Shown piece after piece: positions 1 through 64,000 of a stretch of DNA of 64,000 bases. The notes under the pieces were generated by a model, which saw nothing but the letters and a program-made list of their open reading frames with translations, was not told the DNA's origin and did not search any database. Numbering within the stretch: the stretch's first letter is position 1; each line of letters opens with the position of its first letter. The stretch is from contig OZ223497.1 of NCBI GenBank assembly GCA_965140785.1, positions 32,001-96,000 of the forward strand, in the 5' to 3' direction. This DNA is from an uncultured Ruficoccus sp. Lineage in GTDB: Bacteria; Verrucomicrobiota; Verrucomicrobiia; Opitutales; Cerasicoccaceae. The position numbers and the translations under genes are program-made.

Positions 1-32
1 AAGGATTACCGGGGCAGGACTTGTCCTGCCTG

Positions 33-1112
33 CTAACACACTTGGGAGACGAGGCGGTCGGCCAGGACATCGAGCTCCTCGAAGTTCCTGAGCCCCTGCA
101 CCCACTCGCCGGGGATCTGGCCGCAGCCGCCGGCGGCACCGGCCAGCATGCCCAGAATGGCCCCGCGCGGGCAGTTGTCCCCGCCGAGGTTGGCATTGGC
201 CAGCATGATCGTTTCAAAATTTCCCCCATACTTGAGGATGAGGAACAGGATGAGCGGGAGCGAGTCGTCGATGGCCGATCCGTTGCGGCAGTGATGCTCG
301 ACCACCCCCTCGTCGGAGAGGCGTTCTCGCCAGCGGCGGTAGGTGAAATTCAGGGCCGGATGGGCGTGCCAGTTACGGATGTGCTCATAGAGGGCGTTCT
401 CCGCCTCATACCCATGCAGCAGGTAGATCAGCAACTCGACCATGAGCACCGCCGCCCGGCCCTCTGGCTCACCCTTGTGGGTGAGGGAGAGGGCCTGAGT
501 GACGTGTTTACATGCCTCCTGGAGGTCGCGGGCGTAGTACAGGGCCAGCGGGAGGGCGATGGCGATCCCGCCGATGCGGTTGCACTCGCCGCCGCAGACC
601 CAGGGGTCTTTGCCCCGTCCGTAGTTCTCGAAGAACGTCCGGTGGGAGGCGGGGATGTAGGTATCGTTATGTCGGCCCGGGGTGAGGAAAAGTGAGGTGT
701 AGGCATCCAGATAGGCGCTCGGGTCATAGCGCTGGTGATCGACGGCGGACTTAAGCAGTTCCTGGCCCACCAGAATATTGATGGTGTTGTCCCCGCCCTT
801 GAGGTGCTGGTGAAAGTGTGTGCCCGGCACGCGCCACTCGGCCTCGCGCCCGTGCATGATCTCCGCTTTTTCACCGGTGGCGGTGTAGTGGGTGCGGAAA
901 AGCGTGCTTTGCGGGTGGGGAAGAACCGGATCGCGGTAGCCCTCAATGGTTCCGTAATCATTGCGAATCCGTTTCGGAAGCGCGTACCCATGACAGGGCA
1001 TGGCGAGGGCATCACCGATAAAATAACCCCAAAAGGCTCCGTAGATGCGGGAGCTGAAGCTGATCTCATCGGGACCGCCGACGACTGAGGTTTCGGACGG
1101 TGACTTTTTCAT
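33..1112 (-). CDS. ADP-ribosylglycohydrolase (DraG/ARH) family protein
   Basis: N-terminal RIYGAFWGYFIGDALAMP and C-terminal ANANLGGDNCPRGAILGMLAGA motifs typical of the ARH fold. Confidence 0.85.
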   Translation of the reverse strand: MKKSPSETSVVGGPDEISFSSRIYGAFWGYFIGDALAMPCHGYALPKRIRNDYGTIEGYRDPVLPHPQSTLFRTHYTATGEKAEIMHGREAEWRVPGTHFHQHLKGGDNTINILVGQELLKSAVDHQRYDPSAYLDAYTSLFLTPGRHNDTYIPASHRTFFENYGRGKDPWVCGGECNRIGGIAIALPLALYYARDLQEACKHVTQALSLTHKGEPEGRAAVLMVELLIYLLHGYEAENALYEHIRNWHAHPALNFTYRRWRERLSDEGVVEHHCRNGSAIDDSLPLILFLILKYGGNFETIMLANANLGGDNCPRGAILGMLAGAAGGCGQIPGEWVQGLRNFEELDVLADRLVSQVC

Positions 1113-1296
1113 GGGTGAAGCAACACGGGTAGGTTAATTCCCAGGCCGCCGGGCAGCAAGTTTTATTTTCATTTTACGTATTAATCTAACGGTAGTTTGA
1201 AGAATGATTTCCGGCGAAAATCATACCGATACCAACCCCTGTTCGACGAGGGAGTTGCAGGGGGGATATGAGTGACGTTTCGTTTCTCGACGAGCT

Positions 1297-3036
1297 CTAA
1301 CCTCTCGGCACCAGCCACATCGCCTGATACGGTTTCAGGGTGATGCCGCGCTTGCCGTTGCTGAGGGTTTTGGCCGAGATGACGTCGTAGAACTTTTTCG
1401 TGTCCTTGAGCGGGGCGAAGTCCGCGGGCCGGGTCAGCGTCTGCTCTTTGTCAGAGAAATTGAATACGCAGTACACGGTCTGGTTGCCGAGAGTGGAGGT
1501 GCGCGCCAGTACGAGGATGGACTTGTCCAGGCGATAGATTTCCTGCGCCCCGTCCGGGTTGAAGGCCGGGTAATTGGCGCGGCGGCGGAGTACCTGCACA
1601 TAGCGGCGGAAGATGTCCGCCTGCGGGGACTTTTGGTCGGCCAGCAGTTCGCCCAGCTCGTTGGCTTCCCATTTGCGCCGGTTGATGCTGCGCGGGGCGC
1701 CGGTCTTCTCAACCCCTTCGTCATAGTTGGGGGTCGCCATCAGGCTGTGGAAATAGACCGCGGGGATGCCCTTGAGCGAGAGCGCAAAGTATTGCGAGCA
1801 CAGGAAGCGCTCGGCCCCGAGTTTCTTGTTTCTCGGTTCGCTCAGTGCGGAGGCGTAGGTGATGTTCAGCTCGTAGGGGCTCTGGGTGCCGTCCGGGTTG
1901 GCTTTGCGCGAGACGTGGGCGCCGCGCTTTTCCACCGCTTTGATCATCTTGTCGAATTCCTTGTCCGGCAACAGCCCTTGCAGCGGACGCACCCCGATTC
2001 CGTCGTGCGAGGCGGTGAAGTTCAGGTACGTGCACGCGCCCTCGGGGTACTCGAGGTTCTGGAGCCAATCGCACAGGTAGTCGCAGTTGTTGGTCAGCAG
2101 CGCGTGCAGCAGCAGCGGCGGCAGGCTGAAGTTGTAAACGATGTGCGCCTCGTCACCCGCGCCGAAGTAGCTGACGTTCTCCTTGTGGGGGACGTTGGTC
2201 TCGGTGAGGATGTTGACCTGCGGGTCCACGATCTCGCACACATCGCGCAGCAGCTTGACGATCTCGTGGGTCTGGGGGCGGTGCAGGCAGTCGGTCCCGA
2301 TATCCTTCCAGGCGAAGGCCACCGCGTCGAGCCGCAGGGTGCGCACGCCCTTGCTGATGTAAAAGAGCAGGATGTCCAGAAACTCGAACAGCAGGTCCGA
2401 GTTCTGCCAGTTGAGGTCCACCTGGTCGGCGCTGAAGGTCGTCCACACGTAGCACTCGCCGAAGCGGGTGGTGGTCTTGGTCAGCAGGGGAGAGGTGCGC
2501 GGGCGGACCACGGCGGACAGGTCCGTCTCCGGGTCCATCTCCAGAAAGTAGTGACGCGCCGGAGAGATGCCCAAAATAAAATCCTGGAACCACGCGCTCT
2601 TGGACGAGCAGTGGTTGAGCACGAGGTCAAAGGCCAGGTTGAAGTCTTCGCCGAGCTTTTCCACATCCTTCCAGGTGCCGTACTCGCGCTTGACCTGACG
2701 GTAGTCGATGACGGAGAAGCCGTCGTCGCTCGACCACGGATAAAAGGGTAAGATATGCACGGTGCTGACCGCCCCCTTGAGGTTCTCGACGGAAAACTTG
2801 TGCAGCGTGGACAGCGGCGTCTCGCCCTTGGTGTGAACCATGTCGGCGTAAGTGATCAGCAGCACGTCCTTCTGGTCCCAGCGCCGGGCCGAGGCGGCGG
2901 GCGGCTCGTTGCCCACGCCGTAGCGCCCGATCAAATGATAAAAGCGATCCAGCAGCCAGTCGGCACGCTCGTCATAAAGGAATGTCAACCGCCGCCGCAC
3001 GCGGTCGAGCTGGGCCTGGGAAATCGGTTTAATCAT
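1297..3036 (-). CDS. GH13_18 sugar phosphorylase, likely glucosylglycerate phosphorylase
   Basis: LITYAD, HILPF, DLVLNH, RLDAV (nucleophile), TETN (acid/base), SHDGIG; ETN and YELN match glucosylglycerate phosphorylase rather than sucrose phosphorylase (EIH/YQ); lies near gpgS. Confidence 0.85.
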   Translation of the reverse strand: MIKPISQAQLDRVRRRLTFLYDERADWLLDRFYHLIGRYGVGNEPPAASARRWDQKDVLLITYADMVHTKGETPLSTLHKFSVENLKGAVSTVHILPFYPWSSDDGFSVIDYRQVKREYGTWKDVEKLGEDFNLAFDLVLNHCSSKSAWFQDFILGISPARHYFLEMDPETDLSAVVRPRTSPLLTKTTTRFGECYVWTTFSADQVDLNWQNSDLLFEFLDILLFYISKGVRTLRLDAVAFAWKDIGTDCLHRPQTHEIVKLLRDVCEIVDPQVNILTETNVPHKENVSYFGAGDEAHIVYNFSLPPLLLHALLTNNCDYLCDWLQNLEYPEGACTYLNFTASHDGIGVRPLQGLLPDKEFDKMIKAVEKRGAHVSRKANPDGTQSPYELNITYASALSEPRNKKLGAERFLCSQYFALSLKGIPAVYFHSLMATPNYDEGVEKTGAPRSINRRKWEANELGELLADQKSPQADIFRRYVQVLRRRANYPAFNPDGAQEIYRLDKSILVLARTSTLGNQTVYCVFNFSDKEQTLTRPADFAPLKDTKKFYDVISAKTLSNGKRGITLKPYQAMWLVPRG

Positions 3037-3050
3037 GGGAGGAAATGTTT

Positions 3051-3194
3051 TTAACCACAGAGCGCACAGAGGACACAGAGGACACAGAGAATGATGGGGC
3101 AGAGGAACATGGTGTGATCATTAAAAAACTCATGAGCTTGTTTGGTGGAGTCATGAACAAAGCTTTTCTATCTCTCTGTGCTCTCTGTGGTTAA
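3051..3194. repeat. Inverted pair of ~9-nt period tandem repeats (CACAGAG units) enclosing a short spacer
   Basis: ttaaccacagagcgcacagaggacacagaggacacagag (3051-3089) vs ctctgtgctctctgtggttaa (3174-3194). Confidence 0.85.
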
Positions 3195-3209
3195 TGAATG
3201 TAAATAAGA

Positions 3210-4479
3210 TCACCCGCCGTTGCCCCAGCCGGTGAGGCTGGTCATGAGCGTGCGCAGGGAGCGTCGCAGCACGGTGTAGGAATAGAAGCGCCGGGCGACG
3301 CGGTAGTTGTGCTCGACCATCTCGTCGCGGTAATGTGAGTCTTCGAGAATCTTCTGCACGTGGCTGACGACCTTCTTTGTCACGATGCCGTCCATTTCGG
3401 CGAAGCGGAACCCGCGCGGCTCGATGTCCTGAATGTAGATCGAGTAGCGGTTGACCATCATCGGCTTTCGGAAGTACACGGTCTCCAGCAGCGCGTTGCC
3501 GAAGCCCTCGTAGGTGCTCGGGTAGGTGACGAAGTCAGCGTGCGGGTACAGGTCCCACAGCGTGTACATCTTGCGCCCGAGGCTGTCGCGCTGGCGCACT
3601 TCGGAGACGCGGTCGGCGATGAAGTGCACGTCCACGTTTTCCTCTTTGGCCAGCTCGTTAAGCATGTGCAGGTAGTCGAGCCCCTCGTCCCCGGCGTCGT
3701 GCGAAATGACGAGCTTGTAGCGCGGGTCCTTGAGCATGCCGACCATCTTGATCGCGTGCTCGATTCCCTTGCGCGGGACGATGCGCGTGGGCTGGAGGAT
3801 AAAGATGTCGTCCGGCTTTAAGCCGATCTCCTCGCGCACGTCGGCGGAGTACTCGTCCGGTTGCGGTGCGGGCTTGTCGAAGTCGAAGACGTTCGGGATG
3901 AGCAGCGAGGCCAGGCCCTTGCGCAGGGCGATCTGCTCCTCGGCCGGGCGGTTGATGACGACAGAACGGATGTTGTTCAGGCTCGGCGGAAACGCGCTGT
4001 CGAGGTAGTCGCTCACGCCGTTGACCGAGAAGCGCGTGCGTTCCCAGAAGAAGTCGTGGTGGTGGGCGATGGCGGGCATCCCCGTCTCGGCCAGAAACTC
4101 CGTCACCGCCAGCCCCAGGGGCAGGTGCATGGGGATCGTCAATACATTCTGCGGGATGATAAAGTCGATCTGGAACTTTTTGACGAAGTGGTAGAGCGAG
4201 CTTTTCAGGTAGTCGGTCATCTCGCGGATGCGGGTCGTGACCAGCGGCTCGCGCGAAGTTCCGGCCCCAGATGCGTTCGTTGATCCAGTCCACCTCCGGA
4301 TGCCCGAAGTACGCCTCGGGCACGACATAGGAGATGCCGGGGTCGCGGTCGCTGCGGCCACTGTACCAGTAGCTCACATGCCGGTCATCCCAGAGGACTT
4401 CCGCCCACTTGGCGCTTTCTAAAGAGACGCCGTCGGTCCCGGCGAAACGCGTCGAAATAAAACCGATGTTTTTGGGCAT
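3210..4479 (-). pseudogene. GT4 glycosyltransferase, MggS (mannosylglucosylglycerate synthase)-like; one-base frameshift near 4258-4262 (real or sequencing error)
   Basis: N-terminus [25 protein letters not shown] (ORF 3658..4479) continues in the frame of ORF 3210..4361 ([11 protein letters not shown]...HHHDF...[12 protein letters not shown]...YPSTYEGFGNALLE). Confidence 0.8.
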
Positions 4480-4762
4480 GGAAAGCTAAATGGCTAAATG
4501 ATTGATAGTTAAATGGCCGATTGACGGGAGAGTGGACGGTCTGTTCTGCGTGCGGTTTGAGCGCTTCGCATGCCAAACAATAATACCCACTGTCGCCTTT
4601 TTATCCATATCAACGGTGTGAATACTTAGCAATTAACCATTTAAGAATCAACCCTTCAGCAGCCTGCATGCCTGTCCGTCCCGGGGCAAGGCAGGAACGG
4701 CACAATTAGACAAAAAACAATTGGCAGGGCAGGTGCTGAGCGCTAGCTTCCCGCCAAACACC

Positions 4763-5938
4763 ATGCCGGACGCTCTTTCCACCATCTTAGAAACCCTGCC
4801 CGAGTGCCGCGACCGTATCCAGGAGATGCGCGAGCTCATCCTGGCCAACGCCGTGATGTTCGGGGAAATTCCCGCTCCCACCTTCGCGGAGGCCGCGCGC
4901 GCAAGATTCCTGATGGACCGCTTCACCGAGGGCGGCTGCCAGACGATCTCGACCGATGAGGTCGGGAACGCCGTGGGCATCGTCCCCGGGAAGAAGCCCG
5001 GCGGCAAGCCGATCCTCATCTCGGCGCACATGGACACGGTTTTCGCCAAGAGTGTGGACCACACCGTCACCGTCCATCCCAACGCCCTCTGCGGGGCCGG
5101 TGTGCTCGACAACGCGCTCGGCGTGGCCGTCCTGGCTTCGCTGCCCACCATCCTCGATAAGCTGGGCCTGGGCTTCCAGCATGACCTGCTGTTGATGGGG
5201 TCCACCCGCAGCCTCGGTTCGGGCGACATCGAGGGTATGCGCTTCTTTTTAAACAATAACAAGCTGCCGATCGAGGCGGGCGTGATCGTGGAGGGCGCGA
5301 CCCTCGGACGCCTCAGTTTCTCCTCCCTGGGCATGAGTCGGGGAGTAATTAACTGCCGCATCCCGCCCACCTACGACTTCAGCCGCTTCGGCGCGGCGGG
5401 GGCTGTCGCGATCATCAACCGTGTCATTACCGGCATGCTGGCGATCCCCACGCCCCGCGAGCCGGCCACCCAGATCATTCTCGGCTCCTTCGAGGGCGGG
5501 AACAGCTTCAACACCATGGCCAAGACCGGCACCTTGCGCTATGAAATCCGCAGCGAGCAGGCCGGGCTGGTCGGCGACATCACTAAGCAGATTGAGAGCC
5601 TGCTCAGCCAGATCCGCTCCTCCTCCGGGGTGGAACTGCGCCTGGAGGAGGTCGCCCGCCGCCACAACGGCGGTCTCGACTACGCCCATCCGTTGATCAA
5701 GGTCTGCCGCACAGTCATGGAAACACTCGACATCGAGCCCATTGTGGCCCCCTCGACCGGTGAGCTGGCCGCCCTCATCGAGAAGGACATCCCCGGCGTC
5801 ACCCTGGGCATGACCTACGGGGAAAACCGCCACCTCTCCGACGAAACCGTCGAGATCGATCCCATTTTCACCGGGCTGGCGCAACTGCTGGCCGTCCTCC
5901 AAGCCATCGACAAAGGAATTTGCCATGACAAAGCTTGA
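4763..5938 (+). CDS. M20/M25/M40 metallopeptidase-fold protein with a degenerate EE motif
   Basis: APTFAE, DEVGN, SAHMDTV, GVLDN, dimerisation domain, C-terminal H (ENRH); ATG at 4763; overlaps the gpgS start. Confidence 0.8.
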   Translation: MPDALSTILETLPECRDRIQEMRELILANAVMFGEIPAPTFAEAARARFLMDRFTEGGCQTISTDEVGNAVGIVPGKKPGGKPILISAHMDTVFAKSVDHTVTVHPNALCGAGVLDNALGVAVLASLPTILDKLGLGFQHDLLLMGSTRSLGSGDIEGMRFFLNNNKLPIEAGVIVEGATLGRLSFSSLGMSRGVINCRIPPTYDFSRFGAAGAVAIINRVITGMLAIPTPREPATQIILGSFEGGNSFNTMAKTGTLRYEIRSEQAGLVGDITKQIESLLSQIRSSSGVELRLEEVARRHNGGLDYAHPLIKVCRTVMETLDIEPIVAPSTGELAALIEKDIPGVTLGMTYGENRHLSDETVEIDPIFTGLAQLLAVLQAIDKGICHDKA

Positions 5939-6905
5939 ATCCTGGATTCAGCACAACACCTTTCACCACAGCCAGTTTTACGACCAGCTTGAGCTGCTCA
6001 AGCAGAAGGAGAAAACCGGGCTGACCGTCTCCCTGTGCATCCCCACGCTCAACGAGGAGGCCACCATCGGCAAGGAGATCGTCATCTTCCGCTCCGAGCT
6101 GATGGAGCGCTACCCGCTGGTGGACGAGATCGCCGTCATTGACTCGGGCTCGACCGACAAGACGCTCGAGGTCGCCGCCTCCTTTGGAGCGGACACGTAC
6201 TTCGCCGGGGACATCCTGCCCTCGCAGGGGCACAAGCGCGGCAAGGGCGAGAACCTCTGGAAAGCCATTTACCAGCTCAAGGGCGACATCATCGTCTATG
6301 TGGACGCGGACATTAAAAACATCCACCCGCGCTTCTGCTACGGGCTGGTCGGGCCGCTGCTCTACCGCGAGCAGATGAAGTACGTCAAAGCCTTCTACGA
6401 CCGCCCGCTGGCCTTCTCCCAGGGGGTGCGCCCCAGCGGCGGGGGTCGCGTGACGGAGATTCTCGTGCGCCCGCTCTTTTCGCTCTTCTTTCCGGAGCTG
6501 ACCGGGCTTGTCCAGCCGCTCTCGGGCGAATACGCCGTGCGCCGCGAAGTGCTCGAGCGCCTGCCGTTCCCCATCGGCTACGGGGTGGAGACCTCGCACA
6601 TCATGGACGTGTACCGCCAGTGGGGGCTGGAGGCTTTCGGGCAGACCGACCTCGACCAGCGCGTGCACCGCAATCAGGAGACCCTCTCGCTGGGCAAAAT
6701 GTCCTTCGGCATCCTTCAGAGCTTCCTCGGCCGCCTCAAGGACATGGGCATGGAGGGCAATCTCCCCGAACTTGCCAACACCCTGCGCCAGTTCATCGCG
6801 AAAGACCAGCAGTACGAACAGGTCTGCTACGAGATCGTCGAGGAAGAGCGCCCGCCCATGATCGACATCCCCGAGTACCGCGAAAAAATGGGCTACGAGG
6901 GGTAG
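5925..6905 (+). CDS. gpgS: Glucosyl-3-phosphoglycerate synthase
   Basis: SLCIPTLNEE, DSGSTD, GKGENLW, DAD, VKAFYDRP, GGGRVTE, QPLSGEYA, GYGVE, RVHRNQ. Confidence 0.92.
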   Translation: MTKLESWIQHNTFHHSQFYDQLELLKQKEKTGLTVSLCIPTLNEEATIGKEIVIFRSELMERYPLVDEIAVIDSGSTDKTLEVAASFGADTYFAGDILPSQGHKRGKGENLWKAIYQLKGDIIVYVDADIKNIHPRFCYGLVGPLLYREQMKYVKAFYDRPLAFSQGVRPSGGGRVTEILVRPLFSLFFPELTGLVQPLSGEYAVRREVLERLPFPIGYGVETSHIMDVYRQWGLEAFGQTDLDQRVHRNQETLSLGKMSFGILQSFLGRLKDMGMEGNLPELANTLRQFIAKDQQYEQVCYEIVEEERPPMIDIPEYREKMGYEG

Positions 6906-6982
6906 TCGTTTTTTGAATACGGATATCAAATGCGGCGGCGAAGAGCACCAAGGATACACCGAGCGCAAAGGATAGTTGAGTC

Positions 6983-7282
6983 ATGAGCCTGTCTTTTAAG
7001 ATCCTGCGTTTGTTTCTTGTTCTGATCTTTGCTGTTTCTGTATTTGTTTTCCTGACATCCGGGGTGGTTAGCTATGCGCCAGACGTTTACGAGGTACATG
7101 ATGATGCTCGTGCTGTGGTTGGTACCGTGTCTATCCCTCAAACGGGTGCGGTGGCTGAATCTATTTCTTTGATCTTCTGTCTGTTGAGCGCCAGTTGCTT
7201 ATGTGTCCTCCAGCATCTCGGCAAAAGAATTACCAACCTGGAACGCGAGGTGGAGCGTTTGAAAGACGCTTCGTGCCCTTAG
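6983..7282 (+). CDS. Small membrane protein of unknown function (two hydrophobic segments), lower GC, flanked by repeats
   Basis: 99-aa ATG ORF with two TM-like stretches; AT-richer than neighbours; stop codon lies in the downstream repeat arm. Confidence 0.55.
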   Translation: MSLSFKILRLFLVLIFAVSVFVFLTSGVVSYAPDVYEVHDDARAVVGTVSIPQTGAVAESISLIFCLLSASCLCVLQHLGKRITNLEREVERLKDASCP

Positions 7283-7324
7283 TGTCTTCTTCGTGTCCTT
7301 CGTGGCCCATTCTTCTCTTTTCCC

Positions 7325-8761
7325 ATGCGTATCGCAGTTGTCCACTACCATTTAAAACCCGGCGGGGTGACGCGCATCGTCGAGAGTGCGGCGGAGGCGC
7401 TGGCACCGCATGGGGTCGAGCTGGCAGCGATTTCGGGCGAGCCGTACACAGGCGAGGCAGACCTGAAAACCGGCGTCGTATCCGGACTTCAATACACGAC
7501 GGACGAGTCCGATTACGTCGATCCGAAGTACCTGCTGCACGAGCTCAAGGCCGAGGCGAAAAAACTCCTCGGAGGGGAGCCGGACCTGTGGCACATTCAC
7601 AACCATTCGCTGGGCAAGAACGCCGTTATGGCGGACGTGGTCGGGCTGCTGGCCCGGCAGGAGACGCCGGTGCTGCTCCAGATCCACGACTTCGCTGAGG
7701 ATGGGCGACCGGCCAACTACCAACTGATCGGGGAGGGGATTTCCGATTGGAAACATCTTTACCCCTACGGCCCGCGCATCCACACCACGGTCCTCAACCG
7801 CCGCGATGCGTCATTCCTCAAACAAGCCGGTCTGCCCGCCGAGTGCCTGCACCTGCTGCCCAATCCGGTGTCCGTCCCCGTCATGCCCGCGGGCGATCCG
7901 CCGAAGACCGACGGGATGGAGCGGTTGTTTCTTTATCCCACGCGGGCCATCCGCCGCAAGAACATGGGCGAGTTCCTGTTCTGGGCCGCACTGGCGCGGG
8001 AAGGGGAGACCTTCGCCACCACGCTGGCCCCGGCCAATCCGACCGCCCGCCCCGTGTACGAACGCTGGATGACCTTCGCCGCCGAGCAGAAGCTGCCCGC
8101 CATCTTCGAGTTGGCGGAGGCGGTGGATCTGTCGTTTCCCGCGGTCATGGCGGCGGCGGAGACGATTGTCACCACGTCCGTGGCCGAGGGCTTCGGGATG
8201 GCTTTTCTGGAGCCGTTTCTGTTTGGCAAAACCCTCTGTGGGCGCGATCTGCCGGACATCACCGGCGACTTTACCGAATACGGCGTCCGTCTCGACGGCC
8301 TCTACGACCGGCTCGACGTACCGCTGGCATGGATCGGTGGGGCCGGGGAGCTGGAGCAGAAAATCGCCCCCGCGCTCACGGCCAGCTTCACCGCCTACGG
8401 GCGCGATTGCGGCGAGGAGGAAATCGCCTCCGCCCTGGCCACTGCCATCGACGGCGAACGGGTGGAGTTCGGGCGGCTGGATGAGGATTTGCAGGAGCGC
8501 GCCATCGTCCACCTGCGCGCATTAGCCAACCCCGCGGACGACATCCGCCCGCCCGCGCTCAAGCGCCAGGACGCCGCCACCGCTGCAGCCAACCGCGCAG
8601 CGATTGTTGAGCATTTCAACCTGGAGCAGTACGGCCAGCGTCTGCTCGGCATTTATCGCCAACTCATCGCCGCCGCCCCCGCCGCCCCCGAGTCGCTCGA
8701 CCCGTCCCGGGTGCTCGATGCCTTCCTCGACCCGGCCCGTTTCTGCCTTCTGCGGAGTTAA
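7325..8761 (+). CDS. GT4-type glycosyltransferase, MggA (mannosylglucosyl-3-phosphoglycerate synthase)-like
   Basis: VHYHLKPGGVTRIV, HIHNHSLGKN, QIHDFAEDGR, YPTRAIRRKN, TSVAEGFGMAFLEP; sits between gpgS and a HAD phosphatase. Confidence 0.75.
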   Translation: MRIAVVHYHLKPGGVTRIVESAAEALAPHGVELAAISGEPYTGEADLKTGVVSGLQYTTDESDYVDPKYLLHELKAEAKKLLGGEPDLWHIHNHSLGKNAVMADVVGLLARQETPVLLQIHDFAEDGRPANYQLIGEGISDWKHLYPYGPRIHTTVLNRRDASFLKQAGLPAECLHLLPNPVSVPVMPAGDPPKTDGMERLFLYPTRAIRRKNMGEFLFWAALAREGETFATTLAPANPTARPVYERWMTFAAEQKLPAIFELAEAVDLSFPAVMAAAETIVTTSVAEGFGMAFLEPFLFGKTLCGRDLPDITGDFTEYGVRLDGLYDRLDVPLAWIGGAGELEQKIAPALTASFTAYGRDCGEEEIASALATAIDGERVEFGRLDEDLQERAIVHLRALANPADDIRPPALKRQDAATAAANRAAIVEHFNLEQYGQRLLGIYRQLIAAAPAAPESLDPSRVLDAFLDPARFCLLRS

Positions 8762-8995
8762 CTCTGCAGGAGGCGTAAATTCGTAGATTTAGAGATACAT
8801 AAATTATAAGCGAGCAGGCTGCGCTGTTCGGGCTCCGGGGGACGATCATCGCACTCCCTGCCTAGCCGAACTCCATGTTGAATTTTTGAATTTACGAATC
8901 CTGAATCTACAAATCTCCGTTCCACTCCTGAGGAACCTTCCCCGGTTGGTGACTTTTTCCTTCATTCCCGGAGCCATTCCGCTATAACCGCTCTC

Positions 8996-9898
8996 ATGTC
9001 CGTTAAGACCCCACTGCCGGAAATTTTCCGCCAACATGTGCCCGAAGGCATGGAACCTGAACCCACCGGGGAAAAGCCCGTCTTGAAGAAACTCGCCGGT
9101 GTCCGCGCCGTGCTCTTTGACGTCTATGGAACGCTCTTCCAGTCCGGGGTCGGTGATATCTCGCTGGCCGAGGAGGACCGCGGTACCCACCGCGAGAAGA
9201 TCATCCGCGCCTCCATGAAGGACGCCGGGCTCCAGGTACTCGATCAGAAGACGCCGCTGGCCGAACTCTTTCACGACACTATCCGGGCCGAGCAGGACAT
9301 CCGCCGCGAGCAGGGGGTGGATTTCCCCGAGGTGGACATCCTTGGTGTCTGGGAAGACCTTATCGGCCAGTTGGAGGCCTATGAGCTGATCCGTGGTCGC
9401 GCCAGCCGCGCCGTTCTGCGCACGCTGGCCGTGCTTTATGAGGCCAGTGTGAACCCCGCCGCTCCCATGCCCGGCGCACAGGACACGATCGAGGGCCTGC
9501 TCGACAAGCAAAAGAGCCTCGGCATCGTCTCCAACGCCCAGTTTTACACCCCGCTGCTGTTCGAGGCTTTCCTTGAAGGCTCGCCGCATGACCTCGGTTT
9601 CGAGGAGATTCTCTGTGTGTGGTCTTACGAGCACACCGTGGCCAAACCGTCCGCCAAGCTTTTCGAGGTGGCGGCGGAGCGCCTGCAGGCGCTTGACGGC
9701 ATCGCCCCGAAGGAAACACTCTACATCGGCAACGATATGCGTAATGACATCGCGCCCGCGGCCAAGCTCGGCTTCAAGACCGCGCTTTTCGCCGGGGACA
9801 AGCGCTCCCTGCGCCTGCGCAAGGACGACGACTCCTGCAAGGGCGTCAAGCCCGACCTCGTCCTGACCGAGCTGGAGCAATTGCTCGAGTGCCTCTAG
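8996..9898 (+). CDS. HAD-superfamily phosphatase (MggB-like by context)
   Basis: FDVYGTL motif I, VSN motif II, KP motif III, IGNDMRND motif IV. Confidence 0.85.
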   Translation: MSVKTPLPEIFRQHVPEGMEPEPTGEKPVLKKLAGVRAVLFDVYGTLFQSGVGDISLAEEDRGTHREKIIRASMKDAGLQVLDQKTPLAELFHDTIRAEQDIRREQGVDFPEVDILGVWEDLIGQLEAYELIRGRASRAVLRTLAVLYEASVNPAAPMPGAQDTIEGLLDKQKSLGIVSNAQFYTPLLFEAFLEGSPHDLGFEEILCVWSYEHTVAKPSAKLFEVAAERLQALDGIAPKETLYIGNDMRNDIAPAAKLGFKTALFAGDKRSLRLRKDDDSCKGVKPDLVLTELEQLLECL

Positions 9899-10002
9899 CG
9901 CGGCGGGGGTAGAGCCTGCCCGGCAGACGTCGCCTAGGGCATAACGGGCTTTTGAATAGCTGTATGCGGAGTGAAATGGGGTGGGCTGGTTTTTATCTTA
10001 AC

Positions 10003-10026
10003 TAAATTACCAAAAATAGTAATTTA
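10003..10026. promoter_or_regulatory. Palindromic candidate operator upstream of the cys operon
   Basis: TAAATTAC-N8-GTAATTTA perfect inverted repeat about 50 bp before cysC. Confidence 0.5.
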
Positions 10027-10075
10027 ATCTTGCCCTTGCCTTTTCAAACGCTACTTCTATCAGCTTTTACCAGCC

Positions 10076-10684
10076 ATGTCCCCCAGCCAACCCGAGCATC
10101 TTTACCCGCAGTTCGAGCGGATGTTGTCCCGCCAGGAGCGCCAGGAGCGCCTGGGACAGCGTTCGCACGTGTTCTGGCTCTACGGGCTCTCCGGTTCGGG
10201 AAAAAGCACCCTGGCCATCGCCTTGGAAAAGGCCCTCTTTGCGCAGGGGCGGGTCGTGCAGGTGCTCGACGGGGATAATATCCGCGCCGGCCTGAACAGC
10301 AACCTGGGCTTCAGCGACGAGGATCGGCTGGAGAATATCCGCCGCATCGCGCACGTGGCCCGTCTCTACGCCGACTCCGGCCTCATCGTGATCACGTCTT
10401 TTATTACGCCGCGCGAGGAGCTGCGCGAAATGGCCCGCGACATCATCGGAGCCGAGGATTTCTCCGGGATCTACGTCAAAGCCTCGTTCGAGACCTGCGC
10501 CGAGCGCGACCCCAAGGGCCTCTACGCCAAGGTCAAGGCCGGCCAGGTCAAGCAGTTCACCGGCAAGGATTCCGGTTTCGAGGAGCCCGTCGCCCCGGAG
10601 CTGCTGATCGATACCGAAAAGGAAACCGTCGAGCAGAGCCTGGAAGGCCTGCTCGCCTATGCCGCCCCGAGGGTCACGCTTTGA
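10076..10684 (+). CDS. cysC: Adenylyl-sulfate kinase
   Basis: GLSGSGKST P-loop, LDGDNIR, RDPKGLY, FTG. Confidence 0.95.
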   Translation: MSPSQPEHLYPQFERMLSRQERQERLGQRSHVFWLYGLSGSGKSTLAIALEKALFAQGRVVQVLDGDNIRAGLNSNLGFSDEDRLENIRRIAHVARLYADSGLIVITSFITPREELREMARDIIGAEDFSGIYVKASFETCAERDPKGLYAKVKAGQVKQFTGKDSGFEEPVAPELLIDTEKETVEQSLEGLLAYAAPRVTL

Positions 10685-10721
10685 ACGGCCCGAACTGAGC
10701 CGCACATCCCCGCTCCGTCCT

Positions 10722-10767
10722 CAACTCTCAAACGGTCAAACTTTCAAACTTTCAAACTTTCAAACTT
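10722..10767 (+). repeat. 8-nt period tandem repeat (CAAACTTT)n
   Basis: caactctcaaacggtcaaactttcaaactttcaaactttcaaactt; a related tract occurs at 30164-30211. Confidence 0.85.
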
Positions 10768-10780
10768 CCCCGCGTTTCCC

Positions 10781-11692
10781 ATGCACACCTACCGTGTCAC
10801 TCACCTCAAGCAACTCGAAGCCGAGTCGATCTACGTCTTGCGCGAGTTCGCCGCTCAGTTCGAAAAACCGGTCCTGCTCTTTTCCGGGGGCAAGGACTCC
10901 ATCGTCATGGCCTGGCTGGCCCGCAAGGCCTTCTGGCCGGCGCGCATGCCGTTTCCGCTCATGCACGTGGACACCGGCCATAATTTCGCCGAGACGATGG
11001 AGTACCGGGACAAGTTCATCGCGGACATCCGGGCGGACCTGATCGTGGCCTCCGTGCAGGAGTCCATCGACAAGGGCCGGGTGGTCGAGGAAAAGGGCGC
11101 CAAGGCCAGTCGCAACGGCCTGCAGACCGTCACGCTGCTCGACGCGCTGGAGCAGCACGCCTTTGACGCTGCCCTCGGCGGTGGCCGCCGCGACGAGGAA
11201 AAGGCCCGTGCCAAGGAGCGCTTCTTCTCGCACCGCGACGAGTTCGGCCAGTGGGACCCGAAGAACCAGCGCCCGGAGCTGTGGAACATCTTTAACGGTC
11301 GCAAGCTCCACGGGGAGCATTTCCGGGTCTTCCCGCTGTCCAATTGGACCGAGATGGACATCTGGCAGTACATCAAGCAGGAGAATATCCCGCTGCCGAG
11401 CCTCTACTTCGCCCACCAGCGGGAGGTCTTCGTGCGCGACGGCACCATCCTGGCCAAGACCGACTTCATCAACCTCCTGCCCGAGGAGGAATCCACGCTG
11501 GAAAAGAAGACAGTGCGCTTCCGTACCATCGGGGATGCCACCTGCACCGGCGCTGTTGAGTCGAACGCCGCCACGCTCGACGACATCATCGAGGAGGTCG
11601 CCGCTGCCCGCCAGACCGAACGCGGTGGACGCGCCGACGACCGCCGTTCCGAAACCGCCATGGAGGACCGCAAGAAGCAGGGCTACTTCTAA
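10781..11692 (+). CDS. cysD: Sulfate adenylyltransferase subunit 2
   Basis: LEAESI, SGGKDS, GGGRRDEEKARAKER, WDPKNQRPELW, VRFRT, MEDRKKQGYF. Confidence 0.97.
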   Translation: MHTYRVTHLKQLEAESIYVLREFAAQFEKPVLLFSGGKDSIVMAWLARKAFWPARMPFPLMHVDTGHNFAETMEYRDKFIADIRADLIVASVQESIDKGRVVEEKGAKASRNGLQTVTLLDALEQHAFDAALGGGRRDEEKARAKERFFSHRDEFGQWDPKNQRPELWNIFNGRKLHGEHFRVFPLSNWTEMDIWQYIKQENIPLPSLYFAHQREVFVRDGTILAKTDFINLLPEEESTLEKKTVRFRTIGDATCTGAVESNAATLDDIIEEVAAARQTERGGRADDRRSETAMEDRKKQGYF

Positions 11693-11749
11693 ATCAAGTG
11701 CCCAGGTTCCTGGTGCTTAGTGCTTAGTAAATGATGGGAATGCGTTCCG

Positions 11750-12136
11750 ATGAAAATTACACGCTTCGAAGACATCAAGAGCTGGCAAATGGCCCGGGAA
11801 CTGACGCAGGAAATATATGTTCGAACCCGTCAGGAGAAGTTCTCACGCGATTATGGACTCAAGGATCAACTGCAACGCGCTGCCGCTTCCGTTATGCATA
11901 ATATCGCGGAGGGTTTCGACAGCGGTACGAGGGCCGAGTTTACACGTTTCCTCGGGTATGCGCAACGATCCTCAACCGAGGTTATGAGCGGCCTCTATAT
12001 CGCTTTGGATCAATCCTATATTTCCCCGAACGATTTCGAACTCCTTTATCGCAAAACCCAAGATGTACACGCTTTGATCGGCGGCTTTATCAAATATTTA
12101 AAATCTACGCCCCAGACACCAAGCACTAAGAACTAA
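11750..12136 (+). CDS. Four-helix-bundle protein (23S rRNA IVP / S23 family)
   Basis: [38 protein letters not shown]; lower GC; flanked by inverted 7-mer repeats. Confidence 0.9.
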
Positions 12137-12158
12137 GCACACAAACACTTTAAACCCA

Positions 12159-13434
12159 ATGTCAGACGAACGCGGATATTTAGACATGGACCTGCTGCGG
12201 TTTACCACCGCCGGCAGCGTTGACGACGGCAAGAGTACCCTGATCGGGCGCCTGCTTTATGACAGCAAAAACATCTTCGAGGACCAGCTCGAAGCGGTCG
12301 AGACCAGCAGCCGCCAGCATGGGGATGAGGAGGTCAACCTCGCGCTGCTCACGGACGGCCTTCGCGCCGAGCGCGAGCAGGGCATCACCATCGACGTGGC
12401 CTATCGCTACTTCGCCACGCCCAAGCGCAAGTTCATCATCGCCGACACTCCGGGGCACATCCAGTACACCCGCAACATGGTGACGGGCGCCTCTACGGCC
12501 AACCTCGCCATCATCCTCATCGACGCGCGCAAGGGCGTGATCGAGCAGACCTGCCGTCACGCCTTTATCGCCAGTCTGCTGCGTATCCAGCATATCACCG
12601 TCTGCGTGAACAAGATGGACCTGGTGGATTGGGACGAGTCGGTGTACAACAAAATCGTCGAGGACTTTAAGCGCTTCGCCTCACGCCTGGACAGTGTGGT
12701 CGAGGTGACCTTTATCCCCATCAGCGCGCTCAAGGGCGACAACGTGGTGGACAAGTCGCAGCACATGCCATGGTTCCAGGGGGCCGACCCTGCTCTACCA
12801 TTTGGAAACCGTGTATATCGGCTCGGACGCCAACCACGTGGACGCGCGCTTCCCTGTTCAATGGGTCATCCGCCCGCACTCCAAGGAGTACCACGATTTC
12901 CGTGGCTACGCCGGTCGTGTGGCCGGTGGGGTCTTCAAGCCCGGTGACGAAGTCACCGTACTGCCCTCGGGTTTCACCTCCCATATTAAGGGCATTTATA
13001 ACATGGGCGAGGAGCTGGAGGAGGCCTTTAATCCGCAGTCGGTTACGATCACGCTCGATGACGAGATCGACATCAGCCGTGGCGACATGCTGGTCAAGCC
13101 CAACAACCAGCCCGAGGTCGGCCAGGATATCGAGGCGATGATCTGCTGGTTCTCCGATACAAAAAAGCTCGCGGGCCGGGCCAAGTACGTGATGCGCCAC
13201 ACCACCAAGGAGGTCAAGGCGATCGTGAAGGAGATCCGCTACAAGGTGAATATCAACACCCTGCACAAGGTCGAGGACGACCTTGAGTTCAGCCTCAATG
13301 ACATCGGCCGCATCAGCCTGCGCACGTCGAACCCGCTCTTTTACGACAGCTACCAGCGCAACCGCCAGACCGGCAGCTTTGTCCTGATCGACGAGTTTAC
13401 CAACGAGACCGTCGCCGCCGGGATGATCCTCTAG
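12159..13434 (+). pseudogene. cysN: Sulfate adenylyltransferase subunit 1 (GTPase) with a one-base frameshift in the G5 run at 12779-12783 (probably a sequencing error)
   Basis: [37 protein letters not shown]; removing one G restores [14 protein letters not shown] and joins ORF 12802..13434 (RFPVQWV...NETVAAGMI). Confidence 0.9.
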
Positions 13435-13520
13435 AGAACGGCGGGATCGCTGTTCAGCCGCGTATTTATCCAACGTGAATCCACGCCCCGCACTTGCACG
13501 TGCGGGGCGTGTTCGTTTCA

Positions 13521-16500
13521 ATGAGGGATATGTGGCACATCGGCGCAGACACGGGCGGCACTTTTACCGACCTGATCGGACTCAATCCGGCCGGAGGACT
13601 CTGCCGGACGAAGGTGCTCTCCAGCGGTTGCCTGCGTGCACGACTCGTGAAGGCCGAGGGCGTAACCCTCACGTTGGAGGGGCTGCCTGCCATGGCTAGC
13701 GGCATGCTCCAGGGCTTCCGCTTGCGGTCGGCTGGAAACGACGAAGCCGGGGTTGTCGTGGTTTCCCATGACAAAAACCGTATCGAGCTGGAGCGGGAAT
13801 TGCCGGGGCTGGAGTCGGGCCGCCTCGTCGAGTTAGTGACCGGTGAAGAAGCGCCCGTGGTCGGGGCTCGTGTCCTGACCGGCACGCCCGGCGATGAGCC
13901 GCTCCCGCCCATCGCCATGCGACTGGGCACCACCCGCGGCACCAACGCCCTGCTGGAGCGCCGGGGGGCGAAGACGCTTTTCCTCGTGACGAAGGGTTTT
14001 GCGGACCTTTTGACCATCGGCGACCAGCGCCGTCCGGATATATTTGCCCTCGATATCCGCAAGCCGCGTCCGCTCTACGACCACGTGATCGAAGTGGACG
14101 AACGCCTGTGCGCCAACGGGTCGGTCCTGAACGCGCTGGAGGTGGGCGAGGACTTGCGATCTGCTATCCGCCAGGCGCGTGAAGGTGGCTGCGAGGCGGC
14201 GGCGGTAGCGCTGCTGCACAGCTATCGCAACCCGGCCCATGAGGAGAAACTGGGAGAGGTGTTGCGGGAGGAAGGTTTTTCAACCGTTTCGCTTTCCTCG
14301 GCGCTGGCACCCTTTATCAAGCTCGTCCCCCGCGCCCAGACCGCCGTGACCGACGCCTACCTCGGGCCGGTTATGGAGGCGTACCTGAACCGGGTGGAGG
14401 CAGCGATCCCCGACGGACGCCTGCACATTATGACCAGTGCGGGCGGCCTGGTCGGGCGCGGGCAATTCCGCCCCAAGGACAGCCTGCTCAGCGGTCCGGC
14501 TGGCGGCGTGGTCGGGGCGTCCGCCATCGGCCTGCAGACGGGGTTCCGGCGCATCATCGCCTTTGACATGGGCGGCACGAGCACGGACGTCTCGCGCTTT
14601 GACGGAGAGTTCTCCTACCGCGACGTGCAGCGGGTGGGGGACTCGCAGATCGTTGCGCCCGCCCTGAGTATAGAGACGGTGGCCGCCGGAGGCGGCTCCA
14701 TTTGCGGCTACGACGGCCAGTCGCTTTTCGTCGGCCCCGAGAGCGCCGGAGCGCAACCGGGCCCGGCCTGCTACGGGGCGGGCGGTCCGCTCACCCTGAC
14801 CGATGTCAACCTGCTGGCTGGTCGGCTCGATCCGGAGCACTTCGGCATTCCGGTCAGCCCGGCAGATGCCGAGGCGCGACTGGATGAAATCATCGCGGCT
14901 ACCGGCAGCGCGCGCGAAACGCTTTTAGCGGGCTTCCTGAATATCGCTAACGAGCGCATGGCCGACGCCATCCGCGCCATCTCCGTGCGCGAGGGCTACG
15001 ACCCGGCGGACTATGCGCTGGTGGCCTTCGGCGGGGCCGGTGGCCTGCACGCCTGCCCGGTGGCGGAAAACCTCGGCATCGGCACGGTGCTCTTTCCGAA
15101 AAACGCGGGCCTGCTCAGCGCTCACGGCTTGCGCAATGCCCGCATGGAGCGCATCTGCGAAGAGCAGGTCCTCCAGCCACTGGCCGAGGTCGAAGACGAA
15201 TTGGGGAAGCGTTTCGAAACTCTCGCCGCGACAGGCAGCTCACAGCTCGAAGCGGAGGGCATCGCCCCCGAGGAATGCGAGGTGCGCCAGCGCGTGGTCC
15301 TGCTGCGGCTGGCCGGGCAGGAGTCGCCGTTGGAGGTCCCGTGGGAGCCCAAAGTTTCACTGGCGGACGGTTTTTCCGAACGCTACCGACAGGTATTTGG
15401 CTACTGGGAGCCGGGGGGCGCATTGGAGGTGGTCAAACTTCGCGCCGTTGTCGCAACTGCTGCCGAGCACGAAGCAACCGAGTCCTTCACGGAAGCCGAA
15501 TCCGCCTCCGACCAGCCGCGGGTGCTGGCAGACGAGACCGCCACGCTGGTTGTCGATCCGGGTTGGAGCCTGAGACGGGGCCGGGACGGAACGCTCCGGC
15601 TGGAGCGTGAGGCGTATTCAAAAACTGATACATTCGAGGCGGACGAGTTCGTGCGCCGCGAGCTTTTCACCAATCGTTTCCGCCGTGTGGTCGAGGAGAT
15701 GGGCATGCAGCTTCAGCGCACGGCGGTTTCCACCAACGTCAAGGAGCGGCTCGATTATTCCTGTGCGCTGCTCGATGCGCAGGGCGAGCTGATTGCCAAC
15801 GCCCCGCATATCCCGGTCCACCTGGGGGCGCTCGGCCTGTGCGTGCGGCGGGTGGCCGACACGCTGGAGCTGAAGCCGGGCGATCTCGCCATCACCAACC
15901 ATCCGGGTTTCGGCGGCTCACACCTGCCGGATGTCACGGTCATCTCCCCCGTGCATACCGGGGACAAGACTTTGATCGGCTACGTGGCCAGCCGGGCTCA
16001 TCACGCCGAGATCGGCGGTAAACGGCCCGGCTCGATGCCGGTGGACGCGACGAATCTGGCCGAAGAGGGCGTGGTTATTGCTCCGCGCTACCTGATCCGG
16101 GAGGATGGCTCGCGGTTCGAGGCGTTGGAAAAACTCCTGCACGGTGGCCCCTGGCCGAGCCGGGATGTGGCGAACAACCTCGCGGACATTCGCGCTCAGG
16201 TCGCCGCCAACCGGCGCGGGGTGCAAACGCTGCTGGCCATGGCCGAGGAATTCGGGGAAGAACTCGTCGCCCGCCAGATGGACGACCTGAAGGCCTTTTC
16301 CGCTACCGTCATGCGGCAGGCGTTGGCGAAGCTGCTTTCTACCGAACGTTCGGCCCGGCAGGAGCTGGACGACGGCGCGGGGATCGAGGTCGCTTTCACA
16401 CCGGACACGGACGGGGCGGTATGTATTGATTTTTCCGGTACATCGGCGGTGCATCCCGGCAATCTCAACGCCACGCCCGCCATCGTTCACAGTGCTTTGA

Positions 16501-17180
16501 TCTACGTGCTGCGTCTGCTGGTGCAGGAAGACCTTCCGCTCAACGACGGCCTGCTCGCCGGGCTGGACATCTGTCTGCCCGAAGGGATGCTGAACCCCGC
16601 CTTTGGTGACGACCCCGCCCGCGCCCCTGCCGTGATGGGCGGCAATGTCGAGGTCAGTCAGCGTCTGGTCGATACCTTGCTGCTGGCTCTGGGGGGGGCG
16701 GCGTGCAGTCAGGGGACGATGAACAACCTCGTCTTCGGCGACGAGCGTTGCAGCTACTACGAGACTATCGGCGGTGGGGCCGGAGCCGGAGAGGGCTTCG
16801 CCGGGGCCAGTGGCGTCCATGTCCACATGACCAATACCGCCATCACCGATCCGGAGGTGTTCGAGTGGCGCTACCCGGTGCGGCTCTGGCGATTCGCGCT
16901 ACGGAGTGGCTCCGGCGGCGGGGGTAAATGGCGCGGTGGCGACGGACTGGTGCGCGAGATCGAGTTTCTGGAGCCGCTCTCGGTGTCCCTGTTGACGCAG
17001 CGCCGTGCGAGCGGGCCGGAGGGGCTGCAGGGGGGCGGAGCCGGTCAGCCGGGGCGGCAGGTTCTCCGCTCCGGCGATGGGAGCGAGCGTCCCCTCAAGG
17101 CGAGCGATCAGTTCGAGGCGGAGCCGGGCCAGCGCTTGCGGATCGAGACGCCCGGTGGGGGCGGTTTTGGCACAGCTTAG
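13521..17180 (+). CDS. Fused hydantoinase A/B / 5-oxoprolinase family protein
   Basis: DTGGTFTD, GTTRGTNALLER, SGPAGG, DMGGTSTD, VAAGGGS, FGGAGGLHA, VKERLDYSCA, HIPVHLG, QGTMNN, HMTNT, IETPGGGGFG. Confidence 0.92.
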   Translation: MRDMWHIGADTGGTFTDLIGLNPAGGLCRTKVLSSGCLRARLVKAEGVTLTLEGLPAMASGMLQGFRLRSAGNDEAGVVVVSHDKNRIELERELPGLESGRLVELVTGEEAPVVGARVLTGTPGDEPLPPIAMRLGTTRGTNALLERRGAKTLFLVTKGFADLLTIGDQRRPDIFALDIRKPRPLYDHVIEVDERLCANGSVLNALEVGEDLRSAIRQAREGGCEAAAVALLHSYRNPAHEEKLGEVLREEGFSTVSLSSALAPFIKLVPRAQTAVTDAYLGPVMEAYLNRVEAAIPDGRLHIMTSAGGLVGRGQFRPKDSLLSGPAGGVVGASAIGLQTGFRRIIAFDMGGTSTDVSRFDGEFSYRDVQRVGDSQIVAPALSIETVAAGGGSICGYDGQSLFVGPESAGAQPGPACYGAGGPLTLTDVNLLAGRLDPEHFGIPVSPADAEARLDEIIAATGSARETLLAGFLNIANERMADAIRAISVREGYDPADYALVAFGGAGGLHACPVAENLGIGTVLFPKNAGLLSAHGLRNARMERICEEQVLQPLAEVEDELGKRFETLAATGSSQLEAEGIAPEECEVRQRVVLLRLAGQESPLEVPWEPKVSLADGFSERYRQVFGYWEPGGALEVVKLRAVVATAAEHEATESFTEAESASDQPRVLADETATLVVDPGWSLRRGRDGTLRLEREAYSKTDTFEADEFVRRELFTNRFRRVVEEMGMQLQRTAVSTNVKERLDYSCALLDAQGELIANAPHIPVHLGALGLCVRRVADTLELKPGDLAITNHPGFGGSHLPDVTVISPVHTGDKTLIGYVASRAHHAEIGGKRPGSMPVDATNLAEEGVVIAPRYLIREDGSRFEALEKLLHGGPWPSRDVANNLADIRAQVAANRRGVQTLLAMAEEFGEELVARQMDDLKAFSATVMRQALAKLLSTERSARQELDDGAGIEVAFTPDTDGAVCIDFSGTSAVHPGNLNATPAIVHSALIYVLRLLVQEDLPLNDGLLAGLDICLPEGMLNPAFGDDPARAPAVMGGNVEVSQRLVDTLLLALGGAACSQGTMNNLVFGDERCSYYETIGGGAGAGEGFAGASGVHVHMTNTAITDPEVFEWRYPVRLWRFALRSGSGGGGKWRGGDGLVREIEFLEPLSVSLLTQRRASGPEGLQGGGAGQPGRQVLRSGDGSERPLKASDQFEAEPGQRLRIETPGGGGFGTA

Positions 17181-17341
17181 GCAGTGCTTGCACAATAATT
17201 CATGTCGCCTGCTTGGCTGGCTTCCGGTCCGTTTTTCGTGTCCTCGGCTCAGCGAATGCTGATTCGCCTTACCTCGAAGCCCGGAAACGGTCTCAAAACC
17301 AGTCGTCGCAGGCTCGTTCCGTATGTTGAATACACAGCCTA
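17178..17341. mobile_element. MITE-like self-complementary element
   Basis: Ends TAGGCAGTGCTTGCACA / TGTTGAATACACAGCCTA form imperfect TIRs with TA termini; interior also pairs; provides the TAG stop of the upstream gene. Confidence 0.55.
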
Positions 17342-17378
17342 GGCTTGGCAGGCGGAAGGTTTGTGCTATGTTCAAAGG

Positions 17379-18326
17379 ATGCGGCGGACGGCCCTTTTTC
17401 AGCATCCTGATTTTGTGCACCATGAGACGGGGGTGGACCACCCGGAGCGGCTGGAGCGCTACCGTGCCATCATTGATGAGTTGGAGAACTCCCCGCTACA
17501 GCAGCAACTTCAGTGGCGGTTGGCCGATCCGGCGGATATTTCACTCATAGCCGCCAACCACGCCGCCGCCTACATCCGCCATATCGAGGAGGCCAGCCTG
17601 TCCGGTGCGGCTCAGCTGGACAAGGGCGACACGCGCGTCTCGCACGAGTCATACCAGGTGGCGCTGCTGGGGGCCGGAGCGGCGGTGGGCGCCGTGGACG
17701 CGGTCCTGGCGGGCGAGTGCGACAACGCCTTCTGTGCGGTGCGACCGCCCGGCCACCATGCCGAGTGGTCCAAGGCGATGGGCTTTTGCCTGTTTAACAA
17801 TGTAGCTATCGCGGCGCGCCACGCCCTGAACAAGCACGGGCTGAATCGGGTTTTTATTCTGGATTGGGATGTCCATCACGGCAACGGCACCCAGCACAGC
17901 TTTTATGACAACGAGCGGGTTTTCTTTTGCAGCCTGCACCAGTACCCCTTTTATCCCGGCACCGGCGAGGCAGAGGAACGCGGTATCGGCGCGGGGCTTG
18001 GGACGACTCTCAACTTCCCCCTGCCCGCACAGACGAAGGGCGACACCTGCCGGGATATCCTGAAAGGGCCGGTAGCCGAAGCGGTGGCCGGGTTCAAGCC
18101 GGACATGATCCTGGTCTCGGCCGGGTTTGATGCGCACCACCTGGACCCGATGGCATACCTGGAACTGACCGAAGAGGACTTTGGAGCCATGACGCGGACG
18201 GTCTGTGCGCTGGCCGACGAGCACTGCGGGGGGCGCGTGGTCAGTGTATTGGAAGGTGGATACCACCTGAAGGCGCTCGCCGCCTCGACCAAGGCCCACT
18301 TACGGGCGTTGCTGGGGAGCGAGTAA
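17379..18326 (+). CDS. Histone deacetylase family (Zn-dependent amidohydrolase)
   Basis: HPE, RPPGHHA, MGFCLFNN, DWDVHHGNGTQ, SAGFDAH, LEGGY. Confidence 0.93.
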   Translation: MRRTALFQHPDFVHHETGVDHPERLERYRAIIDELENSPLQQQLQWRLADPADISLIAANHAAAYIRHIEEASLSGAAQLDKGDTRVSHESYQVALLGAGAAVGAVDAVLAGECDNAFCAVRPPGHHAEWSKAMGFCLFNNVAIAARHALNKHGLNRVFILDWDVHHGNGTQHSFYDNERVFFCSLHQYPFYPGTGEAEERGIGAGLGTTLNFPLPAQTKGDTCRDILKGPVAEAVAGFKPDMILVSAGFDAHHLDPMAYLELTEEDFGAMTRTVCALADEHCGGRVVSVLEGGYHLKALAASTKAHLRALLGSE

Positions 18327-18652
18327 GCAAGGGAAATCCGGGTGTGCGTCCAGGCCCGCAGCAAGATTTTCCCATTTATTCGTATCGTTTGCATGTCGCC
18401 AGCAGGCCGGGCAACAGCAACGCGCATGCAGGTCTGAGGCTAGCTTAGTTCGTAATAGAAATATACACCGCAAAGACGCAGAGAGCTTCGGCTATGTATT
18501 GCGCGTTATTGTGTTTTTTGTGCCTTTTTGTGGCCATTGATTCATTTTCAACCCCACTAACAGGGCGTGTTCCCCTAGCTTGGGCGATCCTTCCGTGGCC
18601 GATGTGACCCTTCGGGGGGCGTTGAAGGTGTGTTCTAGAAGGTGCTTTCTTG

Positions 18653-19429
18653 TCAAACCCGGCTCAACAGCCCGCGAAGCGTGGCCGCGTCGCGCATGAA
18701 CTGCTGCGGGTCATCGCCGGGGACGAATTCCATCAGGCAGAATCGCTCCCGGTCGGGGCTGTGCGCCAGCTCAAGATAGTCGGTCCAATTTGCCTCACCC
18801 TCGGCCAGCGGATGGCGGATAATTTTGTCGTCCGGTTTGCTCCAGTGGAAGACGTGGAGATTGAGCAGGCGGGGCAGGAGGTGGCGCAGGGCGGTCAAGT
18901 TGTTCTCGCGGGTCTCGCTGATGATGGGTTGCCAGAGGCTGTAAAGGTTGGGGTGGGGGGCCTCCTCCAGCAGACGGATGGCGGAGGCGTCGCAGTCGGT
19001 CAGGGTGTGGGCGTGGTATTCCAGGGCGAGCTTGATCCCGGCTCCGGCGGCCAGCTCGGTACAGCGGGAGGCGTCGGCGGTGACGGCTTGGCGGTCGGCT
19101 TCGGAAATCTCCGCCGAGGCGGTGTTCCCGGCCCATACACGGATGCTGGGCGCGCCCAGCTCGACGGCGGTTTCCAGGACTTGCCCAAAGGCCAGCCCTT
19201 CGCATTCGGAGACGCCGAGCCGGTAGTAGGAGCCGTAGCAGGCACTGCGCAGACCGGCGTCGCTGGTCAGGCGGGCGACCTCGCGGGCGCGGGCGGTGTC
19301 GCCGGGGGGCACGTGAAGATCGCCGCCCCATTCGATGGCCTGAAGTCCGGCTTTGCGGACGAGCTCGGTGATGGCGGGGGGATCGAGTTGGCGGAAAGTG
19401 ACGGAAACGAGTCCGGGTGTGAAGGACAT
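18653..19429 (-). CDS. Sugar phosphate isomerase/epimerase (TIM-barrel, AP endonuclease 2 family)
   Basis: Starts MSFTPGLVSVTFR; IEWGGDLHVP, IRVWAG, LEYH, HVF, MEF; the upstream part of the 478-aa ORF is antisense to the antiporter gene. Confidence 0.85.
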   Translation of the reverse strand: MSFTPGLVSVTFRQLDPPAITELVRKAGLQAIEWGGDLHVPPGDTARAREVARLTSDAGLRSACYGSYYRLGVSECEGLAFGQVLETAVELGAPSIRVWAGNTASAEISEADRQAVTADASRCTELAAGAGIKLALEYHAHTLTDCDASAIRLLEEAPHPNLYSLWQPIISETRENNLTALRHLLPRLLNLHVFHWSKPDDKIIRHPLAEGEANWTDYLELAHSPDRERFCLMEFVPGDDPQQFMRDAATLRGLLSRV

Positions 19430-19648
19430 GCCGCTAGTGTCTCGATCTCCCGCGGTTGTGGCAAACCCGAATGCCAGGCAGGGAGGCGTGACGAGTCCGC
19501 AAAAGTTCTGATTTTGACACTGTGCGGGCAGATTTTCCGTTGCACCGGGCGGGGCTTCGGCCCAGATTTTGCTTACCCCTTGGGCTCGGGGCTGCCCCCG
19601 CGAACCTCTCACCGGCGGCCTGACTGAGCGCCTCAACTTTTCCGCAGT

Positions 19649-21991
19649 TTGAATCACGGACATTTTATCGGAGATCTGGCCATTGTGCTGGTATGCGCGG
19701 CGAGCGTATCGCTGCTGTTTCAGCGTATCAAGCTGCCGGTTTTTCTCGGGTACCTGCTGAGCGGCTTTCTCATCGGACCGAATCTGTGGGAGCGCTCGCC
19801 CATTCACGACCTGGCCACGGTCAATGAGCTGAGCGAACTCGGGGTGGTCTTTCTGATGTTTTACATCGGATTGGAGTTTGACCTGCGGCGCTTGCGGCGG
19901 GTGATGGGGCCGGCAGTGCTCGCTGTGGGCCTGCAAACGGTGGTGCTGCTCTTTGTGGGGGCGCAGATCGCGCCGCTGCTGGGCTGGACACCGGTGCAGG
20001 GGATTTTCCTGGGCTCGCTGCTGGCTATCAGCTCCTCGATGGTGACGGTGGCTGTGCTGCGCGACCTCGGGCGGCTGGACAAACCGCACGCGCAGTTGGC
20101 GGTCGGGGTGCTGATTTTAGAAGACATTCTGGCGGTGACGCTTCTGGTCGTGCTCTCCGGTATCGCCGTCTCGGGGGCGGTCAGCTTCTTCGCCATCGGC
20201 AAGATCACCTTCTTTATCGCGGTCTTTGTCGTGGTGACCTACTACGTGGGCAAGCTCGTGGCGCCGCACTTCCTGAACCTGCTGGACCGGGTGGGCAGCA
20301 TCGAGCTGATCACGCTTTCGGTCGTGGCGATGATGCTCGGGGTCAGTATGATCGCGATCAAGCTGGATTTCTCCGAGGCGCTGGGGGCGTTCCTGGCCGG
20401 CTCGATCCTGTCGCAGACGCCGCTGGCCCATCGGATCGAGAATGCGACCGAGCCGCTGCGCAATATCTTTTGCGCGGTCTTCTTCGTGGCGGTGGGGATG
20501 CTGATCGAGCCGGAGCTGTTGCTGGACAACTGGAAGCTCATCGTCGGGCTCAGCGTGCTGGTGGTTTTGGTCAAGGTGGTGACGGTCTGGGTCGGCTTTT
20601 TCCTCGCCGGGCAGAATCCCGACACGGCCTTTCGCGCGGCGGTGGCCAAGGCGCAGATCGGGGAATTCAGTTTCATTATCGCGGCCATGGGGCAGAAAAC
20701 CGGCGTGACCGGCGACGGGCTGGTGGCCGTGGCGGTCGGGGTCTCGCTGCTGAGCACGCTCATGGCGCTGGGGGCGACGGTCAAGGCCGACCCCATTTAC
20801 AAAGGACTGGCCGCCCGCATGCCGCGTCCGCTCGGAGTGCTGGGCGAGTTTTACCGCAACTTTTACGACGACATCCACTCGCAGGTCGGGCGCAACCCCT
20901 TCCTCAAGCTGGCCAAGCGCCCGGTGCTGCAAATCCTCTTTACCTTCCTTCTGCTCAACGGCGTCGTCCTGGCGGCTTACATCGTGACGCACTTCATCGG
21001 CGCGCACGCAGAGCTGGCCCAGTACCGCTCGTGGGCGGTGCCGGTGGTCTGGTGGGTCTCGGCGCTACTGTGCCTGCCCTTCATCTCGGCCATCCTGCGC
21101 AACCTCAACGCGATCGTCCTGCTACTGACCGACTCGCTCTTCTCGACCACGGCGGAGCGGCAGTACTTCCGGGGCCGCCTGCGCAACATTTTCAACACCT
21201 TCGTGCTGGTCGTGTTGATCATTCTGCTGGGCGGGCTGTACCTGTCAGTCACGGCCCAGTACCTCCCCGGCGGGGTGGCGCTGGCGGGCTTCTTCGTGCT
21301 GCTGCTGGTAGCGGGGATTATTTTCTGGAACCGCATCGTCAACATCCAGAGCCGCCTCGAATTGCTCTTTATGGAGAGCTTTAACAAGCGGGCTGAGACC
21401 GAGGAACCGCAGCGCCGCCAGAAAACGTTGGAGGAAATCAAGCGCCAGTACCCCTGGCCGGTTTCGATCCGCGACGTATTGGTCAAGGCCAACGCCGCTG
21501 CCTGTGGCAAGCGCATCAGTGACCTGGACCTGCGCAAGCAGACCCGCGCCTCCATCATCGCGCTGGGGCGGGCCGGGCAGGTTCAGTACGATCCCGGCCC
21601 CGGCACGGTGATCTTTCCGCTCGACCACCTCTACCTCTTCGGTAGCGAAGAGGAGACACAGCGAGCGATGGAGGCGCTCCAACTGGAGCGGGCTGGTCCT
21701 TCCGAGTCCGAGGGCACACCGACCTTTACCATCGAGACGATCTACCTCGACCGTGACTCGGAGATCACGGACAAGACCCTGGCCGGGGCCAATCTGCGCA
21801 AGGCCTACGGCGTCACCGTGCTCGGCATCCAGCGCGGAGAGCGTCGCATCACCGGCCCCTTACCGGACGAGATTCTCCAGCCCGGCGACGTGCTCTACGT
21901 CATCGGCAATCGCGAAGGCATCCGCCGCTTCCAGGAGCAGAACCACGCCGAGGTTGAAGCCATAGAGGTCGTGCCTACGACGGACGGGTGA
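19649..21991 (+). CDS. CPA2 cation:proton antiporter with C-terminal TrkA-C (RCK-C) domains
   Basis: GYLLSG, ELGVVFLMFYIGLEF, SSS, LEDI, GAFLAG, QIGEFSF; two TrkA-C-like repeats at the C-terminus. Confidence 0.9.
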   Translation: MNHGHFIGDLAIVLVCAASVSLLFQRIKLPVFLGYLLSGFLIGPNLWERSPIHDLATVNELSELGVVFLMFYIGLEFDLRRLRRVMGPAVLAVGLQTVVLLFVGAQIAPLLGWTPVQGIFLGSLLAISSSMVTVAVLRDLGRLDKPHAQLAVGVLILEDILAVTLLVVLSGIAVSGAVSFFAIGKITFFIAVFVVVTYYVGKLVAPHFLNLLDRVGSIELITLSVVAMMLGVSMIAIKLDFSEALGAFLAGSILSQTPLAHRIENATEPLRNIFCAVFFVAVGMLIEPELLLDNWKLIVGLSVLVVLVKVVTVWVGFFLAGQNPDTAFRAAVAKAQIGEFSFIIAAMGQKTGVTGDGLVAVAVGVSLLSTLMALGATVKADPIYKGLAARMPRPLGVLGEFYRNFYDDIHSQVGRNPFLKLAKRPVLQILFTFLLLNGVVLAAYIVTHFIGAHAELAQYRSWAVPVVWWVSALLCLPFISAILRNLNAIVLLLTDSLFSTTAERQYFRGRLRNIFNTFVLVVLIILLGGLYLSVTAQYLPGGVALAGFFVLLLVAGIIFWNRIVNIQSRLELLFMESFNKRAETEEPQRRQKTLEEIKRQYPWPVSIRDVLVKANAAACGKRISDLDLRKQTRASIIALGRAGQVQYDPGPGTVIFPLDHLYLFGSEEETQRAMEALQLERAGPSESEGTPTFTIETIYLDRDSEITDKTLAGANLRKAYGVTVLGIQRGERRITGPLPDEILQPGDVLYVIGNREGIRRFQEQNHAEVEAIEVVPTTDG

Positions 21992-22001
21992 GGCGGAGGC
22001 C

Positions 22002-22547
22002 TTACTTAGCGGGGTGGAAAGCGGCGGCGGCATCCCCGGGAGGACCGGCGAGGAACTCTTTAACGAAGTTATCCTCGTCTTTGTAGCCACGGGGACCGAA
22101 GTTCAGATGCGAGCCGTCAGCCGTCCAGCCGCAGAACATGGTTGAGATTTTGCCTGTATCCTCGAAGTCAATCGCCTTCTCCAGCGTGTAGTAGGCGAAG
22201 CCCTCATCCGTTTTAGCTACGATGGCGTAGTAGCACAGCGGGCTATTGGCAGGCTTTTCGAACGTGAGCAGGACGGCCTTGCCAGGCTCAATGCTTTTGA
22301 CCTTCAGGTCCTTGGCGAAGGACTTACCGGCGATCTCGGCGGCCGCGTTTTTCAAATACGTTATGTCGCCTTTCTCCAGAGCCTGGAAGAATGCGCCGTC
22401 ACTTCCGTAGAGCCATTGGGGGATGAGGCGGTGCTCGACGTAGTAGATCTTTTGCTGCTGCTCATTGAGCAGACCTTGCGCCATGAGCGGGGCAAGAGGC
22501 GCAGCAAGCAGGAGTAGAAAAACAAGAACAGACGAGATGCGTTTCAT
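22002..22547 (-). CDS. Secreted hypothetical protein
   Basis: Signal peptide MKRISSVLVFLLLLAAPLAPLMA; YYTLE and FCGW..DGSHLNFG conserved-looking motifs. Confidence 0.75.
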   Translation of the reverse strand: MKRISSVLVFLLLLAAPLAPLMAQGLLNEQQQKIYYVEHRLIPQWLYGSDGAFFQALEKGDITYLKNAAAEIAGKSFAKDLKVKSIEPGKAVLLTFEKPANSPLCYYAIVAKTDEGFAYYTLEKAIDFEDTGKISTMFCGWTADGSHLNFGPRGYKDEDNFVKEFLAGPPGDAAAAFHPAK

Positions 22548-22663
22548 GGGGTAACCTTTCGTGTTGGGGGTTTATGATAAATAACACATCCGGTGGGGAT
22601 GTAACCGGGGGCTGTGTCAACTTGAGACAGATGATATGCTTCGGCGGAAAAATCGGTTGCCCA

Positions 22664-23749
22664 TTAATAATACTGCGGCACCTTCATGGAGTCGGGGACG
22701 GGAGTGCGGTGGTAGTCCTCGTGGTGGACGCGCTTGGGGAGCTTGATTTCCGCGTGTTCGACGGGCTCGTAGGGGATCTGGTCGAGCAGGTGGTGGATGC
22801 AGTTGAGGCGGGCGTGTTTCTTGTCGTTGCCCTCGACGATGTTCCAGGGGGCGAAGGGGAAGCTCGTCCGCTCGAAGGTCTCCTCCTTGGCCTTGGTATA
22901 GTCCTCCCAGCGCACGCGCGACTGGAGGTCCATCGGGCTGAGTTTCCACTGCTTGAGCGGGTCATGGATACGGCACTGGAAGCGGAACTCCTGTTCCTCG
23001 TCGGTGATGGAGAACCAGTACTTGATCAGGCGCACGCCGGAGTTGACCAGCATCTGCTCGAACATCGGCACGTCGTGAAAGAACTGCTCGACCTGCTCCT
23101 CGGTACAGAAGTTCATCACCCGCTCGACGCCGGAGCGGTTGTACCAACTGCGGTCGAAGAGCACGATCTCGCCCCCGGCGGGCAGATGCGGCACGTAGCG
23201 CTGGAAGTACCACTGGGTCTTTTCGCGGTCGGAGGGGGCGGGGAGGGCGGCCACCCGGCACACCCGGGGGTTGAGCCGCTGGGTGATGCGCTTGATCACG
23301 CCGCCCTTGCCGGCGGCGTCGCGGCCCTCGAAGATGACGGCGATCTTGGCTTTGGTCTCGACCACCCAATCCTGCATCCGGATCAGTTCGATCTGGAGCC
23401 GCCGCAGTTCCTGGAAGTAAAAGCGCCGGAAGAGCCTCCGCTCCTCCGGGTCGCCGAGTGGTTTTAGACCGGTCTTGGCACCGATATGTTCCTCGAAAAT
23501 GTCCTCCAGGTCATGTTCGATCTCCTCCACCAGATCGTCCATGATCTCCTCATGCAGCCCCTCGTAGGCCTGGCTCTCGGCTTGCTTGAGCAGCTTTTTC
23601 AAGCGCTTCATTTCATCCTTGGGCGAGCGCTTGGCGGCGGGCGGGGCGACTTTGGCTTTGCCGCTTTTTTTCGCGGGGGCTTTGGGGGATAAGGCCTTTT
23701 TCGGCGCGGACTTGCGGGCAGGGGTGCCTTTCGAGGTGGACTTGCTCAT
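22664..23749 (-). CDS. ppk2: Polyphosphate kinase 2
   Basis: FEGRDAAGKGG, WYFQRY, FDRSWYNR, KQWKLSPMD; K/A/P-rich N-terminal tail. Confidence 0.95.
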   Translation of the reverse strand: MSKSTSKGTPARKSAPKKALSPKAPAKKSGKAKVAPPAAKRSPKDEMKRLKKLLKQAESQAYEGLHEEIMDDLVEEIEHDLEDIFEEHIGAKTGLKPLGDPEERRLFRRFYFQELRRLQIELIRMQDWVVETKAKIAVIFEGRDAAGKGGVIKRITQRLNPRVCRVAALPAPSDREKTQWYFQRYVPHLPAGGEIVLFDRSWYNRSGVERVMNFCTEEQVEQFFHDVPMFEQMLVNSGVRLIKYWFSITDEEQEFRFQCRIHDPLKQWKLSPMDLQSRVRWEDYTKAKEETFERTSFPFAPWNIVEGNDKKHARLNCIHHLLDQIPYEPVEHAEIKLPKRVHHEDYHRTPVPDSMKVPQYY

Positions 23750-23837
23750 GAGAGTTAAGGGGACGGTTTACGCGAATATCGTAAAGCGTTGGGAGCACGT
23801 TCGTCAAAGCCGGGTTTTTGACAAATGGGTGACGAAA

Positions 23838-23859
23838 TAAGCCACCGATCGGTGACTTA
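23838..23859. promoter_or_regulatory. Near-perfect 22-bp palindrome between divergent ppk2 and hypothetical-hppA genes
   Basis: TAAGCCACCGATCGGTGACTTA, one mismatched pair. Confidence 0.45.
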
Positions 23860-23959
23860 AGCGAGTGTTTTAATGCCCATTAGGCGCTTTATTGAAACTA
23901 ATTATGGGCTTGCTTTTGTTAAGCAAAACTAATCTTGTGAAACTGGACTATAAAGAGTT

Positions 23960-24733
23960 ATGCAAACCTTCTTATATCTGTCACTCATCCCGGAGTCGCT
24001 GATCGCCTCGATGCTGCCGCCCGAGCAGTTCGGTGCGTACTACGCGACCGGAACACAAAAACGCAGCCGTGGACGCGCTCTCTTCTTTGAGGTGAAGCGC
24101 AACTTTGCCTCGGATTACCTTAAGCTGGACGAGATCGAAAAGCGCTGCGTTCCGCATGAGGACGGCCGCCCGCGCAAATCGACCTATCTGTCGATCTACC
24201 GGGTGCTCGAGCACGTGCCGCTGGAGGCGCTGGGCAAGCTCTACCTCATCACCGATGACGGTAAGATGCTCGCGCTCGAACCGCAGAAGTACGAGGTCAA
24301 GAACGAGGACCCGGTGCATCTCTATCAGGAGATCTGCCCGCTGCGTCCGCGTGTGGCCAGCTCCCTGAGTCCCGCCGTCTTCTGCAAGCGCATCACCGAC
24401 CGGACCGATCCGGTCTCCGTGGATAAGATTGTCTTCTGCGACCTGCAGCTCGACGAACTGGCTCAGAACCCCGCCAACGCCAAGGCCGACAACCTGCCGT
24501 ACCCGAACATCAGCCATCTGCGCGACTGTCTGCTGGCGGTCAAGGACAACGAGGTCAAGCAGACCAAGGCCGTCATCCGCTCTATGCCCGGTGACATCCT
24601 GTACCGCACGGTCAAGAGCGGCTTTTTCGTGGGCAGCGGGGAGGAAATGCTCTTCTACCCGATGCCGACCATGGACCAGCTCCAGCGCGAGTACTACGAG
24701 TGGTGGCGCTCCGCCGAGGCTTCTCTGGGCTGA
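23960..24733 (+). CDS. Hypothetical protein with apparent internal two-fold duplication
   Basis: 257 aa, host-like codon usage; LYLSLIPESLIASMLPPEQF vs LYQEICPLRPRVASSLSPAVF. Confidence 0.8.
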   Translation: MQTFLYLSLIPESLIASMLPPEQFGAYYATGTQKRSRGRALFFEVKRNFASDYLKLDEIEKRCVPHEDGRPRKSTYLSIYRVLEHVPLEALGKLYLITDDGKMLALEPQKYEVKNEDPVHLYQEICPLRPRVASSLSPAVFCKRITDRTDPVSVDKIVFCDLQLDELAQNPANAKADNLPYPNISHLRDCLLAVKDNEVKQTKAVIRSMPGDILYRTVKSGFFVGSGEEMLFYPMPTMDQLQREYYEWWRSAEASLG

Positions 24734-24786
24734 TCCCGCGAGAGCCCACGACACAGTTTAGAAAACAATCTTATTCACCTTTAGTT

Positions 24787-27015
24787 ATGCATTCCATTCA
24801 TCCGCTATTTTGGTTTGTTCCGGTCGGCTCCATCGTCGCCCTGAGCTTCGCCTGGTACTTCTTCCGTCAAATGATGGCAGAAGACGAGGGCACCGACACG
24901 ATGCGCAAGATCGCCGCCCACGTGCGGGCCGGGGCTTACGCCTACCTGCGCCAGCAGTATAAGATCGTCGGTATCGTCTTCATTATCATCACGCTCCTCT
25001 TTGCCGTGCTCGCCTACGGGCTCAAGTTGCAGAACGGCTGGGTGCCGTTCGCGTTCCTGACCGGGGGCTTCTTCTCCGGGCTGGCCGGTTTCTTCGGCAT
25101 GAAGACCGCCACCTATGCCAGTGCCCGCGCGGCCAACGCCGCCAAGGATTCGCTCGATCACGGCCTGCGCGTGGCTTTCCGCTCCGGCGCCGTCATGGGC
25201 CTCGTCGTGGTGGGCCTGGGCCTGCTCGACATCTCCATTTGGTTCCTGGTCCTGGCGAACTTCTACCCCATCGGTGAAGGCGACGGGCACAACCTGATTA
25301 TCATCACCACCACCATGCTGACCTTTGGTATGGGGGCGTCGTTGCAGGCACTCTTCGCCCGTGTGGGCGGCGGTATCTTCACCAAGGCCGCTGACGTCGG
25401 CGCCGACCTCGTCGGCAAGGTCGAGGCGGGCATCCCCGAGGACGACCCCCGCAACCCCGCCACCATCGCCGACAATGTCGGTGACAACGTCGGTGACGTG
25501 GCCGGCATGGGTGCGGACCTGTACGAGAGCTATTGCGGCTCGATCCTCGCCACCGCTGCTCTTGGGGCAGCCGCTTTTCTGGGGCAAGGGTCGGACATTC
25601 AGATGAAGGCCGTCATCGCGCCGATGCTGATCGGTGCGTTCGGGACGCTGCTTTCAATCCTGGGTATCTTCAGCGTCCGCGTGAAAAAGGGCGCGGACAG
25701 CAAGGCTCTGTTGGGCGCCCTGGGCAAGGGCATCAATATCAGCTCGGTGCTGATCATTGTCGTTTCGGCCCTCGTGCTGTACTTCCTGAAAATCCCCAAT
25801 TGGTTGGGTGTTTGGGGCGCGATCGTGGTCGGCTTGATCACGGGGATCGTCATCGGACGGGCAACCGAGTACTACACCTCGCAGGCTTACCGCCCGACGC
25901 AGCGAATCGCCGAGCAGGCCAAGACCGGCCCGGCCACCGTCATCATCGCCGGGATGGGCGAGGGGATGCTCTCCGTCGCCTATCCGGTGCTCGCCGTATG
26001 CGTCGGCACCACGCTGGCTTATCTGCTGGCGACTGGCTTCAGCTTTGACTCCTCGACCATGTCGCAGGGGCTGTACGGGATCGGCATCGCCGCCGTCGGT
26101 ATGCTCTCCACCCTGGGCATCACTCTGGCCACGGACGCCTATGGCCCCATCGCCGACAACGCCGGCGGTAACGCCGAAATGAGCGGCCTGGACCCCGAAG
26201 TCCGCCGCCGCACCGACCTGCTCGACTCCCTTGGCAACACCACCGCCGCCACCGGCAAGGGCTTCGCCATCGGTTCGGCCGCCCTCACCGCGCTGGCCCT
26301 CCTGGCCTCCTACATCGAGGAACTTAAGATCGGCATCAACCGCGTGCTTGAGCAGGGCGGTCAGTTCTTCTTCCCGGACGGCTCCATCGTCGAGTCGGCC
26401 AAGGAAGTGACGGACATGAGCCTGTTCAACATGATGGAAGTCTTCGAAGTCAACCTGATGAACCCGAAGGTGATCATCGGGCTGTTTCTGGGGTGCATGA
26501 TGGCCTTCGTTTTCTGCGGGCTGACCATGAACGCCGTGGGCCGCGCCGCTGGCCAGATGGTGGACGAAGTGCGTCGCCAGTTCAGGGAAATCGCCGGTAT
26601 CCTCGAAGGCAAGGCCGAGCCGGATTACGCCCGTTGCGTGACCATCTCGACCTTTGCCGCGCAGAAGGAAATGCTCCTGCCCGCGCTGACTGCCGTGATC
26701 GTGCCGGTGTTAGTCGGTATCGTCTTTGGCGTGCCGGGCGTGCTCGGTCTGCTTGCCGGTGCTCTCTCCGGCGGTTTCGCCCTGGCGGTCTTCATGGCCA
26801 ACAGCGGCGGCGCCTGGGACAATGCCAAGAAGCACATCGAGGAAGGCCACCACGGCGGCAAGGGCTCCGAAGCCCACAAGGCATCCGTCATCGGTGATAC
26901 CGTCGGGGACCCCTTCAAGGACACCTCCGGCCCGAGCCTGAACATCCTGATCAAGCTGATGACCATGGTCTCGATCGTCGTCGCCGGGGTGACCGTCAGC
27001 TTCAGTTTGCTTTAA
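24787..27015 (+). CDS. hppA: Membrane-bound ion-translocating pyrophosphatase, K+-dependent type
   Basis: [41 protein letters not shown] (Ala indicates K+ dependence), [14 protein letters not shown]. Confidence 0.95.
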
Positions 27016-27117
27016 AATTGGCGCGTCGCCGGTTTGTTACAAGCTGGTGACGTCCGTCTTATAAGTTTGCCTTACGGGAAAGCCGCGATTTACGTCGCGG
27101 CTTTTCTTTTGCGCATT

Positions 27118-27558
27118 ATGTTGCAGGAACGCCAGCCGGAATCCGCCGTTCACCCCGCCGAGGACCTTGTCCGGGAGGATAAGTCCACCGGTGGCCTGAA
27201 ACGCATTTACAACGCCCTGCGCTACTCCCTGCAAGGGATTGGTGCCGCCGTGAAGCAGGAGTCGGCCTTTCGCCAGGAAATGATCCTGTGCGCCGTACTG
27301 GTGCCGGTCGCCATCCTACTGCCGGTGGGTTGGATCGGCACCGCGCTTATGCTCGGGAGCCTCTTTCTCGTGCTCATCACCGAGCTGCTCAACTCCGCTA
27401 TCGAGTGGACGGTGGATTACGTCAGCCAGGAGACACATCCCTTCGCCCGCCGCGCCAAGGACATGGGCAGCGCCGCCGTCTTTTTCGCCCTCGTCAACGT
27501 CCTCGCCATCTGGGTCTGCATCATCCTCCAGGCCTGGACCGACGGCCGCTTCGGCTAA
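27118..27558 (+). CDS. dgkA: Diacylglycerol kinase
   Basis: YSLQG, ESAFRQE, ELLNSAIEWTVD, AKDMGSAAV. Confidence 0.92.
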   Translation: MLQERQPESAVHPAEDLVREDKSTGGLKRIYNALRYSLQGIGAAVKQESAFRQEMILCAVLVPVAILLPVGWIGTALMLGSLFLVLITELLNSAIEWTVDYVSQETHPFARRAKDMGSAAVFFALVNVLAIWVCIILQAWTDGRFG

Positions 27559-27559
27559 A

Positions 27560-27879
27560 GTCCGGCTAGACCAGCATTTTGCCTCCTGGGCTTACGCAGC
27601 CCAGACCCGCGGCAGCCGAGGGCTGCACCCTCGGTCCGATGTCCGGGCTTCGCCCAAACGCCGGACCGACATTGAAGCCTTCCCTGACACGGCTTCGCCA
27701 TCAAGTGTAGCTATTTTACCCGTGTCTGAGACCCCATAGTAGTGACCCGGTTTTGATGCTTCTCAGCGTTTGTTGAAAACAGCACGCTGTTTTCAACAAA
27801 CGCTGATGCGATGCGCAGCATCGAAAGTGCAGGCTATGCCTGCTGCGGGTCTGGGCTGCATAAACCCAGAAAACAAAAA
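27560..27879. repeat. Composite palindromic intergenic element (REP/MITE-like)
   Basis: About 39-bp imperfect IR at 27577-27617 / 27840-27879; perfect 21-bp-arm hairpin at 27763-27806; GTCCGGCTRGACCAGCA unit shared with 31356 and 34957. Confidence 0.75.
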
Positions 27880-27900
27880 GAGGCTTCATCTCCGCCTCGC

Positions 27901-28788
27901 TTACGCGGTGGCGGCGTTACGGCGTTCGACGAGCTTGAAGCCGTCGCTTTGTTCGTCGGCGTGGTAGGAGGAGCGGACGAGGGGGCCACTCTCGATCACG
28001 TCGAAGCCCATGCCCAGGCCGAAGCTTTTCCAGTGGGCGAACTCCTCGGGGGTGACCCAGCGGTCGATCGGCTCGTGCTTTTTGGTGGGCTGGAGGTACT
28101 GGCCGATGGTGAGGATGTTGACGCCGATGGCGCGCAGGTCCTTTAAGAGTTCCACCATCTCGTGCTCTTTTTCGCCGATGCCGAGCATGATGCCGCTTTT
28201 GGTGACGAAGCCGCGGCTCTTGGCGTGGGTGAGGACCCAGAGGGAGCGCTCGTAGTTGGCGGTCTTGCGGATCGGGCGCTGGAGGCGTTTGACCGTCTCC
28301 ATGTTGTGATTGAGAATGTCGGGCTTGGCGTCGAGCAGGGTGTCGAGGTGTTCCTGCTGGCCGCGGAAGTCCGCCGGAAGCACCTCGATGGCGGTGTTCG
28401 GGCAGCGGTAGCGGATGGCGCGGATGGTGGCCGCCCAGACGCTGGCGCCGCCGTCCTTCAAGTCGTCACGGGCGACGGAGGTGACGACCACGTGTTTGAG
28501 GCCCATGCGGGCCACGGAATCGGCCACGCGGGCCGGTTCGCCCAGGTCGAGTTCGGTCGGGCGCCCGGTGTTGATGGCGCAAAAGGTGCAGGAGCGGGTG
28601 CAGGTGTTGCCGAGGATCATGACCGTGGCGGTGCCCCGGCTCCAGCACTCGCCCATATTCGGGCACTGCGCGCTCTGGCAGACGGTGTGCAGGCTGTGCT
28701 CATCGACATTGCGGCGGGTTTCCATGTAGCCGGGGCCATTGGGAAGCTTGGCCCGCAGCCAGGAAGGTTTGCGTTGGGTATCGCTCAT
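27901..28788 (-). CDS. lipA: Lipoyl synthase
   Basis: KPSWL, CQSAQCPNMGEC, CTRSCTFC, NHNMETV, GQYLQP, LVRSSYHA. Confidence 0.97.
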   Translation of the reverse strand: MSDTQRKPSWLRAKLPNGPGYMETRRNVDEHSLHTVCQSAQCPNMGECWSRGTATVMILGNTCTRSCTFCAINTGRPTELDLGEPARVADSVARMGLKHVVVTSVARDDLKDGGASVWAATIRAIRYRCPNTAIEVLPADFRGQQEHLDTLLDAKPDILNHNMETVKRLQRPIRKTANYERSLWVLTHAKSRGFVTKSGIMLGIGEKEHEMVELLKDLRAIGVNILTIGQYLQPTKKHEPIDRWVTPEEFAHWKSFGLGMGFDVIESGPLVRSSYHADEQSDGFKLVERRNAATA

Positions 28789-28843
28789 GAATTGTCAGAC
28801 AATCTTGCCGCCCAGCACCGGTTTGTCAAAGGCGGAAGAGGGT

Positions 28844-29050
28844 TTAGGCTTCCTGCTTCTCAAACTGCTCAAAGGACAGGGCAGGGAGAGCCGCCTGCGA
28901 GCGGGCGTGCTCGATGGTCATACTGACAAGATTACCGCCCGCATCGAGATCCAGATAAATGTTCTCGTTGACTTCCCGGGTTTCGGAAATCTCACCCTTG
29001 GAAAACTCCACCAAAGCGGTGTCCGTATCTGAAAAGTACTTGATCGTCAT
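28844..29050 (-). CDS. DUF2283-like protein (predicted antitoxin)
   Basis: IKYFSDTDTALVEF, LDLDAGGNLVSMTIEHA; ATGA-coupled to the upstream ORF. Confidence 0.8.
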   Translation of the reverse strand: MTIKYFSDTDTALVEFSKGEISETREVNENIYLDLDAGGNLVSMTIEHARSQAALPALSFEQFEKQEA

Positions 29051-29322
29051 GGCTTGAAGCTGCGGTCGAAAAAGGCGTTATGGACAGTCTCGCCGTCGTC
29101 CAGAAGAATTATGCGGAGGAATTTACCCTCTTCTTCGATATTTGTCCACCTCCGTATGCGTCCGTCCGTTTGGACTTCTTCTCGGATTGGATGTTGCATC
29201 GCCCGCTGAATCCACTCGAGTTTAATGCCTTGGCGATCTGGACGCTGGCGCGTGTGGAGGAAATAGGCGGTGAATTTAATTGGAATATCTCCTGTTGGTT
29301 TGAATATATTTTTTCTACTCAT
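29047..29322 (-). CDS. DUF4258/BrnT-like predicted toxin; start uncertain (ATG 29322 or ATT 29280)
   Basis: RPDR..IKLEWI, QTDGRIRRW, LRIILLDDGETVHNAFFDR; lower GC. Confidence 0.7.
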   Translation of the reverse strand: MSRKNIFKPTGDIPIKFTAYFLHTRQRPDRQGIKLEWIQRAMQHPIREEVQTDGRIRRWTNIEEEGKFLRIILLDDGETVHNAFFDRSFKP

Positions 29323-29418
29323 GCCAACGTTTCAACGGCGAATAAAAACGGCTGTCAACTAGGGGGCGGGTCCTGAGTTTTTAAAAAAAAGTGACGTATT
29401 TTATTGATCATAATGTTC

Positions 29419-30078
29419 TTAAGAGATGCTTGTTGTGCTTCTCACCCCGAACAGCGCCTCGGCCTCGGTGGCGAGGAGGCGCTTGACCTCGGATAAATCG
29501 ATGTCCTGCCCCAGCTCGGTGGCGACGGAGGTGACGGTGCCCTCGGCGGGAGTGATGCCGCAGGGGACGATACCGCCGAAGTTGCCCAGGTCGCAGTTTA
29601 CGTTGAGCGCGAAGCCGTGGTAGGTGACCCAGCGCTTCACGGCGACGCCGATAGCGGCGATCTTGCGGGTGTCCAGCCAGATGCCGGTCATACCCTCGCG
29701 GCGAGCGGCGGCCAGCCCGAGGGAGCCTAGCACGTTGATGATGAGCTGCTCGATCTTGCGCAGGTAGGCGTGGAGGTCGCGGGTGGCGGCCAGGGAAATA
29801 ACCGGGTAGCCGACGATCTGGCCGGGCCCGTGCCAGGTGATGTCGCCGCCGCGGTTGGTTTTGGCCACCTGGATGCCGTTGGCCTGAAGGGCGTCGGGGG
29901 CAAGCAGCAGGTGTTTTTCCGCGCCGTGGCGAGCGCCGATGGTATAGACGGATTCGTGCTCGGTCAGAATGAGCGTGTCGTCGATTTCGCCGTCGAGGCG
30001 CTGTTCGACGCGCTCCAGCTGCCGGTTAAAAGCATCCGCGTAGGCCGTCCGGCCCCAGTCTTCGATCGTTAAAGCCAT
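29419..30078 (-). CDS. lipB: Lipoyl(octanoyl) transferase
   Basis: EHESVYTIG, RGGDITWHGPGQ, KIAAIG, HGFALNV, IVPCG. Confidence 0.95.
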   Translation of the reverse strand: MALTIEDWGRTAYADAFNRQLERVEQRLDGEIDDTLILTEHESVYTIGARHGAEKHLLLAPDALQANGIQVAKTNRGGDITWHGPGQIVGYPVISLAATRDLHAYLRKIEQLIINVLGSLGLAAARREGMTGIWLDTRKIAAIGVAVKRWVTYHGFALNVNCDLGNFGGIVPCGITPAEGTVTSVATELGQDIDLSEVKRLLATEAEALFGVRSTTSIS

Positions 30079-30210
30079 TTGAAGCAAAAGGTTCATCTTG
30101 CCGGAAAACGCCAAAATGGCAAGCGGACGAATCACCCTTTCCCAACTCTGCGAGCTGCTCCCCCAACTCTCAAACGATCAAACCCTCAAACCTTCAAACT
30201 CCCCTCAAAC

Positions 30211-30708
30211 CTACAGGAACAGGGCGGAGTAGAAGAGGGCGACCATGACGAAGGAGATGCCGATCTTGATGATAAAGGAGGCGATGCCGCCGACAAGGGT
30301 GCCGACCCCGGCCTTGCCGGATTCCTTGATCGTGCGCCGGGCGGTCAGCTCGCCGATGATGGCCCCAAGCACCGGCCCGACGACCAGTCCGATAAAGGGC
30401 GAGAAGACAAACGGCCCGATGATCCCGCCGATGACCGCCCCGACCGCGCCCCGGGTGGAGCCGCCGAATTTCTTCGCCCCCCAGTACCCGGCGATAAAGT
30501 CCAGCACCTGCGCCAGGGCGGCGAGCCCGCCGGTGATGAGGACGATTTTCCAGGAAAGGTCTTCGGGCACCCAGATTTTGTAGATGACGATACCGCTCCA
30601 GATGATCACGCAGCCGGGCAGGATGGGCACGAGCGAGCCCACCACGCCGATGAAAATGATCAGGGCGGTGACGAGAAAGGGCAGCCAGTGAATGCCTTCG
30701 TGTTCCAT
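30211..30708 (-). CDS. DUF456 family membrane protein
   Basis: GSLVPILPG, GAKKFGGS, GPVLGAIIGEL. Confidence 0.85.
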   Translation of the reverse strand: MEHEGIHWLPFLVTALIIFIGVVGSLVPILPGCVIIWSGIVIYKIWVPEDLSWKIVLITGGLAALAQVLDFIAGYWGAKKFGGSTRGAVGAVIGGIIGPFVFSPFIGLVVGPVLGAIIGELTARRTIKESGKAGVGTLVGGIASFIIKIGISFVMVALFYSALFL

Positions 30709-30806
30709 GAAAACAGCCCGAGTTTGCGGGCCGGGGGCGTTTTTGCTAGTCAAAACGCCAGAGATTGCTAAGTTGTTCACCCGTACCCTATTATTCTTTT
30801 TATATC

Positions 30807-31355
30807 GTGAGCGACTACTTCCCCAACCCCGACGTCCAGCAGGAACTCAACGACTTCTTCTCACATGAGGAGTTTCTGGCCTTTTTTGATTTTCATCTCC
30901 CCGGATCCGGCGGCAAGATGCTCAACGGCCTCTGCAAGGTCGCCCGGCCCGCCGGTCCGCATACGGTCAACTACCTGTGTCTGACCTTCGTGGTGGATAC
31001 GCCGAACGTCGAAGCCGAGCACCAGATTGAAAAACTTCTGGCCAAGCTCGACCTGAAGGCCCTGCGCGAGCAGTTGCCCACCATCCAGTCGATGACCTCG
31101 GTGCCCGCCAGCATGCGCCACTCCGAGAACTACGTCCACCAGATGGATTTGATTTTCCCGAGCGACCGCGAGATTGAGTTGCGCGAAGTGGTCCCGATGA
31201 TCCTCTTCAGTCTGCGCAAGGCCACCGGCCTCAAGACTGAGAGCCCGCAGTGGTGGGACGAGGGAACCCTCGATGCTCCCAAGCCGACGGAAGTGGAAAA
31301 GGCCAACTGGGGCAACCGCCTCAAGGCCATCTTCAAAGCCGTCGGCAAAAAGTAG
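30807..31355 (+). CDS. Hypothetical protein
   Basis: Host-like codon usage; probable GTG start. Confidence 0.7.
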   Translation: MSDYFPNPDVQQELNDFFSHEEFLAFFDFHLPGSGGKMLNGLCKVARPAGPHTVNYLCLTFVVDTPNVEAEHQIEKLLAKLDLKALREQLPTIQSMTSVPASMRHSENYVHQMDLIFPSDREIELREVVPMILFSLRKATGLKTESPQWWDEGTLDAPKPTEVEKANWGNRLKAIFKAVGKK

Positions 31356-31563
31356 GTCCGGCTGGACCAGCACTGAGGGGGCTTTGCCCCCTACGCGTCC
31401 AAAAGGCCGCTACCCCAGGTGATGCCTGGATTCTGAATGCCGCCGTATCTGGATGCCTTTGCCTGGAGCAAAGGCAGGGGGGATTTAGTGAGCTTCAGGT
31501 GGGTGGGGGCAGGAGCCATTCTGGCTCCGATGGGGCGGAGCCCCATTCCGATGCGCAAGTGCT

Positions 31564-32943
31564 CTAGAGGAGGATCCAGCTCCCCAGGCCGAGGAAAACG
31601 GCGAAGCTGAAGATATCCGTCGAGGCAGTGAGGAAGATGTTGCTCGACTGCGCCGGGTCGAACCCGAGCTTCTTCAGCATGAGCGGGATGAATGCCCCAG
31701 CCATACCGGCGAAGCACATGGCCATGACCATGGAACTGAAAATGACGACGGAGATCATCGGATTACCGGTCAGCAGGCCGACGCTGACGGCGGCAACCAT
31801 GCCGACCAGCATGCCATTCATGAGCCCCTTAAACATTTCGCGCATGCACACCCGGCGGTCTTCGCCGGTGTGGACGTTGCCCAGGGCGATGCTGCGAATG
31901 AGAATGGCCAGGGTCTGCGCGCCGGTGTTGCCACTGAGCCCCGCGACCACGGGCATGCACGCGGCCAGAATGGCCATGCGGCTGATCTGGTCCTCAAAGG
32001 CGTAAACCACGCTCCCGGCGATCATGGCGGTGACGAGGTTGATCAGTAGCCAGGGGGTGCGGCGCTGGATACTCTGAAAGACCGGGTCGTTGATGGCCTC
32101 GTCGCCCCCGGCACCCATCAGCATCTGGATGTCTTCGGTGGCCTCGGACTGGACGATGTCGAGCACGTCGTCGTGGGTGACCATCCCGACCAGGCGGTTG
32201 TCCGCATCGACGACGGGGACGGAGTTGAGGTTGAGTTCGGCCATGGCGCGGGCAACCTGCTCCTGGTCCATATCGACCGGGCACACGCCCTGGAGGTCGC
32301 GGTTCATGAAGTCCCGCAGGTAGTCCAGCGGGCCGTGCATGACCAGGTCGCGCATGGAGACCACGCCGAGCAGGCGGTTCTCCTCATCGACCACGTAAAC
32401 GTAGAAAATATGCTCCAGCTCGTCGTTGAGGCGCTGGATGTGGCGGACGGTCTGGATGACCGTCATGGTGGGACGGGCGGTGGCGACCTCGGTCGTCATG
32501 ATGCCCCCGGCGGTATCGGGGTCGTACGCGATCAGCTCGCGCATGGTGGCGGCGGTCTCGTCGTCCACCTTGCCCAGGAGGCGCTCGCGGTCGGCGTCCT
32601 CCATCTCGTTGAAAATGTCCGCGCTGTCGTCCGGGTCGAGTTCCTCCAGGATCTTGATGGCTCGGGCCTCTCGCATCGCCTCAACCACATCGGCGGCGTC
32701 CTCGGCGTCCATTTCCGAGAGAATGTCGGTCGTGTGTTCCAGCGGGATCAGCCGCAGGACATCGCGGCGACCGTCCACATCGAGCCGGGACAGGAAGCTC
32801 CCCACCGTATAGGGAGAAGTCAGCTCCAGGCGGCGTCGGTCAAGCGCCTCCACCCCCTTGTCGGTGTAGATTTCGCGCAACTCGTCGAGGGAGTAGGCCT
32901 CGGGTTCGGCGGGGGCGATGGGAGTATCTTTAACGTCAGCCAT
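31564..32943 (-). CDS. mgtE: Magnesium transporter MgtE
   Basis: N-domain, TAGGIMT plus CBS pair, RTPWL, GNTGAQT, GFDPA, TASTD. Confidence 0.95.
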   Translation of the reverse strand: MADVKDTPIAPAEPEAYSLDELREIYTDKGVEALDRRRLELTSPYTVGSFLSRLDVDGRRDVLRLIPLEHTTDILSEMDAEDAADVVEAMREARAIKILEELDPDDSADIFNEMEDADRERLLGKVDDETAATMRELIAYDPDTAGGIMTTEVATARPTMTVIQTVRHIQRLNDELEHIFYVYVVDEENRLLGVVSMRDLVMHGPLDYLRDFMNRDLQGVCPVDMDQEQVARAMAELNLNSVPVVDADNRLVGMVTHDDVLDIVQSEATEDIQMLMGAGGDEAINDPVFQSIQRRTPWLLINLVTAMIAGSVVYAFEDQISRMAILAACMPVVAGLSGNTGAQTLAILIRSIALGNVHTGEDRRVCMREMFKGLMNGMLVGMVAAVSVGLLTGNPMISVVIFSSMVMAMCFAGMAGAFIPLMLKKLGFDPAQSSNIFLTASTDIFSFAVFLGLGSWILL

Positions 32944-33499
32944 ACTTCTTTACCAGTTGGGTAAACGAACGGAAGGCGGGGTGACGGGCATCGCTGAGCA
33001 GGCTGTAGAAAATTGTCTCGGTCGGCAAGACATGACAATCGGAACGCCGGAGGGCCTCAAGGGCGGTCATGCCATCCCCGGCGCGGCGGCAGGCGAGGGC
33101 ATCAGAGAGCAGGGTGACGCCGAAGTCCTGATCGCGCGCGGCCAGCGCGGTCTGATAGACGCAGATGGGGGTCTCCAGGCCGGCGATGAGGATATGCTCG
33201 GTCTCGCCTTCGGTCAGGTAGGTGTCAATCCCGTCCGCCTCCATGCCGGAAAAGGCCTGCTTGGCGAAGACCGGGGCCTCCGGGGCCAGGCTGAGCAGCT
33301 CGGGCAGGGTGGGGCCGAGCTTGTCGGGCATTTGTTCGGTGAAGACGACGTCGATCCCCATCAGGCGGGCGGCGCTCACGGCCAGCGAGCAACGCCCCAC
33401 CACCTGCTCTCGCTCGGACATGACTTTCAGGAAGCTCTCCTGCATGTCGAGGACAAGCAGGATGATTTTGCGGGCGAGTTGGCCGGATTCGTCGTTCAT
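32936..33499 (-). CDS. Isochorismatase/cysteine hydrolase family protein
   Basis: LLVLDMQ, FTEQ, K..FS, GLETPICVYQT. Confidence 0.88.
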   Translation of the reverse strand: MNDESGQLARKIILLVLDMQESFLKVMSEREQVVGRCSLAVSAARLMGIDVVFTEQMPDKLGPTLPELLSLAPEAPVFAKQAFSGMEADGIDTYLTEGETEHILIAGLETPICVYQTALAARDQDFGVTLLSDALACRRAGDGMTALEALRRSDCHVLPTETIFYSLLSDARHPAFRSFTQLVKKYG

Positions 33500-33515
33500 G
33501 GGCGGGTACAGTAAA

Positions 33516-34190
33516 CTAGATATAGGCTTTACGCGCGGAAACTTGTAAGAATTTCTCCGCTTCCACGTCGTAGGCGGTCAGCTTGCCGCCATACACGCAG
33601 CCGGTGTCGATGCACAGCGACCAGGGACGGCGGAAGATCTCCGGGCGGGGCGTGTGGCCGCAGATGACGAAGGGCGGGCCCTTCCAGCGCTCGGCCCAGC
33701 TAATGCCGTTGGTCATTTTCGAACGCTTGCCGTAAACGGCGGGGTTGTCGGGATCGATGACCTGGATGGAGGTCACCACTTCGGCGTCTTGCTCAGTCCA
33801 GGCCCGGTCTGACAGGAACCCGCCATGCACGAAGACCGCCTCCGCCTCGGGATAGGAAATCGTCAGCTCCAGGCTCTCCAGAAAGGCCCAGTCCTCGGGC
33901 CCAATCTGCTTCAGGGTGGGCCAGTCGTAGTCCTTGAGGAGGGAGGGGTCGCCCTCGTGGCGGTAGCGCAGCAGCCGAAGCTCGTGGTTGCCCAGGAGGC
34001 AGCGGGCGTTGCCGAGGGATTCGACGCGCTTGAGGACCCGGGCGGAGTCGGGGCCGCGGTTGATCAGGTCGCCCAGAAAAATCAGTGTGTCGTCCACGCT
34101 CGGGGCAATTTTGTCGAGCATCTCCTCCAATTCGTCGGCACAGCCGTGCACGTCTCCGATTGCGATGAGTCTTCCTTTCGCGTCCCCCAT
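33516..34190 (-). CDS. Metallophosphoesterase (ApaH/PrpA-like)
   Basis: GDVHG, GDLINRG, GNHE, VHGG, GHTP, DTGCVYGG. Confidence 0.9.
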   Translation of the reverse strand: MGDAKGRLIAIGDVHGCADELEEMLDKIAPSVDDTLIFLGDLINRGPDSARVLKRVESLGNARCLLGNHELRLLRYRHEGDPSLLKDYDWPTLKQIGPEDWAFLESLELTISYPEAEAVFVHGGFLSDRAWTEQDAEVVTSIQVIDPDNPAVYGKRSKMTNGISWAERWKGPPFVICGHTPRPEIFRRPWSLCIDTGCVYGGKLTAYDVEAEKFLQVSARKAYI

Positions 34191-34263
34191 GATTAATTCA
34201 GGCTTTTTCCTTGTAGCAGGCCCTACCATGCAAACAATTCCTTCCGACTGGAACAAAAAAACT

Positions 34264-34758
34264 ATGGATTGGCAGTTTAAACCCCCGGCCCGCGAGTCTT
34301 CCGTCTCGGGCGAAGCTTTCTCCGAAGGCGAAATCGTCGTGTGCATCCTCCACCTGGACGAGGAGAATCAGCTCCAGCGCGCCGATCTGCGCGAGGAGGA
34401 GGCGGACAATTTCACCGCGCCGGGCGGTATCTTGGGTCGCTGGCGCCGCGAGGTCAAAGCCCCCAACGAGGAAGCCAAGGAAGCCCGCCGCCAGCTCATG
34501 GCAACGACCGAGGAGCTGTTTTTATCCCTCTTTGAAGAGTCCGATCCCGAGGGCGAGCAGGACCGCGCCGTCCTCAAGCAACTGCTTGCCCTCATGCTCG
34601 AGCGCAAGCGCGTGCTCCGGCGCACCGGCCCGATGGTGGACGGCGTCCAGCGCTATCGCCATCCCAAGCAGGAGCGCGAGTATGACGTGCCGATGGACGA
34701 CCTCGACCCCGAAAAACTCACCCGCGTGCAAGAGCAACTCCAACTCCTCGTCGTCTAA
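34264..34758 (+). CDS. Hypothetical protein
   Basis: MDWQFKP...LALMLERKRVLR; host-like codon usage. Confidence 0.75.
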   Translation: MDWQFKPPARESSVSGEAFSEGEIVVCILHLDEENQLQRADLREEEADNFTAPGGILGRWRREVKAPNEEAKEARRQLMATTEELFLSLFEESDPEGEQDRAVLKQLLALMLERKRVLRRTGPMVDGVQRYRHPKQEREYDVPMDDLDPEKLTRVQEQLQLLVV

Positions 34759-35017
34759 GCAGGGCAGGCCCTGGACCCTGAATATTCCGCCTCTGGATAG
34801 CATTTCCTGGAGAAATGCCATGGGGCGCACGGACGTTTTGTTCTGAATGCCTAACCAGAAAGGCCCGCAAAACCCGCTCGATTTTTACTCCGATACGAGC
34901 GAGTAAATGCAAACCTTCTCCTGAGGCAGGCGCCTTTTGGCGCCGATGGGGCGATTTGCTGGTCCAGCCGGACCCCCATTGCGGTGCAAAGCACCGAGGG
35001 TGCAGGGCATGCCCTGC

Positions 35018-36109
35018 CTAGAAGAGGACGCTCATGTTGAGCGAACCGAACCACTGGCCGCCGCTTTCGCCGTCGAATTCGTTCGAGCGCCAGTTCATGG
35101 TAAAGTTGCACATGACCGGACCGGTCGTGACGCCGACGCCCGCGCTGAAGTCGCCCACCCAGTTTTTCATCCCGATGCTGGCACTGTTGGCGAAGGTGTT
35201 GCCCTGAAGGAAGATGTTGCGGCCCATGATGTACTGTTGCGTCCCGGCGAAGCCGTAGATGCTGAAGTCGAGGCCATCGGCCAGGCGGGGATCGCCGTCG
35301 TCTACCGGGTTGCCGTAGGTGCCCGATGAGCTGATAAGGGAGGTGCCGTAGTCGTGGGGGATGTTATAGCCGGCGCGGAACATGAACCCGGCGTTGCCAT
35401 AGACATACACGTTACCGGCGGTGAACCCGGCGTTGCCCACGAAGTCCGCCCCGAAGGTCTGCTTGGTCTCTTCGGTCAGCACGTAGCGCCAGTAGCGCTG
35501 CCAAGACAGGTTAAAGGCGAATTCGTTGGCCAGTTGGTTGTTCCACCCCTGTGGCTCCGTGCCATTGAGAATGTCGTCGTGGATGAATTTCTGCGTCGCC
35601 TCGGCGCCGGACCATGAACCGACCACACCGAAGGAAAGCTCGAACACGTCCATGCGGTTTTCGCCTTGGACAATGAAGGACGGGGCTAGGTACAGCCAGC
35701 CGGCCCACGGACGGTCATTGGGCTGAGGGGTCGAGATGGAGATGTCGGCCGGGGTGTACATGTTCTGTCCGAAGCTGAAACCGACCCGGTACAGATTGTG
35801 GTCGTAGTCTTCAGAGAAGGGCAGGGTGGAGACTATAAACTGTGCCCAGTCCGGCAGTTTCGAGGAAAAATCGCTCTGCGCCCACTCCGGGCTGTCGGTA
35901 GGCGTGTCCCACGTCCGCACGTCGGCCAGCGTCCAGTTGAATTGCAGCCCGTTGGTGTACCATTTATCGGTCCCGGCGTAGGTGTCGTTCTCCCACTTGA
36001 AGGAGAAATTATCGGCGGCAGCGGCCTTGCCGTTTTCGATCACGGCTTCCTGAGCGAATGTGGACAGGCCCAGGCACAAAGTAAATACGGTAGCATACAA
36101 CTTTTTCAT
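35018..36109 (-). CDS. Lipid A deacylase LpxR-family outer-membrane beta-barrel
   Basis: Signal peptide; END..TDKWYTNG, GQNMYTP, DRPWAGWL, GWNNQL, RNIFLQGN; C-terminal Phe. Confidence 0.88.
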   Translation of the reverse strand: MKKLYATVFTLCLGLSTFAQEAVIENGKAAAADNFSFKWENDTYAGTDKWYTNGLQFNWTLADVRTWDTPTDSPEWAQSDFSSKLPDWAQFIVSTLPFSEDYDHNLYRVGFSFGQNMYTPADISISTPQPNDRPWAGWLYLAPSFIVQGENRMDVFELSFGVVGSWSGAEATQKFIHDDILNGTEPQGWNNQLANEFAFNLSWQRYWRYVLTEETKQTFGADFVGNAGFTAGNVYVYGNAGFMFRAGYNIPHDYGTSLISSSGTYGNPVDDGDPRLADGLDFSIYGFAGTQQYIMGRNIFLQGNTFANSASIGMKNWVGDFSAGVGVTTGPVMCNFTMNWRSNEFDGESGGQWFGSLNMSVLF

Positions 36110-36273
36110 AGTAGTCAGACAGTCAAAAAGCAGGTTGCACTTCAGGTAAACTCTTTGATGTCAATTGGCTAACCTGCTTGCAATCGTTTTTTTACCGCGT
36201 TGTCACAGTTAAAACTCTTGTCATTTCGGGGTTGAATCTCTGCGCAATGCCCCTATTAGGTTACTGTTTTGCT

Positions 36274-36361
36274 GGAGAGGTGGCAGAGTGGCCGATTGTG
36301 CCTGACTCGAAATCAGGTGTACCGCAAGGTACCGGGGGTTCGAATCCCTCCCTCTCCGCCA
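36274..36361 (+). tRNA. tRNA-Ser(CGA)
   Basis: GGAGAGG acceptor stem, anticodon arm CCTGA-CT-CGA-AA-TCAGG, long variable arm GTACCGCAAGGTAC, GTTCGAATC T-loop, encoded CCA. Confidence 0.97.
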
Positions 36362-36860
36362 CAAACGCTCGGCGTTTGATCCGATTGAGGGGCTCCGCCC
36401 CTACGGTGTTGCGCACCTACCCCTCGTGGTTTCGATGGCATAGGAAAAGTTCGCATTCTCTTTCCCCGCGCCCGCCATGTTAATGGCGAACTAGGGTTAC
36501 CCTTAGATTTCAAAATTTCGCGGTTGTGACCAACCAAACGTGCTCGGCTAACGCCTTGTTTTTCAAGGGCTTTGTAACCTTTTTTGAATTCAAGACGCAG
36601 TTTTGGTTTTCCAAAAACAGGTTCGAACCGACTTTTTCGAGTGTTTTGCGCTTTTCCTCGGAATCGCTCTGCGGTTCCAGTTTCAGCGCTTCAACACTGG
36701 CCGTAAGGACTTCCGTTTCACTCGCTTGGTGCAGTGGTAGAAAGTGTAGGTGTGGACATTGCCATTCTTCTGACCTGCCTACGCAAACGGTATCGCTTGC
36801 CTTTCATCGTCTGAGTCCTTTCTAAGCACTCAGACCAACTTTGCAAGTGGCCCAGTTTAC

Positions 36861-37195
36861 GTGGACACGGTCAAATCGTCATCGGTACTTGAACTAAACT
36901 CCCGCTTACTGGGCTGCTGGCTGGGTAAATCAATCGGTAGTACGCTTGGGCTGCCTGCCGAAGGCCGCATGGACCGGCTGCACTACACGTTCTACGAGCC
37001 GGTGCCAACTGTCGCTCCGCTGACCCGGCCCGTCAAACGGTTAAACTGCCCGCAGGCAAGCACGAGATCCGTCTGGAGCTGTATGAAAAATCACCCGAGC
37101 AGGATGCGACGGTATATCTGGCCTATCCGAATTTGCACATCGCCCCGTGGACATCTGAAGAACTGCCGAAGTTGGCGCAACTCCCAGAAGCCTGA
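36861..37195 (+). pseudogene. Internally deleted ADP-ribosylglycohydrolase-family gene
   Basis: First ~53 codons closely match 63209 ORF (LNSRLLGCWLGKSIG..GLPAEG); at ~37020 it jumps into another frame encoding a C-terminus (DPARQTVKLPAGKHEIRLEL...LPEA*). Confidence 0.75.
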
Positions 37196-37235
37196 ACGGT
37201 TTCCATTAACCGCTTGTATTCAAAAAATCATTACT

Positions 37236-38324
37236 ATGTCTGATAAACTAAAAATCGGTATCCTCGGCTGTGGAAACATGGCGCAAATGGCGCACATTCC
37301 GGCCTTCAAATCGCTGGCCAACGCCGATGTCGTTGCCCTGTGTGATTTTCGTTTAGACGTCGCTCAAGCCTTGTGTACTCGTTGGGATGTCCCCAACGCC
37401 TGTGCCAGCCTTGAGGACATGCTGGCATTGGATATCGACGCTGTCGCGGTTCTGACGCCTGCGCATAGTCATTTGCGTGACATTCGGCTTTCACTGGAGG
37501 CGGGTAAGCATGTTTTTACCGAGAAGCCTGCCGCCATGTGTGTCGAGTCGGTACGCGAGCTTCAGCAGGTGGCCCAGAAGGCAGGAAAAACCGTCAGGGT
37601 CGGCTACATGAAGCGGCACGAGCAAAACATCTGCGAATTGCTGAAGCTTCAATCCGCAGGTGACTGGGGAAAGCTGCTCTTTGTGCGCACGCATTCGTTC
37701 ATCGGTAGTCACTGGGATGCCGCAGTGGGGAGTCTGGTTCGCCCGATTACTTCAAGCGAAATCCCGCCTTTCGATGCCTCGGTGCTCGATCCCGGACCGG
37801 GTTGGCTGGACGCTCCGCGTGACAAGTGTTTTTACAGCTTCGACAACCCATACTTTGGCCTGCTCGATACCGGCTCACACTCGGTCAATCTGCTGCGCTA
37901 CCTGACGGGAACAACGCCAAGTGTCAAAGGCGTGCGCAACAGCGGGCCAGTGCGCCTGGTGGATTTCGACTTTGGCGGGGTGCCAGGTGTGTTGGAGTTT
38001 TGCGTGAACTTCGCCATGGAGCGTTGGGACGAAGTGACCGAGCTTTACTTTGAAAAGGCCAGTGTAACGATCAAAACGCCGCCACCGCTGGACCGGCAGA
38101 CCTCCGCGCAGGTCGAGATCTACACCGAGGCCGACGGTCGCCACGAAAACCTTGTGTTGGAGAACAATCGCCGCTGGGCCTTCCAGCGACAGGCAGAGTC
38201 CTTTGTTCAGCAGGCGCTTGCCGGCGAAACTGGAACCGATCTGGAAGAGGCCGAGCAGGATGTTGCTTTGATCGAGCAAATCTACCGCCTGGAAACCGGG
38301 GCAGTCGTTCTCGCTGAATCCTGA
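37236..38324 (+). CDS. Gfo/Idh/MocA family oxidoreductase
   Basis: KIGILGCG Rossmann motif, AGKHVFTEKP, VGYMKR, LLDTGSH. Confidence 0.9.
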   Translation: MSDKLKIGILGCGNMAQMAHIPAFKSLANADVVALCDFRLDVAQALCTRWDVPNACASLEDMLALDIDAVAVLTPAHSHLRDIRLSLEAGKHVFTEKPAAMCVESVRELQQVAQKAGKTVRVGYMKRHEQNICELLKLQSAGDWGKLLFVRTHSFIGSHWDAAVGSLVRPITSSEIPPFDASVLDPGPGWLDAPRDKCFYSFDNPYFGLLDTGSHSVNLLRYLTGTTPSVKGVRNSGPVRLVDFDFGGVPGVLEFCVNFAMERWDEVTELYFEKASVTIKTPPPLDRQTSAQVEIYTEADGRHENLVLENNRRWAFQRQAESFVQQALAGETGTDLEEAEQDVALIEQIYRLETGAVVLAES

Positions 38325-38370
38325 GTCTGTATCCATCGTTCAATACAATTATTTATTCAACGAACACTCC

Positions 38371-39372
38371 ATGAAAATCGCCCATCATCTCGGACAGTCC
38401 AAAGTTGTCATTGAAGAAGTCTCCAAACCCGTGCCCAAAGCCGGTGAGGTCTTAGTCAAGAACGTCGTCTCCGCTCTTTGCGGGAGCGAGATGAACGACT
38501 ACCGCAAGGACGGGATACCCGGTGGCAACAATGGCCACGAGGCTGCCGGTGTCGTGGCTGAACTTGGCGAGGGTGTCACCTCATTGGAGGTCGGCCAGCG
38601 CGTCGGCGTCAGTGCGATCTCCGGTTGCGGAAAGTGCGACTACTGCAAAAAGGGTCAGTACACCTGGTGCGACAATTTTAGCTTCTATGGCAACATGCAT
38701 GCAGAGTATTTCGTCATCGCCGCGCATGCCTGCCACATCATCCCGGACGGCATTCCCTGGGAAGTCGGTGTGCTTATTACCGGTGACGGGTTAGGCGTGC
38801 CTTATCATACCTCCCGCAAGATCGCCTCGCCCGAAGTCGAGACGGTGGCGGTCTTCGGGCTCGGACCGATCGGCTTGGGAAATGTCCTTGTGCAAAGCCA
38901 TCTGGGCCGCCGCGTCATCGGGATCGACCTCTCGCCCGACCGCCGCGCACTCGCCGTGGACATGGGGGCGAGCGATGTCATCGCCGCCGATCAGGTCAAG
39001 GATATGCGTGAAGCCGTGGCGGAACTGACCGGCGGCATGGGGGCGGATGTGTGCATTGAGGCGGCGGGTATTCCCGTGACCGCGCGCCAGTGTTTTGCTT
39101 GTACGCGTAAGGGCGGTATCGTTGTCTTTAACGGCGAACAGCCGAAGCTCGAACTCTCCCCGAGCGAAGATTTTATCCGCCGCGATATTACCGCCATCGG
39201 CTCGTGGTTCTATCATTTCTGCGAGTATCCGGCCATGCGCAAGGCCTACGAAAACGGCCTGCGCGTGGACAAACTCGTCACTCACCAATATCCCTTTGAT
39301 CAAGTTTCCGACGCCTACCTGGCCATGGCCAACGGCAAATCCGGGAAGGTTCTCCTAAAATATGGGCAGTGA
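38371..39372 (+). CDS. Zinc-binding (MDR) sugar/alcohol dehydrogenase
   Basis: CGSE, GHE, CGKCDYC..G...C, GLGPIG, GKVLL. Confidence 0.92.
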   Translation: MKIAHHLGQSKVVIEEVSKPVPKAGEVLVKNVVSALCGSEMNDYRKDGIPGGNNGHEAAGVVAELGEGVTSLEVGQRVGVSAISGCGKCDYCKKGQYTWCDNFSFYGNMHAEYFVIAAHACHIIPDGIPWEVGVLITGDGLGVPYHTSRKIASPEVETVAVFGLGPIGLGNVLVQSHLGRRVIGIDLSPDRRALAVDMGASDVIAADQVKDMREAVAELTGGMGADVCIEAAGIPVTARQCFACTRKGGIVVFNGEQPKLELSPSEDFIRRDITAIGSWFYHFCEYPAMRKAYENGLRVDKLVTHQYPFDQVSDAYLAMANGKSGKVLLKYGQ

Positions 39373-39431
39373 GCGGATCGACGGACGAGCCGTCGTCGGC
39401 CATCATTTTATGGATGTTTGACGATAGGCAT

Positions 39432-39930
39432 GCATAGCGTGGGTTTTGTGATGAACCGATGAGTCTTATGGCTTGTCTGTACTGTATATTGTTCTATGTC
39501 CGTTTTTCATCATCGCCGATTTTCTCGGCCTGAGGTTTTGGCTTCGATCCGACCTGAATTGCTGCGGCGTTTTCTTACGCCCTATCAATCGTATTTTCAC
39601 GGAGGTGGATTCGATATGAAGTGTCTGAATCATCGGGCCGGGCCAGTTGAGTTGACGCATCTGTCGGACGTACTGATGACGACAGAGTCGGGCATTCCTC
39701 CAGAGGTAGCGAATGCCCTCTACGCTGTCCACGAAGTGGCAGTAGAAGAGAACACGGAGCTTCTGGAAATGCTCGCGTCCTCGGAGGAGGTGCCTCTTGA
39801 GCCGGATTCGACGTTGCTGGAGCTTGCGCTCAGCCTGTGGATGAGCGCTCCGAAGGCGCTCAAATGGGTTCACCAGCATCAGTCCTGTGAGCGCAAGCGC
39901 TCTTTCGAGTATTTCAGTACGGCGGGAGAT
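39432..39930 (+). repeat. Copy 1 of a direct repeat of at least 0.49 kb (module left end plus 5' part of gene A)
   Basis: Aligns closely with 63514-63999, beginning GCATAGCGTGG. Confidence 0.92.
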
Positions 39931-40605
39931 GCTTCGTCTGATTTTTCTCTGAGTGCGGAAGGGATTCGTCAGTTGGAGCAAAGTCTGTCCTATTACTTCA
40001 AAAAGAAGGATTGGGGCCATGGCTGTCGTATCAGTCATCGTTCGCAGCCAAACGAGCACTGGTTCTTAGTCAGCCATGGTGAGCGCTATAAGCGACAGGC
40101 GACATGGGAAGAGGGTCGGATGGGTACAATTGGCTTCCGGCCTGAGCGGTATGACCTCATCATCTACGATGCCCTGACGGAGGAATTGTGCGTCAATGCG
40201 CAGACGCCTACGCAGCGCGAGCACTACCGAAAGCTGTTTGGTTTCTATCTCTTCGGGCAGGAGAACTACTTCCCGGGTCGCAGCAAATATACGCTTGAGC
40301 CTCTGCTACGGGACGGTGCGACGGCCTTGTTTACAGGCGACATCCCCGAGATCGAGTCGGTCCGTCTGAGCGAATTGAGCTATGTGATTGATGGAAATTA
40401 TGAGGAGGTCGTCACCCATAAGGCGTATGATGTCTTTGCCTCAATGGAACAGCACCGAGAGCACATTCCACCAGGTGCCCGTTTGTTGAAAGCGACCTTC
40501 AAGTTGCGTTATACTGGTCACTCGAAAGAGCGTACACTGACGCTGAAACCATCCAACGTGGCGCTATACACCCGAGACGGTGACGGCCCTATATTGGATG
40601 GCTGA
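39496..40605 (+). CDS. Module gene A: hypothetical protein resembling those of integrative/prophage-like elements; possible terminal frameshift
   Basis: 369 aa; RPERYD, KYTLEPL, PSNVA motifs; a shifted frame continues WLKRREFV. Confidence 0.75.
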   Translation: MSVFHHRRFSRPEVLASIRPELLRRFLTPYQSYFHGGGFDMKCLNHRAGPVELTHLSDVLMTTESGIPPEVANALYAVHEVAVEENTELLEMLASSEEVPLEPDSTLLELALSLWMSAPKALKWVHQHQSCERKRSFEYFSTAGDASSDFSLSAEGIRQLEQSLSYYFKKKDWGHGCRISHRSQPNEHWFLVSHGERYKRQATWEEGRMGTIGFRPERYDLIIYDALTEELCVNAQTPTQREHYRKLFGFYLFGQENYFPGRSKYTLEPLLRDGATALFTGDIPEIESVRLSELSYVIDGNYEEVVTHKAYDVFASMEQHREHIPPGARLLKATFKLRYTGHSKERTLTLKPSNVALYTRDGDGPILDG

Positions 40606-40644
40606 AGCGGCGGGAATTTGTAGTTCGAGACCGGGTGAAGGGGC

Positions 40645-41688
40645 ATGAGCAGAGTGAGTATGTTCTGGCGGTCGGTTGAGGACATTGGTTCCGGGGCACG
40701 GGACGCCGCGCTGCAACGCTATCTGAGCAAAAGCTACGAGCAGATTCGCCCGTACCTGATGCCGTGTGCTGACTTGACGAGGCACATCGCTTGTGAGCGA
40801 ACGAGGGAGGGGCATTACTGCAAATACCGGATTGCGGATGTGCCAGAGGAGGACGGGACCTACGCCGCGATGTGCGATGAGCATTTCTGTCCGACTAAAT
40901 TCTACAGCCGCGAGGAGTTGGTCCGTTACACTATCAATCCGCAGATACTGCTTCCGGCCATCGCTCGATGTCTGGGGTTGCATCCGCAGATCAGTTCCAT
41001 CGTGGATGACGTATGGAGCCTGGGGCAAGTTCCGGGAACACCGACCGTGGCTCCGGTCTTGTTTACGCGAGTCAAGGATGCGTGTGCCATGCGGCGGGTC
41101 CTCCAGTCACTGATCGTTGAGGAAATCTCTCGCTTCGTTCTGGTGACGCCGACGGCCCGTTATTGTGTGGGAGGGCATCGTGCGTCTTTGCTATCGCGAT
41201 TTGAAGGGCAGATTCTCCCTTTGGAGGAGGTCACGGAGATGAAAGGCCACGAACCTGTTCTGACCGAAGCCGGAGGGGTACGCTGGCAAAAGGTAAAGGA
41301 ACTCGTCGGAGGGGCGACCGTGCTTGGAGCCACATTCCCGACGCCGCCGGGTGCGGATTGGCACGATCTCACCCTCGTGTTTCGAGACGGCCACACGGTG
41401 ACGGCCTCCATCGGCTCAGTCCGGGAGATTTACACGTTTCAGGACATGGGGATGGTGAACCGAAACACTCTCACCCCTGACGAGCAGTGGCAATTGCTCT
41501 ACCACTTTGCCGAAGAGATGGGCGTATTTACGTGGAGAAGCCAGCACGCCGATCATCGTAACAAGAAGCGCAAAGGGCGCTTGGCTTCGCGTCTGAGAGC
41601 GTTCTTTGGGATTCTTGGTAATCCCTTCGCTTACCGCAGGGAAGATGGCGGCTGGGAAGCTGTTTTTAACATTCGTATCGAATCATAA
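40645..41688 (+). CDS. Module gene B: hypothetical protein with Cys/His cluster and C-terminal OmpR-like wHTH-type tail
   Basis: 347 aa; CERT..HYC..MCDEHFC; FPTPPGADWHDL; RLASRLRAFFG..Y..GW. Confidence 0.7.
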   Translation: MSRVSMFWRSVEDIGSGARDAALQRYLSKSYEQIRPYLMPCADLTRHIACERTREGHYCKYRIADVPEEDGTYAAMCDEHFCPTKFYSREELVRYTINPQILLPAIARCLGLHPQISSIVDDVWSLGQVPGTPTVAPVLFTRVKDACAMRRVLQSLIVEEISRFVLVTPTARYCVGGHRASLLSRFEGQILPLEEVTEMKGHEPVLTEAGGVRWQKVKELVGGATVLGATFPTPPGADWHDLTLVFRDGHTVTASIGSVREIYTFQDMGMVNRNTLTPDEQWQLLYHFAEEMGVFTWRSQHADHRNKKRKGRLASRLRAFFGILGNPFAYRREDGGWEAVFNIRIES

Positions 41689-41703
41689 TCAAAGAACAGA
41701 AAC

Positions 41704-42081
41704 ATGGACATAGACAAGGAACTGAAACGCATCGCACAAGAGAAGAAGAATCTGCAAAAGCAGAGACAACAACTGCTTGAGCAGAAGAGAACGCGGAAGG
41801 CTGCTCTCTCCAAGCTTAGCACGCTCGTTAAACAGAGCGGTTTTGAAACGCCGAAGGCACTTATGGAGGCCTTGATTGAAATGTACGGCATTGAACTGAA
41901 CCGAGGGCGTAGTGCGGCCCCTGCCAAACAACGCAAACATACCAAAATGACGGCTGAGTTGCGCGACCAGATTCGGGCGATGCTGAATGACCGGTCCATG
42001 AACCAGGTTTCGAAGGAATTACAGATCAGCTATGCTGTCATCGCGAAGGTGTCCAACGGCGCTTACGACAAGCTCCAGTGA
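41704..42081 (+). CDS. Module gene C: small basic coiled-coil plus HTH DNA-binding protein (H-NS/MvaT-like architecture)
   Basis: N-terminal heptad coiled coil, K/R-rich linker, MNQVSKELQISYAVIAKV HTH. Confidence 0.75.
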   Translation: MDIDKELKRIAQEKKNLQKQRQQLLEQKRTRKAALSKLSTLVKQSGFETPKALMEALIEMYGIELNRGRSAAPAKQRKHTKMTAELRDQIRAMLNDRSMNQVSKELQISYAVIAKVSNGAYDKLQ

Positions 42082-42505
42082 TGGACACTTGATTGGTGAA
42101 ACTTGGGGGGCGGGGTAGGGGTGTGCCATTATTGCACGGTCCGGGTGTTGGAGTCCTCCAGTGTCGATCCCTCGTGTCCGGAACAGTTCCGTGTTAGAGT
42201 TCTCCTGTGTCGCACCCGCGTGTCCGAAATCGGGCTGTTTGCGCTATTTTAGCCTAAACCATCTCTTATGAAACATGACATGTGTCATCTGTGAGTTATA
42301 GCGTCGGGTTCTATAACTCATGGCAGAGAGCTTCCAGTCGGTTAACTACCTGAAATTTACCTATCGGTCAGAGGATATTGTCCCTTCCGAGAAGCTTTTC
42401 TCCTGCTGGTTGGTGCTTGTTTGGAGCAGGCCGCGCTCAGAACTCATATCTGCGCCGCTTAGTCGTAGCCATTGCTTATGAAGCAATTCGAGGAAGCGGC
42501 ATTGT

Positions 42506-43267
42506 TCAGGCCCGATAGCGCTGAGTCATTTCCTGATAGGGGAAATGCTTGCCGGGGCAGAGGGTGTGGCGAGGCCCATCGACCCATTTGTGGACGGTAA
42601 AGGTGTAGTCGGAAGCAACGCAGTTTTTCTGTAAGTAATCCACTAACTGGATAAAGGACGCATGCTGGCGTTCGGTGGGCGGATGGTTTTCGAAGTTGCC
42701 CACCAGGCAGATGCCAATTCCGACATCGTTGACGTGGGAGTCGCGGACGTGACCACCCCGCAATTGCTTGTACCAGCGCGGGCCGATTTCGATCTCGCCG
42801 TCGCCGGAGTCGATGCCGTTGCCGATGACGAAATGATAAGCCAGTCCGTTTTCCATCCCCCGTCGCTCATGCGCGGCACCGTAGATAGCGGCGTTACCCT
42901 GTTCGATCGCGCTGTGGTGCCCCACAATGTATTGCCAGCGGGAGCGGTTCACCGAGAGCTTTTGTGTTGCCGCGATGACCGGGGCCATCGCATCGGTCTG
43001 TTTGTTGGCATCACCCGGGATGACGAGCGACTGTCCGGCCAGAATCCGGTCCCCGCTCAGGCTATTGGCTCGCTGGATGTCGCGTACACGGACCCCAAAA
43101 CGCTGGGCGATCCCACTCAAGGTGTCGCCGCGCTGGACGCGGTACGTTCGCTGGGACGAGCTTGCCCCCAGCAGGCTGGCGGGAATGATCAGCGCCGCTC
43201 CGACTCCGAGTGCCCACTTCAGAAAATGGCGACGCGAGGAAATAGGCGTTGGAGAAGGTAATCTCAT
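42506..43267 (-). CDS. Tat-exported LysM plus N-acetylmuramoyl-L-alanine amidase (Amidase_2)
   Basis: SRRHFLK Tat motif; YRVQRGDTLSGIA LysM; HHS, YHFVIGNG, GIGICLVGNF, CPG. Confidence 0.88.
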   Translation of the reverse strand: MRLPSPTPISSRRHFLKWALGVGAALIIPASLLGASSSQRTYRVQRGDTLSGIAQRFGVRVRDIQRANSLSGDRILAGQSLVIPGDANKQTDAMAPVIAATQKLSVNRSRWQYIVGHHSAIEQGNAAIYGAAHERRGMENGLAYHFVIGNGIDSGDGEIEIGPRWYKQLRGGHVRDSHVNDVGIGICLVGNFENHPPTERQHASFIQLVDYLQKNCVASDYTFTVHKWVDGPRHTLCPGKHFPYQEMTQRYRA

Positions 43268-43422
43268 GCGGAGGCCGAATTAGGTGCAATACGGATGCCT
43301 ATTATCTTTTTAATGTCAAGCAGGCGGCCACCAATCCTGCTGGGAGGAGAGGTGTCCCTACGAAACAGGCCGGGGAAATCGGGCCCCGGCCTGTACGAAT
43401 ATATCTGTTGGCTGGCGGTTTT

Positions 43423-45735
43423 TTACCGGGCAGCTTCTGCCGGGGCGAACTGTTCGCGCAGGGCGTGGGCGGCCTCAACCATATGGGTGAGGGAGGGGAT
43501 AACCTCGGTCCATTGGCGGGTTTTCAGGCCGCAGTCGGGGTTGACCCAGAGACGCTCGACGGGGATGCGCTCGGCCGCCTTTTGCATCAGCTTTACCATG
43601 TGCTCGACGGTGGGAATGTTGGGCGAGTGGATGTCGTACACGCCGGGCCCGATCTCGTTCGGGTACTTGAAGTGGTCGAAGGCATCGAGCAGCTCCATGT
43701 CGGAGCGCGAAGTCTCGATCGTGATGACGTCGGCGTCCATCGCGGCGATAGAAGCGATGATGTCGTTGAACTCCGAGTAGCACATGTGGGTGTGAAGCTG
43801 CGTCTCGTCGGCTACGCCATTGCCGGTGATGCGGAACGCCTCGACCGCCCAGTCCAGGTACTTCTGCCACTGGGATCGGCGCAACGGCAGGCCCTCGCGC
43901 AGGGCGGCTTCGTCGATCTGGATGACGCGTATGCCCGCCTTCTCCAGATCGAGGACCTCCTCACGAATGGCCAGGGCGAGCTGGCGGCACGAGACCGAGC
44001 GCGGCTGGTCGTCGCGGACGAAGGACCAGTTCAGGATCGTGACCGGGCCGGTCAGCATACCCTTCATCGGTTTGTCGGTCAGCGATTGCGCGTAAGTAAT
44101 CCACTCGACGGTCATGGGCTTGGGGCGGCTGATGTCACCGAAGAGAATGGGAGGCTTTACGCAACGCGAGCCGTAGGACTGGACCCAGCCAAACTCACTA
44201 AAAGCGTAGCCCTCCAGTTGCTCTCCGAAGTACTCCACCATGTCGTTGCGTTCCGGTTCGCCGTGAACCAGCACGTCCAGCCCTAGCCGTTCCTGCTGCC
44301 AGACGCACTGGGCAATCTCCTTGCGCATGGTCTCCCGATAGGAGGCGGCGTCGAGCTTACCGTTTTTAAAAGCGCTGCGCGTCTGGCGGATTTCTTTGGT
44401 CTGCGGAAAGGAGCCGATGGTCGTGGTCGGGAAGAGCGGCAGCTTCAGCCGCGGGCGCTGCTTTTCAGCACGCTGCGGGTAGGGGCTCTGGCGCTCGCCC
44501 AGGCGGGCGTCGATTTTTCTGAGAGCAGCCTGCACGGCGGGATTGTGGACGCGGGGAGATTGACGACGGGAGGCGATGGCGGCGGCGTTGGCGTTGAGTT
44601 CCGCATGGACGGCGGCGCGGCCTTCGTTGAGCGCAACGGACAGGACAAGCAACTCGTCCAGCTTCTGCCTGGCGAAGGCGAGCCAGGATTTGATCTCAGG
44701 ATCGAGCTTTACCTCGCTTTCCAGATCGACGGGCACGTGCAGCAGCGAGCACGAGGGCGCGAGCCAGAGGCGGTTGCCCAAGCGGCGTGACAGCGGCTCC
44801 AGCCAGTCGAGGGCGGCGTTGAGATCAGTTTTCCAGATGTTGCGCCCGTTGATCACGCCGAGCGAAACAACGCGGTTGGCGGGAAGCTTTTCGATCAGCA
44901 CTTCGACTTCGTCGCGGGCGTTGATGGCGTCCAGGTGAACGCCCTGAACGGGCAGCTTTGCCACCAACGGCAGGTTCTCTTTCAGTTGCCCGAAGTAGGT
45001 TGCCAGGAGCAGCTTGACGGACCCTGTATTCAATGTCTGATACGCGGTTTGGAGCGCATTCTGCCAGTTTGCGTCCAGTTCGGTCACGAGCGCGGACTCG
45101 TCGATCTGCACCCACTCGACGCCCTGGGCGGCCAGTTCTTTTAGCAACTGACGGTAAACGAGCAGCAGCGAGGGCAGCAGGGAGAGCTTGTTTGTCTCGT
45201 CCTTGGATTTGCCGAGAATGAGGTAGGTGACTGGGCCGATGATGACAGGCTTGGCCGGGACGCCCTGGGCGCGGGCCTCGGCGAGTTGCTCCAGCAGGCG
45301 GGAGGCGTCGAGTTTGAAGGCCGTCTGTGCGTCGAATTCAGGCACGATGAAGTGGTAGTTCGTGTCAAACCACTTGGTCATCTCCCCGGCGGCCACACCA
45401 CCGCAGCCGCAGGACTCGGACTCCGCGCTTTGTGACGAGCGGCCACGGGCCACCCGGAAGTAGTTGTCCAGCGGATCGCCCTTGAAATCCCGCACGCGAT
45501 CGGGCAGGTTGCCGAGCGTGACGCTCATGTCGAGCATCTGGTCGTAAAAAGAGAAGTCGCCCACCGGGACGAAGTCGAGCCCGGTCTGGTCCTGCCAGTG
45601 CAGTTGGCGCAGGTGTGAGCCCGCCGCCTTGAGCTCGTCCCGGGGGGCTTGCCCCTTCCAGTAGGATTCGAGGGCGAATTTCAGTTCGCGCTTCGCGCCG
45701 ATACGCGGGAAGCCGAGATTGTGTGTGATGGCCAT
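43423..45735 (-). CDS. metE: Cobalamin-independent methionine synthase
   Basis: [55 protein letters not shown]. Confidence 0.98.
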
Positions 45736-45818
45736 TGGTTCGTTATACTTTCGGGTTATGGTGTGCCCCGATAATACCAGCTTGAGTCCATGAAGTAAAA
45801 TGGTATGTTTTCACGTAT

Positions 45819-45837
45819 CCATGAGATTTGCTCATGG
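45819..45837. promoter_or_regulatory. MetR-type LysR box
   Basis: CCATGAG-ATTTG-CTCATGG dyad with TGA-N7-TCA (T-N11-A) core between divergent metE and metR. Confidence 0.7.
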
Positions 45838-45849
45838 GTAAATCCCGCC

Positions 45850-46761
45850 ATGATCGAACGCATCCATCTGGAAATCCTGCGCGCCGTCGAGGAACACGGC
45901 TCCCTCACCGCCGCTTCAAAAAAACTCCACCTGACGCAGTCCGCGCTCAGCCACAGCATGCGGAAACTGGAGGAGCAGCTGGGCGTCCAGGTCTGGCTGC
46001 GCGAGGGCCGCACACTGCGCCCAACGCAGGCGGGCGAGTACCTGCTGGCTATGGCGAACCGCCTCGTGCCACAGTTGGAGCACGCCGAGCAGCGCCTGCG
46101 GCAGTTCGCACAAGGAGAGCGCGGTACACTGCGCATCGGGATGGAGTGCCACCCCTGCTACCAGTGGCTGCTCAAGGTCGCCTCGCCCTTTCTCGCAGCC
46201 TGGCCCGGCGTCGATATGGACGTGATCCAGAAGTTCAAGTTTGGGGGTATCGGCGCGCTCTTCGGCTATGAGATCGACATACTCGTCACCCCCGACCCGC
46301 TCTATAAAACCGGGCTCACCTTTGAGCCGGTTTTTGATTATGAGCAGGTGCTCGTCGTCGGCGACGATCATCCGCTGTGTCGTGCTCGCTACGCCAAGCC
46401 CGAGCAACTCTCCGGCGAGGTTCTTATCACTTATCCAGTGCCCGCCGACCGGCTGGACGTTTTCACGCGCTTCCTTACGCCCGCCGGGATCAGCCCGCGC
46501 CAGCACAAGCTGATTGAAACGACCGACATCATGCTCCAGATGGTGGCCAGTGGACGGGGTGTTGCCGCCCTCCCTCGCTGGCTGGTCGAGGAGTACCGCT
46601 CGCGCTTCCCGGTTCACCCGGTGCGCTTGGGTAAAGGCGGCGTGCAAAAGCAAATCTTTCTCGGTATTCGCGAGGCCGACGCCGATATCGACTATATCCG
46701 GGCATTTCTGGAGATGGCTCGCAGCCATGCCAAAGACGCCTTCAAGCGTACTCGCAAGTAA
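45850..46761 (+). CDS. metR: LysR-family methionine regulator
   Basis: LHLTQSALSH HTH, GMECHPCYQWL, LITYPV..RLDVF; divergent from metE. Confidence 0.9.
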   Translation: MIERIHLEILRAVEEHGSLTAASKKLHLTQSALSHSMRKLEEQLGVQVWLREGRTLRPTQAGEYLLAMANRLVPQLEHAEQRLRQFAQGERGTLRIGMECHPCYQWLLKVASPFLAAWPGVDMDVIQKFKFGGIGALFGYEIDILVTPDPLYKTGLTFEPVFDYEQVLVVGDDHPLCRARYAKPEQLSGEVLITYPVPADRLDVFTRFLTPAGISPRQHKLIETTDIMLQMVASGRGVAALPRWLVEEYRSRFPVHPVRLGKGGVQKQIFLGIREADADIDYIRAFLEMARSHAKDAFKRTRK

Positions 46762-46789
46762 CCACCTCGCACTGTTCCCGTTATTGCGG

Positions 46790-47080
46790 TTACAATGTGT
46801 CTTCGTTGTTATCGTGATTTCCCGGATCGCGTTCTGCCGCGTCACTGGCTTCCTTGGCCAATACTCGCAGGCACTGCTGGCACAGGCAGTCCGGGTACAG
46901 CTCTTTGACCCAGGGGGGGAGCCCGTGAGGCATGAGCACCTGCGAGCACTGGCATTGGGTGATGTTACCCGACTTGCACTCGAAGGTGCGACCGCAGCGT
47001 GGACAGCGCTTGATCTCGTACTTATGAAGCGCAGCCCGTACGTGATCCCAGTCGGGCTGATGTCGGGCCTCGGTGTCCAT
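46790..47080 (-). CDS. Cysteine-rich CWC-family small protein
   Basis: CPRCGRTFEC, CQC, DCLCQQCL. Confidence 0.75.
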   Translation of the reverse strand: MDTEARHQPDWDHVRAALHKYEIKRCPRCGRTFECKSGNITQCQCSQVLMPHGLPPWVKELYPDCLCQQCLRVLAKEASDAAERDPGNHDNNEDTL

Positions 47081-47411
47081 GGTTACCTGCGCATGTGATG
47101 CATTAATCGCATAAGCTGGAGTTGTTTGGTATAAAAAAATACTAATATTGGATTTTATATATCTATTGCGGGTTGACCTGGCGGCACTAGCGGAGATTAA
47201 TAATTCTTTATTGGCATAATTGTGCCATTAGGTCAACTAAGCAAAGTGCATCGCACCAGTCATTAGTAGATGCGGGCAAGTTGATGACGCGTACTGCTCA
47301 TATTGGAACGATCAGCACGCGTTGACGGCTACTGCCGGTTTCGAACAGCGGGTGCTCGCTAGAGGACCGGTGCGGTGCGTCCACCGAACATTATTATCTT
47401 TTAAAACTCCC

Positions 47412-48359
47412 ATGAAAACAAAACCTAGAAAAACACTGGCAAGCCTTGCCCTGGCTGCCATCGCCATATTCACGACATTGTCCCTGCGCGCAGGGTTTGA
47501 AAGCCTGCCTGCGACCAGTGGCTACGCGCAGCTACAGAACGCGGGCGTCGGCATGAACTTCTCCACGGTCGGCTCGCCTGGTAACAGCGCGAACCCGAAC
47601 TCGTTTCAAAGCAAGTTTGGCGATGTCAGCTACAGCTACAGCATGGGCCAGACCGAGGTAACCTGGGGGCAGTTTGCCGTTTTCCTGAATGCGACTGGCT
47701 ACGATGCCTACATGTTTCAGAGTAGCCAGCTGGATAACCTCGGGTTGGTGAAAAACACAGACGGGACCATCACGGTCAAGGATGGATGCACCAATAAGGC
47801 GATGAGCGTTGTCCGCTATGCCGAGGCTCTGGCGTTCGCCAACTGGCTCAGTACAGGTAAGGTCGATACTGAGGGGGCCTTTCGCCTGCCGACTGCGGAC
47901 GAGTGGTACAAGGCTGCCTACTATGATGCGAACCGTTATGGTGAGGGCCAGGGCGGCTACTGGCTTTATGGAACCGGCAAGGATGTTCTTTCGCCCGACG
48001 ATGCGACTTACGGTTTTACCAGTGGCATCCTGTCTCCAGATAGCTCACAGTGGCCGGAAGCCACCGATGGCGCGCAAAATACCTACGGGCTCTATGGGAT
48101 GACCGGAACGGTAGAAGAGTGGACTTCGACGGAGCACAGCTCCAATCGCTACTATGCGCTGGGCGGCTCCTGGGGGCAGTCAGGTGATTATCTGGATAAT
48201 TCACGCGTGAACAACCTGCGGAACACCACTGCCAACACCAAACTGGGCTTCCGTGTGAGCACTGACATCCTCGTTCCTGAGCCGGGAACTTACGCGTTGA
48301 TTCTCGGGGCGCTGATGCTGCCCTTCGTGATTCGTCGTTTTCGCCATAAGCGTAACTAA
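47412..48359 (+). CDS. PEP-CTERM protein with FGE-sulfatase (SUMF1)-like domain
   Basis: Signal peptide; TEVTW, FRLPTADEWYKAA, GMTGTVEEW, GGSW, GFRV; VPEPGTYAL plus TM plus RR tail. Confidence 0.88.
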   Translation: MKTKPRKTLASLALAAIAIFTTLSLRAGFESLPATSGYAQLQNAGVGMNFSTVGSPGNSANPNSFQSKFGDVSYSYSMGQTEVTWGQFAVFLNATGYDAYMFQSSQLDNLGLVKNTDGTITVKDGCTNKAMSVVRYAEALAFANWLSTGKVDTEGAFRLPTADEWYKAAYYDANRYGEGQGGYWLYGTGKDVLSPDDATYGFTSGILSPDSSQWPEATDGAQNTYGLYGMTGTVEEWTSTEHSSNRYYALGGSWGQSGDYLDNSRVNNLRNTTANTKLGFRVSTDILVPEPGTYALILGALMLPFVIRRFRHKRN

Positions 48360-48375
48360 GTGCGATAAACCCTGG

Positions 48376-48409
48376 TTGCTTCCGGCAGGCTTGTTCTGCC
48401 GGGAGCGAT
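48376..48409 (+). terminator. Hairpin after PEP-CTERM gene
   Basis: GTTGCTTCCGGCAG-loop-CTGCCGGGAGCGAT; weak U tract. Confidence 0.4.
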
Positions 48410-48457
48410 TACGGGGCCGCAGGTACGAATTTTCTGGGCTTTATGCGACTTTGGAAT

Positions 48458-48628
48458 CGTGGTGCTACGCCGACCAAACAGCGTAGACGCACCAAGATGA
48501 CGGCTGAGTTGTGCGACCAGACTCGGGCGATGCTGAATGACTAGTCCATTAACCAGGTTTCGAAGGAGTTACAGATCAGCTACGCCGTCATCGCCAAGGT
48601 GTCCAACGGGGCCTACGACAAGCTTTAG
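48458..48628 (+). pseudogene. 3' remnant of module gene C
   Basis: Aligns with ~41908-42081; CGG to TAG at 48542-48544. Confidence 0.85.
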
Positions 48629-48638
48629 TCGGCTGCGG

Positions 48639-49940
48639 TGTATGTACCATTAATTTTTAGGGAGAAGATTTGAAACAACAAGCTTACCTATTACTGAGCA
48701 TGATGGCTGGCTGGATGAACCGTCATCAGCAGCAAGTCATTGAGTATTTGGTCGAGGAGAACCGTATTCTCCGTGAGCAACTCGACATTCACGCCAAGGG
48801 CAAACGCATTCGCTTCAACGCGAACCAACGCAGGCGCTTGGCTGAGAAAGGCCGTTGTCTGGGGCGCAAGATGTTGATGAAGATAGCGACGCTCGTGACA
48901 CCAGAGACGATCTACCGCTGGCATCGCCAGTTCGTCGCAATGGCTTATGGTCCGAAGGGCCGGGATCATTCCGTTGTCCATGCTCGGCGGGCCGAGCGCA
49001 ATGCGCTCATCATCAAGCTGGCGGTTGAGAATTCAGGTTGGGGATACACGCGCATCCAAGGGGTGATGCAGAATCTCGGTTATCCGAAACTGAGTACCTC
49101 GACCATCGGGGAGGTGCTGCGCGAGGCAGGTATTCGCCCGTCGCCGGAGCGTAGCAGCCGTCTGGACTGGAAGACGTTTATACGTGTTCACGCCGATCAA
49201 CTGGCTGCCACTGACTTCTTCATGGTGCCGGTATGGACGTCGCGCGGCCTGGCCATGTATCGGGTGCATTTCGTGATCGACCTGCTGACACGTAAGGTGG
49301 AGATCACGCACATTGGTTGCCAATACTCCGGAGAGTTGATGCTCCAAATTGCCCGGAACCTGACGGATGCGTTCGAGGGATTCCTGACCGGCAAGAAATA
49401 CATGCTGCACGACCGCGACCCTCTCTTTACAAATGCGTTCCGTGAGTTGTTGCGTAGTAGTGGCACTATTCCTTTCAGGCTGCCTGTGTGCATGCCGATG
49501 ATGAACGGTTACGCCGAGTGCTTCGTTAAGTCGATCAAGCGTGAGTGCCTGGACAAGATAATTTTCTTCAGCGAGGCAGCCTTACGGAAAGCCATCAGCG
49601 AATACGTGCTGCATTATCACCACGAAAGACCGCATCAGGGCCGCGATAACCAAATCATCGAGCCGGACGTAGAAACCTTTCGCAATCAAGGCCCGATCCG
49701 AAAAATCGCACACCTCGGAGGGCTTCTGAATCACTACTATCGCGATCCATTACCGAAAATTGACGAAGGGGAGGGTAGGGCCGCATGAGCTTCCCCGACA
49801 GTTACTTTTCTTCAAAAAATGCCCGAGTCCGATGCCCGGGTGACTCCTTTCCCATCGACTCATATGCCCTGAATTGGCAAAATCATGGGCATATGATTTC
49901 GCCCTCCAACCTGCAAACGAAAGGACTTCTGGCACGCGCA
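48639..49940 (+). mobile_element. IS-like element with integrase-core (rve) transposase, IS481/IS3-related
   Basis: TG...CA ends with weak IR (TGTATGTACCATTAA / CTTCTGGCACGCGCA); no clear target duplication. Confidence 0.6.
48670..49788 (+). CDS. Integrase-core DDE transposase
   Basis: YLVEENRILRE, WGYTRIQG, ATDFF, HDRD, NGYAECFVKSIKRECLD, HYHHERPHQG, LGGLLNHY. Confidence 0.9.
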   Translation: MKQQAYLLLSMMAGWMNRHQQQVIEYLVEENRILREQLDIHAKGKRIRFNANQRRRLAEKGRCLGRKMLMKIATLVTPETIYRWHRQFVAMAYGPKGRDHSVVHARRAERNALIIKLAVENSGWGYTRIQGVMQNLGYPKLSTSTIGEVLREAGIRPSPERSSRLDWKTFIRVHADQLAATDFFMVPVWTSRGLAMYRVHFVIDLLTRKVEITHIGCQYSGELMLQIARNLTDAFEGFLTGKKYMLHDRDPLFTNAFRELLRSSGTIPFRLPVCMPMMNGYAECFVKSIKRECLDKIIFFSEAALRKAISEYVLHYHHERPHQGRDNQIIEPDVETFRNQGPIRKIAHLGGLLNHYYRDPLPKIDEGEGRAA

Positions 49941-50077
49941 AGTGACTGAGTGATGCGCGTCAATGCGACTGCGTGCAACGCTACTGATTTAATTGCGCCT
50001 TAACTCGAAAATGAATGAAGTTGCTGTATGTTGGCAATCAGCGACTTAGGTGATGGTGTCCGCGTCCCGCCACCTCC

Positions 50078-50626
50078 AGTGCAGAGGTTATTGCCTTGTC
50101 AACGGATGTGTCTGATGAAAAAGCAGTTGAAAGCTCTATCTCAGCTATCATATCTCAATGGGGTGCGATTGACCTTCTTGTCAATAATGCTGGAGTTGGC
50201 TTCGCGACCGATCTGTCTACTTGCTCGCTGGATGACTATCGCGCGATTTTTGAGACGAATGTGACCGGGGCTTTTCTCTGCACAAGGGCTGTTTTGCCTG
50301 GGATGAAAGAGCGTAAGTCGGGTCACATTATCAATGTTTCCTCGGTGGTTGGGAAAGTGACAAACCCCAATGCCCCTTTGTACTGCGCTAGCAAGCACGC
50401 CTTGAATGGCTTCAGTAATGGACTGGCCCAACAGGTAGCTACAGATGGGATTCGCGTTTCTATCGTTTCTCCCTCTGGGGTGGATACAGCCTACTGGGAT
50501 GGTCGTCAGGTTGACCGCAGTAAACTGCTGAAGGCGGAAGACGTGGCCCGGGCTATTCTGTTTGTCGCAGCACAGCCCGAAGGGGTGCTGATCAAGGACA
50601 TTGATTTAACGGCTTTCAGAAGTTGA
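50078..50626 (+). pseudogene. 5'-truncated SDR oxidoreductase
   Basis: DVSD, NNAG, SS, YCASK present; the N-terminal TGxxxGIG cofactor motif is missing. Confidence 0.75.
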
Positions 50627-50656
50627 GGTTTTATCTACTGACAACTTCAGCAACCG

Positions 50657-50694
50657 AAAAAAGCCCCGAGATGTTAAGTCTCGGGGCTTTCTTT
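50657..50694. terminator. Bidirectional rho-independent terminator
   Basis: AAAAAAGCCCCGAGA-loop-TCTCGGGGCTTTCTTT between convergent genes. Confidence 0.85.
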
Positions 50695-50720
50695 GTGTAA
50701 CGTTGGAGATGTGCAGGAAG

Positions 50721-51650
50721 CTAGTTTGCTTTGGCGGCCTTGATTAGGAAGTGAACCATATATTTTTCCTGGCCGGGTTCGTCTGTATGGCCTGGGTATT
50801 GCAAGTAGCAGGTGGCGTTTTTGTTCTCTGCTACTTCTTTGAACCCAACCCCAAACGCCGCTGAGTGCGTGGCATCGAAATCTCCTGTTTTCGGCGCTTT
50901 TGTGGGGACTCTGTAGTTTAGGTAAACAGGAGGATCCTCTGGGTCGATCAACTCAGCTGGCGAAATATTGGGGTAATACTGTTCATACTTGCTCCGGTTC
51001 TCCAGAAACGAAGCAAAATTTGGTTCCCCGAAGGCATGCCCGCCGTAGTGTAGTTGGTCACCAACCCAGTCGTGCATCTGTTTGGGATCTAGTGATGTTT
51101 GGGCGCTGTAGCAGCCGATGGCGTGTACGCGCGTACTCATCTGCTCGACGGGATCGGCGGCCTCGGGATTTGCCATGTCGGGGGAGAGTCCTAACCAAAG
51201 TGCGCTAAAAGCTCCGGCCGAACCTCCTAAAAGTACCGCATTGTCCGGTAATAGATTCCAATCTGCCGCATGGTAACGAATGTATTGTAGAGCATAGCGG
51301 GCGTCATTGAGGGGCATTAGGACGGGAGGGAATACGCCTGCTTTTTCGGCTTGGGGAATAAAGCGGTAGTTGATGGATATGAAAGCTACCTGATTCTTGA
51401 GAAAATTCTGGAGCAGGTTTGCGTTTATCTTACCGGCTTTGTCGCCATTCATCCACGAGCCACCGTGAATGTACATGACAAAGGGAAATGGGCCATTCCC
51501 ATCGGGGAGGTAGATGTCCATTTTCTGGTTTGTGTCGGTGCCATAGGGGACATCGGCAAAGGTGGGGGAGCGCGTGCCGCTCTCGGTTGCAAAAAGCGTA
51601 GCCGTAAACAGGCAGTACGCCAGGATTTGGGTAGGGATATGCATTCTCAT
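50721..51650 (-). CDS. Secreted alpha/beta hydrolase (carbohydrate esterase-like)
   Basis: Signal peptide; HGGSW, INYR, GGSAG nucleophile elbow. Confidence 0.85.
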   Translation of the reverse strand: MRMHIPTQILAYCLFTATLFATESGTRSPTFADVPYGTDTNQKMDIYLPDGNGPFPFVMYIHGGSWMNGDKAGKINANLLQNFLKNQVAFISINYRFIPQAEKAGVFPPVLMPLNDARYALQYIRYHAADWNLLPDNAVLLGGSAGAFSALWLGLSPDMANPEAADPVEQMSTRVHAIGCYSAQTSLDPKQMHDWVGDQLHYGGHAFGEPNFASFLENRSKYEQYYPNISPAELIDPEDPPVYLNYRVPTKAPKTGDFDATHSAAFGVGFKEVAENKNATCYLQYPGHTDEPGQEKYMVHFLIKAAKAN

Positions 51651-51878
51651 TGTCTTGGTCTTTTTGTTGTGAAATTGGGTGTTTCTGGATGGGGAATTTA
51701 GTTTTTTTTCAGTAGAAGAATAGACAAAAACTAAAAAACAGGATTCGACTTTTAGATTATATGTGAAACGTGAATCTATAAGACGATGTATACTAATGAA
51801 TTAAATAATTAAATCCATTTTGGTGTGTGCAGAATGTACAAAATTGATTTATGGCCTGAAATTTAAGAAAATACTTGA

Positions 51879-51893
51879 ATTTGTACAACAAAT
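51879..51893. promoter_or_regulatory. AraR-like operator
   Basis: ATTTGT-ACA-ACAAAT, close to the B. subtilis AraR consensus ATTTGTACGTACAAAT; 16 bp before the regulator ATG. Confidence 0.55.
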
Positions 51894-51909
51894 AAGAGAG
51901 GGTTTGTGC

Positions 51910-53019
51910 ATGCCGACAACAAGCGCCAAATCAGTCAGGAAGCTCGATTATGTTTTTGACGAACTTACTGGCCGGCTTGCTGCCCGGGAATGGAACGTAG
52001 GTGAACGAATTCCGACGGAAATTGAGCTGGCAAAAGAATACGGATGTGCCCGCGGCACCGTGAACCGAGCGATTGAGCGAATGGTTCACGAGGGGTTGCT
52101 GGAGCGTAAGACGCGATCAGGGACTCGTGTTCTCCGAAACCATATCAGGCAAAATCAGGCTCCGCTCGAATTGGATGCATGCGCACTGATTTATCCGAAT
52201 GAGCTCCATGAGGGGATTCGGCGTATATCCCAGGGCTTTCAGGATGCTGCGGCCAGAGATGGAAGTCGTATCCTCATGATGACGACTGGCCTTGATACCA
52301 AGAAGGAGTCCGAAATGGTTAGTCGCTTGTCGGAGTTTGATGTCAAGGGTGCGGCTATTTTTCCTGTTACGCTCGGCCCGCAAGAACGTCTAGATTTCAC
52401 GCGAATGGTATTGGCGTGTAAGTTCCCGGTTGTCCTTCTTCAGACTTTGATGCCGGATACGGGTTGCTATAGCGTGTCCGTTGACGGCCTCCATGCCGGG
52501 TTTACGATGACTAAGTATCTGCTCGGGCAGGGCCTTCGACGCGTAGGTTTTTTTGGTAATTACGGGTGGTCTCTGCTCATACGTGAAAAGCACACGGGGT
52601 ATCGACAGGCTATGTATGAGGCGGGGCTGGATGATGTTTGCCAGGAGCTCAGCTACTTGCAGTTGGAGATGAATCCCGATTTTGATAAGCCTTCGGATGA
52701 ACCCGAGGAGATTGCTCGTGATTATCTTGAAGCACATCCTGACCTTGAGGCGGTTGTCTGCGCTTCGGATTACATGGCGTTAGGGGTCATGGACGCTGCG
52801 ATAAAGATGGGAAAGCGTGTCCCGGAAGACCTTCGAATTGTTGGTATTGATGGATTTGAGTCAATTAAGCCGCAAGTAGCCCTGACGAGCTACCGTGTTC
52901 CCTATGAGAAGATCGGAGAGCTGTCCTTGGACCTTTTGCATAAGATTATCCGTGGAGAGCAAAGCGGTCTACGTGAAGTACAACTTCGTGGTGAGCTTGT
53001 TGTTCGAGACAGTGGATGA
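51910..53019 (+). CDS. GntR-HTH / LacI-type effector-domain regulator (AraR-like)
   Basis: RIPTEIELAKEYGCARGTV, GTRV; CASDYMALG, VPEDLRIVGIDG, LVVRDS. Confidence 0.9.
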   Translation: MPTTSAKSVRKLDYVFDELTGRLAAREWNVGERIPTEIELAKEYGCARGTVNRAIERMVHEGLLERKTRSGTRVLRNHIRQNQAPLELDACALIYPNELHEGIRRISQGFQDAAARDGSRILMMTTGLDTKKESEMVSRLSEFDVKGAAIFPVTLGPQERLDFTRMVLACKFPVVLLQTLMPDTGCYSVSVDGLHAGFTMTKYLLGQGLRRVGFFGNYGWSLLIREKHTGYRQAMYEAGLDDVCQELSYLQLEMNPDFDKPSDEPEEIARDYLEAHPDLEAVVCASDYMALGVMDAAIKMGKRVPEDLRIVGIDGFESIKPQVALTSYRVPYEKIGELSLDLLHKIIRGEQSGLREVQLRGELVVRDSG

Positions 53020-53070
53020 GCCAACTTTGTTTTAATTTTAACGAAAACGATACCTAAACCCCAATAAATA

Positions 53071-53952
53071 ATGAATATCTCAGTAATTAGTAAATGTGCA
53101 CTAGCATTTTCGCTCACAGTGGCTGCGGCGAGCGCTGCCTCCGCGCAAATTCTTTTTTATGATTTTAATCAGACTGGAAGCTCTGTATCAAGCAGTGGGT
53201 CCGCCGATTACTCGCTGACGATGAGAGACTCCAATGGCGATATTGCAGATCTTCACTCGGCTGAGGGTGGGGGTGTGTCAGGAGCGTCAGATGATCGAGC
53301 ATTCGATAATACAGCGGCATCTGGGATGGGGAGTGCCGGGCAGAAAACAGGCGGATACGCTTATACTTCGTCAGCTATTAGCTCTACGATTGGCGGACTG
53401 GAATCTTTTACGGTAACAGGTTGGTTTAAGTCTGATTCAGTAATTGATAATGCGGCAGGACTAGTCAAATTTACAGCATCGGGAAGTCCAAACGCAGGTG
53501 TCTATGTCTATGCGTCTAATACCGGTAGATTAACCCTTCAAGTAAATGACATAAATGGATCGTATGTGCCCAATTCAGATTATAGTATAACTGACGAATG
53601 GGTGTTCTTTGCCATCACCTATGATGGTACAAAAACCAGTGACAACGTTGATTACTATATTGGTACTTCGACGGAAAGTGTGAGCTTGGCATATACTGCC
53701 ACTCTGGATGCAGGAACCGTAGTCGCTGCAAACACCGGACTAAGCGTTACGGTTAGCTCTCGGCCATACGATGGATATATGGACGACATTGGACTTTATG
53801 GGTCGTATGAGGACGATAGCGGTGTGCTCTCAATGGAGGCATTAGAGGATGCGCGAGCTGCCAGTGTTCCCGAGCCTTCATCCTCTTCGCTTTGTCTTGG
53901 TGCCCTTATCCTTTTAGCGATTGGCTATCGCCGCTTGTGTCGTCGCGATTGA
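53071..53952 (+). CDS. PEP-CTERM protein with LamG/concanavalin-like domain
   Basis: Signal peptide; SFTVTGW, WVFFAITYDG, YDGYMDD; VPEP plus TM plus RR. Confidence 0.85.
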   Translation: MNISVISKCALAFSLTVAAASAASAQILFYDFNQTGSSVSSSGSADYSLTMRDSNGDIADLHSAEGGGVSGASDDRAFDNTAASGMGSAGQKTGGYAYTSSAISSTIGGLESFTVTGWFKSDSVIDNAAGLVKFTASGSPNAGVYVYASNTGRLTLQVNDINGSYVPNSDYSITDEWVFFAITYDGTKTSDNVDYYIGTSTESVSLAYTATLDAGTVVAANTGLSVTVSSRPYDGYMDDIGLYGSYEDDSGVLSMEALEDARAASVPEPSSSSLCLGALILLAIGYRRLCRRD

Positions 53953-54057
53953 TACCCCAGTCGTCGTCCCGTCTCTTGATTTTGGTTAATAAGCAATGAT
54001 GGAGGACACCTTCATCAATAGCTTAGTAATCTACATCCGTAGCCGTTAGGAGATATT

Positions 54058-54717
54058 ATGAATCCACGCGTGGAATATTCGTGCCGACGTTCACAGCCAG
54101 CCTTTTCACTGGTAGAACTGTTGGCGGCAATTGGTGTAATTACTATTCTTGCCGCACTTGTTATTGTGGGCATTAGATCTGCTCGTGTTGCTGCTCAACG
54201 TTCGGAGTGCACGAGTCAGCTACGACAAATTGCCAGCCTCATTCTGTTGAACGCCGCAGATAGTAAGCAGGAGGTGCTTCCGGCGTATTCAGGTATAGCC
54301 GGAGAAACCGCTGGAAGCTATTGGTATGCGCGGACGTCTCCATTGACCAACTACATTGATGAAGATGAGCTTCAGCAACTTGCAGTGTGTCCGGTAAATC
54401 GAACGGATGGTTCGTTGGATGTCGTTGACGGCCTGTATATTCGAAACGACTACGGATATCCCTATGTTCCAAACTACTACGTCATGAAGAGTAACGGTCG
54501 GGATTTGGTGCATTTGAGTGATATAATTGATCCCCCAGGGACCATTCTTATGGCGGATGCAGTGTCAGGTCCGGGGTGGGGCGTTGGTTTTGCGTGGAGC
54601 CAACTTTCAAGAGTCGGAACCCAACACGGTGGTAACACAAATATCCTATGGTGCGATGGGCATGTGTCTTCCATCGATAAAAATGAACTGACGCTGGATA
54701 AGCTTTTATTGGATTAA
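54058..54717 (+). CDS. Prepilin-type N-terminal methylation protein with H-X9-DG C-terminal motif
   Basis: AFSLVELL, C.SQLRQI, HGGNTNILWCDGHV. Confidence 0.9.
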   Translation: MNPRVEYSCRRSQPAFSLVELLAAIGVITILAALVIVGIRSARVAAQRSECTSQLRQIASLILLNAADSKQEVLPAYSGIAGETAGSYWYARTSPLTNYIDEDELQQLAVCPVNRTDGSLDVVDGLYIRNDYGYPYVPNYYVMKSNGRDLVHLSDIIDPPGTILMADAVSGPGWGVGFAWSQLSRVGTQHGGNTNILWCDGHVSSIDKNELTLDKLLLD

Positions 54718-54840
54718 ACTCAGATGAGAGAATGGGTGAAGTCGAACTATGGTCATGGAACTGTATAAGATAAATATACTTATGCTGGGCGAAGTCATGG
54801 CCATAGGTCTGAAAGAAACTAGCGGAGAGCTGGATGTCCG

Positions 54841-56028
54841 ATGATCCCATTGCATAAGCCATCTCTGTTTTCTGTCTGGGATGATCCTGTGAGCGGTGTT
54901 GACAGTTACGTCCTCACCCGACGGATATCGCCCATTCAGCAGTCATTTTATTTTACGTCGCCGAGTGTAAGTGCTGAGGGACGCTACTATATGTTCTACG
55001 TGGCGGACCCGCCCACGGTTGGGCATACGCTAGGGTGTGTGGATTTCCTCACAGGAGAGGTGTATCATATTCCAGGTACACAATTTCGGAGCTGTGTCCC
55101 ATACATGGATTTGGTGAACAATACTCTCTACTGGAGTTCAGGGGTAAACGTCTGGAAGCGTGGCTTAGAGCAGGGTGATGTCGCAGAGAGAGTCAGTGTG
55201 ATTCCCGCGTCGATTACAAGGGGGTATCCAATCTCCTCTGTGGCCACGCACTTCACACAGTCCGCCGATCACCACTATCTGAATATGGACTTTCGTGTCG
55301 GTAACGAATGGCAGGTCGGTCGAATTTCTCTGGATGAAGGTGACGTAGAGCTGTGGCAAAGCTTTCCAAGAGCATACAAGCACAGCCAGTTCTCTCCCAC
55401 AGATCCGGACTTGATGCTCATCGCTCAGGATTTTTATCAGGATTACGAAACAGGTATTTCCTATGGGTATTCAAACCGCCTGTGGACAATTCGTAAAGGG
55501 GAGCCAGCTCAGCCCGTATTCTCCCGCGCCGATGCGTTGGCACCGACGGAGATTGTCATGGTAAACGCTCATACCGGATTTCATTCATATGAGAGCGATC
55601 CTCGCTCCACTTTGGGACATGAGTGGTGGAGTGCCGATGGTCAGTACATCTGGTATGTCCATTATGGGAGGGGAGTTGGGCGAGTTAAGCTCGATACACT
55701 GACGCCTGAACTCCTATGGGCATTGCCTCGCGTGACTCACGCTCATGCTGACAGTAGCGGGCAATACCTTGTGGCTGACAATATCCCGGAGGACGATCCT
55801 GATGATCAGCGTATTATTTTCTTTAACTGTAAAACCGGCAAGACTGTGAACATTGTTTCGGCTTTGCCCGATATGGCCCCATGGCCCGATGAATATCGAA
55901 AATACCATGTGCATCCTCATCCGCACTTCTGCGCTCACGATGCGCTAATTTGCTACACCACAACGGTGATGGGGAGGCCGGATGTCGCTTTCGTAAAAGT
56001 CGATACCTTGATCGAAGCGACCAGCTAA
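54841..56028 (+). CDS. Oligogalacturonate lyase (PL22)-like beta-propeller
   Basis: YFT, HSQFSP, RLW, HEWWS.DG, HVHPHPHF. Confidence 0.7.
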   Translation: MIPLHKPSLFSVWDDPVSGVDSYVLTRRISPIQQSFYFTSPSVSAEGRYYMFYVADPPTVGHTLGCVDFLTGEVYHIPGTQFRSCVPYMDLVNNTLYWSSGVNVWKRGLEQGDVAERVSVIPASITRGYPISSVATHFTQSADHHYLNMDFRVGNEWQVGRISLDEGDVELWQSFPRAYKHSQFSPTDPDLMLIAQDFYQDYETGISYGYSNRLWTIRKGEPAQPVFSRADALAPTEIVMVNAHTGFHSYESDPRSTLGHEWWSADGQYIWYVHYGRGVGRVKLDTLTPELLWALPRVTHAHADSSGQYLVADNIPEDDPDDQRIIFFNCKTGKTVNIVSALPDMAPWPDEYRKYHVHPHPHFCAHDALICYTTTVMGRPDVAFVKVDTLIEATS

Positions 56029-56117
56029 CAGGCTAATAACACATTTTCAGGTAACACGTTGAGCAACGGCATGCGCCGTTGCGAGGCTGTGCGCTAACTT
56101 TTGAGATAGACCAACAG

Positions 56118-58424
56118 ATGCATTTAATTGACTGGATCATAGTAATTGTACCGACACTGGGCATTTTAGGACTGGCTGTCTATTCACGTAAATATGTACG
56201 CGGTGTTGTGGACTTCCTTGCGGCCGGGCGTGTAGCTGGTCGATATGTCATTTCCGTCGGAGACATGACATCTTCGCTCAGCATCATTACCTTGATTGGG
56301 CTGGTAGAAATGAAATACCAGACTGGCTACGGTTTGATGTTTTGGTATAATCTCATCATGCCGGTCAGCATCGTGATGGGCTTGACGGGGTATTGCATTT
56401 ACCGTTTTCGGGAGACGAAATCTCTGTCGATCGGGCAGTTTCTTGAAATGCGCTATAGTAGGCGATTCCGGGTGATTGCAGCTGCACTGCGGACGTGCTC
56501 TGAGATGCTCACTAATGCCATTGGTCCCGCCATTGCCGCCAACTTTTTTATCTACTATCTGGGGCTGCCACATGAGGTTATGATATGGGGGGTACCTCTG
56601 CCGTGCTATGGGATTGTAGTAACGCTGGTCTTGTGCATGGCTATGGTCGTCATCTGGCCAGGCGGAAGAATCTCGCTGTTATTGACCGACTGCTTTCAGG
56701 GGCTGCTCAGCTACCCGGTCTTTGTCATCATAGGCGGATACTTGATTCTGAATATATCATGGAGTGGCGAGATCGCGCCGACCATGCTTGACCGGGCGCC
56801 AGGGCAAAGCTTTCTCAATCCCTTCGATATCTCCGAACTGCGTGACTTTAATGTGTTCGCCTTGTTCGTTCAGGTCGTAGGGCTGGTTTTGAATCGTGCC
56901 AGTTGGATTGGTAATGACACATCGGGCTCAGCGCGAACACCCCATGAGCAGAAGATGGCCGGTTTGCTGGGGGCATGGCGTACCGGGCTATCGACGTTTA
57001 TGTGCATGACCATTGCTGTGCTGGTGATTACGGTTCTGACGCATCGCAACTATGCAGATGAGGCCCGTGAGATTCGCCAGACTCTTTCGGATAAGGTCTC
57101 GGAGAAAGTTGTAGTGGACGATGATGTCCGTAATCAGTTGAAGGATCAAGTAGCCGCGATTCCCGAGCAGCGCCATATCATCGGAGAGGAGGCTCCACTG
57201 TCCCAGCAGAAGAATCTCGATACGGTCTATATTGATACCGCCAGGGATGTGCTAGGTGATGGCCCCGAGGGTAACCGCCAAGTGCAGAACTACCGGACAC
57301 TCTTCTATCAGATGATGATGCCGGTAACATTGAGTCATATCTTTCCCGCCGGGTTGATGGGCCTGTTCTGCTTGCTGATGCTTATGCTGATGTTGTCCAC
57401 GGACGATTCCCGCATCTTCAACTCTGCCTCAACTATTGTGCAGGATGTTATTCTTCCCTATTTGAAAAAGCCGCTTAGCCCTCGCCGACACCTCATGCTG
57501 TTGCGTCTTATTTGTCTGGTTACGGCTATCTTCTTTTGGTGCTTTTCCATGCTCTTCGTGAACTTGGACTACATCAATATGTTCATCACGATCATGACCG
57601 CGATCTGGCTGGGTGGGGCCGGACCGATCATGGTCTTTGGCTTATATAGCCGCTTTGGGACGACCGCCGGGGCATATGCGTCGCTTCTGCTCGGAAGCGG
57701 ATTTTCCATTGCTGGCCTCCTGCTTCAGCGCAATTGGGCAGCTCATGTTTATCCCTTCTTGGACCAGCATGGGTGGGTTGACTCAGTGGGGCACTTTTTC
57801 ATCACCCTCTCCAGTCCGTTTGCTCCCTATGTTGAGTGGAAGATGAGTGCTGTGAAATTCCCGATCAACTCCTACGAACTGTACTTTATGGCGATCATGC
57901 TCGGGATATGTGCCTATATCATTGTCTCGCTTGTAACCTGCAGGAAACCTTACAACCTCGACCGACTCCTGCACCGTGGGCAATACAGCATCGACGGGGC
58001 CAAGCACATCGATACGCCATGGTCCTGGGGAAATGTCTTGAGGAAGATTGTAGGCATCAACCCCGACTATACCCGTGGTGACAGGATTATTGCTTGGGCC
58101 ATTTTCTATTACTCGATTGTCTACAAGTTCGGCCTTTGCTTCGTGCTGGTGCTCGTCTGGAACTTAATCAGCCCATGGCCGAAAGAGTGGTGGAGCGTGT
58201 ATTTCTTTATCGTGTATATCGCTGTGGCGATCTCCATCGGTGCCATCACAACCGTTTGGTTCATGATTGGTGGTATTGTTGATGCGCGGCGGCTTTTTAG
58301 GGATTTGCGTGAACGCGTGGATAATCCACTGGATGACGGTCGCGTTGAGGGTGAAGTCTCCCTCATGGACAAGACAGCTTTTGATGAGTACGAAAATGAC
58401 TCTGCTACTAACAAAAAATCTTAA
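56118..58424 (+). CDS. Sodium:solute symporter family transporter
   Basis: DFLAAGR, QFLEMRYS, LSTDDS, many TM helices. Confidence 0.88.
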   Translation: MHLIDWIIVIVPTLGILGLAVYSRKYVRGVVDFLAAGRVAGRYVISVGDMTSSLSIITLIGLVEMKYQTGYGLMFWYNLIMPVSIVMGLTGYCIYRFRETKSLSIGQFLEMRYSRRFRVIAAALRTCSEMLTNAIGPAIAANFFIYYLGLPHEVMIWGVPLPCYGIVVTLVLCMAMVVIWPGGRISLLLTDCFQGLLSYPVFVIIGGYLILNISWSGEIAPTMLDRAPGQSFLNPFDISELRDFNVFALFVQVVGLVLNRASWIGNDTSGSARTPHEQKMAGLLGAWRTGLSTFMCMTIAVLVITVLTHRNYADEAREIRQTLSDKVSEKVVVDDDVRNQLKDQVAAIPEQRHIIGEEAPLSQQKNLDTVYIDTARDVLGDGPEGNRQVQNYRTLFYQMMMPVTLSHIFPAGLMGLFCLLMLMLMLSTDDSRIFNSASTIVQDVILPYLKKPLSPRRHLMLLRLICLVTAIFFWCFSMLFVNLDYINMFITIMTAIWLGGAGPIMVFGLYSRFGTTAGAYASLLLGSGFSIAGLLLQRNWAAHVYPFLDQHGWVDSVGHFFITLSSPFAPYVEWKMSAVKFPINSYELYFMAIMLGICAYIIVSLVTCRKPYNLDRLLHRGQYSIDGAKHIDTPWSWGNVLRKIVGINPDYTRGDRIIAWAIFYYSIVYKFGLCFVLVLVWNLISPWPKEWWSVYFFIVYIAVAISIGAITTVWFMIGGIVDARRLFRDLRERVDNPLDDGRVEGEVSLMDKTAFDEYENDSATNKKS

Positions 58425-58430
58425 CTGAAC

Positions 58431-60164
58431 ATGACAATATCCCCCCTCTATATCATGCTTGCAGCGCTTACGTTAAGCGCTTGCAAAGAGAATAAATCAA
58501 TGGCCCTTGAGCCGGCTGTGACAGATTCTAACGTTAGCCTGCGACAGGCCATGGCAGTTGACGGCAACACGCTCTGGCAAGAGTATGTGCAAGCTCCGGA
58601 TACGCATCCCAATATTCCGAACTGCTCCTATGCGGGCTATCATTATGGCGAGGATCCGATTCCTGTCATCGAAGGCCCGGTGTATGATGTCAGGGATTTC
58701 GGGGCACAGGGAGATGGTGCCGCGGATGACACTCAGGCGATCCGTGATGCCCTGGCGGCCGTGGGGGATGATGGCGGTGTTGTCTATCTTCCGGATGGGG
58801 AATACCTGGTAAGCGGTGTTTTGTTTATACACAAGGACAAGACCGTCTTGAGAGGTGAGAGTGAGGACGGTACCATTATACGCTTTACGAAACCTCTCAA
58901 CGAAGCCTACCGACTGGCCAACTATCCGTCTAGTATTCCAACGGGCTACGCCACGAAGTGGAACTACTCTGGTGGCTTAGTTTGGGTCACGCCCGAGTCT
59001 CGGGGTAACACCTACCTGCCTGAGGGGACAGACCCGACAGGTGAGGCATCCGCGCTGCCCGATATCAAGACTGGCTGGCACTCACAGGCGCCCGCAGCGA
59101 TAATCGCCGAAAAAGCCGAGCGTGGCGATCGCGTCCTGCACCTTCGGTCTTCTGTTCCGTCGTGGAAGCCCGGCGATATCGTAATCTTGATTCAGAAGGA
59201 CCCTGGCGACTATTCATTTCTAAACGACCTGTGTGGGGGCGGGGAGTGGGCTGCCCAATACGACTGGACGCAGAAGAATGGGGCTGGCTGGGCCAACCCC
59301 GGCGCACTGATGTGGCCAGTAGAGCTAAAGGCTGTTGATTGGACGAACAACACGGTTACGTTGAGGCAGCCTTTGCGTTTCGATGTGGATACGGCCTGGA
59401 AGGCGAAACTGGTTTCCCTGGCCAAGCCAATCTCTGAGTGCGGGATTGAGAGCCTTACGTTGATTTGCGAACGAGATTATCAGTGGACGGTAGAGAAAAA
59501 TCACCACATCGATGTGGGCTGGAACCCCGTCTACTTTAACAACGCCGTTAATTGCTGGCTCACAGACGTGACCATGGTCGATGTCGAGAATGGCCTGAAC
59601 GTCGAATCTTCCAAGTGCCTGACTCTGCAGGATTTTACAATTATAGCTAGCAGTCCTGAGTTGATGACGCACCATCATGGGACGACGGCGCGGGGACGAA
59701 GCGCGGATATCCTCTTCAGCGATTTTGACATCGAGAGCCAGCCGATGCACGGGATTAACGTAGAGGGCTTTACCTGCGGCGTGGTATGGATGCGTGGCGT
59801 ACTGGAGCATGGTATTTTCGATACCCATCGGCAGATGCCCTTCGAGAATATGAAGACAGATGTCACACTCGTTAACAACGATGGCGCACGCGGTGGCATG
59901 GGTGGGCCCCTGATGGGAGCTAGATGTGTAAACTGGAATGTTACTATCGAATCCGGCAATCCGTACATCGCCGGGTGGGCAAATATACGTCCGCATGGGG
60001 CTTTGGTCGGCCTCCAGGGGGTACAGCCGGTGTGGGACGCATACGCGAGTATTACGCCGACCGGTGAGGTTTCGGAGTGCCGGGTAGAGGACCTTGGTGT
60101 CGTGCCTGAACCCGAGAATCTCTACGAGGCACAGCTCGCTCTGAGGCTTGCGACTGAACAGTAG
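58431..60164 (+). CDS. Lipoprotein with pectate-lyase-like parallel beta-helix
   Basis: LSAC lipobox; SYAGY, YDVRDFGAQGDGAADDTQAI, VYLPDGEY, LYEAQL. Confidence 0.8.
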   Translation: MTISPLYIMLAALTLSACKENKSMALEPAVTDSNVSLRQAMAVDGNTLWQEYVQAPDTHPNIPNCSYAGYHYGEDPIPVIEGPVYDVRDFGAQGDGAADDTQAIRDALAAVGDDGGVVYLPDGEYLVSGVLFIHKDKTVLRGESEDGTIIRFTKPLNEAYRLANYPSSIPTGYATKWNYSGGLVWVTPESRGNTYLPEGTDPTGEASALPDIKTGWHSQAPAAIIAEKAERGDRVLHLRSSVPSWKPGDIVILIQKDPGDYSFLNDLCGGGEWAAQYDWTQKNGAGWANPGALMWPVELKAVDWTNNTVTLRQPLRFDVDTAWKAKLVSLAKPISECGIESLTLICERDYQWTVEKNHHIDVGWNPVYFNNAVNCWLTDVTMVDVENGLNVESSKCLTLQDFTIIASSPELMTHHHGTTARGRSADILFSDFDIESQPMHGINVEGFTCGVVWMRGVLEHGIFDTHRQMPFENMKTDVTLVNNDGARGGMGGPLMGARCVNWNVTIESGNPYIAGWANIRPHGALVGLQGVQPVWDAYASITPTGEVSECRVEDLGVVPEPENLYEAQLALRLATEQ

Positions 60165-60209
60165 CCGTAACGAAACTTTAACTACATTTGTAAAAACTGA
60201 ATTAAGAGC

Positions 60210-61259
60210 ATGAAATCAGGAGATACCATTGACTTAGCCTATCGGAGTATCCGTAAGCATTATGAACTAAAGGGAAGTTTTGACCTGTACCAGGGGATTG
60301 TGAGTCTCTACGGCTTGGCCAGGCTGGTCGTGGATGCCGGAGCAGACCAGTATCTTGATGAGTTGAAGCGCGAACTCATGCCTTATGTGCGTGATGAGCG
60401 TCGTTTCAAATCAAACTTCCCCAACTACTTTTGCGGAGGTGTGGCGACTCCTTACTTGCTGTGGAAGGGCTTGCTCCCCGAAGCAGAGGGTATTGTGCGT
60501 CATTATGCCGAGGAGGTTATGAATGATGCGCCACGTGACCCGGCTGGAATTCTGTGCCATCCTCGCCACCCCGGTGAGTCCCGTATCTGGGTGGATGTCG
60601 CCTTCGCTGTTGGTCCGTTCATGCTGTTTGCCGGCTTGGCTCTCAACGATGAGCGATACCTGTCCGAGTCTTATGCCCAGACCGCTAAGATGTACAAGGT
60701 CTTAAGAGATCCTGAAAATGGCCTCATGCACCAGTCCCGAGGGTTCCGGGGGGCAGATTTTATTTCGGAGGATCACTGGAGCCGTGGTAACGGTTGGATG
60801 GCATTCGCTCTGACCGAACTGCTCCATTACCTGCCCGAGGATCATCCCGACCGAGAAGCCGCTGTTGCGCTTTATCTGGAGCACACGCTGGCCTGTGCTC
60901 AGTACCAAGGAGACGATGGTATGTGGAGACAGGAAATGACCGAAGTTCATCTATCCTACGTCGAGACCTCTGGGACGGCGCTGCTGCTATATGCTCAGGG
61001 GGTTGGCGTCGAGATGGGTGTCTTGGACAGTTCGTATCGCGAGCGTTTTGAAAGGGGAGTACGTAGCTTTCTGCGGTACGTATCTGACGATCTGGATGTT
61101 TATCACACCTGCTACGGTTGTCTGTGCCCAGGAGAAGGCACCAAGCTGGACTACATGGCCCACCGCACTGTTGTGAATGATGATCACGCCTTTGGACCAT
61201 TGGCGATGCTGATGGGGCAGGCGAGTGTACTGGGGATGTCCCACGTCACTGTTCAATGA
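60210..61259 (+). CDS. GH88/GH105 unsaturated uronyl hydrolase
   Basis: IWVD, WSRGNGW, GMWRQ, ETSGTA. Confidence 0.85.
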   Translation: MKSGDTIDLAYRSIRKHYELKGSFDLYQGIVSLYGLARLVVDAGADQYLDELKRELMPYVRDERRFKSNFPNYFCGGVATPYLLWKGLLPEAEGIVRHYAEEVMNDAPRDPAGILCHPRHPGESRIWVDVAFAVGPFMLFAGLALNDERYLSESYAQTAKMYKVLRDPENGLMHQSRGFRGADFISEDHWSRGNGWMAFALTELLHYLPEDHPDREAAVALYLEHTLACAQYQGDDGMWRQEMTEVHLSYVETSGTALLLYAQGVGVEMGVLDSSYRERFERGVRSFLRYVSDDLDVYHTCYGCLCPGEGTKLDYMAHRTVVNDDHAFGPLAMLMGQASVLGMSHVTVQ

Positions 61260-61307
61260 ACCAGTTGGCTCAGAGCTTACGAAAACACATTACATTTCTC
61301 ACATATC

Positions 61308-63170
61308 ATGAAGACACTCAATTCAGAGCAATCGCATCCATCATCTCTCGGCTCTACACATATCGGCGGAGGCGTTGCCGAGCGGCTGGAGCGTTTTGCC
61401 TACGAGCGAATTACCTCGGAAGTTGCCCACACGGTGGTCTTCCACGAAGCAGAGGACGCATTCCGAAACCAGTTAGATGACAGTTCCGGTATTTACGGGA
61501 TCTGGCAGGGTGAGTTCTGGGGCAAGTGGGTGATCGGTGCCGTACGCTACTGCGAGTATAGTGCAGACGAGGAGCTGAAGGACTTTATCCGCCGTAGTGT
61601 CGATACCTTGATCGGCATGCAAGAGCCCTCGGGCTACATCGGAACCTACCGCGATCCGATGAACGTCTTTGCGGCAGACACGAAACGGAGCGAACCCATC
61701 ATGGGGTGGGCCTGCGACTGGAACTGGAACATCTGGTGCCGCAAGTACACGCTGTGGGGGCTTATCGAGGCGCATCGTTTGCTCGGGGATGAACATATCC
61801 TGCAGGCGGCTGAGAAGTTGGCCCTGCACCTGATCCACTCGCTCCATGAGCGGGACATCCGGCTTGGCTCGACGGGGACGTTTGAGGGTATTCCGAGCGG
61901 CTCCATTCTTAAGCCGATGGTGCTGCTTTACCGGGTGACCCAAAAAGAAACGTATCTGAACTTTGCCCGTGAGATTGCCGAGGACTGGAAGAGAGAGGAT
62001 GGTCAGAGCCCGAATCTGATCACCAATGCGCTCTCGATGAAGCCCGTGCACAAGTGGTATCCGGAACCCGAAAAGTGGGCCAAAGCTTACGAGCTTATGT
62101 CCTGCTTTGATGGTATTATCGAGCTGTACCGCGTCACTGGTGAGAGCGAGTTGCTTGAGAGTGCGATCTGTTTTCACGCGCTGCTGAAGCGCTACGAATA
62201 TAACGCGGTGCTATCCGTTGGCTTCAACGACATGTTCAACAATGCCTCCTCTCAGGTCAGCGCGATCAGTGAGCCGTGCGACGTAATCCACTGGATGCGC
62301 CTGTGCGGCGAGCTGTATCTGGAGACCGGTAACTACGCCTATCTCGATGATTTTGAGTTGGCCTTTTATAATCCGTTTCTGGCTGGGGTCTGCCAGGATG
62401 GGAAATGGGGGGCTCGTGGTGTCCGCAGTCACAGCCGTCACTTTTATGTGTTCGAGCAGGCGGGCATGAAGCACAACCATTGTTGCGTTAATAATGTTCC
62501 GCGCGGGTTCCTGAACTTTGTGCAGTTGGCAGCAACTGCCAACGAACACGGAGTCTCGGTGAACTTCTACTCGCCTTTCGAAACCACACTCGTGCACAGT
62601 GGTGGACAGGTCAAACTCTCGGTCAGCGGCGACTACCTCGGTAACGGTGAGGTAAAAGTCGTGTGGGAGTCCAACATCGATGAAGATGTTAACCTGCGCC
62701 TGCGCATCCCTGGTTGGGCGACGGGAGCAAGCATCGATCGTTCGGATGCTTCGAAGCATGTCGGCTGGTTTGAGCTGCCGCTCAGATCCGGCAAATCTCA
62801 GGCCACGTTGTCGTTTGACCGAGGCTTGAAGATTACCCGGTACGATGCCCCGTACGAGATCCCTGAGTGGTATCAGGTGCGCTGGCATGAAGAGTTCTTT
62901 CGCACAGAAGCCGGTTGTACCCTTCAGTACGGGCCACTCCTGCTCGCCCGCAGTAAACTGCTTGGAAATTCGGAGGAGGAAATCTTCGGCCCACCGTTGC
63001 CTACTGACTTTACCTGTTCACTGACACAGGTCCCATCCGATGCCGTCGCCTTCGCCTATAAAGCGGAGATTAAAAACGGCGAACGCCGCCTGCAGACCAA
63101 ACTCTGTGACTACGCCTCTGCCGGAAACTTCATCAGCGAGGATCAGAAACTCTTCAGCATCTTTATCTGA
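61308..63170 (+). CDS. GH127/GH146-like glycoside hydrolase
   Basis: WQGEFWGKW, KAYE, EPC, CC, LRLRIPGW, YGPLLLA. Confidence 0.82.
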   Translation: MKTLNSEQSHPSSLGSTHIGGGVAERLERFAYERITSEVAHTVVFHEAEDAFRNQLDDSSGIYGIWQGEFWGKWVIGAVRYCEYSADEELKDFIRRSVDTLIGMQEPSGYIGTYRDPMNVFAADTKRSEPIMGWACDWNWNIWCRKYTLWGLIEAHRLLGDEHILQAAEKLALHLIHSLHERDIRLGSTGTFEGIPSGSILKPMVLLYRVTQKETYLNFAREIAEDWKREDGQSPNLITNALSMKPVHKWYPEPEKWAKAYELMSCFDGIIELYRVTGESELLESAICFHALLKRYEYNAVLSVGFNDMFNNASSQVSAISEPCDVIHWMRLCGELYLETGNYAYLDDFELAFYNPFLAGVCQDGKWGARGVRSHSRHFYVFEQAGMKHNHCCVNNVPRGFLNFVQLAATANEHGVSVNFYSPFETTLVHSGGQVKLSVSGDYLGNGEVKVVWESNIDEDVNLRLRIPGWATGASIDRSDASKHVGWFELPLRSGKSQATLSFDRGLKITRYDAPYEIPEWYQVRWHEEFFRTEAGCTLQYGPLLLARSKLLGNSEEEIFGPPLPTDFTCSLTQVPSDAVAFAYKAEIKNGERRLQTKLCDYASAGNFISEDQKLFSIFI

Positions 63171-63208
63171 ACCACTACACTGGGTAATACAATTACCCGC
63201 ACGTTGGC

Positions 63209-63532
63209 ATGAAAGCACACGATACTACGTCCGCCATTACCAATCATCTTAGTCTTAACTCCCGCTTACTGGGCTGTTGGCTGGGGAAATCGATCGGGGG
63301 GACGTTTGGGCTGCCTGCCGAAGGAAAAATGGAACGGCTTAACTACACATTTTACGATCCAGTGCCAACGATTGCTCCTCCCAATGACGACCTCGAACTG
63401 CAACTGGTCTGGCTGCACCTGGTCGAGCAGAACAAAAGCGGCGAGTTGACGGCTCAGGACTTTGCCAAGGCCTGGATCGAAAACATTCACTACATGTGGG
63501 ACGAGTATGGCAAGCATAGCGTGGTTTCGTGA
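63209..63532 (+). pseudogene. 3'-truncated ADP-ribosylglycohydrolase-family gene
   Basis: GCWLGKSIGGTFG, PNDDL, DEYG, then runs directly into the repeated module at 63514. Confidence 0.8.
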
Positions 63533-64000
63533 TGAACCGCTGAGTCTTATGGTTTATCTGTACGGTATATTGTTCTATGTCCGTTTTTCATCATCGCCGA
63601 TTTTCTCGGCCTGAGGTTTTGGCTTCGATCCGACCTGAATTGCTGCGGCGTTATCAGTCCTATTTTCATGGCGGTGGATTCGATGTGGATTGTCTGAATC
63701 ATCGGGTAGGACCAGTTGAGTTGGCGCATCTGTCGGACGTACTGATGACGACAGAGTCGGGCATTCCTCCAGAGGTAGCGAATGCCCTCTACGCTGTCCA
63801 CGAAGTGGCAGTAGAAGAGAACACGGAGCTCTTGGAAATGCTCGCGTCCTCGGAGGAGGTGCCGCTTGAGCCGGACTCGACGTTGCTGGAGCTTGCGCTC
63901 AGCCTGTGGATGACTGCGCCGAAGGCGCTCAAGTGGATTCACCAGCATTAGTCCTGCAAGCGTAAGCGCTCTTTCGAGTATTTCAGTACGGCGGGAGATA
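63514..64000 (+). pseudogene. Copy 2 of module left end with degenerate gene A (runs off the window)
   Basis: Near-identical to 39432-39930; 12-nt deletion (FLTP) and CAG to TAG at 63949-63951. Confidence 0.88.

Follow-up and report, generated by a model that had tools for sequence, protein, structure and literature searches.

The window analysed here is a stretch of 64,000 nucleotides from an uncultured Ruficoccus sp. (contig OZ223497.1, positions 32,001 to 96,000), and all positions refer to it unless a contig (C4, C26) is named. It carries three genes, A, B and C, on one strand, behind pieces of an ADP-ribosylglycohydrolase (ARH) gene, two oxidoreductase genes and a short leader:

36274 to 36361, + strand: tRNA-Ser(cga), found with ARAGORN; behind it the G + C content drops from ~0.60 to 0.51–0.58
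36787 to 36873, strand not assigned: 87-bp dispersed MITE-like repeat, with blastn matches at 16 other places in the genome (87–95%)
36861 to 37018, + strand: 5′ fragment of ARH gene copy 1, 82% to 63254–63378 and, by blastn, 85.6% to C4:212620–212751; also a tblastn match
37019 to 37195, + strand: last ~180 bp of the ARH gene, from the block match to contig C4
37215 to 38324, + strand: Gfo/Idh/MocA oxidoreductase gene (Pfam PF01408, E 7.8e-23), three copies in the genome
38371 to 39372, + strand: Zn-dependent alcohol dehydrogenase (ADH) gene (Pfam ADH_N/ADH_zinc_N), three copies in the genome
39410 to 39431, + strand: scrap resembling ARH codons 96–102 of copy 2, directly left of the boundary at 39432
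39432 to 39495, + strand: leader of 64 bp, common to copies 1, 2 and 3, with a diverged form in the contig C4 copy
39496 to 40605, + strand: gene A copy 1, predicted RdgC/CENP-N-like fold, frameshifted
40645 to 41688, + strand: gene B, single-copy in the genome, with a Cys-rich N-terminal part and a predicted OmpR/PhoB-type winged-helix C-terminus
41704 to 42081, + strand: gene C, a small basic coiled-coil protein with a C-terminal HTH; homology to the modules of relatives stops at its stop codon

No integrase adjoined the tRNA-Ser(cga) in the window. Between the two ARH pieces of copy 1, 1112 bp are absent that the near-complete paralogue on contig C4 has. The Gfo/Idh/MocA and ADH genes belong to a duplicated block, not to A-B-C. 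While these genes and the ARH fragment are the left neighbours of copy 1, LysM amidase, MetE and LysR genes are found on the right, and no phage or recombinase gene adjoins it. Positions 42082–42490 had no blastn match, which leaves the right end of the unit undefined.

An earlier note on this DNA had described A-B-C as a recurrent three-gene module. By tblastn, gene A was found at four places in this genome, gene B at one and gene C at four, the latter including one remnant and two solo paralogues besides the copy in A-B-C. The repeat of leader and 5′ part of A at 63514–64000 is real, but it is not the module that recurs: only leader plus 5′ A is found at four places, all damaged, the complete unit occurs once (n = 1), the other three A copies are partial, and the repeat is wider than the module. 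Further pieces in the window were:

48458 to 48628, + strand: gene C remnant (3′ 171 bp), about 84.5–85% to 41908–42079 of copy 1
48634 to 50079, + strand: rve (DDE) insertion sequence (IS), transposase ORF 48670–49788 (Pfam rve_3/rve)
63209 to 63513, + strand: ARH gene copy 2, 5′ 102 codons (Pfam PF03747, E 9.6e-5)
63514 to 64000, + strand: leader and gene A copy 2, continuing past the window to ~C26:96208, where it ends

The gene C remnant had been recognized correctly in the earlier note. Copy 1 of A has lost 4 bp near 40595, a frameshift that removes the conserved last ~28 residues; a different frame still encodes them, as far as 40679. In copy 2, 12 bp are deleted in frame and codon 125 is an in-frame TAG, and copy 3 (C26:129249–132542, outside the window) is cut at codon 233 by the end of an rve IS. 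Copies 1 and 2 were 93–95% identical over their left end and the 5′ part of A (39442–39882 vs 63523–63951), and 90% over the whole blastn extent (39414–40142 vs 63494–64204). Copies 1 and 3 have 3306 bp in common at 97.5% identity, from the ARH fragment through the two oxidoreductase genes to codon 233 of A. The block thus takes in the truncated ARH, Gfo/Idh/MocA and Zn-ADH genes, and copies 1 and 3 are therefore a segmental duplication. Likewise, 37013–39377 corresponds to C4:213864–216227 (98.4%, blastn), and an 81% remnant of A lies beside the C4 block. The tandemly accreted island units that the earlier note had offered as its second option come close to these data in that respect, with IS cuts and deletions following the duplication.

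An ARH fragment lies upstream of A in 4/4 copies. The ARH frame at 63209–63532 tracks its paralogues to K102, just past DEYG, and the shared sequence begins there, so that the ARH gene is indeed cut where it had been described as cut. One ARH/A junction is common to all four A copies, including the diverged contig C4 copy, in which ARH codon 102 is not adjacent to leader and A. Between the leader copies identity drops sharply at the boundary GCATAGCGTGG. The reported likeness of the bases before the two boundaries held in register (the score of the 27 bases was matched by 2/5000 random 27-mers of the window), but not in a free local alignment, where it was equalled by 151/2000 shuffles. The leader was also considered as the tail of the ARH gene, with the junction as an internal ARH deletion, and this was rejected, all six ARH 3′-end alignments scoring below the 95th percentile of shuffles. 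At the ends of the A-B-C unit, neither inverted nor direct repeats were detected.

Two relatives, G003 and G004, have an intact ARH gene, with A located ~40 bp past its stop codon. Beside A, our genome has another ARH paralogue than G003 and G004 do (48% identity, against 92% for A). The orthologue of the G003/G004 gene in this genome (C26:228359–229822) has no A beside it. Homology of A-B-C to relatives is confined to the coding region (39511–42074), ending at the start codon of A on one side and the stop codon of C on the other. No empty site was found in relatives: synteny is broken, the window flanks mapping to unlinked places in G001 and G003.

The A protein is ~395 aa long and has many invariant polar residues. 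Its predicted fold was RdgC/CENP-N-like over residues ~67–270 and beyond. Foldseek matched it to RdgC with E 2.3e-5, probability 1.00 and TM 0.25–0.30, and VIA to RdgC 2owy with Z 8.4 (117 residues, rmsd 4.3 Å). A further Z of 7.3 came, like the 8.4, from the second look, and the wide search gave 5.7 for the RdgC fold; these values are just above the usual noise level. For CENP-N/Chl4, Z was 8.5–9.1, and the matches of A as a whole (Z 8.4–9.1) are moderate. The RdgC family model PF04381 gave no Pfam match at E ≤ 0.01, neither for A nor for 17 sampled A relatives. A would thus have its fold in common with RdgC (PDB 2OWL, 2OWY; PF04381), CENP-N/Chl4 and CENP-L/Iml3; unlike RdgC, it is extended by a helical domain at the N-terminus, contains a conserved KYTLEPL motif and has B as an obligate partner, sometimes in a fusion.

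Fold matches of B were moderate (Z 5–6), with nothing at E ≤ 0.001 in BFVD, nor in PDB by Foldseek. No membrane segment was detected in B (top 19-residue Kyte-Doolittle mean 1.21), and the model is that of a soluble alpha/beta protein with a winged helix. For C, which had been taken for a silencer-like protein, there was no Pfam match to an H-NS/MvaT/Lsr2-type domain; C resembles H-NS-like silencers in its N-terminal coiled coil alone, and this reading of C was abandoned in favor of a coiled coil plus HTH. Among the Atlas neighbours of C, 10–25% of members had HTH_23 or HTH_7, and searches against PDB sequences returned chance-level rows only. The excisionase/HTH_17 protein found after B in other elements matches C in position alone (hhalign probability 1.2%).

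None of the three proteins matched Pfam, NCBIfam, PHROGs or PADLOC (chance-level rows only for C), nor any DDE, tyrosine or serine recombinase family, in agreement with the earlier note. Its term “transposase-less” is right for A, B and C themselves, but an rve IS begins 5 bp past the C remnant, and copy 3 is interrupted by it as well. The structure search that the note had proposed for A and B returned DNA-binding-type folds with moderate scores. The predicted folds of the A-B-C proteins suggest DNA binding only.

Gene A was present in 6/41 related genomes and B in 5/41 (both counts including this genome), and A in 26/401 Verrucomicrobiota genomes. The A-B pair comprised 2,610 cluster representatives at 50% identity. 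A and B were adjacent or fused in 9/12 loci retrieved; natural fusions were P0184 and P0229 among the 147 representatives listed, and also L065.

The relative G240 has four related elements of 22–25 kb, in which homology begins at the start codon of A and which all encode A, B, a polymerase and a primase. The one annotated to its right end had a terminase, a portal of the Mu type and, beside a tRNA, a tyrosine integrase; in 3/4 elements a tRNA gene was found just past the right end. As to att repeats, no exact repeat of at least 13 bp links the ends (one 13-mer lies inside an element), and the tRNA and the left flank share matches of 8–12 bp only. Relatives of B were found in 19 IMG/VR contigs. 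In 11/19, a large serine recombinase was located ≤5 kb from A/B; the same number, and G004, had a neighbourhood of large serine recombinase plus DUF2924. In 5/19 viral loci a LexA/S24 repressor was encoded directly upstream of A/B, on the same strand. The order in G004 was ARH-A-B-C, then a serine recombinase, DUF2924 and genes of a phage baseplate. Two viral loci and the four G240 elements have host genes immediately beside A. A-B is thus a conserved pair that lies in integrated phage-like elements, at their integrase end or close to it. The pair has the same neighbourhood as the large serine recombinase plus DUF2924 lysogeny modules of temperate phages, and it also occurs with tyrosine integrases, hence it is not bound to one recombinase type. 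INPHARED phages gave no tblastn match for A or B, and a surface-level search of the literature on RdgC in prophages, DUF2924/serine recombinases and RexA exclusion found no description of the pair.

We therefore read A-B-C (39496–42081), with a probability of about three in four, as the orphaned end cassette of a family of phage-like elements, later duplicated and eroded and not moving by itself. Since copy 1 has no phage or recombinase neighbours and relatives offer no empty site, we infer from the other genomes only that it may be what a prophage left at this place. Also counting against the reading are the different ARH paralogue beside a 92% identical A, the dN/dS values of 0.05–0.16 given below, the in-register likeness left of the boundary, the lack of att repeats in the G240 elements and the moderate fold matches. 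Intact relatives have the order recombinase, (repressor), A, B, small HTH protein and replication genes, which places A-B at or beside the end with the attachment site. Within this genus, A-B-C would have been left beside an ARH gene of a sugar operon. The ARH/A junction may then have been copied by segmental duplication, once along with the Gfo/Idh/MocA and ADH genes, and the copies worn by the rve IS (through truncations next to it), by deletions within them, by a frameshift and by a stop codon, with A-B-C probably kept by selection until recently. The integrative-element origin proposed in the earlier note would hold in a historical sense, but not as present self-mobility.

A tentative alternative, which we consider doubtful, is that A-B-C is a domesticated, working host cassette (e.g., for superinfection exclusion or neighbour control), transcribed together with the sugar operon in front of it, the remaining fragments being incidental debris. 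Compared with the G003 copies, dN/dS was 0.05–0.075 for A, 0.10–0.11 for B and 0.16 for C, values which show that the genes were functional through most of their history and are no long-dead relic. The divergence of A-B-C from G003:C14 equals that of core genes (87.3% DNA identity, as in the neighbouring core block), and G003:C14, G001 and this genome all retain the cassette in the absence of phage genes. The ~40 bp spacer after the ARH stop in G003/G004 would also suit co-transcription with the sugar operon, and the repressor-A-B layout of the viral contigs parallels lambda cI-rexA-rexB with its RdgC-fold protein RexA (PMC11077077). Against a working cassette, A is frameshifted here with loss of nearly invariant C-terminal residues, its other three copies are broken, there was no credible PADLOC match, RexA was not in the best 50 structural matches, and B has no membrane segment.

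It is unlikely that insertion sequences drove the spread in the genus, with ARH′-A-B(-C) carried as composite-transposon passengers or through one-ended or adjacent-deletion events of IS3-/rve-type elements, instead of a segmental duplication of homologous or illegitimate type. Blastn revealed many IS fragments in this region. In G003 contig C18, an ARH 3′ fragment, A and B lie between two inverted IS3 copies, but the contig is just 5.9 kb long, so its ends may be collapsed repeats. The rve IS abuts C in two genomes, the junction of C stop, TCGGC and IS recurring in G003 contig C14, and the same (left) IS end joins codon 233 of A in copy 3; the joint 40179->48634 was seen in a contig from the sequencing run. 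No target duplications flank the rve IS copies beside A and C, which would be consistent with IS-mediated deletion or recombination, and the abundance of IS fragments also fits IS activity. Nevertheless, the ends of copies 1 and 2 and of the contig C4 copy are free of IS, and only in copy 1 does the MITE-like repeat adjoin the 3.3-kb duplicated block on its left.

That 39432–42330 forms a discrete integrative element or satellite of an undescribed kind, as the earlier note had proposed, here with a target preference within ARH genes and A and/or B as an unrecognised recombinase, is highly improbable: the sharp boundary, the in-register 27-mers (also readable as target preference), A beside ARH in three species despite differing paralogues, the invariant polar residues of A, the host genes abutting it in viral loci and G240, and the three full A-B copies in three contexts in G003 would suit it, but there is a single complete unit with a single-copy B, no terminal repeats and no termini common with relatives, the duplicates take in flanking genes, one junction serves all four A copies even without ARH codon 102, ARH is intact in G003/G004, and intact relatives carry classical integrases. 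The earlier note had itself named duplication without conserved ends, and A/B as terminal genes of a prophage with its own recombinase, as observations that would speak against such an element; essentially both were found, the second because A-B are end genes of recombinase-bearing phage-like elements outside the genus.

As an orphaned end cassette, A-B-C resembles cryptic prophage remnants and IS-shaped duplications, which likewise have terminal genes beside host genes, broken copies, IS at breakpoints and blocks duplicated with unrelated neighbours. Unlike these, the locus has no recombinase or structural phage gene, and it appears to have been under purifying selection until recently.

By analogy, the three proteins, with an RdgC/CENP-N-type fold in A, a winged helix in B and an HTH in C, most likely work on DNA together, as a regulator of the lysogeny region or an exclusion device. 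In the five viral loci with a repressor, A-B are two accessory genes right behind an S24/LexA-type repressor, as in lambda cI-rexA-rexB. RexA has 279 aa and was absent among the best 50 structural matches of A. It is described as having the RdgC fold in PMC11077077. A likewise has a predicted RdgC/Iml3/Chl4-type DNA-binding fold, with no sequence similarity to the lambda pair. RexB is a multi-pass membrane protein, whereas B is predicted to be soluble, and unlike lambda rex, A-B lead an operon carrying replication genes in the tRNA-integrating elements. It is conceivable, though speculative, that A-B makes up a very large family of two-protein modules in temperate phages of different phyla, maybe a new Rex-like lysogeny device (phage exclusion or a lysis-lysogeny lock). 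If true, this would account for the orphan cassettes under purifying selection beside sugar operons in the genus, and the recurrence of ARH next to A might point to an attachment region in common.

A recombinase-free mobile element would have been important; the evidence speaks against it, and the remaining picture is that of an ordinary genome history of prophage debris, segmental duplication and IS cuts. As a by-product, a widespread unannotated gene pair emerges as a marker for the integrase-side end of temperate phages and satellites from phyla that have been little studied. Naming and characterizing the A-B pair would improve the calling of prophage boundaries and might uncover a new lysogeny-linked function.

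Genes A (39496..40605), B (40645..41688) and C (41704..42081), all on the forward strand, gave no family match in Pfam, NCBIfam, PHROGs or PADLOC, with chance-level rows only for C, in agreement with the earlier note, which saw no recombinase in them. It had read the three genes as an apparently mobile, transposase-less module recurring in the island. The repeated pieces are real: 63523-63951 is a second copy of the leader (the 64 bp before A) and the 5' part of A (39442-39882) at 93-95% identity, and 48458-48629 is a second copy of the 3' 171 bp of C at 85%. The complete module, however, is not what repeats. The window corresponds to C26:32001-96000 in a genome of 50 contigs. A tblastn search of this whole genome found B just once. 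C turned up four times: in copy 1, as the remnant, and as two solo paralogues of full length (contigs C48 and C10). A was also found at four places, each copy damaged.

Copies of A in the genome
Copy 1: window 39496 on; full length, with a 4-bp deletion near 40595 that removes ~28 C-terminal residues, nearly invariant positions among them
Copy 2: window 63514 on, leader included; ~202 codons, with TAG at codon 125, ending near C26:96208 beside a GH4 gene
Copy 3: C26:131859, outside the window; 233 codons; the left end of an rve-type IS truncates it there
Copy 4: contig C4; remnant, ~110 codons, frameshifted and with in-frame stops

A 5' fragment of an ADP-ribosylglycohydrolase (ARH) gene lay upstream of all four copies. 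At 63209-63532 the ARH frame (PF03747, Pfam) matched its paralogues up to K102, just past DEYG, and the shared sequence started there, as had been noted. The 27-base stretches preceding the boundaries at 39432 and 63514 resembled each other in register (score reached by 2 of 5000 random 27-mers), but not significantly in free local alignment (score reached by 151 of 2000 shuffles). Copies 1 and 3 had 3,306 bp in common at 97.5% (blastn; 36874-40179 = C26:129249-132542), a block that takes in the ARH fragment, the Gfo/Idh/MocA and Zn-ADH genes, the leader, and A to codon 233. On contig C4, a further Gfo-ADH stretch (98.4%) was flanked by a near-complete ARH, relative to which the ARH of copy 1 lacks 1,112 internal bp, and by the A remnant at 81% (blastn; Pfam). 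The C4 leader is homologous to that of copy 1, though diverged, and the homology takes in the bases left of the supposed boundary, which points to an ARH/A junction formed once and copied afterwards.

An 87-bp MITE-like repeat (36787-36873), with 16 other genome copies at 87-95% identity and a longer 136-bp relative at C26:116886-117019, lies exactly at the left end of the 3.3-kb block. Due to the internal ARH deletion, 36861-38324 is a chimeric 487-codon open frame that begins at the ARH start, crosses ARH 3' sequence out of frame and continues into the Gfo/Idh/MocA gene.

An IS of the copy 3 family starts at 48634, where 5 bp separate it from the C remnant's stop codon. Here the junction reads "stop codon, TCGGC, TGCGGTG..."; it was identical in contig C14 of the genus relative G003, and the joint 40179->48634, equal to the copy 3 junction, was present in one contig of a public run. 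The IS copies at the A and C junctions had no flanking target duplications. This IS (48634-50079; L024:11806-13250 in G003:C14) encodes a 372-aa transposase, has no obvious terminal inverted repeats, holds the identical position in two species, and occurs in many full or partial copies on contigs C26 and C4.

Counting this genome, A was found in 6 and B in 5 of 41 related genomes; the four other genomes of the genus all had A, and three had B. The source names attached to the closest proteins indicate Ruficoccus.

A and B loci in other genomes of the genus
G003:C14: MFS, full ARH (492 aa), A, B, C, rve IS
G003:C18 (5.9-kb contig): ARH 3' fragment, A and B between two inverted IS3-family copies
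G003:C16: 437-aa gene without assignment, A, B, two small genes, AAA_25 gene
G001: ECF sigma, FecR, A, B, C
G004:C54: MFS, full ARH, A, B, C; then, on the opposite strand, large serine recombinase, DUF2924, baseplate genes

The inverted IS3 copies on G003:C18 resemble a composite transposon. Homology of the window DNA to these relatives was limited to 39511-42074, thus no non-coding ends are in common. With a single complete A-B-C and blocks duplicated together with flanking genes, the mobile-module reading finds no support. Next to A, G003 and G004 have an ARH only 48% identical to the one beside A here, compared with 92% for A itself, and the orthologue of their ARH in this genome has no adjoining A. 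This might stem from recombination between the numerous ARH paralogues or from an attachment region close to ARH genes.

Copy 1 of A-B-C was 87.3% identical in DNA to G003:C14, as was the adjacent core block (LysM-amidase/MetE/LysR). The dN/dS against the G003 copies was 0.05-0.075 for A, 0.10-0.11 for B and 0.16 for C. Such core-like divergence and low dN/dS indicate that the cassette has long been in the genus and worked for most of that period; its damage in this genome is recent.

A sample of 401 genomes across the phylum had A in 26. Of 12 loci fetched, 9 had A and B adjacent or fused, two had A without detectable B and one was not scorable. The complete genome of the relative G240 carried four related elements of 22-25 kb (L066+L076, L067+L079, L064+L081, L065+L082), whose mutual homology starts at the A start codon. 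Their order is A, B, an HTH_17 protein, ERCC4 nuclease, DUF2800 nuclease, family-A polymerase and DUF5906 primase-helicase. L066+L076, annotated to its right end, continued with terminase, Mu-type portal, protease and a tyrosine integrase adjoining tRNA-Pro; it also had an SLFN/AlbA_2 gene. tRNA-Val genes lay just past the right ends of two other elements, giving tRNA-side ends in three of the four. Since no tail genes were recognized in L066+L076, these elements may be either satellites that encode a capsid or small phages.

In another genome, G428, a tyrosine integrase directly preceded A. Relatives of B were found in 19 IMG/VR contigs, 11 of them with a large serine recombinase, usually plus DUF2924, within 5 kb of A/B. 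One had a weak tyrosine integrase nearby, three loci were cut by the contig end, two had host genes directly upstream of A, and in two no recombinase was seen. A LexA/S24-type repressor gene directly preceded A, on the same strand, in 5 of the 19. By these contexts, A and B are essentially terminal genes of prophages with their own recombinase, the situation that the earlier note had set against its own module.

Clustered at 50% identity, the A family comprised 2,610 representatives with E <= 0.001, 830 of them at E <= 1e-30; 20 sampled relatives of A and B had no Pfam matches. The predicted structure of A (pLDDT 80) matched RdgC (Foldseek E 2.3e-5; VIA Z 8.4, 117 residues, rmsd 4.3 Å) and CENP-N/Chl4 (Z 8.5-9.1), a moderate match suggesting a DNA-binding-type fold of this kind. 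PMC11077077 assigns lambda RexA the same DNA-binding fold as RdgC; RexA was absent from the best 50 structural matches of A. In the model of B (pLDDT 87), the C-terminus is a winged helix of the OmpR/PhoB type (Z 5-6.1), while the N-terminal part had only weak matches. The atlas neighbours of B were unnamed clusters with many Uroviricota members. Natural A-B fusions were P0184 and P0229 (2 of 147 newly listed representatives) and locus L065.

C, a basic protein combining a coiled coil with an HTH, is restricted to this order and not H-NS-like; it shows no relation to the HTH_17 proteins occupying its place elsewhere. None of the three proteins had a membrane segment. The C48 paralogue of C opens another probable integrated element (L030, region C48:13772-20991) with a 168-aa gene, the paralogue, a helicase and an AAA_25 primase-helicase, and without A-B. 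Near C48:26000, ~11 kb downstream of the paralogue, there was a DNA match to the serine-recombinase region of the genus relative G004.

Elsewhere in the window, an 8-bp unit (TCAAACNN) formed short tandem arrays at two distant places, 10704-10774 and 30154-30200 (repeat search, family D3). By eye, ORF translations at 53071-54717 gave a PEP-CTERM-type protein and a prepilin-like N-terminal-methylation protein, within a low-G+C stretch (0.47-0.52) rich in glycan-utilisation genes. Both proteins are consistent with a host from the Verrucomicrobiota.

Together, we consider the locus probably (roughly 0.75) an end cassette from phage-like elements that carry a recombinase, here orphaned, duplicated and in decay; its wider interest is confined to the uncharacterised A-B pair.
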